Assembly: GCA_963826525.1 (NCBI GenBank) | Contig: CAWGXH010000004.1 | Span: 64,001-128,000 of the forward strand | Length of the DNA: 64,000 bases | Reading direction: 5' to 3' | Origin: an uncultured Methanomicrobiaceae archaeon | GTDB taxonomy: Archaea; Halobacteriota; Methanomicrobia; Methanomicrobiales; Methanoculleaceae | In this document: piece after piece, positions 1-64,000 of the stretch | Layout: each line of letters opens with the position of its first letter | How positions within the stretch are numbered: the stretch's first letter is position 1 | Position numbers and translations under genes: made by a program | Notes under the pieces: model-generated | Told to the model about the DNA's origin: nothing | The model's input: only the letters and a program-made list of their open reading frames with translations | Database searches by the model: none

Positions 1-222
1 GGTGCGCGAACCGGCGGCACTCGCCCCGAGACAGGCGGAGAGTGCGGAGAACTCACTCTCCACGGTCATGTAATCGGCATCGAGCTCACAGTTCGCCACC
101 ATATCGGCGAGCGCCTCGACGATGTGCGTCTGCGGTGTGATCGGGTAGGCTGCGACGACCTGCGGCCGGCAGAACTTCACGATCTCGGCGACGGCATGAG
201 AGCCTTCGGTGATCTGCAACAT
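1..222 (-). CDS. porA: Pyruvate:ferredoxin oxidoreductase alpha subunit, 5' part (runs off the window)
   Basis: Manual translation from ATG at 222: [36 protein letters not shown]...[14 protein letters not shown]; contains YPITP and ESE motifs; lies directly after porD. Confidence 0.93.
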
Positions 223-483
223 TTATTTCTCCTCCTGTTCCATTCTGATCCCTTTCTTCGGGCATATCTCCGCACAGATGCCGCAGCCCTTACAGTAATC
301 GTAGTCGGGCACGAACTCCCCTTCTTCGGTCTCGAGGATACAGCCTTCGGGGCAGACGAGTGCGCACATCCCGCACTTCGTGCACTGCTCGGAATCGAAG
401 ACCGGTTTGAATACGCGCCACGAACCGGTCTTGTTCCGCCGCGTCTGGCCGGGCCGTGCAGCACAGCCGACATTCAGCGCCAT
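223..483 (-). CDS. porD: Pyruvate:ferredoxin oxidoreductase delta subunit (2x[4Fe-4S])
   Basis: NKTGSWR plus CTKCGMCALVCP and YCKGCGICAEICP ferredoxin motifs. Confidence 0.95.
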   Translation of the reverse strand: MALNVGCAARPGQTRRNKTGSWRVFKPVFDSEQCTKCGMCALVCPEGCILETEEGEFVPDYDYCKGCGICAEICPKKGIRMEQEEK

Positions 484-1025
484 CAGGAAGCACCTCCTGT
501 CAGTTCGTATGCACGGCGGGCGGCGAGGACGTTCTTCTCCGCCATGCTGCCCGTAAAGCGGTGCCGCAGTGCATTCTCAAGCGCACCGAACTCGATCTCT
601 CCGGTTGCGGCGGCGAAGGCACCCATCAGGGTGGTGTTGGTAATAGGTACACCGAGCACTTCGAGCGCGATGGATGTCGCATCGATGGTCAGTACCTTCA
701 CACCCTCCGGAATCCCGGCATCGGGAGCCCGCTCGGTATTGATAATGGCAATGCCGCCATCTTTCAGCCCCTGAAAGACGTTCACATCCTTGATCAGGGT
801 GCTGTCCTGCACAATGACGTAGTCAGGCTCGTACACCTGGCTGCGGAGCCGGATCTTCTTGTCGCTGAAACGGACGAATGCCTGAACGGGTGCACCGCGT
901 CGCTCCACACCGAAGGCGGGAAATGCCTGTGCATACACGCCGCTCTCGAATGCGGCAACCGCGATCAGCTCGGCCGCAGTGACAGAGCCCTGACCACCTC
1001 TCCCATGGATACGTAACTCTCTCAA
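483..1025 (-). CDS. porC: Pyruvate:ferredoxin oxidoreductase gamma subunit
   Basis: RIHGRGGQG and FGVERRGAPV motifs; TTG start; operon order gamma-delta-alpha. Confidence 0.95.
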   Translation of the reverse strand: MRELRIHGRGGQGSVTAAELIAVAAFESGVYAQAFPAFGVERRGAPVQAFVRFSDKKIRLRSQVYEPDYVIVQDSTLIKDVNVFQGLKDGGIAIINTERAPDAGIPEGVKVLTIDATSIALEVLGVPITNTTLMGAFAAATGEIEFGALENALRHRFTGSMAEKNVLAARRAYELTGGAS

Positions 1026-1054
1026 TGGAAACCCCTCATAATTTTACATGATTA

Positions 1055-1070
1055 ATAATATAAATAAACC
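1055..1070 (-). promoter_or_regulatory. Probable archaeal TATA box for the por operon
   Basis: TTTATA on the minus strand (1064-1059) in an AT-rich patch ~35 bp upstream of the porC start. Confidence 0.5.
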
Positions 1071-1295
1071 GTAGCCAGTGCGTTATCAGCCCGGGATAGT
1101 ATAAAAAGGGCACGGCGAGGTTCAGACCGAACGGGAGACCGCCGGATCTGCGATCTCTGCACAGACCAAGCAGGAGCAGCAGCATCTCCGGAACAGGAGT
1201 GTACAGTAGGTTCCGGACGGCCTATAAAGAGAGGGAGGGTTATAGCCTCTTCACCGGATACCATTCCGGCTATCACGTCGGATGCAGAAACGCCC

Positions 1296-1914
1296 TCACT
1301 GCACGTTCGCCCAGCGTCCCCGGATCTCGTCGATGGAGCAGTGCCGCACCTCCATGAGGCCTGATATAATGGCATCGGCAAAGACGAGGGCGGCGGTCTC
1401 AAAGATGGTCTCGGCCGGGGTGGTCTCTGCGGAGGCCGAGCGGGTACTGCCCCGTGAGCTGGCGGACCTCAAAGTCGGTCGGGACGTCCGGCCGTAAGAG
1501 ATCATGGTTCCCGAGGGTCACCGTGGCATCGGCGATCCGCCCGATAGACGAGTCCGGCGTAGCGGTGATACATGCGATCCGTCCCCCGAGGTCGCGGGCG
1601 ATCTCGCAGGTCTCCACGACGGATTTGGTCTCACCCGATCCTGAGAAGGCCACCAGCAGGTCGCCCTTCCCGAACGCAGGGGTGATCGTCTCCCCGACAA
1701 CATAGGACTCAAACCCGAGATGCATGAGCCTCATGCCGAACGCTCTCCCCACCAGCCCGGATCTGCCCGCACCGACGACGTAGATCCTGTTCGCGGAGAG
1801 GATCTCGTCAAGGAACTGTGCCGCCTCATCCTGGCTGATCGCCCGGGCGGTCTCTTCCACCCGCGATGCCGCATGAAGCATGAGATCAAGAATACTGCAG
1901 CAGTCAACCGGCAT
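1296..1914 (-). CDS. hxlB: 6-phospho-3-hexuloisomerase (SIS domain), one frameshift near 1440
   Basis: GAGRSGLV, FGMRLMHLG, VVGETITP and SGSGET in ORF 1399-1914; C-terminal TIFETAALVFADAII...WANVQ in ORF 1296-1505. Confidence 0.9.
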
Positions 1915-1976
1915 ACCGTAGTCTCCAACTATTCTCTTCTGTTCTCCACCTATTTACCGTCTGCGCCGCCGGGGTC

Positions 1977-2849
1977 TCATAGATCGACTGCAAGACCGAG
2001 AATCTCGCTCTTTCCGGTAAAGACGTCGCGGGCGATCCGCACAAGCCCCCGCGCAGCACACCACTCATCGTAGACGGCCACAGGGCGTCCGAGCAGGTCC
2101 TCGACACCGGCGGCGATCACCGGCCCCATCGAGCCGGCGAGCGCCACCTTCGCATCGGGATTCAGGAGAAGCATCGCAGCACACTCCATCGCCGCGAACA
2201 TGGTGAGCGTCGCCACCCGGTGCTCCTCCGGCACCGAGCAGTTCACCCCGGCGCTCAGAAACGCCTCGTTCGCGGTCCACTCGCCCCGGTCGACCTTCCG
2301 GATGGCGTCGACGTCGAGAGCGCCGTGCTGCGTTCCGGGTGCGAAGATACAGGCGTCGAACGCTCCCGTAAGACGGCCGGCCGTAACGAGGAGGGTGACG
2401 GTGTTGGAACTCGTATCGCACACTACCAGATCCCCCCCAAGATCGCGAGCGACCTCGTAAACGATCCCGATCTTCTCGGGGCTCGCCTGGTGAGAGTAGG
2501 CTTTGAACCGCGGATCGGTGGGCGAGCCACGGTGCAACCCCGGAATGACAATTGCCGGCAGGCCTGATCCGGCTATCTCGTCGTAGACCCGCGTGCCTCC
2601 GCCGATATGCTTCCCCGCCCCTTCCCGGCTGACAATGCCGCGGTTCTCAACCTTCCGGATATCGGTGATTGCACTGATACCATCGCCCATGGAGTAGCAG
2701 ACGGCGACCCCTTCGATATCCCCGAGGGGGCAGAGCCGCTTAAGATCCTGAACCTTGAACGTGACTGCGGCCTGGCGGGATATCTTGAACTCCGCCTCCC
2801 CGGATGAAAATCGCATGGCTGTCGTTCCGTGATCGATCCCGATATACAT
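1977..2849 (-). CDS. Methanogenesis marker protein 12 (UPF0285, ASKHA-like)
   Basis: MYIGIDHGTTAMRF, YSMGDG, GAGKHIGGGT, SHQASPEK and HGALD motifs. Confidence 0.88.
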   Translation of the reverse strand: MYIGIDHGTTAMRFSSGEAEFKISRQAAVTFKVQDLKRLCPLGDIEGVAVCYSMGDGISAITDIRKVENRGIVSREGAGKHIGGGTRVYDEIAGSGLPAIVIPGLHRGSPTDPRFKAYSHQASPEKIGIVYEVARDLGGDLVVCDTSSNTVTLLVTAGRLTGAFDACIFAPGTQHGALDVDAIRKVDRGEWTANEAFLSAGVNCSVPEEHRVATLTMFAAMECAAMLLLNPDAKVALAGSMGPVIAAGVEDLLGRPVAVYDEWCAARGLVRIARDVFTGKSEILGLAVDL

Positions 2850-2887
2850 AAGCAGTAATCCTATAGGCATGGTAAGCATATTATTCT

Positions 2888-3821
2888 ATGATGTTCTGTA
2901 TCGTGACCGGCGGTGCCGGGTTCATCGGTTCGCACCTCGTAGACTATCTGGCGGCTCGGGGAGACGAGCTTCTGGTCATCGACGACTGCAGCGGCGGAAG
3001 CCGGAATAACCTCGCGCACCACCTTGCAGACGAACGGATCGTGCTCTGTGAGGAAAACCTCCTCCAGGACGGGTGGCAGCAGCACCTTGCCGGAGCCGAC
3101 CGGGTCTACCACATGGCTGCAGACCCCGATGTGCGGCAGAGCGCTCTCGCGCCGGATACGCAGGTGAACAACAATATCCTGGCCACCTACCGGGTGCTCG
3201 AGGCGATGCGGGCACACGAGGTGCCGGAACTCGTCTTCACCTCGACCTCGACCGTCTACGGAGAGGCCACCGTCATCCCGACACCCGAGACCTACACGCC
3301 GCTTGAACCTATCTCGGTCTACGGTGCGAGCAAACTTGCATGCGAAGCGCTTATCTCATCCTACTGTCACTCCTTCGGGATGCATGCGTGGGTCTACCGG
3401 TTCGCCAACATCATCGGGGAGAGGAGCGGTCACGGAGTCATCTGGGACTTTATCAAAAAACTGCGGGCGAACCCGCGGGAACTCGAGATCCTGGGCGACG
3501 GACGGCAGACAAAGTCCTACCTCGACGTCGGCGAATGTATCCGGGCACTGGAGTTCGGGGTCGCGCACTCCAAAGGCCCGGTCAATACGTTCAATATCGG
3601 ATCCGAAGACTGGATCGATGTCGTGGCCATTGCCGACATCATCGTGGAGGAGATGGGCTCTCTCGGACGTGCAGTATCGGTTCACCGGCGGCAACCGCGG
3701 CTGGGTCGGCGACGTCCCGAGGATGCAGCTTGCTATCGATAAACTGAAGGGGCTCGGCTGGGAGCCGGAGATCACATCACGGGAGAGCGTGCGCCGGGCC
3801 GTCCGCGCCATGCTCGTATAA
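2888..3821 (+). CDS. NAD-dependent epimerase/dehydratase (UDP-glucose 4-epimerase-like), frameshift near 3660
   Basis: TGGAGFIGSH, YGASK and GDGRQTKSY; C-terminus GWVGDVP...LGWEP is in the next frame. Confidence 0.9.
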
Positions 3822-3832
3822 AGGAGGGACGA

Positions 3833-4297
3833 ATGGACCTTGCTTCAGCACTGCTCCTGATGATCGCAAGCGCTCTGCCCATGATCGAGGCGCGCTACGC
3901 GATCCCCCCCGCCATCCTCTCCGGACAGTTCACCGCACCGGAGGCGTTCCTCCTCGGGTTCATCGGCAACGTCATTCCGGTGATCGTCGTGCTGCTCCTG
4001 CTCGAACCGGTCTCGATCTACCTCAGCACGCATTCACGGCATTTCGAGCGGTTCTTCATCTGGCTCTTTGACCGGACCAGAAAGCACAGCGAACGGTTTG
4101 AAGCGTGGGGCGCTCTCGCCCTGATACCGTTCGTGGCAGTGCCCCTGCCGGTAACCGGGGCATGGACTGCCTGCGTTGCGGCCTTCGTCTTCGGGATTCG
4201 CTTCCGCTACGCGCTCCCCACCATCGCCGCGGGAATCCTGATCGCCGCACTGATAACGACCCTGGCGACCATCGGCCTTGTCGGAGGGCTTTCATGA
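3833..4297 (+). CDS. COG2426 small multidrug-export-like membrane protein
   Basis: LPMIEARYAIP and FVAVPLPVTGAWT signature motifs; hydrophobic. Confidence 0.85.
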   Translation: MDLASALLLMIASALPMIEARYAIPPAILSGQFTAPEAFLLGFIGNVIPVIVVLLLLEPVSIYLSTHSRHFERFFIWLFDRTRKHSERFEAWGALALIPFVAVPLPVTGAWTACVAAFVFGIRFRYALPTIAAGILIAALITTLATIGLVGGLS

Positions 4298-5448
4298 AGT
4301 ATATCGTCATCCTCGGCGACGGGATGGCCGACGAACCGCTCGAAGAGCTCGGCGGCAGAACCCCGCTTGAGTACGCCCGCACCCCGAATATGGATCGGAT
4401 CGCCCGGGAGGGGCGCTGCGGCCTTCTGCAGACGGTGCCCGATGCGTTCGAACCGGGGAGCGATATCGCCAACCTCTCGATCCTCGGCTACGACCCGGCC
4501 GAATCCTATACAGGAAGGGGAGCGCTCGAAGCAGCGAGTATCGGGGTCGACCTCGCGGAGGAGGATGTGGCCTACCGCTGCAACCTAGTCACGGTTCGGG
4601 ACGGCATGATGGAAGACTTCAATGCAGGGCATATATCGAGCAGCGAAGGTGCCGGGCTCCTCCGGGACCTCGATACCGTGCTCGAAGAGGTCAGGCTCTA
4701 TCCCGGGATCAGCTACCGGAACCTGATAGTGGTGCCGGGCGGAGAGGGCGCCGCCACCACGCCGCCCCATGACATCGTCGGCCAGCCAATCGAGCCCTAC
4801 CTCCCGAAGGGAGCGGATGCAGAATCCCTTCTCCGGTGCATGAAGGCAAGCCGTGAGGTCTTTGCCGGGCACCCGCTGAACCGGCTCCGGATACAGGAGG
4901 GGAAGCTGCCCGCAACGCAGATATGGCCGTGGAGCGGCGGGAAGAAACCGTATCTACCGCTCTTTGCCGAAAAATACGGCCTCTCGGGCGGAATGATCTC
5001 GGCGGTCGACCTTCTCGGCGGCATCGCACGGCTTGCCGGGATGGAGGTGATCGCCGTTCCCGGGGCCACGGGATACCTCGACACCGACTACGAGGCCAAG
5101 GCACGCTACGCCGCCGAAGCTCTCGGGCACCTCGACTTCGTCTACATGCACGTCGAGGCTCCGGATGAAGCGGGGCATATGGGGAGCGTCGAAGAGAAGG
5201 TGCGGGCGATCGAGCGGCTCGACGAGGTTATCGGCCTGATCCTCGACGTACCCGATCTCGTCGTGGCAGTGCTCCCCGATCACCCGACACCGATCCGCAC
5301 GAAGACGCACAGCCGCGATCCCGTGCCGTTCGCCGTCCTTGGAAAGGGGACGGATGCCACAGCGGCTTTTTCCGAGAGAGAGGCGGCATCGGGATCCTAC
5401 GGCCTCATGCAGGCGAAGGACTTCCTCGAGATGCTCTTCTCGGCATAA
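4294..5448 (+). CDS. apgM: Cofactor-independent phosphoglycerate mutase (ApgM family)
   Basis: MKYIVILGDGMAD, PGSDIAN, YTGRG, HVEAPDEAGH and PDHPTP; ATG overlaps the previous stop. Confidence 0.92.
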   Translation: MKYIVILGDGMADEPLEELGGRTPLEYARTPNMDRIAREGRCGLLQTVPDAFEPGSDIANLSILGYDPAESYTGRGALEAASIGVDLAEEDVAYRCNLVTVRDGMMEDFNAGHISSSEGAGLLRDLDTVLEEVRLYPGISYRNLIVVPGGEGAATTPPHDIVGQPIEPYLPKGADAESLLRCMKASREVFAGHPLNRLRIQEGKLPATQIWPWSGGKKPYLPLFAEKYGLSGGMISAVDLLGGIARLAGMEVIAVPGATGYLDTDYEAKARYAAEALGHLDFVYMHVEAPDEAGHMGSVEEKVRAIERLDEVIGLILDVPDLVVAVLPDHPTPIRTKTHSRDPVPFAVLGKGTDATAAFSEREAASGSYGLMQAKDFLEMLFSA

Positions 5449-5480
5449 CCGGAAGACCGCCCGCAAGCCCACAGACGACC

Positions 5481-7028
5481 ATGAAAGAACCGGCATCAAT
5501 CGATATTGCAGAGAAGATCCGCAGGATCGAAGAAGAGATCGGACACCTCGCGCCGCTCCAGAAGGTGCTGCTGGGTACCGATGGTTCGGTAACACGTCTG
5601 CTCGAGATGGCGACCGGCCACCCTATCGAGGTCGTCACCCTGCTACAGGAGGTGACGCCGGCAGGCCCCGAGACCGCCGCGGAACTCGGGGTCGAACCGG
5701 GCGACGCCGTGAACTACCGGGTGGTGGAACTGAAAGACGGCCTGACCGGCGCTACCCTCATCTACGCCGTCTCTTTCACACCGCTTCAGCGTCTTGCACC
5801 CGACTTCAGAGACGATCTCCTCAAGGCGGATATCCCTATCGGCAGGATCCTTCAGCGGCACCGGATTGAATCGCGGCGGGAGATCACCGACGTCCGCATC
5901 ATCCCTGCAGACCCGCAACTCGGCAGGGCATTCAATATTCATCAGCAACAGACGCTGCTGTCGCGGAAGTACCGCATCATTCACAATCGGCAGCCGCTGA
6001 TTGCCATCGAGGAGATATTTCCCTCCACTTCGTTCTCCGGGAGAAAGCGTGTGGTGGTGAATGCACCGTCACGCATTCATATCACCCTGCTCGACATGAA
6101 CGGCAGTCTCGGGAGAGTGGACGGAGGCATCGGGATAGCACTCGATCATCCTGCCACTATTCTCGATGCACGCGAAAGTGCCGATCTTGTCGTGTACGGA
6201 GGCGATGACGACACCAGGCATCGTGTCAGAGAGACCGCCCGGGCGACGATGGATCACTTCTCGCTGCCGGGCGGAGCGGAGATAACCGTGCACGACACGA
6301 TCGGGCAGCATGTCGGCCTCGGCAGCGGGACGGCGCTCGCCCTTGGCGCGGGGAGTGCCCTCTGCAGACTCTACGGCCGGGACGCCGCAGTCCGCGACCT
6401 TGCGAAGATCGTCGGGCGCGGCGGAACGTCCGGCATCGGGACGGCGGTCTTCGAGCAGGGCGGATTTATCCTCGACGGCGGACACCGGCTCGGGCAACCC
6501 GGTGGAAAGGTGGATTTCCGGCCATCCGCCGCGTCCCGCGGGATTGAGCCGCCGCCCGTCATCACCCGGCACCCGTTTCCCGAAGACTGGCAGATCCTGC
6601 TGGTCACGCCGAACGGCGGCACCGGCGTGCATGGGGCAACCGAGATCGATCTCTTCCGGGCGCACTGCCCCGTGCCGCTCGGCGAGGTGCGGGAACTCTG
6701 CCACGACGTGCTGATGCGGCTGATCCCCGGACTGATCGAGCACGACCTGGACACCTTCGGCACCGCCATAAGCCGGATCCAGCACCTGGGCTTTAAGAAA
6801 GTCGAACTCGCCGTGCAGCCGCCGGTTGTCCCGTCACTCATGGAGGCGCTGACTGACGCAGGTGCCGCAGGAGCAGGCTTAAGCTCGTTCGGCCCGACGG
6901 TCTATGCCATCGGCGATTCCGGCATGGACGACATCATCAGGGCGGCGAAAGAGACGCTCGGCGATCCCGGAGGAGCCATCGTCCTTACGAAGGCCAGGAA
7001 CACCGGGGCAGACGTAACGGCACTATGA
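5481..7028 (+). CDS. Fusion: DUF98/UbiC-like chorismate-lyase domain plus beta-RFA-P synthase (GHMP kinase fold, methanopterin biosynthesis)
   Basis: N-terminal LLGTDGSVTRLLE, DIPIGRIL, IEEIFP; C-terminal PSRIHITLLDMNG, HVGLGSGT, RGGTSGIG, GGFILDGGH, SSFGPT; single uninterrupted ORF. Confidence 0.88.
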   Translation: MKEPASIDIAEKIRRIEEEIGHLAPLQKVLLGTDGSVTRLLEMATGHPIEVVTLLQEVTPAGPETAAELGVEPGDAVNYRVVELKDGLTGATLIYAVSFTPLQRLAPDFRDDLLKADIPIGRILQRHRIESRREITDVRIIPADPQLGRAFNIHQQQTLLSRKYRIIHNRQPLIAIEEIFPSTSFSGRKRVVVNAPSRIHITLLDMNGSLGRVDGGIGIALDHPATILDARESADLVVYGGDDDTRHRVRETARATMDHFSLPGGAEITVHDTIGQHVGLGSGTALALGAGSALCRLYGRDAAVRDLAKIVGRGGTSGIGTAVFEQGGFILDGGHRLGQPGGKVDFRPSAASRGIEPPPVITRHPFPEDWQILLVTPNGGTGVHGATEIDLFRAHCPVPLGEVRELCHDVLMRLIPGLIEHDLDTFGTAISRIQHLGFKKVELAVQPPVVPSLMEALTDAGAAGAGLSSFGPTVYAIGDSGMDDIIRAAKETLGDPGGAIVLTKARNTGADVTAL

Positions 7029-7479
7029 CGCGTCGCCGCCACCCGGCCGGCAGATTCGTTCGGAGCCGTTGAGAGCCGCCGCATAGGGCGGGTACCCCTG
7101 CCATGCAGTGCGGGGATGTATGCAGTTCTCCGGAAGTGCGGAACTCCCGTTCCGCCAGCTTCATGTCCGGGCGGAGGCCGTTCCTCCCCCGGTTTTCCAG
7201 TACGTGTCACCGTACCGGGGATGAGCGCCTTTGGAGATACCGGTTACCATCTCGGATGCGGGGCAGTGCAGGAATGAACCTACGTTCCCTTTTAACAGCC
7301 ACGCGCGCAGCCTCAGCCACGTTCCCACTTCAGGCTTATTAAAGCTCGTATTTAAGGGAATCGGGCACAGAAAAGGCCCATTATCACCAAGGGATCTTCA
7401 GAAAGAGGTTATTTTGAAACGTCGGCATGAAGGCATGCTGACGGCAATTATTGCCGGGAGCCGGAAAAGATGAGGCTAT

Positions 7480-7710
7480 CGGAACCGGTTCATCAAATAA
7501 AACAATTCTAACCGTGCAAGAGGAAGACGAAGATGCCCGGCGGCTAATTTACCAACATAATATTAATAGTTATCCCACATTAGATTCTGTTTTAAACAAC
7601 CAATATTCCAATTATAATTGTAAAAAATACACTAATATTAAAATAAAGTGATCTTTTGCACGATTCAAAATGTTGCTGCTATAAATAATAGAATTTCAAA
7701 AAAATACTGA
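7480..7710. promoter_or_regulatory. Very AT-rich intergenic region at the island boundary; probable promoter of the surface-protein gene
   Basis: Abrupt AT-rich stretch with TATAAATA near 7680, ~100 bp upstream of ATG 7782. Confidence 0.5.
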
Positions 7711-7781
7711 GGGGATGACCTCTCAGCGCCATCATGGAGACAATTCAGAAGTTTCCTGGAGGCAGTTAAGGAGAAGAATGC

Positions 7782-10291
7782 ATGAGAACAACCCTACTTA
7801 TAGGCTTTGATCCTGTGCACGGCTTTTGCACTGGTTTCACCGGCACTGGCTGCAGAAAGCCAGGCGGTGTCTTCAGATGCCTACGATATCACCGTGTACA
7901 TCGACGGCACGAGGATCGTTGCAGAAGATAGCAACGGTCAGGTGATCAGCGACGGAACAGCTGGAATAGATGACGACAGAGTCGTTCAAACTGCACTGAA
8001 AGTCTGTCGGCAACGGCATCGTACTCCTTCAGTCCGGAGCCTACACCCTGAAGACTCCCATCGAGGTAAAGGTCTCCAACCCCGAGCCGGCCGGCCTGAC
8101 CGTCTCATCGACGCCGCCAGGGGCTGGAATCTATCTGGACGGGGCAGACACCGGGAAAGTAACACCATATACGCTCACCGGGATCTCACCCGGAGTCCAT
8201 GAGGTATCTGTCGCACTCCCGGGTTACGTCACACCCACCGCGAAGACCGTAACGGTAATCGCCGGAGAGACGGCAACCACCAGTTTCACTCTCAGCCCGG
8301 AGGGTTCCTCCGATTCACAGAAACCCTACAAGGCACACGCTATCCCCGGCCGGATCAACTTCGTTGACTTCGACTACGGCGAAGAGGGTGCCGCCTACCA
8401 CGACACCGTGGCAGGCAACCAGGGCGGCTACTCGTACCGCACCGATAACGCCGATGTGGACATCGGCGAAAGAACCGGCCTCGACGTGCCGGTTATTGCC
8501 TACACCTACCCCGAAGAGTGGATTACATTCTCCGAGGTAACAGTGGCCACGACGAACACCTATGCTGCCACGTTCTACACGAGCACCACAGAGAGCGGCA
8601 AGTCCTTCTCGGTCCTGGTGGACGGGAAGAAAGTCGCGACCGTCAATGCTCCGAACACCGGCAGTCGGTATACGTTCAACCCGACCACCGTGCAGATTCC
8701 GCTCACCAGCGGGAAGCACACCATGCAGATCACCATGGATACCGGATCGTTAGACCTGGCGTACGTCGTGTTCGCAGCGGCGGCATCACCGACCCCGACC
8801 CCGACGTCGACACCGACCCCCACAGTGACTCCCACGCCAACACCGACGGCAGGCACGCCTGATCTCGTCGTGACCGATATCTCCTGGACACCGACAACTC
8901 CGGTAACCGGCGATGCGATCACAATGAAAGCGACGATCAAGAACCAGGGCACTGTTGCAACACCGTCCGGCATCGTCCACGGCGTGGCCTTCACCTCAGA
9001 CGGCAACCTTGGATCCGCGGTCTGGTCTGACAGTCACACGGCTTCCATCGCTCCCGGCGCATCGGTCACGGTGACCGCGAACGGCGGCTCTGCCGGTGCG
9101 ACCTGGACTGCGGCTGCAGGTACCTACACAATTACTGCGACGGTCGACGACATGAGCCGGATCGCAGAGAGCAACGAGAACAACAACGTATTCACCAAGA
9201 CGATGACGGTGAACGCGCCTACGTCGACGCCGACGCCGACACCCACCACAACACCGAGACCCACCGTAACGCCGACGCCCACGGTAACCCCATCACCGAC
9301 TCCCAGCCAGAATACCTACGGAGCGGATGCCAACCCCACCGGAAGCCCGGTTGGAGGAGGGAACGGGTATAAGAACTACGTGAGCCGGAACAACGCAGAC
9401 TTCATCGTCGACACGACAAGCGAGCTCGTGAGCGCACTCAGCTCGGCGCAGTCCGGCGACATCATCTGGGTCGAGGGGAACGCAAACATCGACATGAGCA
9501 GCCGAACCACCACGATACGCAGCGGGGTCACCCTTGCAAGCGACCGGGGCCTGGATGGGTCCGCAGGCGGCAGGATCTACCAGACATCTGCTGGAAGCCG
9601 GCTGTTTACAATCGGCGGTCAGAATGTGAGGATCAGCGGCCTTCGTATCGAGGGACCGCAGAAGGACACCAGTGCGTCATCGACGAACGTTGGTATCTAC
9701 ACCTCCTACCGGAACCTCGAAGTGGACAACTGTGAGCTCTTCGGCTGGGGCAATGCCGCAATCGGTATTGCCGGCACCGGCGGATCCGACATGAAGACCG
9801 GCGCGTACATCCACCACAACTACATCCACCACAACCAGGTGGCCGGTCTCGGGTACGGCGTCTGCTTATCCAGCGGCGGTGTAGCTCTCGTCGAGGCGAA
9901 CTACTTCGACTACTGCCGACACGCTATCACCGGCGCCGGGAACCCCGGAGATGGGTATGAGGCGAGGTACAACATCTGCGGTCCGAACTGGATCACCACG
10001 TCTCCCCACAACTTCGACATGCACGGAACATCGTCCGGCTCCACCACGATCGCCGGAGACACGATCATAATCCACCACAACACGTTCCTGGGTACAACCT
10101 CCCAGATGCCGACGTGCATTGCCATCCGGGGTGTCCCCCGTGACGGCGCATACATCGACCACAACTGGTTCTACTTCACCAGGGATGCACCCGTCTGGCA
10201 GACCGGTGGAAAAACAGGGATCAGCATGACGAACAACCTGATCGGCGCAAGTGGAACTCTCTCCGTATCGGGTCCGATCAAGTATTACTAA
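7782..10291 (+). CDS. Secreted multidomain surface protein: signal peptide, PEGA, CBM6-like, PT linker, CARDB, PT linker, parallel beta-helix; two frameshifts (~7806, ~8000)
   Basis: Stitched frames give MRTTLLIGLILCTAFALVSPALA; SSTPPGAGIYLDG (PEGA); IPGRINFVDFDYGEEGAAYHDT (CBM6-like); PDLVVTDI...ESNENNN (CARDB); VDNCE/HHNYIHHN/FDMHG (beta-helix). Confidence 0.82.
8786..8849 (+). repeat. Pro/Thr linker repeat (a second one at ~9217-9305)
   Basis: Encodes SPTPTPTSTPTPTVTPTPTPT with degenerate codons. Confidence 0.8.
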
Positions 10292-10334
10292 CGGAAGAAC
10301 GGGCAGGAAAGGTCAAGAACGACCCTTCAATGCA

Positions 10335-10350
10335 CCTTCCTTTTTTTCTG
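10335..10350 (+). terminator. Oligo-T archaeal terminator
   Basis: CTTCCTTTTTTTC ~50 bp after the stop at 10291. Confidence 0.5.
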
Positions 10351-10549
10351 TGAGAGTTCTGTTAAACTATCAGATGCGATCCAGCGGAACTATCCATGGC
10401 ACCCGGCAGTAGAGCCTAAACCCGGGATCATGCTGAAAGATTGCACCCACCAGGCACTCGTGTATGGTAAAATCGGATTGCACTACTGGCCGGCAATGCG
10501 CTTTTCAGCAATAAGTATATAGGCTAAAGGAGCCAGACACGGGAGTCGA

Positions 10550-12133
10550 GTGCGCCCGGGAGAAGTATTTCTTATTGCTCTAATCCTGCTCTGTGCCGCG
10601 ATGGCCATCCTATCGGCAGTAGAATCCACCTCCACCGAATCCCCTGCGGCAGTTCCGATTTCGGCATCCTTATCGCCCGATCCGGAACAGACCTTCGGCG
10701 CCGAATCGAACCCCACCGGCAGTCCCATCAGCGGGGGCGATGGCTACCACGATATCATCACGCCGATGGATAGCAGGGTGACTACTATCGTCACATCCGC
10801 CGACGAGTTGCTCACTGCTCTCCGGGACGCAGAGGACGGAGATGTGATCTACATCGATGAAAAAGCCCAGATCAATGTTGCGGATGTCCCGAAAGGAGTG
10901 ACCATCCCCGCTGGTGTAACGCTTGCCAGCAACCGGGGAGCGAGAAACGCAACCGGATCGGCAGTATATTCGTTCACCATCGAGGAGCCGGGAGAGTATA
11001 CTCTCTGGGGTCTTGTATCCGCATCCGATGAGAACGATAATTCATTCTGGGTTCGGGTTGACGGTGAGGAGAGCCGCCGGTGGGACCTGGAACCGGGTTT
11101 TGACTGGCACTGGATCAGGGAAGGATCCCACAATCTCTCCGCCGGAAAACAGACCCTGACCGTCCAGTGGCGGGAGGACGGTTCGAAACTCGATGGGATC
11201 CTCATCACAGGCGAACAGGGCTACGTTCCTGGTGCTGCCGTGGAAGAGCGAAACGGAGGGGGGCAGCTCTGGATAGAGGCAGAATCAGGGGCACTCACAT
11301 TTCCTATGGAGACAGTCCAGGATCCCAGAGCGTCGGGCGGGACGTACATCGCAGTTCCCGAAGGTTCCGGTATGGGTAATCCCCCAATCTCCCCGGGCGG
11401 GAGGATCTTCCTGACAGCAGCAGACGCCAGGTACCCGGTCGCACTCATTGCAGGAGGAGAGCAAGTACGGATCACCGGCCTCTGTATAGAGGGGCCGGAT
11501 ACAACAGTCGAAAGCGTGGATCACCCGGCCTATGGAATCCAGTCCTCTTACCGGAACCTCGAGGTGGACAACTGCGAGATCTCCGGTTGGAGCGGTGCCG
11601 CGATCAGTATTTCCGGCACAGGAGGTTCGGAGATGAAGACCGGCGGGTACATCCACCACAATTACATCCACCACAACCAGATGGCCGGCCTTGGATACGG
11701 CATCGTGGTATCCAACGGCGGGTTAGCTCTGATCGAGGCGAACTACTTCGACTATTGCCGGCACGCTATCGCCGGAACCGGGGTCGCCGGAGATGGATAC
11801 GAAGCAAGGTACAATATCTGCGGTCAGAACTTCATCGCAGGTTCTTCCCACAACTTCGACATGCACGGTGTAGCCGCAGGCTCCGGCACGATCGCAGGAG
11901 ACACGATCCGGATCCACCACAACACGTTCACGGCTACGGGTCCCTTGAACGCGTTCCCGGTTGCCATCCGGGGCGTTCCACGTGACGGCGCATACATCGA
12001 CCACAACTGGTTCTACTTCACCCGCGACGCACCAGTCTGGCAGACGGGAGGGCAGGGGAAGATTTTCATGACGGACAACCTGATCGGGCAGGCCGGAGCC
12101 TTCTCCGCATCGGGTCCGGTCAAGTACTACTGA
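10550..12133 (+). CDS. Membrane-anchored or secreted parallel beta-helix protein with an inserted carbohydrate-binding-like domain; paralog of the upstream C-terminal domain
   Basis: N-terminal hydrophobic segment; NPTGSP, HHNYIHHNQ, HNFDMHG, AIRGVPRDGAYIDHNWFYF and SGPxKYY shared with 7782-10291. Confidence 0.82.
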   Translation: MRPGEVFLIALILLCAAMAILSAVESTSTESPAAVPISASLSPDPEQTFGAESNPTGSPISGGDGYHDIITPMDSRVTTIVTSADELLTALRDAEDGDVIYIDEKAQINVADVPKGVTIPAGVTLASNRGARNATGSAVYSFTIEEPGEYTLWGLVSASDENDNSFWVRVDGEESRRWDLEPGFDWHWIREGSHNLSAGKQTLTVQWREDGSKLDGILITGEQGYVPGAAVEERNGGGQLWIEAESGALTFPMETVQDPRASGGTYIAVPEGSGMGNPPISPGGRIFLTAADARYPVALIAGGEQVRITGLCIEGPDTTVESVDHPAYGIQSSYRNLEVDNCEISGWSGAAISISGTGGSEMKTGGYIHHNYIHHNQMAGLGYGIVVSNGGLALIEANYFDYCRHAIAGTGVAGDGYEARYNICGQNFIAGSSHNFDMHGVAAGSGTIAGDTIRIHHNTFTATGPLNAFPVAIRGVPRDGAYIDHNWFYFTRDAPVWQTGGQGKIFMTDNLIGQAGAFSASGPVKYY

Positions 12134-12712
12134 ACAGGATCACCTTCGGATGAACTCGATACGCCGACTTGCGGCAGGGTGTATCAGTGCCGCTCGCTCC
12201 TCGCAAGGATGAAGGCGGGGATATAATCGGGCTCGTCGGATCCCGGCAAGAAACGATTTGAGGGAGGCCGGGAGGCGGGGCACATGATTCCTGGCATACA
12301 GCATTCCTCAGGAAGAAGGTACTCCCCCCATCTCTCTGCAGGAAGACAGGTCTTCCTTCTAAAGAGAGCCCAACAGAGGCCCAAAAATACAGCTTCTCGT
12401 TGCCTGTACGATGCATATGCCGACGCTCGATACACCGGTCGAAACAGGTTGTTCGAGGGAATTTTCCACGGAAAACTAATCCCATAAACAGCAACATATT
12501 CAGGCGCCGTATGTGTCCGTTCAGTCAAGTGTTTCAGAGGGTTCGAGACGCCCATCTTTGAGGCGATGAGATCGAGACATTTCTTCGTTGCGTTCAGATC
12601 GCTCTCGCATACCCCGGAATAGGAGCTGTTCTGACCCGCAGAGGGAATGTGCTGAAACCCCTCGTCACCAACACCCCGGTGACGGCAAGCTTAGGTTTAT
12701 TAGGGTTGAGCA

Positions 12713-14683
12713 TTGAAAGGGGGTTCATCAGAGATGGAGACCGGGTCTGGAATGAAAATTCGATCACTCGAAAAAATGGCCAATATTTTCCCGTACCTGG
12801 TACTATCCGCCTATATCGCAGGCTGCATCTTCTGCTTCTTGATCGACAAAATGAGTTACCTGATCAACGGTTCGATAATGGCGGTTCCCGCAATTCTCGG
12901 ATCCTTTGCGTTCATATTCATAAAAAGAAAGGATCTCGACCTGTCAGAGAATCCGGAGCTGTTTCGATACAACCTTTCAGCCTCTCCGATACTATTCCTG
13001 CTGATCTATGCAATTACCATTTCGGCCTTTTTCATAACCCCGGTTGATTCCAATTGGGGTTTACTCACGGTGCTCATTCTGTATGGCATAATTTTTGTCC
13101 AGATTTTCTCCACGCGGCTCCTACCGGGAGTCGTGCTCTTTGAGCTCATGCTCACCCTCGCAGTCACTATCTACAACTACACTCTGCGACCGGCTCTGTA
13201 CTTCGGGACGACGGATATAATGCCGCATATCCAAATGTCCACCGTCACCTATCTGTCAGGGCACGTTATCTCAGGCGAACTCGGAACATACACGTACTTT
13301 CCTCTGTATCATATAGCCGTGGCCATATCTTCGCACGTACTCGGTCAGGATATCCAGACATCGCTCTTTATCACCACCGGCCTGATATTCACCTCAACGG
13401 TACTGTTCCTGTATTACCTGGTCAACAACGTATTCCGCAATGAACAGATCGCCCTTCTGGCTGTTCTTGCATATGCAATGAATGCCGACGTCATATATTA
13501 CGGCACTTATATGGTGACGAGAACCATGGCTTACATCGGGTTTCTCATCCTCCTGTACCTGCTTTACTCCATGGCAGACACGAAAACCGGCACAGACCAT
13601 GCCGTCGCCAGGCCTGCCACAAGAAGGATATTTGCCGTTATCACGGTGATTTTCATTCTGTTGACCCACCAGGTTTCCATGCCCATGATCATCATCCTGA
13701 TCGGGCTCTTCTTTGTCCTCGAACGGCTAGTCGGTGAAAGGAGACGTATGAGTCCGGCCTTCCTGATGGTTCCCGTCTCCCTGTTGGCCTTTTACTGGCT
13801 TTTCATAGCCTACCCCTTCCTCAATTACCTTGCCCCGCGCGCTGAGCTGTCCTTATACCAGAATATTGTCTTCACCGAAGTGGTGTACCAGGGCTGGAGT
13901 TTCCTCCTGAGTCAGGTAGATTCCCTCTTTGTCGTGTTTTTTGCAGTGATAGGAGCTATCTACCTCATATGGAAGCAGCAGCCGAAGTATTCGATCCTGT
14001 TTGGCATGTTAGGATTGGTAGCGATCATCCTGAATGTTCCAAGCGTCCTTACGGTGATATTCCAATTAGTTTCAGTACTTCGCATTGATCGGTTTGCGAT
14101 CCTGTTTCTGCCGATTCTTGCCGTCGCAATGGGTGTCGGCATCTACATCCTCGCCCGATACCTGACCACCACAAGGATAGCACCACGGTGGATTGGGGTA
14201 GTGCTGATCGCTCTGGTCGCCCTCTACGGCATCAGTTCCCTCGGGTTCGTCAAGGAAGAGCAAAATTACATCCGCTACTCCTTCAATCAGGACGAAATAA
14301 CCGGGTTTGACCACATAGTAGCGACGGTGCCGAGCGGATCTTCTCTCTATTCAGACTACTATACACTGCGGTTCTTCGGAATGAAAGAGATCAGCGAGTC
14401 CAAGCGGCTGGGACTGCCTTACTACACAAATTCTCTGATGCAACCTGATCTGGAGATGGTGGGGGGCAGAGGATATATCATTCTCCTAGGCGGCCAGCTC
14501 GTCCGCGGGGGGTTGCTCTTCGGAGATGCGGCGGCGATGGAAGAGGAGGAGCTTGATCCGGAGAACAGTCTTCAGCCCTACCTGCCTACCGGGGAGAATA
14601 TCCAAAATATTACACGCAGACTATCTGCGGAAGATAAGGTTTACTCAAATAGTGGGATAGACGTATACCGTTTCCTGAACTGA
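12713..14683 (+). CDS. Large polytopic membrane protein, GT-C/Wzy-like (candidate glycan polymerase or ligase); start uncertain
   Basis: Many hydrophobic segments; GTTDIMPH, YTYFPLYH and RIDRF motifs; C-terminal soluble domain ending KVYSNSG; polysaccharide-locus context. Confidence 0.6.
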   Translation: MKGGSSEMETGSGMKIRSLEKMANIFPYLVLSAYIAGCIFCFLIDKMSYLINGSIMAVPAILGSFAFIFIKRKDLDLSENPELFRYNLSASPILFLLIYAITISAFFITPVDSNWGLLTVLILYGIIFVQIFSTRLLPGVVLFELMLTLAVTIYNYTLRPALYFGTTDIMPHIQMSTVTYLSGHVISGELGTYTYFPLYHIAVAISSHVLGQDIQTSLFITTGLIFTSTVLFLYYLVNNVFRNEQIALLAVLAYAMNADVIYYGTYMVTRTMAYIGFLILLYLLYSMADTKTGTDHAVARPATRRIFAVITVIFILLTHQVSMPMIIILIGLFFVLERLVGERRRMSPAFLMVPVSLLAFYWLFIAYPFLNYLAPRAELSLYQNIVFTEVVYQGWSFLLSQVDSLFVVFFAVIGAIYLIWKQQPKYSILFGMLGLVAIILNVPSVLTVIFQLVSVLRIDRFAILFLPILAVAMGVGIYILARYLTTTRIAPRWIGVVLIALVALYGISSLGFVKEEQNYIRYSFNQDEITGFDHIVATVPSGSSLYSDYYTLRFFGMKEISESKRLGLPYYTNSLMQPDLEMVGGRGYIILLGGQLVRGGLLFGDAAAMEEEELDPENSLQPYLPTGENIQNITRRLSAEDKVYSNSGIDVYRFLN

Positions 14684-16293
14684 CGGATGCAGGAGAGAAT
14701 ACAGCGAGCGATTTTCTGCAAACGCCATTGTAATGAGCCCAGTGTTGGCAGAGAATGGGATCGACCAGCAGAACGATCACGCCGTGAATGAGAACTTTGC
14801 TTCATGCTCGTTGATAACGGGGGACGACGGAGGGTTTTAACTATCATGGCGGGCAGATGCGGCGGACCGCCCGCGATGGGATAGACCGTCTTTGCCGTGA
14901 TCCTGTCTGCGGGTTGACCAGCCCGAGAATGTATTTTCAGGGAGCAGATATCGACGGAAGATCGCTCTTCTCCCCGGAGCCCAAAATGAGCACCCCCGAA
15001 CAGTATCAGGGAGGGGAGAGTCTTTCTCATCGAAGCAGCCGTCTCCATAGGCGCCGGGAAGCGGAACAGCACGAGATCCCCGGCGGTGACGTGCGGCTTT
15101 GGCCCTACTATCGCATGAGGAGGCTCCCCCATCCGGTCAGAAGGGTTTCGATGGCCCCTGAATAAAGAGACCGCAACCAGAGAATGGCGAAACCCGCACC
15201 AAAATAGTGCATACCCGGGAATTTCACTGCAGGCCTCCACCCGGGGTACATTTCCGGCATCATACGGCATTCAAAAATGGGCTCAAGAGCCGATAGCCGT
15301 CGGATCTCTCTGGCTATCCGTGGTTATGTTGAGCGCCTTTCGGCCTGTACAACCGGGGAATGACGATAAAGCAACTATGGCAAATACCGGTATGGCGAGG
15401 AGCCTTGCCTGCAGCTCCGGTAGCATCAAGGATATTCCAGAAAGGTTTCGGAGCTCTCGCACTCGATCCGGCCATGAAGGGTGCTACAGACAGGACCTGA
15501 TCGTGAGTAGAACCAACCGGCGGGTCTCGCACTGCAGAAGAAGTATCGGAGGGTTTAAAATTACCCATTAAGGGGCAATTTGAGGACGGCTCGTTTTTAT
15601 ACAGAAATTATTATATAGTATGAGTTATCCCCTTGAGAAACACGGGGGCTCATAGGCATGCAGAATGAAAATATCATCGAATCATGGATTTCCCGGCAAC
15701 TCTCTGGAAATTTGCCAGCACTCAGGACTGAAGAGACATCCACGGCTCGTGCAGCTGTGGTCGTTGTACCCGATTCTTGCGAGGAACCGATCTTCAGGCT
15801 GTGCCGTCCTGCTCTCAGGGTAACGCTGCGGGACCACTCTGATCATCATAGACCTTTCCTGCGGGGGGATGCAAGATTCAACCAGTTCTCATATGCCGAC
15901 TTCCACGTTCAGGATAAACGTCAGGGATACAGGCCCCCCGGAAGACGCTCTTCACCGCAAATCAGGCATGCGCAGACGGGATCTCCGGAACCGGCGGGGG
16001 GCATTCCGGATGGCAGCTAAGCGTATACGACCTCCGGTGATCGCTCACATGCCGGGGACAGTCACCATACGATGCGGTGTCGATCGGACGACCCCAGGGA
16101 AGCTCCATCCCGAAACCTTCCCGGCGAGTATGATCAGGGGATTGTGGACAACGGGATCAGAGAAAGGCGGGGCTGCTGCCCTCACCCCAGCGAGGCCGGA
16201 TCGGCAGCCTCCAGACCACACAGAAGGTCGGAGAAGTCAGGCAGGAGAGGTTCCAGCGGCGAACGGCACAATTCGCGTCATCCGGAGTATGCC

Positions 16294-17499
16294 ATGAGAA
16301 TAGCGCAAGTAACTCCGTATTTTTTGCCGCATAACGGTGGGATGGAGCAGTATGTCTATAACTTAAGTAAAAGTCTGATAAACGATGGCCATACGGTTGA
16401 GGTGATAACTGCGAATGTGCCGAAGGGCATGGCTTTTGAGGTTATGGACGGGATTCCCGTCAGAAGATTAAGCTGCATCGGGGAACCACTCCGAAATCCT
16501 CTTGTTCCATCGATATTTTCCCTCCTGGATGAGTTGCAGCAGTTCGACGTAATCCACGTACACAACCTGTATAGTTTCATTACCCTTTCCGTTTCCCTCC
16601 TGAAAATGTTCTGCAAAAATCCCCTGGTCCTCACACACCACGGTCAGTTAATGTTCGGAGAGCCTCTGAAGGACGTATGCGTGAGGATCTATGAAAAGAG
16701 CATAAAGGGAATTATTTTAAACTCCGTTGATAAAGCCGTGGTTCTTTCACAATCAGATGCCCGGCATATCCCACTACACGGTGAACAGTCGGCGTTGGAT
16801 CGCGTGCACCACCCGGATCCGAGCGTGATCCCAATTCCAAACGGTTACGATAGCACGAAATTCCACCCGATGGACACCCGAAAGTGCAGGGATCTTTTGC
16901 AGTTACCTCAGGACAGGAAGGTAATTCTCAATGTCGGCAGGCTGTATGGCGCAGTAAAGGGGCATGAATACCTTATCAGAGCGATGTCTCAGATCGTAAA
17001 AGAACGAGAAGACATTCTCTGTGTCATTGTCGGTCCCGGGAGACTTTATAGCACCCTCGAAGGCCAGATCCGTTCGCTCGGCCTGGAAGACTACGTCATG
17101 CTCGCCGGCGGGAGGCCGCACGACGAGATCCCCCTCTGGGTGAATGCCTGCGATATCTTTGCCCTGCCGAGCCTCAGTGAGGGCAACCCGACGGTCATGT
17201 TTGAGGCCTTCGGGTGCGGAAAGCCTTTTGTGGGAACGAGGGTCGGTGGGGTGCCGGAGGTCGTCGTCTCCGATGACTACGGCCTGCTGGTCGAGCCCGC
17301 CGATTCCAACGATCTGGCGGAGAAGGTTCTGGTGGCGCTGGACCGGGAGTGGAACAGGGAGATGATCCTAGCGTACGCGGAGCGGTTTACCTGGGAGACG
17401 GTTACGAAAGAGATCACCGGAGTCTATGCTCAGGCTCTGGAGAGGAGTTACGAAAGAGATCACCGGAATCTATGCCCAGGCTCTGGAGAGAGGGGTTAG
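16294..17499 (+). CDS. Glycosyltransferase family 4
   Basis: MRIAQVTPYFLPHNGGME, KGHEYLI, PSLSEGNPTVMFEA (Ex7E) and TRVGGVPEV. Confidence 0.9.
   Translation: MRIAQVTPYFLPHNGGMEQYVYNLSKSLINDGHTVEVITANVPKGMAFEVMDGIPVRRLSCIGEPLRNPLVPSIFSLLDELQQFDVIHVHNLYSFITLSVSLLKMFCKNPLVLTHHGQLMFGEPLKDVCVRIYEKSIKGIILNSVDKAVVLSQSDARHIPLHGEQSALDRVHHPDPSVIPIPNGYDSTKFHPMDTRKCRDLLQLPQDRKVILNVGRLYGAVKGHEYLIRAMSQIVKEREDILCVIVGPGRLYSTLEGQIRSLGLEDYVMLAGGRPHDEIPLWVNACDIFALPSLSEGNPTVMFEAFGCGKPFVGTRVGGVPEVVVSDDYGLLVEPADSNDLAEKVLVALDREWNREMILAYAERFTWETVTKEITGVYAQALERSYERDHRNLCPGSGERG
17401..17490 (+). repeat. Tandem duplication: 44-bp unit, 46-bp period, 2 mismatches
   Basis: GTTACGAAAGAGATCACCGGA(G/A)TCTATGC(T/C)CAGGCTCTGGAGAG at 17401 and 17447. 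Confidence 0.92.
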
Positions 17500-17607
17500 A
17501 ATGAAACAGGATCAGTCCGATACTCCCGATCTCGGCCGCTCAAGGAGAACTATCGAGTGGCCGCGACATCTCCACGGCAACCGCCCGGGTAAAAGGAGAA
17601 TCGCCGC

Positions 17608-18727
17608 ATGAAACTGCTGATCTGTACAACGGAATATTTTCCACACGGCGCAGGTATCGCCAATGTCGTCTACAATATCGTAGAGCAACTCAAGGGCAAG
17701 GGTTTTGAGTGCACGGTCTGCTCTCCGACCGGCCCGGACATCGAACTCGGCAGTTGGGGCTTAATTGAGAAGGCAGGGGTTCTCGGGCTGCTCAACTACT
17801 GGCATCAGGTTTCACGGTACTTTAAAGGCAATGATTTTGATGCTGCCTGGCTCCAGAACCCGTTCATCGTCACTAAAAATCCATTTCAAGCGCTGCCTGG
17901 TGACGATGCACTCGACCTACTCCGGATCGAGCGCCAAAGGAGTAGGAAATCTTCCGATCCACCTGTATGAGTCAGTCGTTGCACGCATGGAGCGTTCCTG
18001 CCTGACCCGCATGCCCCCCAGCACCCTCTTCACCGGCGTCGGGCAACCGGTTCGGGAGGAACTGGAGGAGATCGGGGTCGGGAGCGATCGGATCTCCTAC
18101 ATCGCCAACGGGGTCAACACCAGCCACTTCCACCCCTCTGCCGATAGGAAAGAGATCCGCGAGAAGTTCGGGATCCCTGAAGATGATCTCGTTCTCCTGA
18201 GTGTCGGGCGGATGACTCCGGCAAAACAGCCGTTTACCCTGATCGAGGTATTCGCGCACCTTGAGAAGAGACTGGGAGATACAACCCTCTGCATCGCCGG
18301 CGGCGGTGAGCTCCTCGAGGCGGCACAGGGACTGGCACGGAGGATGGGGTTACGCAACATCCGTTTTCTCGGATCTGTGGATCATGACCGGGATCTCCCC
18401 GGCCTCTATGCCTGCGCCGATTACTACATCATGGCCTCAAAGTATGAGGGGGGAATGCCACCGCTCACCCTTGCAGAAGCGATGGCCTCGGGGCTGCCGT
18501 GTATCGTATCCGATATCCCCAACCTGAGGATCGTGAACGAAGCGGACGCCGGGATAACAATTGATTTTGATGGGGTCTCAGAAGCGAGTGATATAATTTT
18601 TGAGTATCTGAAGGGGGATCATTCATCCCAGGCAAGAAACGCAAGAAGATATGCTGAGGATATGTTAAGTTGGGATATACTTTCAACGGAGTATTTACAC
18701 CTGTTCGAGCATCTGACGAACGGATAG
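17608..18727 (+). CDS. Glycosyltransferase family 4, frameshift near 17880
   Basis: MKLLICTTEYFPHGAGIA; SVGRMTPAKQ; SKYEGGMPPLTLAEAMASGLP. Confidence 0.88.
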
Positions 18728-19151
18728 TTCTGCCGTTCTGCAGAGGTAAATTAAAAAAAGGTTCCAAATCACCGTATATTCTTTCGCTGGAACACTCCAG
18801 TCACCGCCGATTCGATCAATGAGGCCGTCGCAACGCTTCTCCGTAGGCTGGTGACCTCTGCCGGCAAAGTCTTGGAGGGGATTGAGGATTCATGCCGCTC
18901 ACACCCTACGGACAGGGCATTCCCGCCATGCCAATTACGCCCGGCGCACAGGAAGGTTGAGTGCTTTACGGCTTTCCAGGGATCACTGCGGAGACGCATG
19001 GTGTGCAGACGTTTCTCACGAAACTCCCAAAGGTCTCCGTTAATATCGTAAAGTGCCACAAAGCCGAGTATTTTAGAGAGCGGAAGATTTAGGATAGCCT
19101 CGCCAGATACCCGGGAGTCGTTAGTTTTAAACCGGATAATGGTGCCACAGA

Positions 19152-20439
19152 GTGGTTGATACCCCTATGGACGTGATTATTCTTGATGCACATCCGGTTG
19201 AGGATGTGCGACTTGAGAGGCATATAACATACCTTGCAGAGCAGGGAGTAAACGTCTCCAGGATACACTTCAACTACACAGACGAGTCTGCCAAACCGGG
19301 TATCTTCTCCCAGCACGGCGTGAAAGGGTTCAGGATTAACCGACTATTCTTCCAGGGAAAAATCAGGACCCTTTACTTCATGGGGTACTGTTTACAGACG
19401 GAAGATACTGGCAGAGTGCCGTAACGCGTTGAAGGCGCTCGATATCGACCCGGCACAGCCATCCGTTCTTCATGTTCACGATCCCCTGTTGCTGCCATTG
19501 GCCGGGATGCTGGTAAAAGGCAGCATGCCTAACTCCAGAGTTGTCTATGACAGGCATGAGGTCTACGAGGAATGGGTTCACTTCCGCGGGATCTCCATAC
19601 CTCTTTTCTACGAAGACCTCGCAAAGAAATGGATCTCCGGGACGGTTGTCGTCTCAGACCGTCATCTTGATGCAGTTCGCGGGTTGTTCCCGGAATCATG
19701 CACCATAGCGGTTCCGAACTATGCGGCATCCGCAGTTTATAATGCGGATACGATAAACGCGAAGATTCATCCGGCTCATCCGGGAGCGGAGGTACATGCC
19801 CTCTACATAGGGAGTCTCAATAACGAGGCCGATAGAGATGTCGACCTCCTCCTTGACATTGCAGATGCGGCCATTCAGTCATATGATAATGTGACCTTCA
19901 CGGTCGGTGGAACCTCGCTGGATGAGTATTCAAGAGTGAAGATTGATGATCTCGCCAGAAAACATAATGGGAGGTTCCAGTTCCTCGGCTATGTTCCGCG
20001 GGAGAAGACGATCGAGCTTACTGAGGAGGCCCATATCGGCTTCCTCCTCGTGAGACCGGACGCGAGGTACTGGGTGAAGACTTCGCCCAATAAAATTTTT
20101 GAATATCTGGTCTGCGGCACGGTTCCCATTATCAGAGCCGATGTCGATCATGCCGATGCACTTGAAAAATGTTCACTGATCTTTGACCGTTCCGATAGCA
20201 ATGAGACTATACTCAACGCTGCTCTTGATCTGCTCGGCAGTCCTGAAAGACTTAAGGAACATATGCAAAGTGCCAGAGAGTTAAGCATCAATTATACCTG
20301 GGAGTCTGTAGCATGCCGGTATATTGAGCTTTATAAAACGTTACTCTCTTCTGAGGTTTACCCCAATCCCTCTACAGGGAGAGAACATCCGAATACCGAC
20401 GGCTATCAGGTTCGAGAGGCGTCAACTACCCCTGACTGA
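19152..20439 (+). CDS. Glycosyltransferase family 4-like, frameshift near 19395
   Basis: HPVEDVR, LHVHDP, VYDRHE and SPNKIFEY motifs. Confidence 0.82.
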
Positions 20440-21140
20440 AGTCGCGGGCATGGTGCCGTAGGTGGCATCATGCTCTTTACAGGCCTGCGATTCAGCCTCT
20501 CTCCCGTAGCCCCGGAGCAGACCGCAATAGGCTCGCTGACGGGAAACCCGGGCAGCGAGATTCAACCCTTGCATTGAGATCGGCGTTCTCGACGTGTCCC
20601 CATGCACGGCACAAGGACTCGGCCAGACTCCTGCGGTTTTTCGGGTCGATGGAACCGCAGACGCTGCACTGCTGGTTTGTATGGGCTCCATCGATCACCT
20701 TTACCCCCACCCTGAGTTTTCCTGACCCTGTTACTCGATGAAGGATCTCAGCCGATGAAACTCCTATTTGCGGCGTCGCTCGCGCTGATCGTGTCTAAAC
20801 ATAGTCCACTGGAGAATACCCGCGAAATCTTCCGGGGCAATCCCCCGCTTCGTGCCTTCTGCGGTGCAAACGATACTCTTGCTGATGATGTGGTTGACGT
20901 TGTCCGTGAACCGGCTCTCTCTGCCGGGAGATCGTGCGCAGTTTCTCCCCGGCATCCTTCGGACTCTTCCGTACCGGTTCCGCACCTTCTCGGTAGCCTC
21001 GCTCGTAGCGATATTGCCATCGCTCGTCGTGGCGATGTTCACTACTCCGAGGCCTATGCCGAGATACTCAGTTGGAGTTGCTATTTCAACGTCAGGAACT
21101 TTCGTTTTCTCGCTTTCCGGGATACGGGTTTCCGGTTTTC
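20421..21140 (-). pseudogene. tnpB: Decayed IS200/IS605-family tnpB remnant with its right end
   Basis: Fragments YLGIGLGVVNIATTSDG (RuvC-I D to G), NVNHIISKSIV, IAPEDF, TNQQCSVCG and NADLNA; ends GGGGTAGTTGAC on the minus strand at 20421. Confidence 0.82.
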
Positions 21141-21908
21141 CATTCCCACCGGTCTCTCCAGACTCCTCGTCGTTCACCACCTGATGTCAGAGAAGCGTGG
21201 GACCGTGACGGTCGGGATTGGACTGCTCATGGGCGCGAAAATCTTCGATTTCCAGAGATTTCGGATATTTGAACTTTATTCTTTCATGTGCAAAAATTTT
21301 GACGGACGGCACATGGCAACTGCCGGAGTCGGCATTCGTAAAAGCCGCCTGTGACACGAAGTATAAGAGTGGATTAGAGAGAAACAGAGGTTTTCATCTC
21401 TCGAGAGACTGATGCGCCTCTGACTCTTACGAAACTCCCGTTGTACGTCCGCTACAGATAACACTTCGCGTCATAACCAATTATCTCGAGAAATGCGCAA
21501 TTCTCAACCGTTTCGTTTGCCTATAGTAAAATGTTCCCTCTCCGGCTTGTAAATGGATTTTCATCAATCCGACTCCAAAAGTGCCTTAAGCGCAGTTTAA
21601 CTTTCATTTTGAACCTGAAATCAAAAATTCATGCCAGGATTCGAGGTCATTCTCTCTGCGTATCGGGAATTAGATCTGCAGCAAATGATTTATATACAAT
21701 AATGCCCTGAAACCCCGGTAGGTCGGGAGGTCTATGCCAGTCGTTGGCTGAAAAGTAAATCGTGCGTGGTCGAATCCTGTACCTTCTACAATAGACTTTC
21801 CGAAGCCTACCGGCAACACCTGACGATCACAAAAGGCATGCTTGAAGGTTCAGCTTTTGGGCGGAGGGACCTGGAAGTTGATCTATCAATAAGAACTGAG
21901 GGGGTAAT

Positions 21909-22475
21909 ATGGACAAACACACAAAACCCTGTACCTTCATGGCTCAGGAGGTATACGGATTCACCCGACCATCATATGCATTTCTCATGCAGAGGCTATG
22001 GAACGATTTTATCAAAGAACCTTCGATACCCGTCATTAAACAAATACCATACGCCGCTCCAGTGGGAAGACGGGTTCTGCAGGTGGTTTCACCTACAAGC
22101 AACGCCGCTCACAACACAACCGAATCGACACTTGCTCAAAAGGGGGATATGCCTGTGAAAGAGGTACTTGATCTGCAACCGGGGGAATTTGTCCAGGTAC
22201 GGTCTCTAGAAGAGATACGCACCACGCTGGATGAAAACGGGAAGTATAAAGGCCTACTCTTCATGCCCGAAATGAAGGATTTTTGCGGGAAAAAATACCG
22301 TGTATTTAAAAAGGTACGTTCAATCACCCTTGAATCGAATGGTGAAGTGAGGAAATTAAAAAGTCCTACAGTTTTTCTGGAGGATGTATACTGCGATGGG
22401 AAGAGGCACAATGACTGTGATAGATCTTGCCTGCTTTTCTGGAGGGAAGCATGGTTGCAACGGACTGAACCCTGA
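21909..22475 (+). CDS. Conserved hypothetical protein with a C-terminal SH3-like, Cys-containing domain
   Basis: LQPGEFVQVRSLEEIRTTLD...GLLFMPEM..FCG...CDGKRHNDCDRSCLLFWREAWL; GAGGGGG SD-like motif upstream. Confidence 0.7.
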   Translation: MDKHTKPCTFMAQEVYGFTRPSYAFLMQRLWNDFIKEPSIPVIKQIPYAAPVGRRVLQVVSPTSNAAHNTTESTLAQKGDMPVKEVLDLQPGEFVQVRSLEEIRTTLDENGKYKGLLFMPEMKDFCGKKYRVFKKVRSITLESNGEVRKLKSPTVFLEDVYCDGKRHNDCDRSCLLFWREAWLQRTEP

Positions 22476-22715
22476 CTCCTCCCCATTGCTCCCGGACTTC
22501 TGATGTACGATAATCCCCTTCACGTAGTGGATGCCTATGGAGAGGTATGTCCATACTTTTGCTGGCAGGGCATGGCGGGGAACATTTCTCGTTGGGCAGC
22601 AGCGGGCATATACACCATTTACTATCCACTGCATTCACATTTTCGGTATCGCGCATCAGGAACAGAATCCCATTGTATTTAAGGCAATTTTCGCTTCGCG
22701 GAGAGCGGTGTGCTC

Positions 22716-22880
22716 TTCTCCGTTCCAGATGTTAGGTGAACTACCCCGCCCTGAAGGGCGGGGCTTCCTGCTTCATTCTCCCTCTACCTGAGGCGAGTTC
22801 ACAGGCTCGACGGCGCGTTCCGCACCTGAAACCCCGACAAGATTCTGTTCTTGCAGGGCAAACTTTTTGATATTGATTGC
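22716..22880 (-). ncRNA. Predicted TnpB omega/reRNA with flank-derived guide (boundaries approximate)
   Basis: Inferred from known TnpB biology: the scaffold overlaps the tnpB 3' end and right end; the guide would begin CTAACATCTGGAACGG. Confidence 0.55.
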
Positions 22881-24073
22881 CGCGTTGCTATCCCGATCAT
22901 GATGAGTGCCGCAGTCAGGACATACCCACTCTCGATCAGCAAGAATGAGATCCCGATGGATATATCCACACCGATTGCAGATCTTCGATGACGGATCAAA
23001 CCTCCCGATCTTCAGGAGAGTCTTTCCGTACTTCCGGCACTTGTCCTCCAGCATCGTGAAGAACGCACTCCACGAGACATCCCCAATACTCTGTGCCAAC
23101 GTATGGTTCTTCTGCATTCCAGCGACATTCAACGATTCCACTGCTATTGCTTGGTTCTCGCTCACGACTCGAAAAGAGAGGTTGTGCAGGAAATCGTTCC
23201 GCTGGTTGGCGATCTTCTCATGACACCTGGCAAGTTTTCGGATCGCTTTCTCCCGGTTCTTCGATCCCTTCACTTTCCGTGATACGCACCGCTGTAACAC
23301 CTTCAGCCGCTGGAGGGAGTTCTTAAGGTAGCGAGGGTTCTCGATCTTCTCTCCGGTAGAGAAGGTTGCGAAGTCTTTCAAGCCGACATCGATCCCGAGG
23401 GTGGTGTCCAGAGAGAACGACGTAGGTTCTGGTTCTGGCTTTCCATCATCGACAAGGATGCTGACGAACCATCTTCCAACCGAGGTCACGGAGACGGTGG
23501 CATACTTCATCTTTCCGGTGAATACCCGATGGAAGATTGTTCGGATCTCACCGATCTTCGGGAGTTTGATCCGACCTTGCTCGAAGTCAACGGCGTAATG
23601 TTGCGGTACCTGAAAGGACTGTACCGGGTTCTTCTTCGACTTGAACCGCGGGAAACCCTTCTTCTCCCGGAAGAACCGGGTGAAGGCATTGTCGAGGTTC
23701 TTGTTGGCACTCTGGAGCGATTGGGAGTTGACTTCTTTGAGCCACGAATGCTCTTCTTTGAGTGCGGGAAGACGGGTGTTCAGGTCGAAGCAGGAGAGTT
23801 TTCGACCTTCCTGCTCGTATGCCCGGATCTTCTGCTCCAGAGAATAGTTGTACACAAACCGACAGGCATGGATGTGCCGCATGAGGAGTGCGGTCTGCTC
23901 CTGGTTGGGATACATCCGATACTTGTAAGCTTGGAGCATACAAGGATTATTGCGCCTTATAATAAGATGTAGTTTCCGGTAATCTCTCAAAACGTATGAC
24001 GAAGGGCGGCTCCGCTTTCATCCCCGGCCTAAAGACCGGGGTCTTTCCGCTCCGCCCCCTTCACCCCCGCAAG
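22736..24073 (-). mobile_element. Non-autonomous IS605/IS1341-type element (tnpB only)
   Basis: Related subterminal hairpins CCCCGCCCTGAAGGGCGGGG (22744-22763) and CCCCGGCCTAAAGACCGGGG (24022-24041); right end ...GGGGTAGTTCAC; TTTAT abuts the inferred left end; no tnpA. Confidence 0.85.
22773..23939 (-). CDS. tnpB: RNA-guided endonuclease TnpB with intact catalytic residues
   Basis: MLQAYKYRMYPN HTH, FPRFKSK, LGIDVG, IAVESLN, CNRCG/CPDCG zinc finger and HDRDSNAAINI. Confidence 0.95.
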   Translation of the reverse strand: MLQAYKYRMYPNQEQTALLMRHIHACRFVYNYSLEQKIRAYEQEGRKLSCFDLNTRLPALKEEHSWLKEVNSQSLQSANKNLDNAFTRFFREKKGFPRFKSKKNPVQSFQVPQHYAVDFEQGRIKLPKIGEIRTIFHRVFTGKMKYATVSVTSVGRWFVSILVDDGKPEPEPTSFSLDTTLGIDVGLKDFATFSTGEKIENPRYLKNSLQRLKVLQRCVSRKVKGSKNREKAIRKLARCHEKIANQRNDFLHNLSFRVVSENQAIAVESLNVAGMQKNHTLAQSIGDVSWSAFFTMLEDKCRKYGKTLLKIGRFDPSSKICNRCGYIHRDLILADREWVCPDCGTHHDRDSNAAINIKKFALQEQNLVGVSGAERAVEPVNSPQVEGE

Positions 24074-24685
24074 ATAAATTCTGGTTCAGAATATTGCCAA
24101 AATTGTATTTCTCATGATTGAGGTAACACGGGTACTTTACCAGAGGTCATCGGGGCCTTGGTCTGCAAGGGCCTCGGGTTTATTGAACAGTCGGGGGGTT
24201 CTCAATTATGGGGCATCCTTTCGGATATTGCTCTCAAAAACTTCCCAGATTCGGGATGGCAAACAGCCAGCACAATCATGACACGCCGGGCAGGACTCTC
24301 AACGCTGTTGCCGACTATGGCATCCGCTGCCTCCGGATCGACACCATAACACTCAGCGCCAGCGGTGAATACGACAAAGAGAACAACTCCCACGATATAA
24401 CATCACACTAAGGCCTCATCTAAGACAATTACCCAGAAGAGAGAAGGAATGATGAAATGCAGTTTCAGTTCCTCAAGAATTTATCATGCCGGGTGACAAG
24501 GGAACACAGAAAATAAAACTCATAGCAGGAGAAGCAGCAAAGAATATCACGACTACTATGGCAAGGGGATTGGAAAATATCCTGATACTGCTCAACAGAG
24601 ATTACGAAAATAATATTACCGATTGAGACCCGTAATGTGTCGAATGGAAGAGCTATTTTTACATTAATACGGTAACAAGCCTCCA

Positions 24686-25690
24686 ATGGGCTATTCCATA
24701 CAAGAACTGTCAGAGGAAAATGCAGGCGCTTGGGAAGAGTTCAACAACCGATGCTCAGGGGGGACGTTTAACCATGCCCTAAAGTGGAAGAACGTACTGG
24801 AAAATGCATTCAACATCAACCTGAAGTACTGGATCCTCTGGAGAGGGCAGAAGCCAGTCGGCATCTTTCCTTTAAGAAACCGCACAATAGCATTTTTAAA
24901 AGGGCTGGACACCATCCCTCATTCTGAATGCAACAGCATCCTGCTGGACGATGATTTCAATCCAGAAGATCTGGATGACGTACTCTCCTTGTTCGCGTCA
25001 AAGTATTCGTTTCTTTTCCTGAATATGGATAAACAGACACTGTCAGACCATATAGGCTACGACCATTACCCCTTTGACAATACAGGAAATATGGTATTAA
25101 ACTTGCAACAGAATCCACCTGATAGCATCTGGGACAACTTCCCCGCAAAAAAAGGGCAGAGAAAATTTATTCGCAGATTTGACGAGAAGGGTTTTAAAAT
25201 TCATGAGATCCGCCAACAGGAAGAGATCGGATCATTTTACCAGTACTATGCTGAAAATCTAATGCGGATAAACGGAGAGATTCTGCCGATCACCTTTTTC
25301 CAGAAACTTCTGGAAACTTTTTCACCGCATGAGATGCGAGTAACGTCACTATCGAAAGGGGATATTTACGCTGGAGGACTGCTCACCTTCCTGCATCCGG
25401 TCAGCAAGACAGCATATTTTCAGTATCTCTCCCTGAATAGAAACCTGCCCAATACATACCACCCTACCTATTACCTCTTCTGGGAGGGGCTTAATTGGGC
25501 GTGGGACAATGGATATGAAAAGATCTTCTTTGGCCGGCAAAAGTTGGATCCGAACAATACCCGTTTTCGAATAAAGGCTGACTTCGGAGCAGAACATGTA
25601 CCGATTCACTCAAGGATAGTCCTATTATCAAAGAAAGCTGCGGTGCTCTACCGGTCAAGAGAATTGCTCTCCGGAGGTCGAAATCTGTAA
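24686..25690 (+). CDS. FemAB-like/GNAT-family (double GNAT) acyl- or aminoacyl-transferase
   Basis: WEEFN..CSGGTFNHALKW, RKFIRRFDEKGF, YYLFWEGLNWAWDNGY and KADFGAE. Confidence 0.82.
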   Translation: MGYSIQELSEENAGAWEEFNNRCSGGTFNHALKWKNVLENAFNINLKYWILWRGQKPVGIFPLRNRTIAFLKGLDTIPHSECNSILLDDDFNPEDLDDVLSLFASKYSFLFLNMDKQTLSDHIGYDHYPFDNTGNMVLNLQQNPPDSIWDNFPAKKGQRKFIRRFDEKGFKIHEIRQQEEIGSFYQYYAENLMRINGEILPITFFQKLLETFSPHEMRVTSLSKGDIYAGGLLTFLHPVSKTAYFQYLSLNRNLPNTYHPTYYLFWEGLNWAWDNGYEKIFFGRQKLDPNNTRFRIKADFGAEHVPIHSRIVLLSKKAAVLYRSRELLSGGRNL

Positions 25691-25727
25691 TGGCACGTAT
25701 GCCCTTAGGCAGCGCAGTGTTCCGGGT

Positions 25728-25892
25728 ATGGTGCACAGAGAAGCGAGAGAGCTTGAGAGGGATGAACTGCAGACCTGGGATGCGCTGATCGCCGGTTCGG
25801 CATTGATAGCACAGAGACAAAGCAATACTGCCTTGTTGCCGCCACTCCCCAGCACCGATGCCGGACCGGAATGCCTGCAGAGGATTGGATAA
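25728..25892 (+). pseudogene. 5' relic of a GNAT paralog of 27562-28578
   Basis: MVHREARELERDELQTWDALIAGSA vs MAEPDVRELGQDEFRDWDTLVATSA. Confidence 0.62.
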
Positions 25893-26048
25893 CTTGGGCA
25901 GACTCTCAATCTGAACGGAGAGGGACGACTACTGCATATGAACATTTTGCAAGCGTTACGTTACAATGCCCTCGTATTTTCAGGAGGCACAGAGGAAAAG
26001 CATGAAATCTCTCCGTCCGGGTATGCAGACGGGGGGTTGACGGCAGGC

Positions 26049-26316
26049 ATGGATCTACCCAAGCAGGACAGTGAGATCTGGGAGTTGTTCACCAGGAAGG
26101 AAGAGCATGAGAGGTGCGGTCAGGACCGGTATGACAGATTCCCCTACTACAGGAGTCGCCACCAGGATCTCTTCGTGCCCCGGGCATCGCAGTTCTCGAT
26201 TGAGAAGGGCTATCACTGCGAATACCCCGATGCGTAGCCATTTGCGGTCCGCCTTACGCACGATATCGACACAGCATACCATCCCTTCCTCTCCAAAGGT
26301 TTTGAGATCGTAAAAG
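26049..26316 (+). pseudogene. 5' relic of a polysaccharide deacetylase paralog of 31321
   Basis: MDLPKQDSEIWELFTRKEE...DRFPYYRSRH..FVPRASQ...CEYPDA*PFAVRLTHDIDT..PFLSKGFEIVK; colinear with the intact gene, then truncated. Confidence 0.85.
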
Positions 26317-26528
26317 GCCGCATCAAAGCAGACACCGTGGATTCAGACCAGTAACTCGTTTTTCGTGTCCCGTCACCCGATCAACGTGTGGAAATGCGCG
26401 AGCGAACGTAAGGGAACCCGCAAGTACGATTCTTTGAAGAGGAGTAGAAGGAGATCCCCCCTTTATTCGACCGGTCAAATTCGACCAGCGAAATGATTAA
26501 TAGGAATGTACCGTAATGTGCCCCAAAC

Positions 26529-27560
26529 ATGTATTCCATTGAGGTATTGTCAGAGAGTAATGCGTACCAATGGGAAGAGTTCAACAAGCGATCCCGGGAA
26601 GGAACTCTTTTCCATAGCATGCAATGGAAGAAGTTCCTGGAAGACACATTGAAACTGAGACTGAAGTATTACCTTATCCTTGAGAATCGAAAGGTCGTGG
26701 GGATATGCCCGTGTATCGAGCAGTCGGTTCTGGGGTTCCGGGGGCTTACCGACGTCCCCCATTCCGAAGTCAACAACCTCATACTGGACGATTCGTTCGA
26801 TTTCAGTCGAATCAATGACGTTCTGGCACTCTTCTCAAAGGAATGCTCGTTCCTTCACTTCAATACATATAACCCGAATATTCTGGACAGGATCGCGTAC
26901 GACAGTACCACCGTTGAGAGCACCGGAAACATGATCTTGAACCTGAAACAAAAGCCCCCGGATGAAATATGGGGCGGATTTTCAAAAGATATGAGATATA
27001 ATATCCGTATATTCGAAAAGAAAGGTTTTGAAGTCCGGGAAGTACATCAACAGCCTGATGTGGAGACATTTTACCGGTATTACGCAGAAAACCTGAAGTA
27101 TATTAACGGCGAGATCCTGCCGTACTCATTTTTCCAGCGGCTTCTGGAGTCGTATTCACCGAAAGAATTGAGAACTGTGGCATTAACCAATAACGGCCTC
27201 TATGCCGGCGGATCACTGACAATTGCAGATCCGGCTGAAGATACCGCCTATTTCGACTACATGGCCTTAAACCGCGAACTTCCGAATAAATACACTCCAT
27301 CCTACTACCTTTCCTGGGAGGGTATCACCTGGGCATGGGAGAATGGATACGAGAAGATATCCTTTGGACGGCAAAATTTTGACCCGGACAATCCTCGTTT
27401 CAGAAACAAAGCTAAATTCGGGGCTGAATATGTACCGATCCACTCAACACTGGTTCTCTTTTCCAAAGCGACATCGGTGCTGTACCGGTTGAAGAAAAGG
27501 CTGGAGGAGGGTCAAGAGACTCAATCCAAGCGGATTTCCTGCGCAAGTGAGGCACATTAG
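26529..27560 (+). CDS. FemAB-like/GNAT-family transferase, paralog of 24686
   Basis: WEEFNKRSREGTLFHSMQW, YYAENL..INGEILP, WEGITWAWENGYEKI and KAKFGAE. Confidence 0.85.
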   Translation: MYSIEVLSESNAYQWEEFNKRSREGTLFHSMQWKKFLEDTLKLRLKYYLILENRKVVGICPCIEQSVLGFRGLTDVPHSEVNNLILDDSFDFSRINDVLALFSKECSFLHFNTYNPNILDRIAYDSTTVESTGNMILNLKQKPPDEIWGGFSKDMRYNIRIFEKKGFEVREVHQQPDVETFYRYYAENLKYINGEILPYSFFQRLLESYSPKELRTVALTNNGLYAGGSLTIADPAEDTAYFDYMALNRELPNKYTPSYYLSWEGITWAWENGYEKISFGRQNFDPDNPRFRNKAKFGAEYVPIHSTLVLFSKATSVLYRLKKRLEEGQETQSKRISCASEAH

Positions 27561-27561
27561 G

Positions 27562-28578
27562 ATGGCAGAACCGGATGTGAGAGAACTTGGACAGGATGAG
27601 TTCCGGGACTGGGATACGCTGGTTGCCACATCGGCGCAGGGAACCATTTTCCATACAGGGGACTGGCTGCTCAAGACAGCTTCATCCCTGCATCAGGAAC
27701 CGGTGATACTCGGGTGCTACGAAGACGAGGCATTGATCGGGGGCTGCCCCCTTCTCCTGTCAAATCCATATAAATTGCTCAAAGTTGCTTCTTCCGCAGC
27801 GCTGTTAGCCCCTTACGGCGGGATAGTGGTAGCCGATATAGAGAGTACAAAACGAAGGGAGTGGGAGTTACATACCGACAAAGTCGTTGCATCCATTCGC
27901 GATCATATCGGCCGGAAGAGATTTGACCATGTGAACCTGGTAAATTCTCCGGGATTGGAAGATATTCGAGGGTTCACCCGAAACGGATGGGACGCAAAGG
28001 TACACTACACCTATACGCTCCCGGTTAACGGTGATGTATTTGACCGTATCTCGAAAAATGCACGGCGGAGTATTCGGAAGGCCCAGAAACTGGGCATTAC
28101 CGCAACACAGCATTTTGACGCCGAGATCTACTGGGCGCTCACGGAAAATACCTTCGAGAAGCAAAATTCGCACCCCCCTTTCTCTCAACAACATCTTATG
28201 AACCTGCTGGACACGATCAGAGAGAAGCATCTGGGGGAGATGTGGGTCGCCAGGACTTCTTCAGGAGAGATAGCTGCGGCTGAGGTCATCGTCTACGACA
28301 CGAAAACTGCCCATCGTTGGTCTGCAGCATCCTCTGAAGAGCATCTGAACACGGGGGCGACCTCGCTTCTCCTCGGTGAGGTAATCGCACACTTAGCGGA
28401 TCGGAATTGTCATTCAATCAATTTGATGGCAGGGAACATGGCTCATCTAAGCGCGTTTATGACGAGTTTCAACCCTGACCTTACTCCTTACTATGGCGTT
28501 GAGTTGTCCGGAGTCAGGTATGGCATCGTACGGAGCGTGAACAATCACATAAAAGGTGTGGCTTCCCGTATCACCTAA
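27562..28578 (+). CDS. FemAB-like/GNAT-family transferase (second type)
   Basis: WDTLVATSAQGTIFH, RRSIRKAQKLG, GATSLL and F..SFNP.L.PYY. Confidence 0.82.
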   Translation: MAEPDVRELGQDEFRDWDTLVATSAQGTIFHTGDWLLKTASSLHQEPVILGCYEDEALIGGCPLLLSNPYKLLKVASSAALLAPYGGIVVADIESTKRREWELHTDKVVASIRDHIGRKRFDHVNLVNSPGLEDIRGFTRNGWDAKVHYTYTLPVNGDVFDRISKNARRSIRKAQKLGITATQHFDAEIYWALTENTFEKQNSHPPFSQQHLMNLLDTIREKHLGEMWVARTSSGEIAAAEVIVYDTKTAHRWSAASSEEHLNTGATSLLLGEVIAHLADRNCHSINLMAGNMAHLSAFMTSFNPDLTPYYGVELSGVRYGIVRSVNNHIKGVASRIT

Positions 28579-28810
28579 AACCCACCTTGCACTTCCGTGA
28601 TGGGGAGGTCTCATCTTCATGGCGCAGGTGAACGAGGATCTACCCCTCAGGCATGCCGGAGGTATGCCGTGCACGGACGAATACACGAGCCCCGTCAGGG
28701 ATGACCTTCCGTCTTTCTGCATAGGATCTGCCTGGCTCAGAAGGATACGGGTGCCACCGTGTAAGCAGGCGCAAAGGAGTATCAGCGTTGTCCGGGAAGG
28801 TGCCCCCAGG

Positions 28811-28852
28811 ACTTATTCCCTTGAGGCGTTGTCTGAGAGTAATGCTTGCCAA
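28811..28852 (+). pseudogene. Short 5' relic of the 26529-type GNAT
   Basis: TYSLEALSESNACQ vs MYSIEVLSESNAYQ; upstream GTGCCCC also shared. Confidence 0.6.
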
Positions 28853-29131
28853 CCTTAATAGCCAATCGCGGGAAGGCACACAGCTCGCTGCAGAAGTAAG
28901 TCCACAGGGATATCCTGCGCATAGAGGTGACACCATGGCATGAGGGGACCCGACCAGCTTTGGCTGACCTCTTCACGTATACGTAGTTATTCCCGGCACC
29001 CGGTAAATCCGCACTGTTAGAGGGAATGAACCGCTCTGCGACCAGCGGAATTTTAATATACTCTTAAGGTTTTGTCCATGACAGGCTCCTTCCTGTCAAC
29101 CAGGAAAAATGCCGGCAAAAACTCAAGGAGC

Positions 29132-30932
29132 ATGTACATGGAACAACGAGGTTCTGCCCTGATAAAGGTGCTACTCGCGGCTATCTTCATCCTGATCACC
29201 CTCATTGCATGGATCGCCATCAGCCCAGGCCTTCAGCATTTGCCGATACTTGATTCAGGAACTACGATCTCCGGCACTCTTGTCTGCGAAGATGCCAGTC
29301 CAGGCACAATATGCATCCTCGCACTCTACCCGGTTAGTTACCAGAAAATTCGCGAGATGGAGGCTGAGTCACAGCCGTATATGTCACAATACGTAGCCGC
29401 ATATACAACCCTCTCCGCTCCGGGTTCCTACCGAATCCAGGTTCCCGCACCGGGCGATTACATCCTCTATGCATGGAAGGACACAAATGAGGATGGGGGG
29501 ATCAATCACGAGGACTACCAGGAACCCACCGGGTGGTACCGGACCGACGATTACCTGATGCCGGCGAGCGTCAATGTGACTGCCGGGAAGGACGTTCCGG
29601 GTATCGACCTGGCCCTGATCGCCCCGACCCCCTATCCCCGGGAGGAACTGGGCGTCAGCCGGGGGAGCGGCGGGGGAACCCTGAAGACCGTCAAAGGGTA
29701 TCCCGTCCTGCAACTTCGGGGAACCGCTGAGGAGCGGGCATATGCCCAGGGATACCTTGTCGGTCCGCAGATCCGGGACTGGACAGAGTATGTCCTGGTC
29801 GAGTTCTATGCCCAATCACCGTCACGGTATGAAAACAACCTCCTCCCTTTCATTCGAAGCAACTTCTCGGCGAACGATCCGTACATTCCCGTTGCCGATG
29901 CAATGCTCCAGGGTATGCGGGACTCGGGGATCGATATGCGTATCGACACCCTCGAGAGAGATATCACGCGTGATGATATCCTGGCGATAAACTCTCTGTA
30001 CTCCCTGGTACTGATGAGAGATTCCATACTCAACAAGGAGACGGGTGAATCGGACAGCATAATGTGCTCAAATGCAGTCGTCTGGGGTAACCTGACCCAG
30101 AATCCCGAGCTCTCCGGCGGGGTGATCCACGGCAAGAATATGGATGGAGAGAATGACCTGCGGAAGGTCACGGTGAATACCCTCCTTATCGTCGCCACCG
30201 AACCCGAAGAGGGGAGCGACAGCATGCGGCTCGTGGGTATCGACTGGCCCGGTTTCTACGGAACCTACAACGCCATGAATGAGGAAGGCCTGATCCTGGC
30301 AACGCATTCTTCGTGGTCGTCCGCCCCGGACTTCAGCGCAACCGATCTGCTCGAATACTCCACGCTCTATATGGAAACCCTGCAGCACTGCCGGACCATC
30401 CCCGAGGCAGAGGCCTACTGGAAGTCGCGGAGCATGACCCGGACCGGAGGCTGGAATACTGCAGTCTCGGTTCCATACAAAGCAGATCCCGACGGGATAC
30501 CCTCGGTGACGTTTGAGTCAGATCCCTTCGGCATGGCGGTACGGAGACCCGGTGACATTCCGCCGACCGGCATCCCTGCAATCCTGACAACCAACAATTT
30601 CTATCTCTATGAGCCCGGACCAGACCCTGAAGCGGGAGTAAAGACGAACGTCCCTGCACCCATTCTGCCGACCCATTACCGGTACATCGCGATGAACGAT
30701 ACCCTGAACCGATTCATAAGCGAAGGCCGGAGCATCGGCACGGCAGAGATGATAGCGATCCTGCAATCGGCATCGAACACCACCAGCCACCGCGGGGCTA
30801 CCCAGGTACAGTTACATAGGATACCCCGACACCATGTCCTTTGCCGTCGCACGGGAGGATCTGGAGAGAAAGATCCTTGATGCATCGTACGCGAACTTTA
30901 CGACATTCTCCTTTGAAGAAGTCTTCCAATAA
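29132..30932 (+). CDS. Membrane-anchored C45-family autoproteolytic Ntn acyltransferase/hydrolase, frameshift near 30805
   Basis: N-terminal TM; LQLRGTAEERAYAQG, MCSNAVVWG (nucleophile Cys), HGKNMD, WPGFYG..NAMNEEGL and LTTNN. Confidence 0.75.
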
Positions 30933-31320
30933 CAGCCATTTTTGAGAACACATCATTCAGGGGCAGGAAGAAGTAAAATTCACTTAAAATTCTCACCGGC
31001 ACCATCCTCGAATACAGTACCGGGCATGCTCAGGGGCAAAGGTGGCCGAACCAGCGGAGATTCCTGCAGGCGTTGGGAACAACCACTCGATTCTGCGCTA
31101 GTATATGCCGTTTCATTCTCAGGAACACGGATGAGAGGCAGTCTCCGCATGATGGAGTCTGCTCAGACAGGGTGGAGTGATCGTGAGACCTGTTCGCAGA
31201 GAGAGCGTTAAAGACTGCGCTCATGACAAAATGTCAAACAAAGTTTACAAATGCTCTCGTTTGTCAAGAGAATAGGCGAAAGGCATAAAGATTACAGGCG
31301 CGAGTATGCGGTTGGGCTAG

Positions 31321-32425
31321 ATGCAGACAATGGATATACTCAAGCAAGACGCGGATGTCTGGGATCGGTTCACCCGAAAAGAGGAGTGCGAAGCCTGTGA
31401 TCGAGACCGGCATGATCGGTTTCCGCACTACCGAAGTCGGCATCGGGACGTATTCGTGCCTCGTGCATCGCAGATGCTGGTGGAAAGTGGCTTCCAGTGC
31501 GAATACCCGGAATCGCAGCCGTTTGCGGTCTGCCTTACACACGATATCGACACGGTATACTACCCCCTCCTCTCCAAAGGTTTTGAGATCGTAAAAGCGC
31601 TGAAGAACGGGGATCTATCGCGCGCCGGCCAGATCATCCCGCAACTGCGCTCGAAAAAGCGCCCCGGCTGGAACTTCAAGGAGATCGCAGATCTCGAGGA
31701 GGCCTATGGCACACGCTCCAGTTTCTATTTCCTGACCCTGGAGAAAGGAGACGAGGGATACGCATATGCGATTGAGGATCTGGAGCAGGAGATGTGCACA
31801 CTCCAGGACAGGGGATGGGAGGTCGGTCTGCACGGCGGGTTTGAAGCCTACCGTGACCTCGGCAGCCTGAAGAGAGAGAAGCAAAACCTCGAGAAGGTGC
31901 TGAACCGGAAGGTAACCGGGTATCGAAACCATTATCTCAAGTTTCGGGTACCGGACACCTGGGAGCTGCTGGAGAAGGCGGGGTTCCAGTACGACACCAC
32001 CCTCGGATACTCGGACTGCATCGGGTTTCGAAATGGAATGTGCCACCCATTCCGGCCGTTCAATTTAAAAACCAATCGGGAGATGGAGATCCTGGAGATC
32101 CCGCTCATGCTCATGGATCGGACACTAATTCAATATATGCAGTTAACCATGGAGCAGGCCTGGGATCAGACGGAGCGCCTCCTCGAGACCGTCGAACAAT
32201 ATCACGGGACGATCAACATCCTCTGGCATAATACGTTTATGGAAGGTGATGAACTCCGGTTCTACCGGAAGATCCTGGAGGTACTGCCGTAACAGAGGTG
32301 CCTGGATGCCAAGCTGCAGAGAGATTGCGGCGTGGTGGGAAAAGAGTGGAATGCGGGCTCCTGCGACCCTAGAAGACAGGTTGCCCGCACATCTTCCTAC
32401 CCTCGCGAACTCAATCGGCAAGTGA
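31321..32425 (+). CDS. Polysaccharide deacetylase-family (CE4-like) protein, frameshift near 32280
   Basis: LTHDID, WEVGLHG, GYRNHYLKF, YDTTLGY, GFRNG.CHPF, EIPLMLMD and ILWHN. Confidence 0.88.
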
Positions 32426-32469
32426 CCGCGAACCGGAACCGCCATGGAGTTCTCCTCATCGGCACAGGC

Positions 32470-33948
32470 CTAGAAACGCCGGATCCAATCGATATGTTTC
32501 GCCGGAACATAGCTTCCGACAATCCCCATGATCTCTCTGCGCACCAGGGTATCCGTGAAGAAGATAATGAGGTAATAGGCGACCGTAGTCACTCCTGCAA
32601 CCCCGATCAGCAGCAGGAACGGGAGATCCAGAAAGACCCCGAACGCGAGGGGGAGGGAGACGGCGATGCTTATCAGCAGGTGCCGCACCAGGCTGGCAGT
32701 ACTCTCGCGAAATCCTGCCCCGGACTCTTTTATCAGATATGCACTCTTCGAACCCCACATGAGCACCCCGCCGATGGAGAAGAGGGTGAGGGTGACGAGG
32801 GGGTTACCGTAGGCACCTCCGGCCAGGAAGATGAGTGTCCAGGTGCAGAGCGTCATGACCTCGAAAGCAAGGTACGCCCGCTGCCGCTCGAGGACAGCGA
32901 ACAGAGATGATATTGGTGAGATCAGGAAGACGGCAAAGAACCACGGAGCAAGGATCCGTGCATAGGTGCCGGCGATGAGCCAGTCTGCACCGAAGATGAA
33001 GGTGAAGAGATCTTCAGAGAGGATCATAAAGGCTATGAAGGGAAAGATGCCGACGGAGATGAGCCGTGTGTGGATCTCCCGAACGACGCCCTGCACGCCT
33101 CCGGTAAGGTTCTTCTCCTCGCTCGCTTTCTGGAAGAAGACCTGTGAGACGGATGTTCCGACCATCGTCATGGGCATCCGTACGGCTACTACGGCGAGGG
33201 CGTAGTAGCCGACAACAGTGGGATTGAAGAAGAAAGCCAGCATAAAGGCAGGGAGTTCCCAGGAGAGGCTGTTCGCAAGGCTCCCGGCGGATCCGTAGAA
33301 CGAAAAGTTTCTGTACCGGACGGCAAGGTTTCTCATCCGTCGTACGGTAACAGACTTTAAGAGTGGTATATCCTGCTTTAAGTTCCGGAGCATGAAGAGA
33401 TCGGCAAGGCCGAACCCGACCACCGAACCGAGGATGAGCCCGAGCGGGGAGACCAGAGCCAGCCCGCCTCCGACCTGAAACGCCCGTGTCGCGACTGTGC
33501 TCACAACAATTCCCCCGGCAAGGATGCCGTACCTCACTTTCCGGGAGAACCACTCATTCAGGATCAGAAAGAGGCTGTTAAAAACGACGAAGACCGGCAG
33601 TAAGATGAGGTAATTCGCGATCAGAGGTGCATTGAGGAGAACTGCAAGCATGTCTCCAAATCCGGCAAAAAAGGCGCCGGAGATCGTGGAGACGCCCAGT
33701 ATACAGACTACGGACAGCGCAAGGACGTTCATGGAGTCTTCATCCTTCTCCGAGACCATGATGGCGAAATGGTAGGAGAGGGAAGAGACCACCACGATCA
33801 ACGCTGCTATGGAGAGGAAGAGCTGGGCGACCCCGAAGTATTCCGGAGAGTAGAGCCGCGTTATCACCGGCACGAGGAGGATGGAGATGACCTGGGCGAT
33901 CATGGTGCCTGTTGTCAGTTTAAAGAGATTGCTGAGAAAACTCGCCAT
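32470..33948 (-). CDS. Oligosaccharide flippase (Wzx/MOP family)
   Basis: TGTMIAQ...PVITRLYSPEYFG, VVGYYALA, FGADW..AG.YARIL; many TM segments. Confidence 0.9.
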   Translation of the reverse strand: MASFLSNLFKLTTGTMIAQVISILLVPVITRLYSPEYFGVAQLFLSIAALIVVVSSLSYHFAIMVSEKDEDSMNVLALSVVCILGVSTISGAFFAGFGDMLAVLLNAPLIANYLILLPVFVVFNSLFLILNEWFSRKVRYGILAGGIVVSTVATRAFQVGGGLALVSPLGLILGSVVGFGLADLFMLRNLKQDIPLLKSVTVRRMRNLAVRYRNFSFYGSAGSLANSLSWELPAFMLAFFFNPTVVGYYALAVVAVRMPMTMVGTSVSQVFFQKASEEKNLTGGVQGVVREIHTRLISVGIFPFIAFMILSEDLFTFIFGADWLIAGTYARILAPWFFAVFLISPISSLFAVLERQRAYLAFEVMTLCTWTLIFLAGGAYGNPLVTLTLFSIGGVLMWGSKSAYLIKESGAGFRESTASLVRHLLISIAVSLPLAFGVFLDLPFLLLIGVAGVTTVAYYLIIFFTDTLVRREIMGIVGSYVPAKHIDWIRRF

Positions 33949-34243
33949 ACTGCCTCCAGTGCACTACCGATCCCGAAGCGAGGATAATAAGGTTGTGCTC
34001 GATCTCCCGGAGTACCGCGATACAGGGCAGGGCATAACCCCTGAGGCCTCTCCCCATCCGGCCGGCCGGCCCTCATCCCCCGCAACGGGACAGGTGCCTG
34101 ATTCATGGCCGGTCGGCAGGGAGTGGGGCGGTGGGATCGCTCTCCAGCACGTGTTTCTCTCAAAGAACCACCCCAGCCACGGCGCTTTCTGCAAACCGTC
34201 GTGAGAGGGGGGGCGAATACCCCGGTGTTCACCCCTCATGGAG

Positions 34244-35707
34244 TTACTTCCTGCTCATAATAACCACAAGCGAGTTTAAGATCAGTCCGGCAACAATCAG
34301 GAGCATGCCGAGGATCAGCGAGATGCCGAAGGCGACGGTGAAGCCGAAAGGCATTACGCCCGTTCCGGAGAAGATTGTAAAGGCGTACGACCCGAGGAAG
34401 AGGCTGACGAAGAGGAGGATGACGCCCGTAAGACCGAAGAGCAGCATCGGCCTCTTGTATCCAATCTCCCCGAAGATGTTAGCCACGATGTCGTAGCCAT
34501 GGCTGAACGGGTTCTTCTTATGCTTATGCGGCACGTCGTAGATAGCGGTGATGGGTGCCTCGAGGATCCTGATCCCCTTCTCCGCAAGGTGCGAGATCAT
34601 ATCCGATTCGATACTGTAGCCGTCCGACTCCACGGTGAGGCTCTCCATCGCCCTCCGGTTGAGAGCCCGGAAGCCAGACTGGGAATCGGTCGTCTTCTGG
34701 ACCGAGGCGGCGTTGGTGAGAAGGGTGAGGATCGTCTGCCCGAAGCGGCGGTAGACCGGGACGCTGCCGTTGTTCCCATTGAGGAACCGGGATCCGATCA
34801 CGAGATCGGCCTCTCCGGAGAGGATCGGCTTTGCGAGGGATGGGATCTCCTCAGGCTTATGCTGACCGTCGCCATCCAGCAGGATGAGCAGATCGAACGG
34901 GCGTTCGCGGGCGTACCGGAGAGCGGTCTTCACCCCGGCCGCCTTCCCCTGGTTCTTCTCGTGCCGGATTACCGTGGCCCCGGCCTTCTTCGCCACCTGT
35001 GCCGTCTCGTCCTTCGAGCCGTCGTCGATGACGACCACTTCGTCGACGTACCGGTGGGCCTTCAGAACCACGGATCCGATCGAGACCTCTTCGTTGTAGC
35101 AGGGGATTGCAGCAAGCACCTTCGCAGTGCCGACCGAAGAGAGGTATTCGTACAGCCGCTGAAGTGCAGGCCGGGAGAAGACGACGTAGCCCTGGAACGA
35201 GGCCATCTGTTGCAGGTTCCCGCCTACCAACTTGCAGTGCTGGATGTAGTGAACGTACTCCGACGAAGGGTCCCATTCCTCATACGGCGATGCCGTCCCC
35301 CGCACTCTCGCTATCCAGGCATAGTCCGCTGTTCCCAGGGCAACGGGGTTGAAGAGGTGTGAAAAGAGCACCGGGTTCACTCCATGACTCCCGTCCATCA
35401 CGGCAATCACCTCCATTCCCGCCTCAAGCGCTCTCCGGTACGCCGCACACATCGTAGCCGCCGGAGAATCAGCCTCATCACCCGGAACACACTCAACCCG
35501 GCTACTTTCGGATCTCTCTTCACAGAGGCGGACGATTTCCGGGGAGATGTTCCGCCCTGCAATGAAGATGCTATCGACAAAGGATGGGATGGACTCCACG
35601 ACCGGCCGGAGTGCACCCGCTTCTTCAGAAACCGTAACTATCGCCCCAATTCTGCGCCCCGCGTACATAGTCGGATCCCCCAAACCGACAGAGTCACACT
35701 GCACCAT
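34244..35707 (-). CDS. Glycosyltransferase family 2 (polyprenol-phosphate glycosyltransferase-like) with an extra degenerate N-terminal GT2 domain; start at 35707 or 35668
   Basis: IPCYNEE, VIDDGSKD, NQGK, LDGDGQH, GSRF and DSQSGFRA with two C-terminal TMs; N-terminal MYAGRRIGAIV...VMDGSHG. Confidence 0.87.
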   Translation of the reverse strand: MVQCDSVGLGDPTMYAGRRIGAIVTVSEEAGALRPVVESIPSFVDSIFIAGRNISPEIVRLCEERSESSRVECVPGDEADSPAATMCAAYRRALEAGMEVIAVMDGSHGVNPVLFSHLFNPVALGTADYAWIARVRGTASPYEEWDPSSEYVHYIQHCKLVGGNLQQMASFQGYVVFSRPALQRLYEYLSSVGTAKVLAAIPCYNEEVSIGSVVLKAHRYVDEVVVIDDGSKDETAQVAKKAGATVIRHEKNQGKAAGVKTALRYARERPFDLLILLDGDGQHKPEEIPSLAKPILSGEADLVIGSRFLNGNNGSVPVYRRFGQTILTLLTNAASVQKTTDSQSGFRALNRRAMESLTVESDGYSIESDMISHLAEKGIRILEAPITAIYDVPHKHKKNPFSHGYDIVANIFGEIGYKRPMLLFGLTGVILLFVSLFLGSYAFTIFSGTGVMPFGFTVAFGISLILGMLLIVAGLILNSLVVIMSRK

Positions 35708-36146
35708 GCCCCCCCGACCCTCACGCACACACGCTCTCCCGGGAGCATTGACGGTGTACCAGGTGAAGCGACAGAGGACACCCAGATATATATATACTTT
35801 CATGTAGCGCAGGAGTCCGGAGGGGCACCCCAACAATCCCCCAAATAAGCCTTTCAGACATTTTAGAACGGTTACCCCGGCATTCATCACCACAGACCTC
35901 TTCCCCACCCGGACGGCAGATCCGGATTGAGGGATGCAGAGCCTCACCGGGCTAACATGTCTGACGAGCGTTGGATGGCTGGCTATGCCCGGGGATACCG
36001 TCCTGAGCACCGTGGGGCGAAGGGCTACGGGGGAATGAGGAGACGGTGCCGGTAGTCCGGCGACACTCCCGAACGTGTACTCTACCGCGTGATCCGTCCG
36101 TGTTCCCGCAGGTTTAATATGCACGAACTCATGATAGAGTTCACCG

Positions 36147-36407
36147 ATGCAGAAAAAGGATGCTGCAGCGATCACGCTGACGGCCTGGATGCTCGCCGTG
36201 AGCGGTCTTTTTGGGATGCTTCGCATTTCGGATTTAGGACTGTTTACGGCCATCGCGCTCGTGGGGTTCTTCGTCATTGTCTACGTGATCCACCCGGTGT
36301 TTTCAACACCGAGGTACATGCGCAACCTCAATTACATGGCAGTGGCCTCTGTGGTGCTCTTTGGGGTGGCTATTACCCTCCGGATACTGGAGTTGCTCCG
36401 CGGGTAA
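36147..36407 (+). CDS. Small hypothetical membrane protein (3 TM)
   Basis: 86-aa hydrophobic ORF directly upstream of 36452. Confidence 0.62.
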   Translation: MQKKDAAAITLTAWMLAVSGLFGMLRISDLGLFTAIALVGFFVIVYVIHPVFSTPRYMRNLNYMAVASVVLFGVAITLRILELLRG

Positions 36408-36451
36408 GAGGGACTCTCTCCACATCCCGTGGATACTGTTGGGTGAGTGGA

Positions 36452-37237
36452 ATGAAAGTGGATCGATACAAAAACTACAAAATCGGCGCCTACCTCCTCA
36501 TCGGCTTTGCTGCCCTGCTCTTCCTTGCAGCCCTGCTTATCGACCGGTGGGGGTCTCTGCAGCCCCTCCTTCTCATGTTGAGCGCAACCACTTTCGCCGG
36601 AGGAGCATTTCTCTTCGCCCTCGGCGGAGACGACCCCGTACATGCAGCGATCGCCGGTCAGTTCTCATTGCAGGGCATCTCAACCCTGAGCGGAATCATC
36701 CGTGACCGGGGGGGGCGCGGGACGGCGGTATTTCTCCCGCCAAAGAGCGACGGCGGGACGGTTATGCAGTTCATTCCGACCATACGCTCATCCGGGTCGT
36801 ACACAGGAGGTGCGGACGGAACTGCTCTCTGCAACGGGGGCAGCGGGATTCTGATCGCACCCCTGGCGGGCTTCATCCTCGAAGACCTGAAGCGTGACAA
36901 TGATCTTGTCCTCCCCGCCGAGTATGCTCTCCTGGCAGGGGCGGTCAGGGAGGTCTGTGAGGATCTTATCTCGGTCGCCGACCGCGTGGATATACGGAGG
37001 GAAGGCGATCTGATCACGGTTACCCTACAGAACTACCGGTTCCTCTCAGGCTGCGTCGCCCGTCGGGAAGCATCATCAGAGTCCTGCACGCTCTGCCCCT
37101 GCTCGGTCTGCAGCCTGATCATGTGCATGATGGCGGAGGGGCTCGGGTGTGAGGTAAGGTTGAAGCAGGTGGATCTGGATGAGGGGGAGCGGTCGGTTCG
37201 GGTGGAGTTCTCTGTTAAGGGCTGCTCCTCTGACTGA
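36452..37237 (+). CDS. Hypothetical membrane protein with a Cys-rich C-terminal domain
   Basis: Two N-terminal TMs, AVFLPP and C-x10-CTLCPCSVCS; GGTGA SD before ATG. Confidence 0.7.
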   Translation: MKVDRYKNYKIGAYLLIGFAALLFLAALLIDRWGSLQPLLLMLSATTFAGGAFLFALGGDDPVHAAIAGQFSLQGISTLSGIIRDRGGRGTAVFLPPKSDGGTVMQFIPTIRSSGSYTGGADGTALCNGGSGILIAPLAGFILEDLKRDNDLVLPAEYALLAGAVREVCEDLISVADRVDIRREGDLITVTLQNYRFLSGCVARREASSESCTLCPCSVCSLIMCMMAEGLGCEVRLKQVDLDEGERSVRVEFSVKGCSSD

Positions 37238-37411
37238 ACTTCGTAGGCATCCAGAGGATTTTAGCCAGGGAGAGAGAAGATAATTTCTCCTATAATAATG
37301 AAGGCCAAAGCAGGAGAAATGGAAGTATTTGCAGGTGTTCCGCTAGGATTCTCAGAAGGTTCGGTCATCGCGAAACAGGAAGGGAAGAAAGATGTGCGTT
37401 TCGAAATGAGG

Positions 37412-38480
37412 TGCCGTGTTGAATAATTCTGGTCACCCGACCGCAAAAGTGAAGATGACGGTCGCCCCTGCCGGTCTTCCATGGTGAAGAAAGAACGCTG
37501 GGGACGGCCGTCCCCTGACACTCGCGACTGGAGTATATATAATGAGCGGCTGGTTCGGCGGGGTGAGTTCTACCTTTCGCTTGACTTCATCAAGCAGTGG
37601 GACGAGCTCCTTGTCGCAGATGAACGCCGGAAAGCGCGGCCGGCCGTATCTGTATCCCGAACCGTTCATTGCGTGGATGGCCTGCATCCACATCTTCCTC
37701 CTGATGCCCTACCGCCAGATGGAGGGATTTGTCCGGAGCCTCGCGGCGTTCATTCCCCGTCTCACGGCAGCAGACTACACCACCCTCTTTCGCCGGATCA
37801 AACTCCTGGATCTCTCGCTCACGGTAACGCCCGAGCTCCTTGCCGAGGACGTGATCATCGCCGTCGACAGCACCGGGATTACCGTCACGAACCGGGGCGA
37901 GTGGATGCGGGAGAAGTGGAAGGTCAGGCGCGGGTGGATCAAGGTGCATGCGATGATCGACGTCGAGACCAACCAGGTCATCGGTCTGGAGATCACCGAC
38001 GAGTCGGTGCAGGACGACCAAATGTTCGCCCCGCTCCTCGAGCAGGTCACACAGCACTGCGGCGAGGAGCATCCCGATCTACCAGGTGCTTGGAGACGGT
38101 GCATACGATAGAAACAAGATCTTCAATCTCCTCGAGAAACGGGGCATCCATGCCGGGATCAAGACGCGAACCGATGCGGCAACCCACTCCACCGGGTCAC
38201 CCTACCGTGCCGAGTGCGTCAGAGATCGCATCAGAGTTGGTGGATATCGGATATGGTCATGGATAACCAACTACGGGATGCGATGGAAAGTTGAAGGACT
38301 CTTCTCCAGTTTCAAACGGATCTTCGGGGAGGGAGTGCGCGCAACGTCCCGGGAGGGGATGTTCCGCGAGATCCGGATGAAAGTGAACTGCTACAACATG
38401 CTGGTTGCTGCGGTGGCCTGAGCGAAGCCGCCGCAGGAAGACCCGGGAGGGAAACCCTTGGGGGATTGTGCAACACGGCA
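37412..38480 (+). mobile_element. IS5-family (IS903-like) insertion sequence
   Basis: Terminal IRs TGCCGTGTTGAATAAT (37412) and ATTGTGCAACACGGCA (38480); no flanking target duplication. Confidence 0.85.
37481..38421 (+). CDS. IS5-family DDE transposase, frameshifts near 37615 and 38085
   Basis: DWSIYNERLVRRG, AVDSTG, GWIKVH, GDGAYD and YGMRWKVEGLFSSFKRIFG. Confidence 0.88.
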
Positions 38481-39437
38481 GCCAGTAACTATACTCTGGT
38501 CACAAACACCGGCTCGATTCTCCGGCTCCTCCTCATTGCTCTCTTCTTCTCCGCCGAGATCACCTATGTCATCACTGAGCTCCGGAAACGAGACGACCTC
38601 CGGCGATTCGCTCACATCGACCGGATACCCTCAGCCGAAGAGGTCTACCGGTTTATCAGCCGGATCGATGAAGAGCGGTTTATTGCCCTGATCAACGCCC
38701 TTCTGCGCACCCAGTGCAAACAGCCGAAGCGACGAACCGCCAGGACGTTCATCATTGACGGGTCGGCTATCACGCTCGACCTGAACACCTTCAAGAGGAA
38801 GATCCGGAAGAAAGATCTCGACCGCCGGGATTGCAAATGGGGCTACTCCACCACCAACGGCTATTACCTCGGATTCAAACTGACGCTGGCGATCGAGTAT
38901 CCCTCCCTGATTCCGGTGGCGTTCCTCATCCATTCTGGATCCCCGCACGACACCCACCTCTTCCCGGAGATCCTGGACGACCTCAAGCGCCGCAAAGTGC
39001 TCCGATCCGGAGATACCGTCATCTGTGATAAGGGATACTACGCATATGACAACTATGCAACGGCGGTGAAAAAATACAAGGTCGTTCCTCTGGTCTTTCC
39101 CAAAAAAACCTTCGATACCAGGAAAATGCTCAGCAGAATGAACTGTCCGCTCCCGATCTTTTCGCATCATGACCACCGGAAAACCCAGCAGACCTACAAG
39201 GACATTGTCAGAAAACTTCTGAACCTGCTGAAGCGGTGGGGAGAGTTTCCACCGATACTATCCCTGATCAAAGATCTCTTCAAATTGGCCAAAGAAGCCT
39301 TCGCCCTTCGGGCGGTGCACCGCTACTCAAGGGGCTCGGTTATAAAATTCGTCGCACTGAGTGTACTTTTGCTCGGGGCGGTCATTCTTACCGGGATTAA
39401 CCAGAAGAAACAGATTCAGAGCGTCGCGGGGTGGTGA
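38481..39437 (+). pseudogene. 5'-truncated DDE_Tnp_1-type transposase
   Basis: IIDGS, GYYLGFKL, GSPHDT and CDKGYY; third catalytic E replaced (SLIKDLFK); N-terminus cut off at the IS5 right end. Confidence 0.78.
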
Positions 39438-39549
39438 AGCCAGGAGGGGGCTAAGGAGATAAAGGTGCCGACGGGCTGAGGGGTGGGAGACAGGGAACCC
39501 GATCGGGTCACGAGACTATGCCTTAACCGACAACGTATGGACCGATGCC

Positions 39550-40104
39550 ATGAGGACCCTGCGCGAACTGCAGGGGATCTCGGAGAACTTCAGGCATCAG
39601 TGGAGCGAAGCCCTGCGTGCCCTCCTCATCGAGATGAAAACAGCCGTGGATACCGCCAGGCAGAGCAGCGGTGCTCTGCTGCCGGCCATCTGTGCTGTCT
39701 TCGAAGAACGGTATCGCAGGGTTCTCGAGGCCGGCGGGAAGGAAACGGAAACCACTGGCATTCCTGGGGAACAGGGGAAGCGCGGCAGAAAGAAGCAGTC
39801 CAAAGCGAAGAATCTCCTGGACCGCTGTCACAAGCACCAGTGAGAGATCCTGGCATTCATGAGGGATTTCACCATACCCTTCACCAATAATCAGGCCGAA
39901 CGGGATCTCCAGATGATGAAACTGCAGCAGAAGATCTCCGGAACATTCCAGAGCGAAGAAGGCGCTCGGAACTTCTGTAGGGTCAGAGGATTCATAGCAA
40001 CCGTCAAGAAGCACAGCCGCCCGGTATTACCAGAACTGGCGAGGGTAGTCGAGGGGACGCCCTTCGTCCCGACAACGGCTCACCCCCATACCCTGAACAG
40101 TTAC
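39550..40104 (+). mobile_element. IS66-family transposase 3' fragment with right inverted repeat
   Basis: LRELQG, GRKKQSKAKNLL, internal TGA at 39841, PFTNNQAERDL, QKISGTF; ends CCTGAACAGTTAC. Confidence 0.85.
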
Positions 40105-40155
40105 GTTAAGAGGCAACCGACAAGTATATCGCTCAAAAGGAGGGAGGGGGTGGGC

Positions 40156-41891
40156 ATGCCGGGGTTCTGTGGTATTTGTGGGAACTTACCCGATCGGTTC
40201 GATCTGCCCGCTCCCTCAAAAAGTGAACTTTGCTCAACTGCCGAATCCGACATTGCGTTTGAGCGGCATTACGTAAAACAATACGTTATCCCGAAATTTT
40301 TGAACGATAAACTGTTTTTTGACGGTGCCGACATCTTTGTTTGTACAGGACGGAACACTATTAAATGCAAAAGACCTCCGATCGAAGTATGGTGTTCAAA
40401 ACAACAGCACTCTGTTCGAAAGGATGTACGGGCAACAGGGCATCGACTTTGTCTCAGAGATGCGGGGTGACTTTTCGGGTCTGATATACGACAAACCTGA
40501 AGATAAAATCTATGTGTTTACGAACCACATCGGCTCAAAAACAATCTACTATTTTTTGAACGAAGACGAGGCAATGGCCTACGGGTCCGATCTCCAGGTC
40601 GTTTTAAACATAATGCGCACATGTCAGTACCAGACCGAACTTTCGGAACTCAGCGCGTATCTACTTCTGACTTTTGGTTATATGCTGAAAGACAACACAC
40701 TTTGCAGTACTGTCAGAAAGTTGCCTCCGGGATCGATACTCTGCTTTGATCTGGCAAATTGCCGCGCTTCAGTGGAGACGTACTATCTGTTAGAAAATAC
40801 TCCGTATATTACGGATACGAAGGAAAATATCCTCAAAGAGATGGATAGACGGTTTGAAGAAGCGATACGAAAAGAATACGATAAAGACATTGAATATGGG
40901 TATCACCACGTTGCCACGCTCAGTGGCGGGCTCGATTCCCGGATGAACGTCACGAAAGGCAAGACCCTCGGGTACGATGAAATTCTTGCGGTTACTTTTT
41001 CGCAAAGCGATTATCTTGACGAACGCATCGCAAAGCACATCGCCGCTGACTTCGGCTTTGACTATTTGTTCTTTGCGTTGGACAATGGAAACTACCTTAG
41101 AGATATTGATAGTCCCATCATAGCAAATGACGGTCAGGTGCTTTTTTCGGGCGCCGCTCACCTGCTTGCAATGCTGAAGTTACTGGATTGGAACTCGTTG
41201 GGGCTGCTCCATACAGGGCAGATAGGGGATCTGGTGTTGGGCTCGTATCTGCTTGATAAAAGACATTCTCTGGTATCGGACGAGATAATCAGCATGACGG
41301 CACACTCGACGAAGTTAATTCATCGGATTCCGGTCCCTGTTTTGGATGAGCTGATCCAGGCCTATAAAACGGATGAGATGTTTGCCTTCTACGAGAGATG
41401 TGTCAATGGCGTATTCAATGGTTATCAAGTGGTGCAGAACTATTCCGAATTTGCATCACCCTTCCTATATGTAGAGTTCCTTGATTATGTGATGAAGATT
41501 GATCCGGCATACAGGTTCGATAATGCCCTGTATAATGAGTGGATAGAAAAGTATGTCCCCACAGCCTCAAAGTATCCCTGGGAAAAGACCGGGGTACAGG
41601 ATAAATGCGGGATACGGCACGAAAATCCTGTCCGTGGTGACGAAAAAAATCAGAAGAGACATCCTTGGGGACAGATCTCAGATCTCAATGAATCCTTTTG
41701 AATACTGGTATAAGACCAATCCTCGGCTGAAAGAGGCATTTGAGGCCTACCTCAGGACGTTTATACATCTTCTCGATGGGCATCCACAACTTCAGGAAGA
41801 CACGATGTTCCTGTTCGAAAACGGGGGCATGAGTGAGAAGACTCAGGCATTGTCATTGCTTGCAGCAATTAAATTACTGCATCTGAAATAA
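40156..41891 (+). CDS. Asparagine-synthetase-like ATP-dependent amide ligase, frameshifts near 40350 and 41600
   Basis: Starts MPGFCGICG; RGDFSG, TLSGGLDSR (PP-loop), HTGQIGD and ASPFLYVEFLDY. Confidence 0.82.
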
Positions 41892-42037
41892 TCCTCAAGC
41901 GGTTACAGACCGGTCACATCTCGAAGGGGATATCGTCTCCTTGAGGAGATCGTCCGGCGGGAGAGGTGGAGCGAAGGGAGTGGCGGATGAATGTGCAGCA
42001 TCTGAAAGAGCAATGATTTCCTGTCGGACGGCCTTAT

Positions 42038-43355
42038 ATGAGGAGTATTGAATCGCACGTGAGATCCTTCGTAAGGACATCCGATATTCTCGATTTTGTG
42101 ATGTCTATTAAAGAGAAAGGGTTTTTCCATATCTTTTTCGCAGATATCGTCAACAAATTCGTCAGTTTCTTTACGGTTTTTGCGCTCGTGAGGATATTAT
42201 CCAAACAGACCTATGGTGAATGGTCATATGCGCTGAATATCGTAAGTATTATTTTACTCTTCCAAGGTATGGGATCGGTTTCTGCTCTCCTGCAGTATTG
42301 CAGCGAAGCTCAGAACACCTCTCAACTATATTCCTATTATAAATTCGGTGTTAGAATCGGCTTAATCTCAAACACAGGTACTGGCAGCGGTCACGATGTA
42401 TATCGCCTTGTTTATCCCGTTGCCTGTTGCAGGCAGTAACAGGATACTCCTTTATCTCTCGTTTTTGCCTCTCATCACGATACTCTTTGATTCGAACCAG
42501 GTGTACTTACGTTCTACGTTCCAGAACAGATCGTTTTCATTCCTCAATGTACTAAATACCGTCTTATTCTTTTTCGGATCGATAGTCGGTGGTTTGATCC
42601 TGAATGTCGTTGGGGTTATACTGGGGCGTTATTTTGCGTACAGTGTGTGTATAGGGGTGGCGTTGCGATCCATTAAACATGAGATCGGAGATATAGTAAA
42701 AGCCAAAGAACTGAAATCCTCTGAGAAAAAGGCCTTTCTGGGATTCGCGGTCACGGCCATGCTTACCGAGAGCATCTCTTCGATGCTGTATTTGATCGAC
42801 ATTCAACTCGTAGGCCTTATTTTAAAAGATGCGTCCATTGTAGCCTCATATCAAACGGCGACTGTCATCCCCTATGCCCTCAATTTTGTACCCCTGGCTA
42901 TTATGACCTTCAGTTATCCGTACTTCGTAAAAAACAGGCATGATGTGACTTGGATACTCTCTCAATACCGCTTTTTATTAAAATATCTGATCCCTCTGAA
43001 TTTAGGGATTTCAGCGACTCTGTTTACCCTGGCACCTATACTCATACCAATCCTGTTCGGGAATCAGTACGTTGATTCGATAGTTCCTTTCAGGATCCTG
43101 TCACTTGGCTATTTTATAGCCGGGACGTTTCGGATACCAGCCGGCAACATTCTTGCGTCAATAAAATTAATCCGTATCAATCTCATCAATTCAACACTCT
43201 GCGGCACCCTGAATATCCTCTTGGATCTCCTGCTGATACCGATTTACGGTTCTACGGGGGCAGCATTGACTACAATCTCAATATTTGCGGTATCATCGAT
43301 CATCAGTAACTATTACATTGCCAGAGTAGTGAGAAAGCAAATATATATCGAGTAA
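42038..43355 (+). CDS. Second oligosaccharide flippase (Wzx-like), frameshift near 42385
   Basis: RILSKQTYGEWSYA, VASYQTA, LFGNQY, NILLDLLLIPIYGSTGAA. Confidence 0.87.
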
Positions 43356-44267
43356 TATTGCCATACCACGGGATAGCGCCGAATTGCTTCGCTGATACCC
43401 TGCACATAGTACATACGCCGGTAGGTCACCCCAGACCTGGTTGCCTCCGTCATCCGGGTGTTCCATCCCGGAACCATCACGCAGAGAGGTTCTATCTTCT
43501 GGCTCTCTAAATCCTGCTCTTTTGCCGACCGTTCACCAGAACGTGCGACCATCTCACACTTTCTATGCTGAATCCCACCTTTCGCACTTACCCGACCTCT
43601 TCTCTGAATTCTCAAACCACAAGATCCTCGTACTTCAGGAAAAACGCCTATGAGGCCGCGTCTGCTGATCTCATCGAAGGCTTCGACGTCTCGACGGCCA
43701 CCTTGGGATCATCGCCGGGAACCGCGACTCCCATCCCGCTCATCGTGCCCGAACGATCCCCAGGCCTGTTTCCAACAATATATTTCCCTAAAAGGCTCTG
43801 TGTGCTGGAGAATTGTCAATATGACCCCGGCGAAGCCGGTATATCCATGATAAACGTCTGCAACCAGTTTGCGGGAGATGAATAATCAGAGAGATCGAAC
43901 GTCGGTCTCAGATTGTCAGATACATTTAAGTTGGAGTACCTGTTACCAATCCCCGCCGGCGAGTTGTGCTCAAAGGGGTGCGCATGATCCGGGACCGGTC
44001 TTTCCTAGGATACTGTCAACGGTATGTCTCTCTGTACGTGTCCACCCGTAGTCGAGCGAAATCGTGCCGGCGAGAGCATCCGGAAGATACTATCTAATGA
44101 ACCCGGGGGTGACATAACTATCCTTCACATCGTTTGCCTGTGCCTACCGACATGGGAGACCCTTCCTCTGTACCTGCATGACGATAGTATTGGATTCCTG
44201 ATGAAGGGGCTGGATCTGCCCCCACAGCACTCGACTCCGGGAGATGTGTGCCAAAGGAGGCACTGAA

Positions 44268-46186
44268 ATGAGTAGAATCCCCTTCAAGATCCCGGAGGGC
44301 ATTTCAGTCTCGTTTCCGGCGCATTGATATTTCGCTTGCCGCCATCGGCGTCGTTACTGCAGTTATCCAGCTGGTTCGCGGGATCGCCAGCGGCAGCATC
44401 GTCTCTTCCCTCTTTGGGGTCTATCTCCTTGTCCCCTGCGTCGCATGGCTATATATGGGATCGCAAAAAACGCTGATCCCCAATACTCCATGCCACTCCG
44501 GTAAGGCATTCTTTGCTCTCTTCAACATAGGGTTCTGGATACTCGTCGTCGCTGGCATCCTGATGCTCTACCACCAAGGAGACCCCTACCAGCGCCCCCC
44601 GGGCTTTTTGATCACCATCATCCTTATGGCAGGCGTGCTGGTCTGCGAAGTGTTCTACTCCACGGAACAGACCTCTAGGTTAATTCTCCCGCAGATCATC
44701 CTGCTCGGCGTCTCTATCACCTGGTCGCAGGTGATAAATTACCCCAGCATAGTCGGCGTGGATCCGTGGTTCCACCAGATGTTCACAAATCACCTTATTG
44801 AGTACCATCATCTCACACAGGATTACAGTTATGCCCATTTCCCTATCTTCCATCTGATCGTTGGTCAGACTGCAATTCTGACGGGGCTCGACTACAAGAC
44901 GGCAACCCTCTTTTCAGCGAACCTGATACAGATCTCCTGCAACGTGCTCTTTGTCTACCTCCTCACGGTCACCGTCCTCCGGAACCCGAAAGTGGGTATA
45001 CTCGCTTCCCTACTGGTGGTCATCTCACCCTATCATATCTACATGAGTAACTCGCCCATTCCAAACGCATTTGCAGCGGTTTTCATCGTGATTGGACTCT
45101 ACCTCCTGTTCCGTCGCAGAGAGGTCTCCGGATTTTTCATCGGACTCCTTGGCCTTATTCTGGGTACGTTGGCCCTTACCCACACCATCTCCGCCCTCTG
45201 TATGGCGATCCTTCTCTTCACTGCCTGGGGGGCATCGGTTGTCTACCGGAGGTGGCATCCCGGATATGAAAGATATTCCTTCTCCCTTCCCCTGGCAGTT
45301 ATCTTCACGGCAGCGATGCTGGGATGGTGGCTCATGGATACAATCACCGGGAGGACCCTCGCCGAACTCCTTATGGAATCATTCGACGTTCACTTCTTCA
45401 ACACGGGGCCCGCAGATCTTTTGGACTATACACCGTGGTTGCCGGTTGAGGTGGCCTATAACAATACGGGTATATACCTGCCACTCTTCTTCTCGTTAAT
45501 CGGCATTTTATTCATGATCTCGGTGAGAGCCACGCCGCGTCAGTTTGTTGCCGCTTTTGTCGGCCTTGCCCCATTTATCGTAACGTTTCTGGCGCTTTTT
45601 GCCGGGATTGCCATAATCCCCGACAGGTGGTTCTACTTCTCGGGTATCTTTCTCAGCGTCCCGCTGGCTCTGGCTATATTTCTGGTGGCCGAAAACTGGA
45701 AAGATCGTTCCCCGATCATATCGGTTGCGATACCTGTACTCGATTGTTACCTTCTTCGCATTCCTGGCCATCACAAACCCGGTGGCAGAGGTGGCAGACC
45801 ACTGGGATCCATTCGTCTCCCCCAATAGCACCCGTTACGCCCTCTTCGAGTCTGAGATCAGCGCGCTCCATGTGATTGCAGGTGTCAACCAATCTCCAAT
45901 AAAGACCGACAGGTACTACGCAGATAGCCAGAAGTGGATTACTAATCTCACGATCCCGTTCGACGACGAGATCTACCTGCGTGACTACAGGGGGCTCTCC
46001 AGGGATCTAGTCATGGTCCGGAGTGCCGTTGAGGATGAGACATTTTTACTGTACTCGACGCCCTACAGGCTTGACTACAACCTGAGCTCGGACCTATCGA
46101 GGGCAGGTTTTTCGCAGATGTATAACTCCCGGACAGTGAAGGGATATCTCCTCCAGCGTGGATCCAGTCCCCGTGCTCCGGGATAG
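44268..46186 (+). CDS. Second GT-C/Wzy-like polytopic membrane protein, frameshifts near 44320 and 45735
   Basis: GVDPWFH, YAHFPIFH, IPDRW and C-terminal MYNSRTV; same motif layout as 12713-14683; AGGAGG SD. Confidence 0.62.
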
Positions 46187-46409
46187 CCCCGGCGGGTGGT
46201 TACGACTTAAACTGCCGGGCAGACAATAGACCGGGCGGCGTCGAACGGGTCCGCCTCACTGCCGTCCTCGTGTGTGAGCATATTGAGAATAATGATCGAG
46301 ATGCCGGATCCCGGCAGGCGAGAAGTGAGGGGTGCAGAGGGGATCGCTGCACCGTAAGTGAGTTTGCAGCCTGCTGGAGAATATGGGAGGGAGAGCCCCT
46401 CAGTATCCT

Positions 46410-48230
46410 TTAGATGGGCTTCAGCGTCGGGTTGAAACTGTATATCTGCGCCATCCAGGCCTCGGTGACCTTGAGCGTCCAGGTCCAGGTCTGGTAGCCA
46501 TCTTTCCTCATCTCCACGGCATGCGTACCGATGGTGATCCCCGGGATAACGGCGGGGGTCGTGCCCACGAACTTGCCGTCAAGGTAGATTGCGGCGCCTG
46601 ACGGGGAAGTAGTGAACCGCACAGATGCCGTCGAGGCTGGTTTCAATGTCGGGTTGAAACTGTATATCCGTGCCATCCAGGCCTCGGTGACCTTGAGCGT
46701 CCAGGTCCAGGTCTGGTAGCCATCTTTCCTCATCTCCACGGCATGCGTACCCATGGTGATCCCCGGGATAACGGCGGGGGTCTGTGCCCACGAACTTGCC
46801 GTCAAGGTAGATTGCGGCGCCTGACGGGGAGGTAGTGAACCGCACGGATGCCGTCGATCCGGGCGTCTGTGTTGGCGTTGGTGTTGGCGTTGGTGTTGGT
46901 GTTGGTGTTGGTGAGGAGAGGATCGCACAGTTGACAAATGCCTTTAAGGCACCGCTGACAGCGACATTCTGAACCTGTACCTTGGCCGGTGCACTGTTGT
47001 ACACGCCGTAGCGGTACCCCTGGACACTTGAGTCCTTCAAGCTGGATCGTGTCCGCGTGCGCAACGGTTGACTCGACATTGATCCCGGGATTGGGCTGGC
47101 TAATGCCACCCGAAGAGATCTCCAGGCCCTCTATGAGAAGATTGGCGGTTCCGCTTCGAATCTGAACCGGTATTGTCTCTCCAGTAAGCAAGGATGAAGT
47201 AATCGTCATGCCCGATACGGATGCGATGCTGAAACCGAAGTCGGAACCTACATCGGAACACCGTTCAAGCGTGATCACCCCGGCGTCACCGAGGAAACCA
47301 ATGAAGTTGTTCTCCGAAGTGCAGTTGATGCACGAGACACCCTTACTGATTACTTACCCGGCGCCACAGTCAGGCTCAACACCGGCAAGCTTCTCTTTCT
47401 GGGCGTTATCTTTGCTGACGCAGTCGACAAGCCGGACGCTGGTCTTCGTGGGCAGAGCCTCAAAGTGGAACCCGGACTCCCAGTTGCCTTCTGCGCGGCA
47501 CCGGATCACCTCGGCGTTTTCCAGGTTGTTGCGTTCGGCAAAGTCGAACCCGGTGACCCAGGGGTTGAACCGGCTGGACCGGCCGCAGTTGATCGCCTCG
47601 CACTCGGTAAAGACGACATCCTTGATCGTCAGAGTACTCGGAGGCGCTCAGGAGAAAGCCGTAGGTCCCCGGATCGATCGCCCTGCACCTGAAAAACTCG
47701 ATGTCGGTGATCTGATGGTGGTAGCCGCTGTCGACTTCGCTGACCACGAAGAACACGGCCTGGATCGAGTCGTCGGCAGTCGCTGTGATATCCCGCAGGA
47801 CAGCGTGGCTTGCCCTGACGGTGATCACGCCGCACCACGGGTTGGCGATACAGTCTTTACCGGAGACCGAGAAGTCTTCCAGCGTGACTTACTCTTCGTC
47901 AACGAGAAGGGCGCTGTTTGTGAAGGCGAGCGAGGTCTTCGATTCGCCCTGTCCCCGGAGCGTCGTATGGGCTTTGGGTGCAAGGTTCCCTTTGCACCGG
48001 AAAGTCCCCGCGGTCAGTACCACCTCCCCCCCGGAGGCTGGAAGTGCGGCGAGCGCCGCCTGGATCTCCTGCTGGTCGTTCACCCCGTCGCAGAGGTAAT
48101 CGGCCGAGGCCCGGACAGCAGCGCTGCTGTCGCTTGCGGCTACCGTCACGGTGGCTGCCCCGGCAACATTGATCAGGCTGACGAGGAATAACACTCCCAG
48201 GAGAAGTTTCATCAAATTATTGCTTTCCAT
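46410..48230 (-). CDS. Secreted beta-helix protein with PT linker and two PEGA domains (several frameshifts)
   Basis: Signal peptide MESNNLMKLLLGVLFLVSLINVAGA; DQQEIQAAL..LP..GGEV.L.AGTF; WVTGFDFAE; PTPTPT; TSPSGAAIYLDGKFVGTTP twice. Confidence 0.75.
46426..46857 (-). repeat. Near-identical tandem PEGA-coding repeat, 222-bp period
   Basis: Units 46426-46634 and 46648-46857 differ at only a few positions. Confidence 0.92.
47392..48146. repeat. 755-bp direct repeat, copy A
   Basis: Matches 49755-50509 apart from about four positions found by eye. Confidence 0.93.
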
Positions 48231-49195
48231 ATATAAACCCCCAATATATTTCCAATCCGCCAACGGTCGTCTATAATCCGTCAGGATCGGACAGAAATTA
48301 GTGTACATATATAGTATAAAAAGGTTTTTAAATTTATTTTGTTTTTAAACTGGCCTTTATAAAAATTGACCGTCAAATATGACTTAATACACACTTAAAC
48401 CTTATAACGTGGGCCAACGGTTGGCCTCAACTATTATATGGTTCGTGGGCCCGTCCCCGAATTGGTCTCGACCGGACGGGGAGCCCTGTCTGGGCCCCTC
48501 CGACCGGAGGTATTTTCGACAGGTGAAGGCATAGCACGATCATGCGCGCCGCCAGTGCCCGGCCATCCCATTGTAGAGGAGAGCGGCCGGTCGCAGGATA
48601 TGAATTTGAGAACCTGCTGTCTTTCGAGAAGGGCTTGAAGGAAGTATCCCTGCTCGCCTCTCCGGTGTTCGAACCCGGTACGCTGCGCTGATCGTTACCT
48701 GCGCCTGCGAGCGCTCGCACGCCCGAGCGCCGATAGGAGCCCTCGCAAAGGCCAGGGTACATCTCTGCTTTCGGTTGAGCCTGTATGATACAGAGCGCAA
48801 GTATCCGGAAGCAGCCCGGCTCCTCGCGAAGGGATACAGACGATCCCGATGGTTGCGAGGTGCGCTGCCGGGGTGAAGGCCGGTAAACGCCGAGTAACTT
48901 AGAGATTGTCCCAAACACCTTCGCCGGGAGGGGGGCACCTCCTCCCCAGCCCCTCCCCCGTGTTGTGACACCTGAGTAAAGGCCGTTTCCTCATTTGGTC
49001 CCCCGTCAGGGCTCAGGCGGCAGAAATCTCATACATAAATGTTCAGATTAAAGTGTAGCGATAGTTTGCAGACCCTTCTGGACGGCCTCTTACGGAAGAA
49101 GTCGGGGGACGAAAGGGATCTGCCCTGGACGCAGACTCCGCATGTCTGCGGCTATTGCATCCGGAACACTGCAGAGAGGGAAATTAATGCTGACG

Positions 49196-50692
49196 TTACG
49201 GGAGGCGATCGAACGGTGGAAAATTCACGTGAAAGAGCCTGGCTGCGACAGCGAGCCAATCCGGTTCGTCCAGAATATCGCAATTGATGAAATCTACCGC
49301 ATTCCAGAGACCTCCACGTTTTTGACCCGTACGGCGCCCGCTGCAGTATTGATGATGCCGTATCGGTATCCCTGGATATGAGAGTCCTGTATCAGGATCT
49401 CCGGTGCGTTCCAGACGTCACGTGCCACGGTAATGCCCGCTGTTTCGCCCGATAGATTCTCCGACGATATTGCAAGTCTCCCAAGTGTCACACCAACCAT
49501 GTCCCCCTTCCCGAAGACGATCGGATGTAACTCCCCTGTGGCGCTGGAAGATGTCAGGTGCGCTCCTCGCGAGTCGTTCAGGCAGCTCAGCACGTACCGG
49601 GTCCGGGAGGCTCTCTCCGTGCAATTGACAATCTCGAAACCACCACCGGTACAATAGAAGCCAACATCATTATTCTCCGATGTGCAGTTTAGCAGACGCA
49701 TGTCCCCGTTTACCAGGTATCCTGCGCCAAAGACGATCCTGGCAGCTCCTGTCCTCTCTTTCTGGGCGTTATCTTTGCTGACGCAGTCGACAAGCCGGAC
49801 GCTGGTCTTCGTGGGCAGAGCCTCAAAGTGGAACCCGGACTCCCAGTTGCCTTCTGCGCGGCACCGGATCACCTCGGCGTTTTCCAGGTTGTTGCGTTCG
49901 GCAAAGTCGAACCCGGTGACCCAGGGGTTGAACCGGCTGTACCGGCCGCAGTTGATCGCCTCGCACTCGGTAAAGACGACATCCTTGATCGTCAAGTACT
50001 CGGAGGCGCTCAGGAGAAAGCCGTAGGTCCCCGGATCGATCGCCCTGCACCTGAAAAACTCGATGTCGGTGATCTGATGGTGGTAGCCGCTGTCGACTTC
50101 GCTGACCACGAAGAACACGGCCTGGATCGAGTCGTCGGCAGTCGCTGTGATATCCCGCAGGACAGCGTGGCTTGCCCTGACGGTGATCACGCCGCACCAC
50201 GGGTTGGCGATACAGTCTTTACCGGAGACCGAGAAGTCTTCCAGCGTGACTGTACTCTTCGTCAACGAGAAGGGCGCTGTTTGTGAAGGCGAGCGAGGTC
50301 TTCGATTCGCCCTGTCCCCGGAGCGTCGTATGGGCTTTGGGTGCAAGGTTCCCTTTGCACCGGAAGGTCCCCGCGGTCAGTACCACCTCCCCCCCGGAGG
50401 CTGGAAGTGCGGCGAGCGCCGCCTGGATCTCCTGCTGGTCGTTCACCCCGTCGCAGAGGTAATCGGCCGAGGCCCGGACAGCAGCGCTGCTGTCGCTTGC
50501 GGCTACCGTGATCGCCAGCGCACGCGTAAGGCTTCCATCCGATCCGTTCGCCAGCGCAGCTTGGCTGCCGGGAGAGAAGGGCGTTAGAGTTGGGAAAACC
50601 GCCAGAATCAGGAGTATAGAGAGTAGTGTGCGAGTCAGTCGCTTCACCCAGCTCGGATGATATCTATGGAGATGCTTTCTATGCTCTGTCAT
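49196..50692 (-). CDS. Membrane-anchored or secreted beta-helix protein, paralog of 46410-48230 (frameshifts near 50250 and 49300)
   Basis: Hydrophobic N-terminus, shared core (WVTGFDFAE, GNWESGFHFE), C-terminal QGYRYGI.N...V.NV.VSG...F.NC.IL like its paralog. Confidence 0.75.
49755..50509. repeat. 755-bp direct repeat, copy B
   Basis: Matches 47392-48146. Confidence 0.93.
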
Positions 50693-50916
50693 GTCATGGC
50701 GTTCTCCGTCCTCCTCCACAGGATATGCCTCCTGAAGGGCGTTTTGTAAGTGACCTTTGTTTCCCAAAGCGCATCGGTGGCTAAGGCGAACCCGGGTCCC
50801 CTGACACCTCTCTCCTCACGAGAACAGCCCGATCCGCCGGCTGTCCGAGCAGTTCCCTCTCCATACCGGGGTTCGTTGGACCGAGGAGGTGCAGCCGTAT
50901 CGATGCGGCCACACCA

Positions 50917-52052
50917 TCAACTCACCACGTTCTGCAGTACGCGTGCAATATAAGCGATCTCAGGGCGTTGCAGGGTTGGATACATCGGCAGGCTGAGTAC
51001 CTTACCGGCAACCTCCTCGGTTACAGGCAGTTCTCCTCCGGTATACCCAAATATATCCCGGAAGTAGCGTGTCAGGTGAACCGGCGGGAAGATGCACACT
51101 TTTCGACGCTATATTGAATTCCTGCAGTTGTCTCATGATGTCATCCCTGTTCGCGCCGGCCCCGTCGATCAGGATCGAGAAGAGTTGATGCACGTTGAGG
51201 CACCCCAGAGGGGTCTTCGGAACCTCGATCCGGCTGATTCCCGATAGTTCATGCCGGTAGTACTCAGGCACAGCGACGTCTCATCTCGATGATCTTGTCG
51301 ACGCTCTCAAGCTGGCTCAACCCCAGGCATGCAAGAATATCTGGCATGCGGAAATTAAATCCCAGGGCAACATAGTCCCCACATTCTGTCGAGGAGAAGT
51401 AGTTGCCCTGTTCCTGTCGCCCGTGAGACCGGATCAGCCTCAGCCGTTCATCGAGGTCCTTTGAGTCGGTGACGATGGCGCCCCCTTCTCCGGTCGTGAT
51501 AATCTTGTTCTGGCAGAAGCTGAACATAGCCAGATCGCCGAATGTTCCAACTCCTGTGCCCCGGACCCTGGCGCCGAATGCCTCTGCCGCATCCTCGAAG
51601 AGAAGGAGGTTATGGTCTGTGGCGATCTCCCGCAGCGCTTCTATTGAGCACGGGCATCCGCCGTAGTGAACAGGTAGGATAGCTCGTGTATTTCGGGTGA
51701 TCTTTTCCTGCACATCTTCCGGATCCAGACCCAGATCCTCTCGCTTGATATCGGCAAAGATCGGTTTTGCACCCACCATGAGCGGTGCATTTGCAGTCGC
51801 AATGAAGGTGAACGAGGGGACGATGACTTCGTCCCCTGCATGGATCCTGTTGGCCAGAAGTCCGGCATGAAGCGCAGAAGTGCCGGAGTTGAACGTCGTG
51901 CAGTATTTCACGCCGATATAATCGCCGATGGCTCTTTCAAACCTCTCGACATCAGGACCGGTTGTCCAGAACATGCCCCGTCTAATTACATCTCTGATCC
52001 TGTCGATATCATCGTCGTTCCAGAAGATCTGAAAAAGCGGTACCTGCATCAT
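50917..52052 (-). CDS. DegT/DnrJ/EryC1/StrS PLP-dependent sugar aminotransferase (two frameshifts)
   Basis: NSGTSALH, VPSFTFIATAN, EDAAEA, SFCQNKIITTGEGG, GFNFRM and LSLPMYP. Confidence 0.92.
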
Positions 52053-52240
52053 ATGACCCCCATTTATGTGGTTACCTCGATCGTTCATCATCACGAGCCC
52101 GGTTGTTGTCCTTGAATGATAGTATTGTGGCTCTTCCAGGAGGCCCGGCACACCATCCGACGCGCCCGGGAAAGGTCAGGATCGCTCTCCAGCCGGTTCC
52201 CGTGCCGTCGGATGGTGTGCCGGGAGTTCTGTGTCCCTCG

Positions 52241-53193
52241 CTACCGTGGCTTTGTCCATTCTTCAAACCGGTAATTCTTATACCAGTTGACGAGTCTGCG
52301 AGGGCCTGGTCGATCGAGTATCGGGTCGCCAGCCCAGTTTATTTGCCTGTGAAATATCAGCGATGAGCCTCTGAACCTCTCCGGGTCTTGGATCTACGTG
52401 AACTGGCTCTATGTCTCTCTCGCAGAGATCGGCGATCTTCTTTGCCAGATCAAGGATTGGATATCAGCCCCCGATCCGAAGTTGATGGGCTCCGTAAGTA
52501 TCCCATCATAGTTGAGAAGGATATCGTACGCCCTCACAATATCATGGATATATGTGTAGTCTCTTGTCTGACTCCCGTCGCCGTAAATGATCGGCGGGCT
52601 CCCGTTCAGCACTCTCCGGATGAAGATGGAGATGACCCCGCCGTACCGGAATCTTTCTGGTGCGGCCCATAGATGTTGAACGGCCGGATGACGGTGATGT
52701 TCATCCCGTAGGTGCAGATATACGCGTAGCACATCCGGTCTGCAGCGATTTTGCTTGCGCCATACGGATGCGGTGCGTTTAACGGATGTGCTTCATCCAT
52801 CGGGGAGTACTGGGCTGAGCCATAGACCTCGCTTGTGGAGGCGTGGATCACTTTTTCAACATCATACATCCGGGCCGCCTCAAGCACTTTCTGCGTCCCG
52901 AGCACGTTTGTTTCATAGGTGAGCTTCGGTTCGATAATTGAGCGGTCGACATGAATCTGTGCTGCCAGGTGAACGACAGCATCCACATCCCGCATCAATT
53001 TCTCCAGGAGATCGAAGTTTTTAATATCTCCAGAAATCAGTTTGAAGTTCCGGAATTTGAGCAAGTGCCGGATATAGGTCAGGTTGCCGTTTAAGAAGTT
53101 GTCCAAGCACAGGACGGTATCCCCCCGCTTCGTATACGTGTCACAGAGATGCGACCCGACAAAGCCCGCACCGCCGGTGATCAGTAACTTCAT
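52241..53193 (-). CDS. NDP-sugar epimerase/4,6-dehydratase (SDR), several frameshifts
   Basis: TGGAGFVGSH, AAQIHVDRSI, STSEVYG, PYGASK, GDGSQTRDY and PRPGEV. Confidence 0.9.
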
Positions 53194-54299
53194 TTTGCTC
53201 CTCCATTCACCTGGTTCGAGTACACCTCGGCGATCCTCTCCATTTCTTTGTGGTAGTTATACTCTGCTGAAATCTTGCGCCGGTTATTCTTCCCGATCCG
53301 CTCTCGTTCCTGTGGGTGCTCGCAGAGATAGATAATCTTATCTGCAAGTGCCTGGGGAGAGCGAGTCGGAATGACAAACCCATTTTCGTTCTCTTTCACC
53401 CATGCCGCGTTATCACCGAAGTCCGTAATGATCACGGGCAGGCCGCACGCCATCGCTTCGGCGGTGCTGATGGCGAGGCCCGCATCCGAGAGCGACGTTG
53501 AGGCGTAGATGTCAGCGGCACTGAGAAGATGCGGCAGGTCGGTGTTGTGAACGATACCGGGGAAATCGGTCACCTCATCGAGGCCCATCTTCTTTACGGT
53601 CTCCATGAGACCCTCCCGTAGAGGGCCGCCCCCCACGATCGTAAACCGCGCATCCGGGTACTCCCTGATTACGAGCGGGATGGCCTCGATAAGAGTGCCG
53701 AGATCGTAAATGGGGCGGTGCATCCTGGTATTGATAATCCGCCTTACAGTGCCGCCCTCTTCTGCCAGCTGTTCGCTGTCGTATAGGTCAGGCCTGAACT
53801 TTTCCGTATCCACCCCGTAGTAAATGAGCGAGACTTTCGATGGATGAATCCCCTGATCGAGTACCGTCCGATGTGTGATGCTCCCGTCACAGTGAACATG
53901 ATCTGCAACCCTGAGCGTGTGGCGAATGAGCGGTCCCATTGCACCTTTTTGATCGACCAGAACGTCTGAACCCCACACTGACAGGACGAACGGGTGCCTC
54001 CTTGCGAGCAAACCGATAATGCCGTAATCTGTGACGTAGTGCGCGTGGATGATCTCCGGTTGAATCCTGTCAATCTCCCGGCGGGCCCGGATTGCCCGGT
54101 AGGGGAGCGAATAGAACAATCTCCGACGCACCCGCGATCTGCTTGACTCACGCAGATCGTGCATCACAACCCCTTCGGGATCAGAGTCGTACATCGGGTT
54201 GTCGAACGATACGAAATGGACCTCATCCCCTCTCTTAACAAAGTATTTTGCCATTTTTTCAGAGGTTGGCCCCCATACGGATAGGTAACAGATCTTCAT
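53190..54299 (-). CDS. Glycosyltransferase family 4
   Basis: IHAHY, SVWGSDV, GVDTEKF and SLSDAGLAISTAEAMACGLP. Confidence 0.9.
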   Translation of the reverse strand: MKICYLSVWGPTSEKMAKYFVKRGDEVHFVSFDNPMYDSDPEGVVMHDLRESSRSRVRRRLFYSLPYRAIRARREIDRIQPEIIHAHYVTDYGIIGLLARRHPFVLSVWGSDVLVDQKGAMGPLIRHTLRVADHVHCDGSITHRTVLDQGIHPSKVSLIYYGVDTEKFRPDLYDSEQLAEEGGTVRRIINTRMHRPIYDLGTLIEAIPLVIREYPDARFTIVGGGPLREGLMETVKKMGLDEVTDFPGIVHNTDLPHLLSAADIYASTSLSDAGLAISTAEAMACGLPVIITDFGDNAAWVKENENGFVIPTRSPQALADKIIYLCEHPQERERIGKNNRRKISAEYNYHKEMERIAEVYSNQVNGGAK

Positions 54300-54458
54300 C
54301 CCGCCCCCTCTCCCGTATTATGACATATAGTCGTTGCGGTGATGTGTCAGGGATGCCCAGACTCAGTAGTTCGCTAATTTGAGAGCCGGCATACTCTTTG
54401 CCGAATCAGGAAACCAGCATAAAAACGAAAGATCTATAACAGTTGCAGGCGTCCCCTC

Positions 54459-57400
54459 ATGCCTTTTACCCAAAGGAAGAAAACGACCTGCAGAAAGAAT
54501 AGCGACCTCAAACCGAAAGAATGTTGTGTTCATGTCGTCGCGGCACTGGATCAGCACCTGACGATCCCGATCCAGGGACGGCTCACCCAAACAGACCTGT
54601 TTCAGGCCCTGGGCGGCATGGCCGCGATGAATCAATCCATTCACTCGATCACCGGGTTTTTGGAGCACGTACCCTGTGAGACGTCGTTTCACTACCATCT
54701 GAAGAAACTCAATATGGGCGAGTTAGAGCAGAAGAGCACTGCTATCCTCACCCACTTCGTGCACCACGTCCTGAAGCCCGGGAAGTCGTATCAGTTCGCG
54801 ATCGACTACACCAACGATCCGGTGCGACAAGAAGTTGTATCGGGGATTGCGGGTCAATCCGCCACCCTATCCGTTTGGGGTGTCCCTACTGTGGCATGCG
54901 CTCTTGGTTAACAGGAGGGTGTGAAGCCCACGGGACAACGCGGAGAAGAGCAGAACCCTGATCTGCTCCATCTGCAAGGGAAACGACGCCAGGGAGAAGC
55001 AAACGCTGAATCATCGAAAGGATCGTTATGGTGAACAAGTGAAAACAGGGTGTTACACTTGGGCCAAAATGGCAAGGAATCAGGCTATTCCGTTAGGATC
55101 ACGGAACAGCAAACGGACGAGCGGTTCCCGGTCTAAAGATGGCTCCTACAGCGTCATTGAGTATCCTCGATACAGAACTTGGAAACCCGTATCCGCCCCT
55201 CGGAAGAGGTATGGAGGTCGTGAGGCCGATAAACGGCGGAGACGGAACAGGATGTCCCAAGAAGCGAATGCCTGCCGGTAACAGGCAGGATAGAGGCAGT
55301 TGCCTCGACCTGAAAGGGTGCTGACGTGGGACAGGTGTTTCACAGCAAAGAAGGGAGGTATACCCGTGAAAGTATGTCATTCAACGACGCCGAACGGCGA
55401 GAAGCATACTGACAAGGAACTCGCCCGGCAATGGAACTCCATTGACTGGGAGAAAGTGGGCTCCGATGTTAACGGGCTACAGACCCGGATTGCAAAGGCA
55501 ACGCAAGAAAGAAAATGGAATCTGGTAAAACGACTCAGTTACCTGCTGACACATTCGCATGCGGCAAAATTGCTATGCAGTACGGATTGTCACGCAGAAC
55601 AAGGGAAAACGCACCCCGGGTGTCGACGGCGAACTCTGGACAACCGCATCGGCGAAGATGCGAGCCGCCCTCAGTCTCACCGATAAACAATACCGGGCGC
55701 AGCCACTCCGCCGTGTCTACATCCCGAAACCTGGGAAGACGACGAAACGTCCTATCTCAATCCCGACAATGTACGACCGGGCAATGCAGGCGCTCTACGC
55801 ACTGGCTCTCCAGCCGATAGCAGAGACAACGGCAGACCCCCGCTCGTTTGGGTTTCGGCTCTTCCGGTGTGCGCAGGATGCGTCACGCTATGCATTCACC
55901 TGCCTCATGAGGCAAGGCTCGACACCGTGGATCCTGGAGGGCGACATCAAAGGGTGTTTCGACGCCATCGCCCACGACTGGCTCCGGGAGAATATCCCGA
56001 TGGACCGGTCGGTGATGACCCAATTCCTGAAAGCCGGGTTCGTCTTCGAGACGACGCTCTACCCTACGGACAAAGGCACGCCCCAGGGCGGGATAATCTC
56101 TCCCATCCTTGCCAACATGACGCTTGACGGGATGAGAAGATTCTCGCTGCACGCCTTCCAAAGACGAACGTGCACTTCATCCGCTACGCGGATGATTTCC
56201 TGGTCACGGCTCCGACGAAGGAGATAGCAGAAGAAGCCCGGGATGTCCTCCGGGAGTTCCTCGCAGAACGGGGTCTCGAACTATCCGGGGAGAAGACGGT
56301 GATTACCCATATTGACGACGGGTTCGACTTTCTTGGATACAACTTCCGGAAATACGAAGGAACGCTCCTGGTAAAGCCGTCCCGGAAGTCAGTCAAGGCA
56401 ATCTCGGAAAAGATCAAGGCGATCGTCAAAAAGGCACGAGCCTGGACACAAGACCGCCTGATCATGGCCTTGAACCCGGTTATCCGGGGCTGGTCAAATT
56501 ACCACCGCCACAACGTGGCCAAGGGGACATTCGGGTTTCTTGACCGCTATGTATGGGCAGTTACTTGGAAGTGGGGCAAACACCGACACCCCAATAAAGG
56601 GCACAAATGGATAGCCCGGAGATACTGGCACCCGGAAGGGAACAGAAACTGGGTATTTCGGACAGAAGAGAACACTCTCCTGTTGTTCGAAGACATAACC
56701 ATCCGGAGACACACTATCCCCAGACTGACTGCAAACCCCTATCTCGACAGGAACTACTTCCTTGACAGAAGAGAACGCATGAAGAGACAGACTCCGTGGA
56801 TTCAAACCAAACTTTCTTTCTTCGCTCTGCCGCCCGAAAATCGGGTAGTGGAATGCATGAGCGTACTGCGGTGAAAGCCGCACGGTGCGTTCTTGGAAGG
56901 GGGGAAGGTGGTAACATCTTCCCCCTATTCGACTACTACGGAACGACCTCTGGGGAGAACGAACCCTTTATCATCCGAAGCAAACGCAAGAAATCGACGA
57001 ACGAGTTCTACTCCTACGTCACCCTCTACGTGACCACCAAAGACCGGTAGATGACGCTGGCCGTGTACCCGGTGCGTCAGGGAATCTCAAAGGTCGGCTA
57101 CATCGCCCGGTGCCTTGACCGGATCGCCGAGCTTGGTCTTGTCATCGAAGCACTCTGCCTTGACCGGGAGTTCTACACCCGGAAGGTCTTCGGGTTTCTG
57201 ACCCGGACGCAGGTGCCGTTCATCGTTCCTGTCAGGAAACACGGCAAACGGATGAAAGAACTGCTCCAGGGGACGCAGTCCCGATATGCCGAATACCGGA
57301 TGAAAGCCAAACCACCACTTCTTCTGACTATCGCGGTTGCGGTGAAGTATGCCAAGGGAAAGCGAGGTAAGCATGGCGTCGAAAACCTGGGATACGTCAC

Positions 57401-57731
57401 CGGCAATCTCCAATGGAGCCCACATCGTGTGCACCAGACCTACCGATCCCGGTTCTCGATCGAATCGTCCTACCGGATGCGCAACCAGGTGAAACCAAGG
57501 ACGAGCACGAAGAATCCGGTGATCCGCTATCTCTATGCTATCATCTCTTTCCTTCTGAAGAACGTCTGGACCGCTTTATTGTGGAAGCACTTCTCTCCGG
57601 TGAAACAGGGGCCGAAAACCATCGAAATGCGCGTCTTCCGATTCGACTGCTTCATTGTCATAATCTGGGAAGCGATCCGAGCATCAATGGGGATGGTAAA
57701 AGGAATCCCCGTGCTAAGGCACCCGGTTTAG
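54459..57731 (+). CDS. ISH3 transposase, join(54459..54821,56934..57731), with in-frame TAG at 57048-57050
   Basis: Spliced sequence restores AIDYTNDP|YYG; CLDREF and YRSRFSIESSYR complete the DDE triad. Confidence 0.88.
54822..56933 (+). ncRNA. Group II intron (IIB-like), 2112 nt
   Basis: 5' GTGCGA; domain V GAGCGTACTGCGGTGAAAGCCGCACGGTGCGTTC (56859-56892); domain VI hairpin with bulged A at 56927; 3' end ...ATTCGAC. Confidence 0.93.
55366..56874 (+). CDS. ltrA: Group II intron reverse transcriptase/maturase without an HNH domain (frameshifts near 55575 and 56140)
   Basis: WNSIDW..LQTRIAKA, GKRTPGVDG, RRVYIPK, DIKGCFD, GTPQGG, RYADDF, GFDFLG and LNPVIRGWSNY. Confidence 0.92.
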
Positions 57732-58198
57732 AGAAAGGAGTGTGGAGCGAAGGAGAACCGAAGAAGCGAGGAGGAGAAGTTAGCGAAGTACTGGGACTGG
57801 CGGTTTACCGGGATACATGTCGAAAATGTGCAGCGTGACGTCGGCTGCTGCACCGTCGGCCATTTCATCAAGAGAAGTGCATCATCGGGAGCACCGATGC
57901 CCGTGAAGATCGTCCGGATACCCTCCCCCGTACGGTGGTATTCCGGGGGGTCAGTCTCTGGAAAGAGCGCTTGCATCGTAGAAGGTCCTTTGACACTTCA
58001 ATCCCGCTCGATAGTCATTTGTCGCTAAAGCGGTTGTACTATAAATCTGCCCTGAATTCAGCCTCGATTTGAGGAAGTATCCCGCCGCCGTCCCGGTTTG
58101 CACTCCAGCATATTGATGTTCTGGGTCACTGTTTTCTGATGCCCTTGAAGGCAGATCGCCCTGCCCTGCACCTGACAATACAGTGCCTCCGGGCTCCT

Positions 58199-59421
58199 TT
58201 ATTCGCCGTCAACGCGGGAAGACCTGCCGGATCCCCGGATATTGTTGCTCTTGCTCTCACCGACCAGCATCTCCAGGAAGTCCTTGAGCTTTTTCATCTT
58301 CACCGACCAGTCGAGGTGCTCTTCGGCGTAGCGGCGCATTTCCTGCGGGTGGTTGGGGTTGGCGCCGACCTCCCTTGCGAACGCGAGGACCTGCTCGACA
58401 TCAACGGCACTCTCGTCGGCGGGGAGGTAGCAAATGTAGGGAAAATCGGAGGAAAAGTCAGGATCAGCACATGCAATGATATACGGGATCCCCCGGGCGC
58501 AGTATTCCCGTCCCTTCAACTCGGATGTCTGTGTCAGCCCTTTCCTGTGGATACCAAGGCTCCCGACTGCGACATGGCACTGATCGAATAGGGCATCGAG
58601 GGCCTCGCCGGTCAGAAATCCGTGGAAGACCACACGACCGGTGATGCCGAGGTCGGCGGTAAGTTCCCGGAGGTGAGGCAGTTCCGTGCCGTCGCCGGCT
58701 ATATGGAGAGTGACTTCCGGTTTCCCGTTATAGGTGGCGAGACCTTGAAGGAGCCGGTCGAGCCCGTGCCAGTGGCTGACGCTGGCGACACACAGGAAGC
58801 GGAAGTCTGTCTTCGTTTTGGCGTGGAGCCTGTCTTACGGGGACTGACTTGACCACAAAGCCGTTTCCCAGCGTGAGATGCGGCTTCGCCGGATCTCCGG
58901 CACAGGCGATCTCATATCCGGTGATCTCATCGGTGACACCGATAATTGCATCGGATTGCCGTTTAAGTAATTTTCCAAAGAGTAACTCGCACCAATAACT
59001 GAGAGCGCTGTCATACAGTTTGAATTCATCCAGCTCCTTTGTCTGGTGCTCCGTCACAACTCTGCAGGCTCTCAACTGCTTGAGGTAGTTCTTCGGGAAA
59101 TATAGAGGGAACGGGTTGAGATATCTGCAGGTACAGCACCTCGTCGGAACCCAGAGAATTTACCGTTTCACCGAATATCCTGCTGATCTTACGAGCACGC
59201 TTGATCCGCCCAAGGATATCGTTCACCGGAATCGGATCGGTTGTATAGGTTGTCAGGAAGTTGTATGGGGGGTAGCGGACGCCTTCATCATGGACGATCA
59301 CCAATTCAACATCCAGTCCAAGTCGCCTTAATTCCGATACCTGGCTGAATAATTTCTTATACACCCCCTCGGTGGGGTTTTGCCCCCCGAACATGAAATA
59401 TTTTAGTTTCAACGTATCCAC
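58199..59421 (-). CDS. Glycosyltransferase family 4-like (several frameshifts)
   Basis: GVYKKLFSQ, EHQTKE, WHGLDRL and SELKGREYCARGIP across stitched frames. Confidence 0.82.
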
Positions 59422-59501
59422 CAGACGGCCGGTATCCGGTACCTTGAGATAAATAGTCTTCTAAACCCGAACGAATCGTTGACAATATTGCAGCAACGCA
59501 A

Positions 59502-60679
59502 TTAAATCTCTTCGAACACGTCTCTCCACCGGGCAACCGCGCGTTCAAACGTGAAATTTTCCTCCACAAACCACCTCCCGTTTTCCACAACTCGCTCCAG
59601 ATCCGGGAAGTTCAGCGCCCGGACCACGTTCGCTGCAATGCACCCAGATGTGTTGTTCTCCATAAGAAACCCGGTTCTTCCGTCCGCAATAACATCCGGT
59701 ATCGCTCCGACCGGTGTCGCGAGCACCGGAGTCCCGCAGGCCATCGCCTCAAGCAGGATATTCGGAAGGCCTTCAAAGTGAGACGGTATCACTAGGAGGC
59801 GGATGGCATTCAGGTACCCGGGCAGATCCCGGTTCTCTATCTTCCCCGTCTGCAGGACTCTTTCAGCAACACCTCCCCGCCTGATCGACGATGCGATAGC
59901 GCCGCCGAGGTCCCCATCGCCGATGATGACTGCTCTCTCCCCCGGTCGATCTGCGAGGAGGAGCGGGAGGGCGTCTGCGAACTCGAGGACGCCCTTTTCT
60001 TCAGAAAGCCGCCCAACGTATCCCACCAGAAACTGCCTGTCGCGGAGCGGGGTCATCGGCGCGAAGGTATCGACGTCGACGAAGAGGGCCCCGGAACGTG
60101 CCCTGCCGGTGTACCCAGCAAGGCCGTAGAGCGGGATCGTTCCGGGCTCTCAGGGACGACCCTGCTTGCCAATCTGTAGGTGAACTGTTCGACCGAACGG
60201 AAGAGGGTGACCTTGAGCGGGCTATATCGCTTCCGGTCGCGCTGCACAACCTGGGACGGCCTCCCATCGGTTCTGACGATTGCCTTCCGGCCGAATGCCC
60301 GTACCAGAAGGATCGGGATGAGGGAGAGATCAGAACCAAAGGCAAAGACGACAGGGGAGTTGCCCGTTTGGAGGAGCGAGGAGGAGACCCGAAGCTGATG
60401 AAGAAAATGGTACCCGAGGTTCATGAGGAGTGACTCCTCCACAAGTCGGTCCGGTATCTCTACCACCCGAACGCGGTCGTCCGCATAGTCGATGCCCCCT
60501 TCCCTCGTCGCGACCCAGGTTATCCCGCCCGATAACTGCTTGAGGATCGCGAGGAGTTTCACCGTTGGGTGGAGGGTCTGACCCGCATCCCACCGCCCGG
60601 TGACGAGGACGATCCCGCCCGATACTCCGTGACAATCACCAGTTCCATTACCATCTGCGTCGCACATGATCCCCATCAC
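59502..60679 (-). CDS. Glycosyltransferase family 4 (frameshift near 60130)
   Basis: YVGRLSEEKG, PSHFEGLPNILLEAMACGTP. Confidence 0.87.
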
Positions 60680-60709
60680 ACTCCTTCGCCGGTTCCATCA
60701 CAGTGATGA

Positions 60710-61859
60710 TCATACCCCTTTCGACTTCACCACTCTTCGATAGAGGGATTCGACGTTTTGTGTGGTCGTCTGGATGGACAGGCTCTTATGGAGTTTGGCG
60801 TATCCGTTCTGACCGTGACAGCAGCGTAAGGAGTCGTGCTGCAGGTATTCTCTCAAGGCAGCCTGCCAGATCGTATGGATCTGGTTGTACCGTGAGGCCA
60901 GAATCCTGTAAAAGGTCTTTTATCCCGCAATTTTCAGTTACGATGACCGGCTTTTTGAATGCCCATGCTTCAAGCACTGCGATAGGAAAAGCCTCATAAT
61001 ACGATGGCAGAACATAGATGTCCGAATCGCGATACGCTGCAAATTTAGCCCTGCCGTAAAGTGGGCCCGTAAAGAGCACGTTACTGCAGAGTTTGAGTTC
61101 TCTTGCAAGTGCTTTCAGTCCCGGCAATGACCCGTCTTCAGGGCCTGCGATGACCAGCCTGCAATTCTCGACCTCCTTTAAAACTATCTCAAAGGCACGG
61201 AGTAGCAGATCTATGCCTTTAATCGGGTGCAATCTGCCCAGAAACAGGATTACGTGTGCGCCGGAAGGGATATCATAAAGCGCCCTGAACTCACCCTGCC
61301 GTGGGATATCCTCGGTACTCCGACAGATCAAGACCGTTAGCGATGATGTGAATTTTATCTTCATTCACTCCTTTTTTTAGAGCCTGTTCCGCTTCTGTAG
61401 AGGTCAACGCAATGACTCCTTCAGCATTCCGGAGGATCGTATCCCCCAGACTCTATCGTAGAGTTGTTTTAATCCCTCCTTCTCAACCATCCGGGGCAGT
61501 GAGCCGTGCGGTTGAACGAGATACGGAATGCCATGCTTTTTTGCGTATGTAGAGACGACGGTGTTCTGATACGATCTAAAGTTATGCAAGTGGACGATAT
61601 CGTACTTTGAGATATTCGAGCGTAACCATCCTTTTATCCCCGGGGAGTAGAGGAACAACCCCAGGTTGGAGATCCGCTTGAACGGTATCACTTCGACGTT
61701 TCTAAGGGACCGGGCGTAATCCTGGTCATACCTGTAGTCTGTTGTTATGATAGTGACTTCATGGCCTTTTCTTGCAAGCCAGTGCGAGAGGTGGTACGGC
61801 ATAGCAACGGATCCGCCAAGGGCGGGTGTAAAAAAGGGGATTACTTGCAGTGCCTTCAT
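60710..61859 (-). CDS. Glycosyltransferase family 4 (several frameshifts)
   Basis: MKALQVIPFFTPALGG, QPHGSL, FLGRLHPIKG and LPSYYEAFPIAVLEA. Confidence 0.87.
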
Positions 61860-61914
61860 CGATGCAACCCCCCCAGATGCGATCCGTTCCGGAGATATGC
61901 TCCGGGGAGCATCC

Positions 61915-62915
61915 TCATCGGGATACCCTCTTCAGGTCCGATACCACTTCCTGTTCGCGGGAGTTCCTTAACAGTGCGGCCAGCCTGTAGATGGGCGGCG
62001 AGAGCGGCGAATCCATGACAAGTTTCGCCAGGAGGTCGCTCCGAAAAAGAAGGCCGGAGAGGCGGTCGACGAATGTTTTCTCAACGGAGAAATCCTGCCG
62101 GTACTGTTCCCAGCCATCGTTCAGGTTCACGTCGGCAAGATCGGCGGTGCCCAACCCTTCACGCTCTGCAACGACAATGTGGTCGATATCCTGCGGGTCA
62201 AAACCCATAAGCCGGGTTCCCAGAGCATCGGCAACGACCGGATTATTCGAGGAGAACAGGAAATCAAGCTCTTCAGGAGTCCCGAACATGGGACAGTGCC
62301 CATCGAGACCATAGGTTCCGTCGACAACCACCAGTTTGGGGTTTATAACCCTGGTTAGCAGAGTCAGCGCTTACGAGCGAGGTCGGTATGGTGAAGGCAC
62401 CGCATCGCATCCGGATAACACCCCCAGAGGTTTTTCATCCTCAGGGTAATTGTGGTCATTACATGGACCTTGAGGACTGGCAACGACACAAAACAGTCGA
62501 TATCGTCCAGAAGGAGAGTTGGAACCTGGACCGTCACCGTTTTGCCCTGAATCGTATCCTCGACGTACCGGGAGGGTGAGGCAGAGAGGTTGATCCGTTC
62601 CGCTCCGACGTCTCGACAGATGTCGTCCACTCCATGTCCCTTAAACGCATCATCCGCCGTATACGAATGGTTCCCTCCGTCAGACTCCCCTATGACGACC
62701 TGATCGCAGCGATCTTTCAAAATCCCGCAGAGAGCGCAAAGAACCTCCGGATTTGTCGTGATACCTGCCTTGTAATATGGGTAGGTAAAATTCGGTTTGA
62801 TAAATACCTGGGAATCAGATCGAACGGCATTCCTCCACCCGATGAAATCGAGGCTTCTCCGGATATCGTCTTCTAAATCGGAGATCCGTGAGATGTAAAC
62901 CGAATAATCGGTCAT
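61915..62915 (-). CDS. DUF362 domain protein (frameshift near 62365)
   Basis: FIKPN, TTNPEV, GESDGG, LPVLKVH, MKNLWG, VVDG and NPVVAD. Confidence 0.85.
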
Positions 62916-63085
62916 CCTGATGACCTCCTGCTGGACACGTCACCGGCGACGCAATAGTTCTCTGTCGCCGGGGCTGTCGGGCTCCTACTGAGGGATATAA
63001 TTCTCGTTACGATCATAGATCCAGTACCGGTCACGATTCATGGTGTTCAACCTCCAATGTCTTTTTGTTCCGCGAAGGGAGGCGG

Positions 63086-64000
63086 TCATCTCGCGAAGAG
63101 ACCGTCTCCGTCCAGGGTCTGAAAGATCTGTTCATACAGAGCGACATTCCGTTCCAGGCTCATGTTCCTCTCCAGATAGTCCCTGCCGTTGCTCCCCATG
63201 GTCTCGCGGGCAGGGGCATTCTCCTTGAGGTGAATGATTGCGGACTGTATGCTCTCAATGTTCCCGGGTTTTGCAACAATCCCGCATTGTGCCTCCCGTA
63301 TGACATCGGCGGTCTCGCTTCCCTCTGCGACCATGGCAATGATCGGCTGATTGCAGGCCATGAGGTTGACAGTCTTACCGGGCAGACAGGGAGGCTCTCA
63401 TCCGCTCGTCGAGCGAGATGAATGAGGCATCTGAAGAGTTAATCAGGTTGAAATACTCGGTGCGGGGTAAAAGGGGTAAAAGCCTGGCGTTGCTGATGTT
63501 TTCCTGTCGCACCCTCTCTTCGAGATGCTGTTTTTCCGAGCCGTCCCCTGCGATATAGAATAGGATGTCGTCGTGTTCCTGCAAGGTCTTCGCGGCATCG
63601 AGGATGTTGTCAATACCCTGGTACGGGGAGAGGATCCCCGCGTAGGAGATCAGGAATTTATCCTTGATACCCTCTCGTTCTTTTAGATCCCTCCTCTGGA
63701 CGAGACTGTTGAGTTCGGAGAGGGACACCGAGTTGAAAACATGGGTGACCTTTTCCGAATCGGCACCTCGTTGTCGCACATATTCGATGCCGCCACATGA
63801 GAGGACGGTGATATGGTCGGCATGCCTGTACGCTTCACGTTCGATGTGCTCCAGTATCTTGATCATCACAGGGTTTTTCAATACCCCGACATCAGTAAGT
63901 TCCTGGGGATGAAAATCCTGGAAATTAAGGACTGAAGGGGTACCATCGTAGCGCTTAATCTTCTTTGCGAGGTAGTAGCAGGGGAAGTGGCGGTACATAC
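63086..64000 (-). CDS. Glycosyltransferase family 4 (WbuB-like), 5' end outside the window, frameshift near 63380
   Basis: NFQDFHPQ, YAGILSPYQG, GDGSEK and MACNQPII. Confidence 0.85.

Follow-up and report, generated by a model that had tools for sequence, protein, structure and literature searches.

Group II introns inside the transposase genes of insertion sequences (IS) are already known in principle from RmInt1 of Sinorhizobium meliloti, whose natural homing site lies within the transposase gene of ISRm2011-2 and whose genomic copies have been seen undergoing inactivation by point mutation, as described in PMC4496777 and PMC3035460. For introns of type IIB1, PMC8643678 defines EBS2a as located two nucleotides upstream of EBS2, with an A next to it on the 3' side and exon position -14 as its pairing partner. 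Archaeal group II introns have been surveyed across the class Methanomicrobia (PMC8919778), and those described from Methanosarcina and other Methanomicrobia fall into lineages CL, D, E or C, with ORF-less derivatives as well (PMC4424553; PMC8919778). A literature search gave no archaeal description of an intron homing into an ISH3 transposase; it should be noted that the supplementary tables of PMC8919778 may list copies.

We investigated a locus within a 64,000-nt stretch of DNA from an uncultured Methanomicrobiaceae archaeon (positions 64,001 to 128,000 of contig CAWGXH010000004.1), hereafter called the window. Here an ISH3-family IS (54364-57793) hosts a 2112-nt group II intron inside its transposase gene, inserted in phase 0 between Pro121 and Tyr122 (Table 1). 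We regard it as very probable that this is an inactivated mobile element of two layers, the intron of which has entered one conserved ISH3 site several times independently. The closest analogue is RmInt1 in ISRm2011-2. RmInt1 is a class D intron in a bacterial host and an IS630-family IS, whereas the window intron is IIB1/CL1-like, represents another lineage, and resides in an archaeal host and an ISH3-family IS; unlike RmInt1, it is inserted five residues beyond the first invariant Asp in the catalytic core. Archaeal introns reportedly home into related intron ORFs, and in its choice of an ISH3 transposase the window family departs from this Methanosarcina pattern, while resembling the Methanomicrobia introns in being archaeal and in having ORF-less derivatives. 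On the other hand, RmInt1 and the window intron share a protein without an endonuclease domain and a site in an IS transposase gene (PMC4496777, PMC3035460), and in both IBS2 occupies positions -13 to -9 and IBS1 ends at -1 (PMC4075523). Th.e.I3 (T.el4h) of Thermosynechococcus and EcI5 of E. coli, which are IIB1 introns with CL1 reverse transcriptases (RTs), have the 5-bp EBS2 and the EBS2a also seen in the window (PMC8643678), but differ from the window intron in hosts and targets.

Table 1. Positions of the parts of the nested element in the window.
Feature	Position	Strand	Remark
Left target-site duplication AGACT	54359..54363	+	4/5 match to right copy GGACT
Left IS inverted repeat CAGTAGTTCGCTAATTT	54364..54380	+	
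Transposase exon 1, 121 codons, end ..FAIDYTNDP, includes invariant Asp116	54459..54821	+	ISH3 profile positions 3-78
Group II intron, IIB1-like, 2112 nt	54822..56933	+	
RF02012 match (domains I-IV)	54863..55016	+	60.3 bits, E 1.4e-10
EBS2a (T, 55027), spacer A, EBS2 (TGGTG, 55029-55033)	55027..55033	+	Partners: exon -14 and -13..-9
EBS1 AGGATC	55095..55100	+	Partner: exon -6..-1 (GATCCG), 5/6 paired, -1 mismatched
RT/maturase remains (intron-encoded)	55366..56874	+	RVT_N, RVT_1, GIIM; stop at 56872-56874
Domains V and VI	56857..56933	+	RF00029, 47.6 bits; AGC triad in domain V stem, bulged A at 56927
Transposase exon 2, 265 codons + stop, starts YYG, invariant Asp198 and Glu298	56934..57731	+	
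In-frame TAG, codon 160 of joined frame	57048..57050	+	Gln in homologues
Right IS inverted repeat, reverse complement CAGTACTTCGCTAACTT	57777..57793	-	
Right target-site duplication GGACT	57794..57798	+	

The outer layer is an ISH3-family DDE IS of Methanomicrobiales-type methanogens, about 1318 bp long without the intron; its inverted repeats measure 14-17 bp and it duplicates 5 bp of target. The NCBIfam ISH3 profile NF033541 is colinear across the gap, with exon 2 covering profile positions 79-112 and 116-297, and it runs on without a break at 78/79. Against this profile the three matched parts of the transposase reach 43.4, 23.3 and 172.5 bits (simple sum 239, cut-off 225), and among named proteins the closest is a transposase of the ISH3 family. 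Exon 2 is 81% identical to the ISH3 transposase of Methanofollis tationis and 66% identical to a protein named ISMbu8, both of which, unlike the window gene, are uninterrupted ORFs of 385-386 aa. The residues D116, D198 and E298 are invariant in an alignment of 22 homologues and probably form the DDE triad; a search of solved-structure sequences with the transposase profile gave no matches at E up to 10. The 17-bp inverted repeats had been predicted together with the family, and indeed the two 17-nt repeats agree at 15 of 17 positions. Copies of this IS in other genomes have matching ends, the relatives sharing CAGTACTTCGCTAA ends with the window copy, and two of these (L020 and L026) have perfect 5-bp target duplications, GGACC and ACGCA. 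The window element lies 64 nt upstream of a gene for a glycosyltransferase.

The intron boundaries, length and phase had been predicted correctly. The intron starts with GTGCG and ends with ..TTCGAC, in accordance with the expected 5' GUGYG and 3' AY, and intron-free IS copies in other genomes are continuous across ..GATCCG/TACTACGG.., where the exons abut exactly at both predicted intron ends. Removal of the intron restores AIDYTNDP-YYG as proposed, and 12 of 12 uninterrupted homologues read ..DP/YYG... The further claim that 121 and 266 codons are joined in frame holds with respect to phase and colinearity, but the joined frame is not open, as exon 2 contains the TAG.

The inner layer is a IIB1-type group II intron encoding a CL1-like RT/maturase that lacks an endonuclease domain. 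Covariance searches with group II intron models placed both RF02012 and RF00029 above their Rfam gathering scores of 34 and 40, respectively, and the same two matches were found in 5 of 5 related loci scanned. Domains V and VI are as clear as first described; all 29 predicted pairs are kept in the window, over 6 copies compensatory changes are seen at 12 of these pairs, and the unpaired A corresponds to the branch-point bulge of domain VI. The RVT_N, RVT_1 and GIIM domains were all detected in the window RT/maturase, spread over three frames, and its best solved relative is 6me0_C (508 bits, residues 20-474), with LtrA and IIC RTs at 124-136 bits. We describe the intron as IIB1/CL1-like, the putative CL1 assignment being drawn from similarity and RNA geometry.

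The single RT ORF of the original prediction proved to be split over three frames (55300-55686, 55559-56227 and 56170-56874). The coding sequence runs in frame 1 from 55366 to 55575, in frame 2 from 55577 to 56134 and again in frame 1 from 56137, because of an extra T at 55576 (+1) and a missing G after 56134 (-1); the contigs of relatives lack this T and carry the G that is absent from the window. The codon that is TAG in the window transposase is CAG in the occupied relative L058. Further, position 6 of the left repeat is G in the window and C in all other copies examined, and both the target duplication and the -1 position of the EBS1/IBS1 pairing carry a mismatch. From this pattern we argue that the window copy is a fossil in which the transposase and RT genes are both likely pseudogenes. 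The indels and the TAG are known from the assembly alone, and assembly error is possible for the indels since the assembly is 87.6% complete with 5.3% contamination; when we sought the window stretch in public sequencing runs no run contained it (best word share 0.16).

If the indels were such errors and the TAG were read through or miscalled, the window copy could still be active as a splicing-dependent transposon, and with no public run containing the stretch there is room for this reading. The ribozyme parts also appear intact, EBS2 and EBS1 pair with the exon at 5/5 and 5/6 positions, and the +1 and -1 indels cancel in length. This reading would, however, have to explain away damage of four independent kinds (the nonsense codon, the pair of indels, a changed repeat base and a mismatched duplication), both indels lie outside long homopolymers, and no other full IS copy is present in the genome. 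Decoding of the TAG as pyrrolysine is rejected, since no PylS was found in the window's genome (best score 27 bits, cut-off 178), and the position is Gln in 12 of 12 aligned homologues. We consider an active window copy most improbable.

The positions of EBS1, EBS2 and EBS2a were found by covariation. Over 17 copies, 169 of the 187 EBS1 and EBS2 positions pair with the copy's own exon, and for the 13 distinct targets a mean of 10.08 out of 11 positions is paired, versus 4.76 out of 11 for swapped intron-exon combinations. EBS2a/IBS2a is Watson-Crick in all copies but one (16/17), with the pair types T-A, A-T and C-G represented, and the 5-bp EBS2 with EBS2a two nucleotides upstream, then an A, pairing with -14, is the arrangement expected of IIB1/CL1 introns. 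EBS3/IBS3 was not found by single-column covariation, where the best column was paired in 6 of 10 copies. With these elements the intron RNA would recognise DNA encoding ..D-Y-T-N-D-P/Y-Y-G.. through EBS2a (-14), EBS2 (-13 to -9) and EBS1 (-6 to -1), and would reverse-splice between Pro121 and Tyr122, i.e. retrohome. Since this peptide motif is conserved, diverged IS copies keep the DNA target, and the intron has therefore probably entered that site several times independently.

A junction-pattern scan gave 26 loci, in 7 of which the intron comes after ISH3 exon 1 at the identical site. These comprise six metagenome loci and one contig from a genome collection, and together with the window they show five different flanking contexts. 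Six further protein clusters (90% identity) end in ..DYTNDP and then read through into the intron as VRQEVVSGIAG... As for empty sites, 14 junctions at which exon 1 directly adjoins exon 2 were counted by hand in 10 of the 401 genomes of the order, and 8 of these junctions were aligned. Uninterrupted proteins from assemblies were counted as DNA-level empty copies, some of which could stem from RNA libraries. As for RmInt1, independent copies carry the intron at the same IS site, and empty copies remain alongside them. One contig (G166:C9) was rejected as a second occupied ISH3 copy, as its intron interrupts an istB-like gene of the IS21 type and the neighbouring ISH3 piece starts 177 nt past the junction. 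In plasmid and phage collections the matches were confined to the conserved RT core and covered at most 14% of the query.

In a transposase tree of 68 rows the occupied copies are found among empty ones, which requires at least four changes of state on well-supported branches; the rows consisting of exon 1 only are short, with at most 31% of the columns. The occupied L058 is 98% identical to the uninterrupted protein P0015. Between the window and L058, the one full-length pair on which the contrast is based, dS is 1.12 for the transposase (386 codons) and 0.31 for the RT (501 codons); in the 5' part of the ribozyme the two are 95.6% identical. The lower dS of the RT, together with the scattered occupied copies, argues for repeated retrohoming into one conserved IS site, with retrohoming as the probable mechanism judging from the tree and the dS contrast.

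A different history would be a single intron entry, after which the intron spread by composite transposition only and the nearby empty copies arose by precise intron loss, e.g. by recombination with cDNA of spliced RNA. All occupied copies do fall within one clade of 29 rows in the transposase tree, and the L053 and L058 composites are 99% identical with different flanks, a pattern that movement of the whole composite would produce. Against it speak the dS contrast between RT and transposase within the same pair, the 92-97% identity of the intron where the exons are 77-79% identical, the forced state changes and the almost identical empty protein. We thus find a single entry quite unlikely and prefer repeated retrohoming. 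The original prediction of intron homing to a conserved site in a multicopy IS is in this respect supported by independent contexts, tree and dS, but the multicopy part fails for the window's genome, which holds one full copy of the IS plus fragments, a second full copy not being found there; an empty IS relic is present at C3:494633-494890. That the intron is also carried along when the IS moves is possible in view of L053 and L058, although this is inseparable from homing into empty copies that had already transposed.

In intact copies, transposase expression would depend on splicing, as the transposase would come only from spliced mRNA, and unspliced RNA would yield a 150-aa product without two of the three catalytic residues. 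For the window copy such splicing-dependent expression, as originally proposed, is impossible because of the nonsense codon in the transposase and the frameshifted maturase/RT. We looked for RNA support in contigs that come from relatives and are mostly 85-95% alike to the window, taken from one DNA run and three RNA libraries, the RNA libraries being of a kind that may also contain DNA. A 761-nt contig from an RNA library covers 54421-55092 and thereby an unspliced 5' junction. Another contig of low depth (2.1) joins 54820 to 56955, but says nothing on splicing because empty IS copies exist as DNA.

A rival reading is that the intron acts mainly as a brake, in which inefficient splicing silences the transposase to the benefit of the host, and not as a conditional switch. 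This reading falls somewhat short of an even chance in our judgement. For RmInt1 in ISRm2011-2 an in vivo splicing of 0.07% has been reported, and its authors propose that introns of this sort curb how far other mobile elements spread (PMC3035460); the occupied copies are also a minority, with 7 read-through clusters versus 326 transposase clusters, counts that are not strictly comparable. The open transposase exons of L058 point the other way, as they suggest either recent invasion or continued selection, which are indistinguishable here.

All frames of L058 are open, with an exon 1 of 121 codons, an intron of 2111 nt containing one RT/maturase ORF of 502 codons, and an exon 2 of 265 codons without an internal stop. 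L058 may not be fully active, since its EBS1/IBS1 pairs at only 4 of 6 positions and the tip of its right repeat differs at 2 of the first 3 bases. We offer as a tentative suggestion, which we rather doubt, that elements of the L058 type work in two tiers, with an endonuclease-less and retargetable IIB1 intron, the multicopy ISH3 as its safe landing site and vehicle, a transposase gated by splicing and the 150-aa product, which comprises the N-terminal domain, maybe serving as an inhibitor of transposition, and that they could be developed for gene targeting. If this were true, the intron with its EBS1, EBS2 and EBS2a rules would be a candidate gene-targeting tool for Methanomicrobiales, and the recognition positions given above are the information needed for mobility tests or for retargeting of the intron.

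Homing of group II introns into IS transposase genes is known from bacteria, and the comparative evidence that one site was invaded several times would extend this behaviour to archaea and the ISH3 family. With regard to annotation, both genes of the window element should be read as probable pseudogenes of a nested mobile element. The intron family itself is common in this methanogen order, as matches across the intron range were found in about 57 of the 401 genomes (hand count), ORF-less derivatives being present among them. The original statement that archaeal group II introns are scarce and known mainly from Methanosarcina is dated in this light, as they occur class-wide in Methanomicrobia according to PMC8919778.

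Both Rfam models for group II introns match the window above their gathering scores, RF02012 (domains I-IV) at 54863-55016 with 60.3 bits and RF00029 (domain V/VI) at 56857-56933 with 47.6 bits, in accordance with the predicted intron and its domains V and VI. The domain V/VI fold comprises 29 pairs, 12 with compensatory changes among six family members; the window copy retains all 29, and A56927 is unpaired. As predicted, the two exons (121 and 266 codons, the stop included) join in frame, and ..FAIDYTNDP|YYG.. spans the gap position in all 12 homologues that have no interruption (385-386 aa). The match to the NCBIfam ISH3 model is colinear across the gap, with exon 1 covering profile positions 3-78 and exon 2 covering 79-112 and 116-297. 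D116, D198 and E298 are invariant in a 22-sequence transposase alignment, and we infer that they form the DDE triad. D116 is the first invariant Asp, hence the intron lies five residues downstream of it.

Coordinates of the window element, its parts and further pieces of the IS in the same genome
Feature	Position	Remarks
ISH3 insertion sequence	54364-57793	bounded by inverted repeats
Transposase exon 1	54459-54821	121 codons
Group II intron	54822-56933	2112 nt; starts GTGCG, ends CGAC
Transposase exon 2	from 56934	265 codons + stop
Further IS pieces, own genome	C4:286522-286919; C4:1600118-1600475	

The expected 17-nt inverted repeats are present (left, CAGTAGTTCGCTAATTT; right, reverse complement of CAGTACTTCGCTAACTT) but agree at only 15/17 positions; a C-to-G change in the left repeat is private to the window copy, and the consensus of the ends, CAGTACTTCGCTAA, is common to the same IS in other genomes. 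The target duplication (AGACT left, GGACT right) contains a mismatch; two relatives carry perfect 5-bp duplications (GGACC in L020, ACGCA in L026). The IS lies upstream of a group-1 glycosyltransferase gene (53190-54299, minus strand), 64 nt from its start. Three successive ORFs of 115-144 aa follow on the downstream side (58199-59421, minus strand); overlapping or nearly abutting, they may be pieces of one broken gene; a Pfam scan of two of them (58199-58633, 58728-59075) gave zero matches. A sub-threshold Rfam match to a trypanosomatid snoRNA model at 59088-59168 (minus strand; 26 bits, gathering score 45) is probably due to chance.

The original prediction was right about the nested intron but missed that both genes are broken. 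The RT/maturase, postulated as a single ORF, is split over three frames. Compared with L058, a relative with all reading frames open (exon 1 of 121 codons, intron of 2111 nt, RT ORF of 502 codons, exon 2 of 265 codons), the window RT carries an additional T at 55576 and is short of one G after 56134, and the relatives' contigs in public runs agree with L058 at both positions. L058 itself differs at two bases of the right repeat tip, and its EBS1 pairs at 4/6. In exon 2 an in-frame TAG (57048-57050) stands where 12/12 homologues have Gln, encoded by CAG in L058. We read it as a stop because no PylS was found in the window's genome (87.6% complete; best 27 bits, cut-off 178). As assembled, the window copy is broken in both genes, the indels and the TAG being read from the assembly; its sequence was found in no public run. 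The earlier interpretation holds for the family but fails for the window copy, where the TAG and the broken RT frames speak against splicing-dependent transposase expression.

The IS was also taken to be multicopy, but the window holds the only full copy among the 16 contigs of its genome, the rest being fragments. A related fragment, 85% identical and truncated at both ends (C3:494633-494890, L004), has no intron at the homing site, which it reads through (..GATCCC|TGCTACGG..), and is an empty relic. The genome holds another intron of this family, 72% identical, in intergenic DNA flanked by an AAA-ATPase-like gene and another ORF (C4:575280-577366, L002:1501-3587). Its target, ..AACTCCTAC|GTTATTC.., differs from the ISH3 site; EBS1 pairs at 6/6 and EBS2 at 4/5, and its RT has an open frame of 468 codons and a frame change close to the N-terminus.

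Among 401 same-order genomes the occupied form was found only in the window's genome, whereas a hand count gave 14 empty copies in 10 genomes, with exons abutting exactly at query 458|2571. Two of eight aligned empty copies share the window's exact ..GACTACACCAACGATCCG|TACTACGG... A scan of two public collections with the exon 1/intron junction pattern returned 26 loci. In seven, the intron adjoins ISH3 exon 1 at the insertion point seen in the window (L058, L047, L053, L057, L060, L055 and L062); ISH3 similarity was absent in the other 19. L057 equals L060, L055 equals L062, and within the element L047, L053 and L058 show 99% identity. Judged by their flanks, the seven loci lie in four contexts, not counting the window. 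Further, a protein-cluster query with the 150-aa ORF reading from exon 1 into the intron gave six further clusters that end in ..DYT[NT][DN]P and then VRQEVVSGIAG.., the translation of the intron start. L047 is a 2555-nt contig with 99% identity to the archaeal L058 composite and comes from a MAG bearing the label Candidatus Omnitrophota; most likely it was binned wrongly and does not point to a bacterial host. The upstream flank of L055 (2396-2679) resembles window 59546-59829, downstream of the IS, over 286 nt (74% identical, opposite strand).

In a 68-row transposase tree the five occupied rows are interspersed with uninterrupted proteins, those from assemblies being taken to stand for DNA, and well-supported branches force at least four state changes. 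The window's nearest rows are empty copies, and the L058 transposase is 98% identical to the uninterrupted protein P0015. For the one full-length pair, window and L058, the transposase exons are 77-79% identical (dS 1.12, 386 codons), against an RT dS of 0.31 over 501 codons and 95.6% identity in the 5' ribozyme part; the window intron is 92-97% identical to other occupied copies. By these values the intron copies are much younger than the IS copies holding them, which favours repeated invasion of this specific site rather than a single ancient insertion. The further contexts, the scattered tree positions and the dS contrast support the postulated homing to a conserved IS site.

The 5' parts of 17 family members with 13 different targets were aligned. 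A 5-nt loop segment, TGGTG (55029-55033, EBS2), covaries with exon positions -13 to -9, and a 6-nt segment, AGGATC (55095-55100, EBS1), with -6 to -1. Together they pair with the copy's own exon at 169/187 positions in the 17 copies, a mean of 10.08/11 for true pairs against 4.76 for mismatched ones. The base two positions 5' of EBS2, followed by A, is Watson-Crick with exon -14 in 16/17 copies, with three pair types. This pairing is the EBS2a-IBS2a contact known from IIB1 and IIB2 introns that encode a protein (PMC8643678). EBS3 was not identified by column covariation among the family copies.

The intron encodes RVT_N, RVT_1 and GIIM (maturase) domains, the only ones listed for its relatives; a domain search detected no endonuclease domain in its protein. 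Among solved structures, the RT comes closest to chain 6me0_C (508 bits), and 6ME0/6MEC is described as Th.e.I3 (T.el4h), a IIB1 intron with a CL1 RT (PMC8643678); hence the window intron seems IIB1/CL1-like. Among named RTs, the nearest belong to Methanoculleus (84-85%), Methanoplanus (73%) and Methanosarcina (69%). Archaeal group II introns have been reported in 28/296 archaeal genomes, concentrated in class Methanomicrobia, with classes C, D, CL1A and CL1B (PMC8919778), and have elsewhere been placed in the CL, D and E lineages (PMC4424553). RmInt1 of Sinorhizobium meliloti is described as having its natural homing site in ISRm2011-2 of the IS630 family, as being without an endonuclease domain, as splicing at only 0.07% in vivo and as having genomic copies undergoing mutational inactivation (PMC3035460; PMC4496777; PMC4075523). 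The window element is a new member, archaeal and ISH3-hosted, of this already known intron-in-IS kind. Our literature search found no description of a group II intron in an ISH3 element, though supplementary tables may list some; the single co-occurrence of the two terms was unrelated.

Among the copies found in genomes, the one nearest to the window intron (L010, G166:C9:1033-3154, same genus, 87% identical) interrupts an IS21 istB-like ATPase gene and adjoins an ISH3 transposase fragment amid IS debris; the intron family therefore occupies ISs of different kinds. Derivatives without an ORF, about 0.7-0.8 kb long and reduced to the intron's 5' ~600-700 nt and final ~100 nt, occur in G228:C249, G204:C302, G225:C12, G231:C1 and G034:C4:91103-91856 (L029, L034, L024), the G034 one ~200 nt past the right end of an empty ISH3 copy. 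Finally, ~450 nt at G134:C14:284590-285040 consist of only the first ~200 and last ~250 nt of the IS and look like a MITE-like internal deletion derivative.
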